Shown one piece after another: positions 1 through 10,143 of a stretch of DNA of 10,143 nt. The first letter of the stretch is position 1. Each line of letters opens with the position of its first letter. The stretch is from Candidatus Hermodarchaeum yapensis. Its GTDB lineage: Archaea; Asgardarchaeota; Hermodarchaeia; Hermodarchaeales; Hermodarchaeaceae. Location of the stretch: the NCBI GenBank assembly GCA_016840405.1, contig JAEOSK010000058.1:1-10143 (forward strand). The letters are read 5' to 3'. The position numbers were made by a program, and so were the translations under genes. The notes beneath the pieces are model-generated. The model was given only the letters and a program-made list of their open reading frames with translations. It ran no database searches and was not told where the DNA came from.

Positions 1-1600
1 TATGAGTTTCAATGCGATTGCCATTGATTCTCTATACCAATTTGGAGGACCGGTGCCGAAGGTTGTCCATGGCTTTACACTAATTCCATTGCCAAGCAAG
101 GAATTTACCACTTAACGGTCTTATCCGCTCCTGTTCAGGACCCTTTCCCTAGCCCCTGTCATCCTGCCACTGATTGGGTCAAGGATGATGTGTTCTCGTT
201 GCCAAGAACCTTAGAGCGCCACACTTTATTGTCAGTAACCAGATGAAGACCACGACGTGCAATTTCAGTGGCTGCACTAATGTCTCGTGGAACTTTTGCG
301 CCACATGCAGGACAGTGAAACACTTCGAAATATCCTTGAGGTATAAGACAAAGACATTGTCTAGGGCAGGCGGGGGAAGAATAAACTGCATTGACTCTGA
401 TTACAGGTAAATTATGTAGACTAGCTTTCATACAAATGGTTTCAAAGAGTCTTCCCCGTGCCCATTTACTAAGTTGATCTCTCATTGAGGAACTTGCCCA
501 TCGAGTTCGCTCTTTCGTTGGAACATAATTTCGAAGATCTTCTAGAACAATTATTGGATGTGGGAACTGACTTGCATAATTAATTACTGCTTTTGCTGTC
601 ACATGAATCCAATGTTGAATAACACGCTGTGTTTTCTCATCTATATCTTGTATACTTTCTGATTTTTGTTTGCGTGCAACGTTTTTTCGTTTTGCCCAAA
701 GTGATGCTAACCGATGTTTAAGTTGTTTTCCAGAGATAGATTTGGCTGGGTGGATCCTTTGATCGAACGTTAGCGCAACTACAGCAGCTAACGTATTTAG
801 TCCTAAATCCACACCTATCAGGGTTGGCTGTTCTAGGCTTGAAATATCTGGTATATTAACTGATACTCGGATTGGAGTTGCCATTTGTATAACTCCATCT
901 TTGACAAGAAGCCGAGATGATCCGATTTTCAGTGATGGTATACCAGAAATTGATTGACGAAGAAGCCTTTCAGGTTCTCCACCAATTACTACTTGGGTTT
1001 TCTTAGCAACCTTATCGATTGACACCTGAATATTATTCGTTTTTGAATCAATGTAAAACCGTGCGCCATCAATTGCTGTCTGGGGCCATTGGCCATGATT
1101 TTTTCCTGGCCATCCTTTAAGATAATTTGAGTGAGATATTATTCTTGGAAGACTCTGTAAGGGATCAAAATTCGCAATGCCTTGTTTCTTTGCCCATTTT
1201 GCCCATTTCTGTATTCCCTGATCTGTTAGAAATCTCTCCTTTCGTCTTATATTAAACCAAACAAATGCTTCTTGTGATGCTTGGTTAAGCATCTTCGCGG
1301 ATAATCGTGAAAACCATTTATTGTTACGAAGTTCGTGGTAAGTTTCTTTGATAGTTCGTTTGTGTTCTTCTAAGCTAATCAAGAAAGCATTAATTGCTCT
1401 TGTGTATATGCGACGCAATTTTCTGACTAAGTTTGTGGATATATTCGGTAGACGCAACCACACTGTTCGCGTAACGAAATCTGTTTTCATGAAATGTGCT
1501 TTAGTCCATTGATGTTGTCTATTGATTGTAGCCACAAAGCATCACTCAGGTAAAAAATGATATAGCCCGGTTATTTTTCAACAGAGACCTTGGTATAATT
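1..1600 (-). mobile_element. tnpB-only (IS1341/IS605-like) insertion element; ends not resolved and right end possibly cut by the window edge
   Basis: Inferred from the tnpB ORF plus structured, G+C-richer sequence downstream of its stop: a 7-bp stem 159-165/182-188 straddling the stop codon, and a 9-bp bulged hairpin at 83-104. I could not identify terminal hairpins or a target motif with confidence. Confidence 0.35.
159..1535 (-). CDS. tnpB: TnpB-like (IS200/IS605 OrfB) RuvC-fold, probable RNA-guided endonuclease
   Basis: 458-aa ORF with the split RuvC plus zinc-finger order typical of TnpB: RuvC-I LIGVDLGLNTLAAV (D), RuvC-II IIVLEDLRNY (E), Cys cluster CPRQC...CPAC, then RuvC-III PRDISAATEIARRG (D). 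ATG start at 1535. A TATA-like CTATATCA lies about 25 nt upstream on the minus strand. No Y1 transposase (tnpA) is visible. Confidence 0.85.
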   Translation of the reverse strand: MATINRQHQWTKAHFMKTDFVTRTVWLRLPNISTNLVRKLRRIYTRAINAFLISLEEHKRTIKETYHELRNNKWFSRLSAKMLNQASQEAFVWFNIRRKERFLTDQGIQKWAKWAKKQGIANFDPLQSLPRIISHSNYLKGWPGKNHGQWPQTAIDGARFYIDSKTNNIQVSIDKVAKKTQVVIGGEPERLLRQSISGIPSLKIGSSRLLVKDGVIQMATPIRVSVNIPDISSLEQPTLIGVDLGLNTLAAVVALTFDQRIHPAKSISGKQLKHRLASLWAKRKNVARKQKSESIQDIDEKTQRVIQHWIHVTAKAVINYASQFPHPIIVLEDLRNYVPTKERTRWASSSMRDQLSKWARGRLFETICMKASLHNLPVIRVNAVYSSPACPRQCLCLIPQGYFEVFHCPACGAKVPRDISAATEIARRGLHLVTDNKVWRSKVLGNENTSSLTQSVAG

Positions 1601-1633
1601 GAAAACGCATTGCAGCAAGAAGTTACTAGATAA

Positions 1634-1641
1634 GATTTATC
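1634..1641 (+). promoter_or_regulatory. candidate archaeal TATA box for tRNA-Pro
   Basis: GATTTATC is centred about 33 nt upstream of tRNA position 1 (1671). This fits a transcription start a few nt upstream of the mature 5' end. Confidence 0.35.
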
Positions 1642-1687
1642 AAGCACCCGCCATTTCCTATACGCGCATCGGGCCGGTAGTCTAGTT

Positions 1688-1716
1688 ATCCGGTTACAAC
1701 ATGTGCTGGACTAGAG
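1688..1716 (+). other. tRNA intron 1 (29 nt) in the D loop, canonical 3-4-3 BHB
   Basis: Central helix CTAG (1682-1685) pairs with CTAG (1711-1714). Bulges are TTA (1686-1688) and AGC (1715-1717). Inner helix is 1689-1694/1705-1710. Cutting after the 2nd nt of each bulge gives exon ends 1687|1717. Confidence 0.75.
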
Positions 1717-1730
1717 CGGTATGATGCGAG

Positions 1731-1760
1731 AAGGAAAACCGGTTCTGTTTTTCTCGCAAG
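1731..1760 (+). other. tRNA intron 2 (30 nt) in the anticodon stem (position 30/31), canonical 3-4-3 BHB
   Basis: Central helix TGCG (1725-1728) pairs with CGCA (1755-1758). Bulges are AGA (1729-1731) and AGG (1759-1761). Inner helix is 8 bp, 1732-1739/1747-1754. Cutting after the 2nd bulge nt gives 1730|1761 and a perfect 5-bp anticodon stem. Confidence 0.8.
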
Positions 1761-1834
1761 GTTTGGGACCTCGTGGTCCCGAGTTCAAATCTCGGCCGGC
1801 CCACCACTTTTGCTTACCCAAGTGTTCACAACAC

Positions 1835-1842
1835 TTTTATAG
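1835..1842 (+). promoter_or_regulatory. TATA box of the 5S rRNA gene
   Basis: CTTTTATAG is centred about 23 nt upstream of the 5S 5' end. The same TTTTATA motif occurs at the tyrS promoter. Confidence 0.55.
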
Positions 1843-1860
1843 CGGGGGCGGTTGGTGCTG

Positions 1861-1982
1861 GGTGGCGCGGTCATAGAAGCTGGGTCACACCCGGTCTCGT
1901 CAGATCCCGGAAGTTAAGCCGGTTTCGTCGCCGTGAGTACTGATATCCGAGAGGCGTCGGGAAAATGGTGAACTGCGCCACT
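1861..1982 (+). rRNA. rrf: 5S ribosomal RNA
   Basis: GGTCATAG...ACACCCGGTCTCGT...CCCGGAAGTTAAGCC...GAGTACTG matches conserved 5S loop A/B/C and helix elements. Helix I forms between GGTGGCGC (1861-1868) and GCGCCAC(T) (1975-1982). Length is about 122 nt. A T4 run follows at 1985-1988. No 16S or 23S gene is in the window. Confidence 0.9.
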
Positions 1983-2085
1983 TCTTTTCCTATTATCTTG
2001 TGTTTGGATTCGTGTAACTCTAAGCAAAGGTTTTTATGGCACGTTGAAACCGTTCCGGCAGCAGGCGTAATTCCCGTGACCTAAG

Positions 2086-3189
2086 ATGATGATGCAGTTA
2101 ACGGATTTTAATTGGATTTTCCAAATCGCGTTCCTGGTCATATTCATGTTCATTTATCTGTATGGCCAACGGTTACAAACTTACATTTGGACTCGCCAAG
2201 CAGAGGCAGGAGTTCGTCAAATTGAAGTTCTATCCACGCAGGGAAAGCAGATTGCGATGCGAGCTTTCAAAGAGCTTAAGGTGAAAGAACAGGATATCAA
2301 ATCAACTCTTGAAGATTTCTTGGAATTCTTTATCATTGAACCGGTGAGTATTGATCCTGCTGGTGTCTTAGGTCGGTTGGAACACCTTTTGGACGTGCGG
2401 ACTGACCGGTACGAAAAATACATCCAAAGAATTGCTCCTGATGCATCACCGGAAAAACAAGCTAATGCGGAAAATGTGTTAGCAGGCACTATGGCATTAT
2501 ACTATGTTTTCCGAGTAGTTCGACACTTCCTGATTATGGGAAAGAAAACCAAAAGCATCTATTGGGTCATGCAGCTCCAAATGCAACTACCAATGATTAT
2601 TCAAATGGCCAAAGCCTATTTTGAAGCGGTCCGAGCTTTCGCCGATGGCAAACCGATTGGTGATGGAATGGGACCCTTAGCCGTTGCCCATTTTGCTCGA
2701 GAAATCAAAGCCGGTGAACCTGAAGTAATCGCCAAGCACACGACCGCTGCTTCTGGAGAATTTGAGGGAAGGAATCTGTGGTTTGTTCGAGCTAAGGGTT
2801 ATGGCGGACACGTCGGAAAACCAGGTGAAGGCATCAAAATCTTAGTTGACCGACATAAAAAGAAGATCTCACGAATCATTACTGTCGATGCCGGCTTGAA
2901 ACTGGAAGGCGAAGAAAGTGGACATGTCATTGAAGGCGTGGGTGCTGCCATTGGAGATCCTGGACCCGAGAAATTCAAGATGGAAGACTCGGTTGTTAAG
3001 TATGAAATTCCCATTGATGCCATAATTATCAAAGAGTCCATAGAGGATGCACTTGGTCCGATGAAGAAATCCCTCGTGGATGCAGTTCCTAAAGTCGTTG
3101 AAAAAATGAAAAACGCAATCCTACGGCGCACAATCAAAGGCGATACTATCATCATCGCCGGAATCGGAAACACAAGCGGTATTGGCTAA
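2086..3189 (+). CDS. conserved archaeal protein with one N-terminal TM helix (DUF1512-like), function unknown
   Basis: 367-aa ORF with protein-like composition and an N-terminal hydrophobic helix (FNWIFQIAFLVIFMFIYLYG). The length and architecture match my recollection of the archaea-specific DUF1512 family. I cannot verify the family name without an HMM search. Confidence 0.6.
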   Translation: MMMQLTDFNWIFQIAFLVIFMFIYLYGQRLQTYIWTRQAEAGVRQIEVLSTQGKQIAMRAFKELKVKEQDIKSTLEDFLEFFIIEPVSIDPAGVLGRLEHLLDVRTDRYEKYIQRIAPDASPEKQANAENVLAGTMALYYVFRVVRHFLIMGKKTKSIYWVMQLQMQLPMIIQMAKAYFEAVRAFADGKPIGDGMGPLAVAHFAREIKAGEPEVIAKHTTAASGEFEGRNLWFVRAKGYGGHVGKPGEGIKILVDRHKKKISRIITVDAGLKLEGEESGHVIEGVGAAIGDPGPEKFKMEDSVVKYEIPIDAIIIKESIEDALGPMKKSLVDAVPKVVEKMKNAILRRTIKGDTIIIAGIGNTSGIG

Positions 3190-3268
3190 ATTCACTGAAT
3201 AACTCTAATTTTGACTCGTGGTAAAGCTTTTTCAGCAGAACATTAGAGCAAGGAATGAGGACTGCGTC

Positions 3269-3763
3269 TTGTCTGAAGAACCATATGATTGGGTCGCTAT
3301 TGGGGGAACGTTCGACCGCCTTCATAAAGGGCACAAGACGCTCCTACGCCGAGCTTTTGAATTGGGTAAGAAGGTTCTCATCGGGTTAACGACACAAGAT
3401 ATGGTGAAACATAAACCCGACTGGGAAATCATCGCAAGTTATGACAACCGGATAAGTGAGTTAGAAAAATGGCTGGAAGATGAGTGCTATAGTGACCGGT
3501 ATATCATCCGACCACTCCACAATAAATTCGGACCCGCCATTACGATGCCTGAACTCCAACTCATTGTCGTTAGTGAAGAAACCTGCCCAGTTGCCAAGGA
3601 AATCAACGAAATCCGACGAGAACATAAACTCCCCCTCTTGCATATTGCTGTTCTTACCATGGTGATGGCGGAGGACCAAATCTCAATTTCGTCCACGCGA
3701 ATTCGTGCAGGACAAATTGATCGTGATGGCCGTCTCATTTACCATGAGGTCACAGCTCATTAG
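3269..3763 (+). CDS. coaD: phosphopantetheine adenylyltransferase, archaeal type (cytidylyltransferase-fold nucleotidyltransferase)
   Basis: Contains the GGTFDRLHKGH (HxGH) motif and the C-terminal ISSTRIRAGQIDRDG motif, with the overall layout of archaeal PPAT. The start is uncertain. I prefer TTG 3269 because GAGGA (3257-3261) lies 7 nt upstream and the resulting N-terminus has a typical length. The longest ORF starts at GTG 3218. A related adenylyltransferase (RibL/NMNAT-like) is not excluded. Confidence 0.7.
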   Translation: MSEEPYDWVAIGGTFDRLHKGHKTLLRRAFELGKKVLIGLTTQDMVKHKPDWEIIASYDNRISELEKWLEDECYSDRYIIRPLHNKFGPAITMPELQLIVVSEETCPVAKEINEIRREHKLPLLHIAVLTMVMAEDQISISSTRIRAGQIDRDGRLIYHEVTAH

Positions 3764-3865
3764 TGAAAGCGTTTATGAGGCACCGTTTCCGTTTTGGTGC
3801 TAGCAATGAAAGGATAATGGCTGTAATCGAGGACGAATCTGAAGATATTTTTCTGATGAGGATTC

Positions 3866-4120
3866 GTGCAAAATCGCAGGCACACTGGAGCAGCGTTGAA
3901 GGTTATGCGGCATGTGACAGGCTCCTGCTTGATCTATGACGTGTCGTCAAGAGGTGATTGTGGGGGCAACCCACGATGTCCACACTTCGACGTCGGGTCG
4001 TCTTGTGTTCAATACGCTCGGCATATTAAGAGAGGACCTGTCGGAGGTATTACGGCGTTCCGCCCACCAATGATGATGGGGCGTTAGTGTATCGATCTAC
4101 AGAACATCGACGACCCTCCA
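3866..4120. ncRNA. candidate structured non-coding RNA of unknown class in the coaD-taw2 gap
   Basis: No credible CDS lies in the 380-bp gap. G+C is about 54% by hand count over 3861-4080, against AT-richer flanks. Structures seen: an irregular hairpin at 3945-3992 capped by GTGGG-GGCAA-CCCAC; a hairpin CGCCC(A)-CCAATGATGA-TGGGGCG at 4061-4083; a hairpin at 4092-4110; and an 8-bp long-range pairing GGGTCGTC (3995-4002) / GACGACCC (4109-4116). Strand and ends are undetermined. Confidence 0.3.
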
Positions 4121-4145
4121 CTTCTGGATAATTACTTAGAGTCGG

Positions 4146-5009
4146 GTGAAGAAGATAGCTAATCACCGTCATATCACGTTCTCCCAGTTTCTTCAAAAAC
4201 GACTGGGAGCGAAAATTTCTCCAGATCTTCTACCTCGCCGCCTACGCATATTAGGTCACGTTGCTATTCTCTGGTTGAACCCGAAAATTGTCGAACATAA
4301 GAACTTGATTGGAAACACAGTTTTGGAGTATGATTCAAAGATTCAATCCGTTTTAAAAAGAACCGCAGGGATTTCGGGCCCCTATCGACAACCTGCGGTT
4401 GAACTGATTGCGGGTTCACCTGATACCGAGACGGTTTTCAAAGAAAATAATGTTATTTTCCATCTTGACCCGATGAAAGTCATGTTTTCCGTGGGGAATA
4501 AAACGGAACGTCTCCGGATGAGCCAACTTGGATCTGATGAATTGGTTATTGATATGTTCGCAGGAATTGGACAATTTTCAATACCGATGGCAGTACATAC
4601 TTCCCCCAGATTAATTCACGCAATCGAATGGAACCCCGACGCCTTTCAATATTTATCACAAAATATCAAGGCAAACAGAGTTCATGATATCGTCCATCCA
4701 CACCTAGGTGATACAGGCATAGTAACACCAAAACTTGGACAGGGAACAGCAGACCGGGTTCTCATGGGATTAATCCAAGGAACGACGAAATATCTGGAAC
4801 AAGGCATTTTGAGCTTGAAACCTGGCGGTGTAATGCATATTCATGAAATAGGTTTGAAAAATGACTTAGAAACCAAACTCCTAAAAATTTTAGAGAAGAC
4901 CGCGTTTTCTTTGAATCGCCAAGTAAAGCTCCTAAATATGCATGTAATAAAGACCTATAACCCGAGTTTTGACCATTTTGTGCTTGATGTTCAGGTTACC
5001 GAAAAGTGA
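4146..5009 (+). CDS. taw2: Trm5/TYW2 (Met-10+) family SAM-dependent tRNA-modifying enzyme, most like Taw2/TYW2 (wyosine-pathway aminocarboxypropyltransferase)
   Basis: SAM motif VIDMFAGIGQFSIPMA. KVMFSVGNKTERLRM resembles the TYW2-type MFSxGNxxE+xR block rather than the Trm5-type block. The protein is short (287 aa) and has MGL where Trm5 has the NLP loop. GTG start at 4146. Subfamily assignment is from memory of family signatures. Confidence 0.65.
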   Translation: MKKIANHRHITFSQFLQKRLGAKISPDLLPRRLRILGHVAILWLNPKIVEHKNLIGNTVLEYDSKIQSVLKRTAGISGPYRQPAVELIAGSPDTETVFKENNVIFHLDPMKVMFSVGNKTERLRMSQLGSDELVIDMFAGIGQFSIPMAVHTSPRLIHAIEWNPDAFQYLSQNIKANRVHDIVHPHLGDTGIVTPKLGQGTADRVLMGLIQGTTKYLEQGILSLKPGGVMHIHEIGLKNDLETKLLKILEKTAFSLNRQVKLLNMHVIKTYNPSFDHFVLDVQVTEK

Positions 5010-5019
5010 TTTCACTTGG

Positions 5020-6129
5020 TTACCGTGTTACCTGATATTCAGTGATTTCTTCGTATAATTTCGTTGCTTCCTTATTTTCTTCAAAATACTTCCGGACTGG
5101 TTCAAGAAAATCTGAGAAGGCGATTGTTGCGGCGTGTTTAAGGTCAAGTGGATGAATAGCTCCTGCGGCATATAATTCTTCGAGTTCATCTGCACTTGTC
5201 AGACTTAACGGACCACCGTATTTTTCAGTCCGCTCAATATGCAGGGTGAAGCCGTCTTGGGTGAACAAAATGTTGCGAATATAGCTCAATATGGGATTAT
5301 TCTCCACGACCTGGGCGGGGCAGTATGCGTTCTTAATTTTCTTTTTGATTTCACGCGGTGAATCATGAATGAAGATCGCATCGCCTGGTTTTGACTTCGA
5401 CATTTTCGTTTCTATGGCTAATTCTTGAGCAGAGAACTCAGTGGCAACATCCATACGAGAGGTACCAGTTAACCCAGGGAGAAGGGGTGTGTGAATACCA
5501 ACTGGTTTCCATCCGAGCTTCATTTTATCAGCAACTTCACGTGCTAAGACATGAGCACGTCGTTGATCCATTCCTGAAAGACAAATTTCGTATTTTTGAT
5601 CGAGAATATCAGTTACCTGCAAAAGGGGGTAGATAAGTTTCGAAAAGTCGATGGCGGCTTCTTCTTCAGTACGTCCCATGATATCGGTTGATCGCCGAAC
5701 TCTAGCTAGAGTGAGATTTTTTGCTACCCGAAGAATTTTCTCCCAATAGTCGAGGCGTCGCATCAAATCTTCTGCAGTGATAATGTGAACTTTATGGATT
5801 TCTACATTCAGGGCAGTAAAACAGTGACGGAGATACTCTGCACACCGCCGGATTTTTTCGATATTTCCGCCAAATTTGTCATTAATTTGGGCATGCCAGG
5901 TAGCCAAGAGAATTTCCATTCGGACTCCTAATTCTACTAGTTGATTGAGTTTCTGTACCCAGCCAATCCACCCTATGTGAAATAATCCACTTGGTTCAAC
6001 ACCTATGTAGCCCCGAGGTTTCTCTTGGCGAGAAAAAATTTCTGTTAAATCCTCGATAGTAAGCACTTCTTGGGTATGCTGTGAAATTTTCTCAACGCTA
6101 GGTGGAATGTTATCCAACGGTAACACCAC
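5020..6129 (-). CDS. tyrS: tyrosine--tRNA ligase (archaeal/eukaryal-type TyrRS)
   Basis: Collinear with M. jannaschii TyrRS as I recall it: YIGVEPSGLFHIGW (HIGH region), RVRRSTDIMGR, IYPLLQVTDI, GMDQRRAHVLAREV, KMSKSK, IKNAYCPAQVVENNPIL, HPLDLKHA. I place the start at GTG 6129 (or GTG 6126 / TTG 6117), about 25-30 nt downstream of a minus-strand TTTTATATA box. The 453-aa ORF reaching 6381 adds a non-homologous extension that overlaps the divergent gene. Confidence 0.9.
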   Translation of the reverse strand: MVLPLDNIPPSVEKISQHTQEVLTIEDLTEIFSRQEKPRGYIGVEPSGLFHIGWIGWVQKLNQLVELGVRMEILLATWHAQINDKFGGNIEKIRRCAEYLRHCFTALNVEIHKVHIITAEDLMRRLDYWEKILRVAKNLTLARVRRSTDIMGRTEEEAAIDFSKLIYPLLQVTDILDQKYEICLSGMDQRRAHVLAREVADKMKLGWKPVGIHTPLLPGLTGTSRMDVATEFSAQELAIETKMSKSKPGDAIFIHDSPREIKKKIKNAYCPAQVVENNPILSYIRNILFTQDGFTLHIERTEKYGGPLSLTSADELEELYAAGAIHPLDLKHAATIAFSDFLEPVRKYFEENKEATKLYEEITEYQVTR

Positions 6130-6153
6130 TAAGTGCCTCGGGCTTGTTCTGCG

Positions 6154-6164
6154 ATATATAAAAG
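6154..6164. promoter_or_regulatory. TATA box in the divergent tyrS / Toprim-gene intergenic region
   Basis: ATATATAAAAG reads CTTTTATATAT on the minus strand, the same motif as the 5S promoter, about 25-30 nt upstream of the proposed tyrS GTG. Its near-palindromic A/T core could also serve the plus-strand gene. A second A/T box, TAAAATTAAG (6193-6202), lies upstream of ATG 6248. Confidence 0.45.
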
Positions 6165-6247
6165 TACACCGATTAAAGTCCCCCAGATTCGGTAAAATTA
6201 AGAAATACAACTGACTTCTACCCAAAGAGCGATTCAGGCGAACTGCC

Positions 6248-6667
6248 ATGTGTCCACACCAAAAAAACCCCCAATCTAAACAAGAAAGATTAGAGGAGCG
6301 GTTTGAAAAGGGTATTCGTCTATTACTTGAACTCTCCGAAGAAGGTGTTCCAATAGTAGTGGAGGGTATCAAGGATATCACGGCATTACGTGGATTGGGT
6401 TTAACGGGACCAATCCATGCATTAACAGGTCATAATATTGTCAGTTTGGCGGATGAATTAGCAGAGGCCCAACGTTTGCTGATATTATTCGATTTTGATA
6501 GAAGAGGAGGCCAATTAACACGTCACTTGATTAACCAATTAGAAGGACGAGGAGTCACAATGCTTCACAATGAACGGCACCAACTAAGGCGAGCATTTAG
6601 TTGGCGTGTTCGAGTTATTGAAGGCTTAAAAGAGACCGATAATTATTCGAAAGGCACAAAGTTTTAA
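6248..6667 (+). CDS. small stand-alone Toprim-domain protein (RNase M5 / small primase-like family)
   Basis: 139 aa. The Toprim glutamate block is PIVVEGIKDITALRGLG and the DxD block is LILFDFDRRGGQL, with the same order and spacing as in Toprim domains. There is no other domain. Confidence 0.7.
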   Translation: MCPHQKNPQSKQERLEERFEKGIRLLLELSEEGVPIVVEGIKDITALRGLGLTGPIHALTGHNIVSLADELAEAQRLLILFDFDRRGGQLTRHLINQLEGRGVTMLHNERHQLRRAFSWRVRVIEGLKETDNYSKGTKF

Positions 6668-6809
6668 TGTCGTTTCTTCGTGAGGCTAATTACATTACGC
6701 TTACCAAATTACATAATCATCATCATGATCCTATTGGAAAAAATATGGCGCACTCAACATCAAGCGCCACTGATAAATCATCAAAAATCACTCTTACTAG
6801 GTGGCGATT

Positions 6810-8136
6810 ATGGGAGCAAATGAAGAAAGTACAGGTACTACTAAGTATTGTATTCGTGGAAAAATCGAAATAGATGGAGTAGTTGAGACCCCCGATGTCG
6901 TAGGCGCGCTCTTTGGTCAAACAGAGGGCCTACACTTCATATCACAGATGTGAAGGGGTAATCGGTGAAGATTTGGATCTTAGAGAGTTACAACAATCGG
7001 GGCGAATTGGTCGAATAAAAGTAGAACTGAATTCAGAAGGCGGTAAATCACAAGGCACCATTACTATTCCCTGTAGTCTTGATCGGACTGAAACCGCAGT
7101 TCTCGCAGCTGCAATGGAAACCGTAGATCGAGTTGGTCCTTGCGCCGCGAAAATTACCTTAGAAAAACTAGAAGACGTACGCAAAGAAAAACGAAAACGA
7201 ATCATTGAACGAGCCGTGGATCTTCTACGAGATTGGGAAGGAGAAGTATCACCGGATTCGCAAGAAATGACAGATACTGTCATGAAAGAATCACGTACGG
7301 CAGGGATTGTGAAACTAGGGAAGGAAAAACTTCCTGCTGGACCGGATGCAGAAACTTCTAACACAATCATTGTTGTTGAAGGCCGTGCAGATGTGCTATC
7401 CTTGCTTCGTTCAGGTGTGAAAAATGCAGTTGCAGTAGAAGGTACTTCGATTCCAAAATCAATCGTTGATTTGATCAAATCAAAAACTGTGATTGCCTTC
7501 CTTGACGGCGATCGAGGAGGAGATTTAATTCTCAAAGAGCTTGCTCAATTAGCAAAAGTTGACTACGTTGCGAGAGCGCCAACAGGAAGAGAAGTAGAGG
7601 AACTAACTCACAAGGAAATCACAAAAGCCCTCCGAAACAAAATTCCAGCTGGACAGGTGCTAGGAAAGACCATTAGAAAAGCCAAAGCTCCGGTCAAAGT
7701 CACTCCAAAAGCGAAACGGCGAGGTCGGCGACCAACTGCACAGAAACCGAAGGAAACCCGTCAGAGGACAACTCGTTCTACAAAACCGGACACACTCCGA
7801 ACTAAAGAACACCCAAAGGTCAAGAAGAAACCGAAAGATCTCGGAATTCCGAAAGCAGTTCTTGATTCATCTCAAAAAATTCAACAGACGATGATGGCTT
7901 CAATTCTTGATAATGATTTGAAACAACTTAAGGAGACACATGTCGGAGAGATAGCCAACGAGTTGCAGAAACAGAAAAATGCCCAAGTCCTCATTTTAGA
8001 TGGAGTGGTAACACAACGGCTTATCGATATTGCCGAAGAACGTGGCGTCGAACTAATCATTGGAGTCCGCATTGGAAATATCGTCAAGAAGCCAGCAAAA
8101 ATGCGCATTCACACATTCGATGAACTGCGACAATAA
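6810..8136 (+). CDS. dnaG: DNA primase DnaG (archaeal Toprim primase / exosome-associated), split by a 28-nt BHB intron: exon 1 6810..6933, exon 2 6962..8136, 432 aa after splicing
   Basis: Exon 1 (codons in phase with 6810) encodes [41 protein letters not shown], the conserved DnaG N-terminus. It is preceded by SD-like AGGTGG (6799-6804). Exon 2 (codons in phase with 6964) encodes [22 protein letters not shown]..., [22 protein letters not shown], the Toprim blocks [10 protein letters not shown] and [12 protein letters not shown], and the C-terminal [14 protein letters not shown] domain. Read collinearly, frame 1 stops at TGA 6951. The ORF track therefore only shows a truncated ORF from TTG 6913. 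Confidence 0.85.
6934..6961 (+). other. putative BHB (tRNA-endonuclease-type) intron inside the dnaG coding sequence
   Basis: Central 4-bp helix GCCT (6928-6931) pairs with GGGT (6956-6959): G.U, C-G, C-G, U.G. The 3-nt bulges are ACA (6932-6934) and AAT (6960-6962). The inner helix is 9 bp, 6935-6943/6947-6955, with loop ACA. Cutting after the 2nd nt of each bulge joins C6933 to T6962, making a CTC Leu codon and restoring the frame. The outer helix is weak (only G6927-C6963). Confidence 0.7.
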
Positions 8137-8221
8137 TATACTGCTTGTCAAGGTAGCAAGGCTTATATAGCGAGCACCCTCAGTTTCGCCTCGACTCTAT
8201 ACAATCCGCGAGCGTGTTTCC

Positions 8222-8506
8222 GTGGCTGAAACCAACAGTAAGCTCATTCGCGTTCTACAGGTTCTTGGACTCCTATTCATGATTGGTGCTGGATTTGTAG
8301 CTGTAACCAATCTAGTGTTAGACATTCCCTGGGATCAGATTGCAGCAATTTTATTTCTAGCCAATTTATTGTTATGTGGACTCAGTTTTGGAATGGCCGG
8401 TTTGATGGCAGAAAACCCGGACAAGATTCGAAAATACTTTGCCGAATGGTTGGTTGTGGTTGGAGCGATCCTAATATGGGTAGTCTGTGTTTATGCTTTA
8501 CTTTGA
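8222..8506 (+). CDS. small hypothetical membrane protein (about 3 TM helices)
   Basis: 94-aa ORF with three hydrophobic segments (VLQVLGLLFMIGAGFVAVTNLVL, IAAILFLANLLLCGLSFGMAGLM, WLVVVGAILIWVVCVYALL). GTG start. Its stop, TGA 8504-8506, overlaps the SD of atpD. I recognise no family. Confidence 0.5.
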   Translation: MAETNSKLIRVLQVLGLLFMIGAGFVAVTNLVLDIPWDQIAAILFLANLLLCGLSFGMAGLMAENPDKIRKYFAEWLVVVGAILIWVVCVYALL

Positions 8507-8515
8507 GGGATAATC

Positions 8516-9169
8516 TTGTCTGAGTCAGCAGGAATTATTGCAGGGGTTCGCCCAACTCGAATGGAACTTCTAACTCTCAAGGAACGACGTGAATTAGCCG
8601 CACGTGGTTATGAACTTCTTCGAGAAAAGCAAGATGCCCTAGTTCGCGAGTTTTTCGCCATTTTGTCAGAAGCTAAGAAGTATCGAGAAGAAATGGAAAC
8701 CACTTTAACTGAAGCCTTTGCTTCCTTTATGGAAGCCAAGTTAGTTGAAGGCGGAGCAAAACTAGAAGAACTCGCTTTGGGAGCAAAAAGCCCAATTGAC
8801 TTTGATGTGGAAACTCGAAACATGATGGGAGTTAATGTACCCATCTTTCGAGTTACTCAACAAGAAGAAGAAGCCCAACTACATTACAGTTTAGCGGGGA
8901 CTTCAGCTGCCGTAGATAAAGCTGCTCAAAAAGTACGTACTGCACTGGAGAAGATTGTAAGGCTTGCAGAAATTGAAGCCACAGTAAAACGGCTTGCAGC
9001 AGAAATTGAGAAGACAAAACGCCGTGTAAACGCGTTAAATTACGTAGTTCTTCCCCGAATTAACAACACTATTCGGTATATTGAACTCATGCTTGAAGAA
9101 CAGGAACGAGAAGATCTTTTCCGCATGAAACGGGTTAAGGCGATGTTGGAGCGTAAAGCAAGCTCCTAG
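8516..9169 (+). CDS. atpD: A/V-type ATP synthase subunit D (central stalk)
   Basis: The N-terminal VRPTRMELLTLKERRELAARGYELLREKQDALVREF and the C-terminal coiled-coil IEKTKRRVNALNYVVLPRI...EEQEREDLFRMKRVK are the hallmark of subunit D. TTG start, preceded by GAGGGA (8505-8510). Confidence 0.88.
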   Translation: MSESAGIIAGVRPTRMELLTLKERRELAARGYELLREKQDALVREFFAILSEAKKYREEMETTLTEAFASFMEAKLVEGGAKLEELALGAKSPIDFDVETRNMMGVNVPIFRVTQQEEEAQLHYSLAGTSAAVDKAAQKVRTALEKIVRLAEIEATVKRLAAEIEKTKRRVNALNYVVLPRINNTIRYIELMLEEQEREDLFRMKRVKAMLERKASS

Positions 9170-9175
9170 AGAGTC

Positions 9176-9568
9176 CTAGCCCTCAGTTAGTGCGATAATT
9201 GCTCTAGCAAGGTTACCATCCGCGGCCCGTAGGGCTTCGCGAGCTTCTTCTTCAGAAACATTGGCTTGATTTGCTACAAGTTGGACATCTTCTTCTGAAA
9301 ATGTTGCGGCTACAGCCGTGGGAGCCCCTTCTTCTGCTTCGCCGGAGACTGTAAGGCTTCTTTCTTCGGCTTGACCAATTATTTGGTAGATGTTTTCTCC
9401 TTGTCCTTGCATGGTTACTACTTGTGGTTCGGTAAGAACTAATTCCCGATCCGGAAACCGTATGAGTACCTCAGTGACGGCATCCAATTGCTGGAAATCC
9501 ACACCCATCCGTCGCATCTGGCGTTCCATTGCGCGTTTTTTGGATTTCACTTTCTTTACTTTGACCAA
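9176..9568 (-). CDS. nac: nascent polypeptide-associated complex protein (archaeal NAC, NAC domain + C-terminal UBA)
   Basis: MRRMGVDFQQLDAVTEVLIRFPDRELVLTEPQVVTMQGQGENIYQIIG is a NAC domain. The C-terminal EEDVQLVANQANVSEEEAREALRAADGNLARAIIAL is UBA-like. TTG 9568 is preceded on the minus strand by GAGGGA (9580..9575). ATG 9529 is an alternative start. Confidence 0.85.
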   Translation of the reverse strand: MVKVKKVKSKKRAMERQMRRMGVDFQQLDAVTEVLIRFPDRELVLTEPQVVTMQGQGENIYQIIGQAEERSLTVSGEAEEGAPTAVAATFSEEDVQLVANQANVSEEEAREALRAADGNLARAIIALTEG

Positions 9569-9614
9569 CTCTTATCCCTCATATTTTCTGCAATTCGTAG
9601 TTAGTCGTTATCAT

Positions 9615-10084
9615 TTAGGTTTTCCGTTTATCGATTGAATGGCGTGTTTTAACGGCGACTCCTCTTGTGAGTTCAAGCATCTCTTGAGGACTTAATTGAG
9701 CCACTCCGACAGCAAGTAATTCATCCTTATTATTCACTATGAGCACCTCATCACCTGCACGAAGTTGGGGGTCCACATCTTCCACATGCTTTGCAAAAAG
9801 AGTGCGACCTTCAGCAATAAAATGGGCAATCTCTTGATGAACTGTTGCGCGGAGCCGTGGATATTTAACAGCAGCATGTAAGCGTTTAGCGCCCAAGATT
9901 GTTAGAACAATACGCCCATCAGTTGCGCGAATTGTCGCAAGGACTTGGGAAGCCAATGTTACTCTTCTAAGGCGCCCAGTTCGTTTGGACACTTCCACTT
10001 TGCAGGTATCGGGGAATATCTTATGTCCTACTTGTGAGCTGAATTGATAGTTAGCAATGCCTCTTACTCTGTGTAAGCGTTCAT
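9615..10084 (-). CDS. stand-alone TGT_C2 + PUA domain RNA-binding protein (ArcTGT C-terminal-like); start codon unresolved
   Basis: The ORF from GTG 9998 encodes ...SKRTGRLRRVTLASQVLATIRATDGRIVLTILGAKRLH plus a PUA domain (FAKHVEDVDPQLRAGDEVLIVNNKDELLAVGVAQLS...GVAVKTRH). The same frame stays open upstream to the TAG at 10112..10110 and encodes ERLHRVRGIANYQFSSQVGHKIFPDTCKVEV. That is the conserved start of the TGT_C2 domain (ADYQFG-type motif), so coding sequence extends to at least 10082. The only nearby ATG (10084..10082) is one nucleotide out of frame. Confidence 0.7.
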
Positions 10085-10143
10085 TATTTTGCGATTTGGC
10101 TCGCCTCGCCTATTCTACAATAACCTATCCATAAATGTCTGTC

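Follow-up and report, generated by a model that had tools for sequence, protein, structure and literature searches.

A candidate tRNA-type intron nested in the dnaG coding sequence of Hermodarchaeota-like Asgard archaea

Described mRNA introns of the tRNA-splicing type

Only two archaeal mRNA substrates of tRNA-type splicing are documented: the cbf5 coding sequence of Crenarchaeota (Aeropyrum, Sulfolobales, and Desulfurococcales) and the 5′ UTR of HVO_1309 in Haloferax volcanii. The cbf5 intron mostly has a relaxed bulge-helix-bulge (BHB) motif where exon and intron meet, is predicted to be cut between the second and third bulge nucleotides, needs a hetero-oligomeric (αβ)2 endonuclease, and is misread as a frameshift by gene callers (PMC2738675). 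The HVO_1309 intron is 46 nt long, yields a circular intron RNA, and is an mRNA substrate of EndA (PMC7714728; PMC10485636); the Haloferax EndA is homodimeric (α′2-type) and needs a canonical BHB. A first-pass annotation of the locus studied here had stated that mRNA BHB introns are known essentially only for cbf5, which is true of coding sequences but leaves out the HVO_1309 leader (PMC7714728). A 2023 review expects further mRNA introns of this kind (PMC10485636). Asgard archaea are reported to have a broad-specificity (αβ)2 EndA whose L1 loop confers relaxed specificity (PMC5829648), and non-canonical introns with a relaxed BHB motif are abundant in some of their lineages, affecting 92–95% of the tRNA genes of Atabeyarchaeia and Freyarchaeia (PMC11291895).

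In this study, a stretch of 10,143 nucleotides from Candidatus Hermodarchaeum yapensis (hereafter the window) was analyzed. It was found that the dnaG gene is interrupted by 28 nucleotides, which are most likely an archaeal endonuclease-type (BHB) intron lying inside the coding sequence, as judged from the sequence and its relatives. Like the cbf5 intron, the dnaG insert is short, interrupts a coding sequence in phase 1, splits a codon in a strongly conserved motif, has a relaxed motif at its borders with predicted cuts behind the second bulge nucleotide, and confuses gene callers. Splicing of cbf5 has been demonstrated experimentally in Crenarchaeota, whereas that of dnaG is predicted, and in Asgard hosts. 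The insert is not the orthologous cbf5 intron, which lies at the catalytic Asp codon; this candidate was discarded because the host gene is dnaG (NF003108) in Hermodarchaeota-like Asgard MAGs. The HVO_1309 intron differs in that it lies in an untranslated leader and leaves the reading frame uninterrupted. The non-canonical tRNA introns of TACK and Asgard archaea (HBh′ or bulge-helix-loop) resemble the dnaG insert in their architecture, their length of 28–30 nt, and their weak outer helix. However, the tRNA body may aid their recognition, while the dnaG mRNA has no such body and its junction must keep the frame.

Another parallel is the IRE1/RtcB splicing of XBP1/HAC1 mRNA, in which a stem-loop-recognizing protein endonuclease excises the intron (26 nt in XBP1) and the ligation is of the RtcB type. 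There, too, the change of frame upon intron removal decides which protein is made. That system differs from the dnaG case in its endonuclease, IRE1, and in its recognition motif, and it is under stress regulation. RtcB and XBP-1 both figure in PMC8718801. If the present reading is true, cbf5 is the one other archaeal protein-coding sequence in which such an interruption is known, and dnaG is the first case among the nearest relatives of eukaryotes.

Reading frames and RNA motif of the dnaG locus

The features of the locus are listed in Table 1. The dnaG gene starts with ATG at 6810, and its frame 0 ends with a TGA stop codon at 6951–6953; the rest of the gene is found in a +1-frame ORF (6913–8136). 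Translation confirmed this arrangement, which the first-pass annotation had pointed out, and also its proposal that removing exactly the predicted intron creates a CTC (Leu) junction codon, with C from exon 1 and TC from exon 2. The resulting full-length DnaG has 432 amino acids.

Table 1. Features of the dnaG locus in the window
Feature	Position	Strand	Remarks
dnaG exon 1	6810..6933	+	from translation; ends with C, the first base of the junction Leu codon
Predicted intron ACTTCATATCACAGATGTGAAGGGGTAA	6934..6961	+	28 nt, phase 1; boundaries from the BHB rule
dnaG exon 2	6962..8136	+	including the stop codon; opens with TC, completing the Leu codon
Central helix H, 5′ strand GCCU	6928..6931	+	exonic; pairs with 6956–6959
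5′ bulge B1, ACA	6932..6934	+	predicted cut between 6933 and 6934
Inner hairpin h′	6935..6955	+	9 bp, 6935–6943 with 6947–6955; loop ACA 6944–6946
Central helix H, 3′ strand GGGU	6956..6959	+	intronic
3′ bulge or loop B2, AAU (AUU in some relatives)	6960..6962	+	predicted cut between 6961 and 6962

The spliced product matched the NCBIfam profile NF003108 (DnaG) with 522.2 bits over profile positions 1–419 of 419, so that the N-terminal coverage, which the annotation had suggested checking, is full. The downstream ORF alone scored 464.6 bits over positions 26–419, and positions 1–25 are contributed by exon 1. Exon 2 encodes the Toprim and C-terminal domains, as seen from the Pfam Toprim and NF003108 matches. 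The distance between the FGQTE and DLRELQ motifs is 49 nt in this dnaG gene versus 21 nt in frame in 80 of 80 other archaeal loci, which have no insert. Thus, the spacer of seven residues given in the annotation is indeed that of other archaeal DnaGs. The two exon ends meet exactly and restore a nine-residue invariant motif. The predicted junction in the spliced RNA is ...GGGCCTAC/TCGGTGAAG..., which gives the k-mer ACAGAGGGCCTAC/TCGGTGAAGATTTGG; closure of the intron into a circle would create GAAGGGGTAA/ACTTCATATC. The peptide across the joined exons, with Leu at the junction, would be ...FGQTEGLLGEDLDLR.

In gene-caller output, the locus appears as an ORF of 47 aa and a shortened DnaG. As the annotation had anticipated, the insert escapes standard gene calling: every database DnaG of this clade and of a second clade described below is annotated as N-terminally truncated, a source of error in orthologue sets, phylogenies, and estimates of completeness.

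The central helix consists of the pairs G·U, C-G, C-G, and U·G (two Watson-Crick and two G·U pairs), with local pair probabilities of 0.89–0.98. When the 13 distinct clade sequences were folded locally, 12 had B1 as a three-nucleotide bulge, closed on both sides, in the minimum-free-energy structure. The outer helix h is a single base pair, G6927-C6963; alternatively, a helix of 2–3 bp makes the 3′ site an internal loop. The helix, bulges, and 9-bp hairpin are present where the first-pass annotation had placed them, but the motif is not the strict 3-4-3 BHB that it had claimed. It fits the relaxed HBh′/bulge-helix-loop class, because only one base pair closes the 3′ bulge on the outer side. 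In a 170-nt context, an exon hairpin (6908–6915 with 6922–6929) competes with the central helix, whose predicted probability falls to about 0.02. When the inner helix had to be 5 bp or longer, a generic scan of the window found 181 loose BHB-like motifs per strand, versus about 172 in shuffled sequences; with 9 bp or longer, it found about five per strand. The mere presence of a motif was therefore rejected as evidence. Since such motifs are common by chance, the significance rests on the exact position and the conservation.

Cutting either bulge behind its second nucleotide restores both the frame and the consensus GLLG, and the rule also fits inserts of other lengths: 31 nt in one relative (L093), and 31, 32, and 34 nt in the second clade. 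The product of this rule scores higher against NF003108 than those of the neighboring cut registers (519.9 and 518.0 bits), which place Ile/Phe or His at the junction, although GLFG and GLIG are found in other archaea. No Rfam family matched positions 6780–7100 at E ≤ 1, and a sequence search of the PDB gave no homologue on which the motif could be located structurally.

The same rule can be applied to a tRNA-Pro(UGG) gene at 1671–1806, 5 kb from the dnaG insert. Excision of 1688–1716 and 1731–1760 leaves a clean cloverleaf, in agreement with what had been noted for both introns. Both are non-canonical, with outer helices of 1–2 bp. The interrupted gene was missed by ARAGORN with default settings and by Rfam at the gathering threshold. 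Its introns were fixed by scanning for BHB geometry and then running ARAGORN on the sequence after splicing; double deletions made by brute force, with ARAGORN scores, did not constrain the introns enough and were abandoned. Since the parameter-free BHB rule both gives a consensus DnaG and repairs the tRNA-Pro, it supports the splicing reading.

The process may be pictured as follows. In the pre-mRNA, the exonic GCCU would pair with the intronic GGGU, forming a 4-bp helix flanked by the well-formed 5′ ACA bulge and the loosely closed 3′ AAU, with the 9-bp hairpin in between. EndA would cut after the second nucleotide of either bulge, and an RtcB-type ligase would join the exons and probably circularize the intron. 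The spliced mRNA would then encode the 432-aa DnaG, and the unspliced RNA only the 47-aa peptide. The EndA cleavage, the RtcB ligation, and any regulatory effect are inferred; neither endA nor rtcB was found in the window or in the flanks fetched, but the tRNA-Pro of the window would call for the same activity, and the EndA reported for Asgard archaea is the broad-specificity (αβ)2 form (PMC5829648).

Conservation of the insert and a second clade

Is the insert common among related archaea? Relatives were drawn from NCBI, JGI, ENA, and Logan assemblies. At the identical nucleotide, the insert occurs in Hermodarchaeota-like Asgard archaea from 20 independent assemblies, with 15 distinct sequences among them. 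It is 28 nt long, or 31 nt in one lineage. In the present locus and 17 relatives, 49 nt with a +1 shift separate the FGQTE and DLRELQ motifs; two others have 52 nt. A covariance-model alignment was used, as MAFFT had misaligned the 31-nt variant.

Among 14 clade sequences, the variable sites at codon positions 1, 2, and 3 number 1, 4, and 28 in the 34 codons of exon 1 and 30, 10, and 97 in 100 codons of exon 2. This pattern indicates strong purifying selection, at the protein level, on exon 1 as well as on exon 2. The insert has no codon periodicity; its variable sites are distributed 4/4/2 (Fisher p = 0.001 versus the exons). Rather, its loop varies at all three positions (6944–6946, ten different loops across the clade) and the remainder at 7 of 25. 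The h′ stems are 97.6% paired, and paired cells amount to 98.4–98.5% versus 37–53% in slid controls. Compensatory changes (C-G to U-A, U-A to C-G, and A-U to G-C) occurred in three hairpin pairs, the covariation being modest in that it is confined to these three. The stem mismatches are U-U in two lineages and G-G in one. The central helix is paired in 100% of cells in 14 distinct sequences: a C/U change at 6929 still pairs with G6958, and a U/C change at 6959 still pairs with G6928 (G·U in six sequences and G-C in eight). Position 6961 varies between A and T, while T6962 and C6963 are invariant, so that every sequence has CTC (Leu) as its junction codon. With a variable loop, preserved stems, and compensatory pairs, the insert evolves, to judge from these alignments, like a structured RNA. 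An insertion at the same codon with compensatory helix changes in relatives, the comparison proposed at first pass, is thus borne out by 20 loci and three pairs. The insert is neither an assembly artefact nor a pseudogene feature, as there are 15 distinct sequences with selected exons.

The downstream part of the gene has no conserved start codon. The called starts vary among genomes, and some of the calls start from out-of-frame Phe-Gly codons. When predicted proteins were searched with the spliced N-terminus, none above 71% identity spanned the junction, and no close intron-less relative was found. Among protein-cluster representatives, a search with the downstream ORF gave further leads, with DnaGs that begin at the motif (P0351, P0371, P0410, P0440, and P0442). 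Nor were there further copies of this intron or that of the second clade outside dnaG in 570 kb of loci, and so there is no indication of a mobile repeat. An origin by local duplication, suggested by the likeness of the intron 3′ end (EGVIG in the +1 frame) to the exonic EGLLG, was dropped, as the resembling stretch runs into the hypervariable loop and the strands of the helices. Short PUA-gene calls in relatives were considered as signs of extra introns and rejected; one such locus (L001) has a run of N, and the ORF in the window is continuous.

A similar case was found in Jordarchaeales-like Asgard archaea (loci L055 and L102–L106), whose dnaG genes have an insert 6 nt upstream of the Hermodarchaeota site. 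The inserts are 31, 32, 31, and 34 nt long, with exon frame offsets of +1, +2, +1, and +1, respectively. One hairpin pair is U-A, U·G, or C-G across the members. In both clades, the insert sits in the invariant FGQTEGLLG motif and follows a GGCC. The Jordarchaeales-like insert is apparently independent of the Hermodarchaeota-like one. Spliced mini-introns might have entered essential Asgard coding genes repeatedly, with two classes gaining separate dnaG introns 6 nt apart; I would put the chance of this at slightly below even. If true, it would point to an insertion hot-spot or to intron mobility via the tRNA-splicing machinery, and to a wider, unseen class of mRNA introns that truncate Asgard gene calls, and the DnaG supply would depend on EndA/RtcB activity. 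Provided that the two gains are independent, the recurrence offers a tractable case for studying the gain and retention of protein-dependent introns in coding genes.

Alternative explanations of the insert

The hairpin insert might be removed from the RNA not by EndA but by another nuclease and ligase or by an unfamiliar RNA-processing activity. The improper 3′ bulge, the frequency of loose BHB motifs by chance, and the lack of an endA gene in the window would all be in keeping with this. It is nevertheless unlikely, as both junctions follow unadjusted from the EndA rule, in either clade as well as in the tRNA-Pro, and no other archaeal mechanism is known for the precise removal of 28–34-nt inserts. 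At its size, the insert leaves no room for a group I or group II intron, in line with the Rfam result; such self-splicing introns were rejected outright, since 28 nt compares with a ribozyme core of hundreds of nucleotides.

Two translational explanations seem highly improbable, and about equally so. A programmed +1 ribosomal frameshift within 6913–6950, reading through the insert, would produce a DnaG with about nine additional residues. The ORFs do overlap over 6913–6953, there are a stable hairpin and an in-frame stop at the site, and the Hermodarchaeota insert lengths of 28 and 31 nt both imply +1. However, the insert lacks coding periodicity and changes mostly at codon positions 1 and 2, the read-through product (502.6 bits against NF003108) lies 20 bits below the spliced one, and no slippery sequence is conserved. 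The stop codon sits within the hairpin's 3′ arm instead of preceding a stimulator. Moreover, the exon offset tracks the insert length in the Jordarchaeales-like clade, which argues against frameshifting: the ribosome would have to switch from +1 to +2 upon a 1-nt difference in the loop. The other explanation is translational bypassing of the phage T4 gene 60 type, with take-off near CUA 6930–6932 and landing about 28 nt downstream. It would profit from the hairpin 3′ of the putative take-off codon, and if the ribosome hopped 28 nt in the −1 register, the result would be GLIG or GLFG, both known in other archaea. But the take-off and landing codons are unmatched (CUA versus GUA/GCA), the landing codon varies in the clade, no stop follows the take-off codon, and the CAA...CAA pair of the Jordarchaeales-like clade would land out of frame. 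Bypassing is not known to occur in archaea.

Least probable of all is that the two parts are never joined, the locus being pseudogenized, misassembled, or a gene split in two that encodes a 47-aa peptide and a separately initiated C-terminal protein. This is how gene callers annotate it, with a short ORF followed by a truncated DnaG. Against it stand the 20 independent assemblies with varying insert sequences, the unconserved downstream starts, the strong purifying selection on both exons, and the exon ends that abut to rebuild the invariant motif of nine residues.

The interruption of dnaG and its predicted excision

The first-pass annotation proposed a 28-nt bulge-helix-bulge (BHB) intron in dnaG, and its anatomy could be read again from the sequence. 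The 5′ ORF runs from ATG 6810 (starting MGANEES) to TGA 6951, and the remainder of DnaG, with the Toprim and C-terminal domains, is encoded in the +1 frame as far as 8136. GCCU 6928-6931 can pair with GGGU 6956-6959, each strand being followed by three unpaired bases (ACA 6932-6934 and AAU 6960-6962), and 6935-6943 pairs with 6947-6955 in a 9-bp hairpin with an ACA loop. The cleavage rule of the archaeal splicing endonuclease (EndA), after the second nucleotide of each bulge, has no free parameter and takes out 6934-6961 (28 nt). The flanks then join in a CTC codon, and the resulting 432-aa protein matches the DnaG equivalog profile NF003108 at all 419 positions with 522.2 bits, the best score, while neighbouring registers give 519.9 and 518.0 bits and the downstream ORF alone gives 464.6 bits (profile positions 26-419). 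Intronic residue 6961 is A or T, whereas T6962 and C6963 are invariant; thus, the junction codon is always Leu, the Asgard consensus. Only the small score differences and this consensus point to the exact cut register. Judging from the sequence, the insert is probably spliced out of the RNA.

The motif had been described as a 3-4-3 BHB. The 4-bp helix and the 5′ bulge stand, but only one G-C pair makes up the outer helix and the 3′ site lies in a loosely closed loop; thus, the motif is of the relaxed HBh′/bulge-helix-loop type. When 13 distinct sequences are folded locally, the minimum-energy structure of 12 has the central helix with its 5′ bulge; in a longer context, a hairpin within the exon is predicted to compete. 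Since loose BHB-like motifs are no commoner in the window than in shuffles, what counts is that the predicted boundaries coincide exactly with the required ones. Motifs whose inner helix reaches 9 bp or more occur about five times per 10 kb strand, so that a chance match at one given position has a probability of roughly 5 in 10,000.

The 3′ end of the insert (6952-6966) reads EGVIG in the downstream frame, mimicking the exon motif EGLLG. Thus, profile and pairwise alignments of truncated gene calls run on into intron-derived residues (from query position 11 in a protein-cluster search with the truncated dnaG call), which is a trap for annotation.

Conservation and constraint among relatives

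Is the interruption shared by related archaea? The nearest database DnaG proteins (65-93% identity) are without exception truncated at the N-terminus; they come from MAGs labelled Hermodarchaeota or Hermodarchaeia or, in some cases, given other Asgard labels. Full-length DnaG is found in remoter Asgard archaea (about 50% identity), where it reads FGQTEGLLGxELDLRELQ. In the DNA of interrupted relatives (20 loci from four sources, 15 distinct sequences), the interruption lies at the identical nucleotide in all 20. The distance from FGQTE to DLRELQ is 49 nt with a +1 shift (52 nt in loci L093 and L094) versus 21 nt, in frame, in every one of the 80 other archaeal dnaG loci compared. The excess is exactly 28 nt (31 nt in L093 and L094), a pattern that excludes a misassembly. 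Five other DnaG cluster representatives of 38-50% identity (P0351, P0371, P0410, P0440, and P0442) have the FGQTEGLLG/DLRELQ motif as their start or begin shortly past it, perhaps as fragments cut off by a contig end or perhaps because their lineages, too, are interrupted there.

The gene order in the window is TYW2/Trm5-like methyltransferase, class I Trp/Tyr-tRNA synthetase, small Toprim protein, dnaG, 94-aa ORF, ATP synthase subunit D, NAC, PUA protein, and proteasome-type AAA ATPase. The wider order is common to Hermodarchaeota-like loci only. The 139-aa Toprim-domain protein immediately 5′ of dnaG is kept in both intron-bearing clades.

In 14 sequences, the variable sites at codon positions 1, 2, and 3 number 1, 4, and 28 in exon 1 (34 codons) and 30, 10, and 97 in exon 2 (100 codons), indicating that both exons are translated and constrained, each in its own frame. 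In the insert, 10 of 28 sites vary without periodicity (4/4/2; Fisher p = 0.001 versus the exons). Outside the loop the insert is much more conserved than synonymous sites, and all three hairpin loop positions vary (ten different loops). On the proposed structure 98.4% of the alignment cells are paired, versus 37-53% with slid partners. C/U6929 still pairs with G6958 and U/C6959 with G6928 in the central helix. Counter-examples are a U-U mismatch in the stem of two lineages and a G-G mismatch in that of one. Three pairs changed on both sides, a count reached by 1 of 500 shuffles in an alignment that was itself fitted to the structure (the 31-nt variant was placed by covariance-model alignment). 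The covariation support is modest.

A second insert and rival explanations

L055, one of 80 metagenomic dnaG loci, failed the motif scan and is also interrupted. Databases contain only truncated versions of its near relatives (79-99% identity; one named Jordarchaeales), and the closest homologues of full length are the DnaG proteins of Freyarchaeota and Jordarchaeum (60-63% identity). In four distinct sequences of this clade, an insert immediately follows the Gln codon of FGQ and thereby lies 6 nt upstream of the one in Hermodarchaeota (TTC GGC CAA, then the insert TTACGT...GGCAAA, then TTG GAG GGG). Excision gives FGQLEGLLG in every case. The layout is shared with the Hermodarchaeota insert (here a GGCC/GGCA helix, AAU bulge, hairpin, and AAU), with GGCC in the exon preceding the insert in both clades, and one hairpin pair is U-A, U.G, or C-G among members. 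This insert and the Hermodarchaeota one apparently represent two independent gains.

Coordinates of the second-clade inserts and of features in the window
Feature	Position	Strand	Length	Remark
L055 insert	2606-2636		31 nt	exon 2 frame offset +1
L102 insert	1987-2018		32 nt	exon 2 frame offset +2
L104 insert	1598-1628		31 nt	exon 2 frame offset +1
L106 insert	2009-2042		34 nt	exon 2 frame offset +1
TnpB/Cas12f-like ORF	159-1535	-
tRNA-Pro(UGG) gene	1671-1806	+
tRNA-Pro intron 1	1688-1716	+		D-loop, non-canonical BHB
tRNA-Pro intron 2	1731-1760	+		position 30/31, non-canonical BHB
5S rRNA gene	1863-1981	+
Small Toprim-domain protein	6248-6667	+	139 aa
TGT_C2/PUA-domain gene	9615-10070	-

The frame offset tracks the loop length, as excision predicts, unlike a fixed frameshift mechanism. 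Programmed frameshifting across the insert fits poorly with the absence of coding constraint there, with the lower profile score of the read-through product (502.6 bits, with a 9-residue insertion), and with the switch between +1 and +2 in the second clade. Translational bypassing would call for matched take-off and landing codons, which neither clade has. Neither a pseudogene nor a split gene is consistent with the selection on both exons and the exact rebuilding of the invariant motif; moreover, the downstream start is not conserved and the called starts differ among genomes. The excision might be carried out by some activity other than EndA, although no such activity is known. A self-splicing intron was ruled out by the insert size, and Rfam gave no match.

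Plausible splicing machinery in the host and known mRNA introns

The tRNA-Pro(UGG) gene was missed by ARAGORN at default settings and by Rfam at the gathering threshold. As the first-pass annotation had stated, the same cleavage rule gives a cloverleaf once both introns are removed; the spliced form is a clean 74-nt cloverleaf plus an encoded CCA. Their central helices are 4 bp and their outer helices only 1-2 bp. Asgard archaea have been assigned an (αβ)2 EndA with an L1 insert, associated with relaxed specificity (PMC5829648), and introns, often at non-canonical positions, are present in 92-95% of the tRNA genes of some Asgard lineages (PMC11291895). Neither endA nor the ligase gene rtcB was seen in the window and fetched flanks. 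The splicing machinery is plausibly present in the host. The TnpB/Cas12f-like ORF (OrfB_IS605, Cas12f1-like TNB, and RuvC-like domains) adjoins the tRNA-Pro and 5S rRNA genes.

In cbf5 mRNA, each bulge is cut between its second and third residues, the motifs are mostly unconventional (relaxed), and the intron lies between the first and second bases of a codon (PMC2738675). The dnaG insert would work alike but is not orthologous. It had been claimed that BHB introns in mRNAs are known essentially only for cbf5; crenarchaeal cbf5 is indeed the sole coding-sequence case found, but an intron in the 5′ UTR of Haloferax HVO_1309 is also documented (PMC7714728, PMC10485636). No report of a dnaG intron, or of BHB introns in Asgard mRNAs, was found in the literature outside subscription-only papers. 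As a host of archaeal mRNA BHB introns, dnaG would be a new gene in a new phylum.

Upstream of the conserved RGIANYQF start region of the TGT_C2/PUA-domain gene, no ATG, GTG, or TTG lies in frame, and the first listed start (9998) would remove conserved residues. Several relatives likewise have AAA or ACG at the position of the ATG in the related locus L004, which points to a start codon outside the canonical set or to some other feature that escapes recognition.
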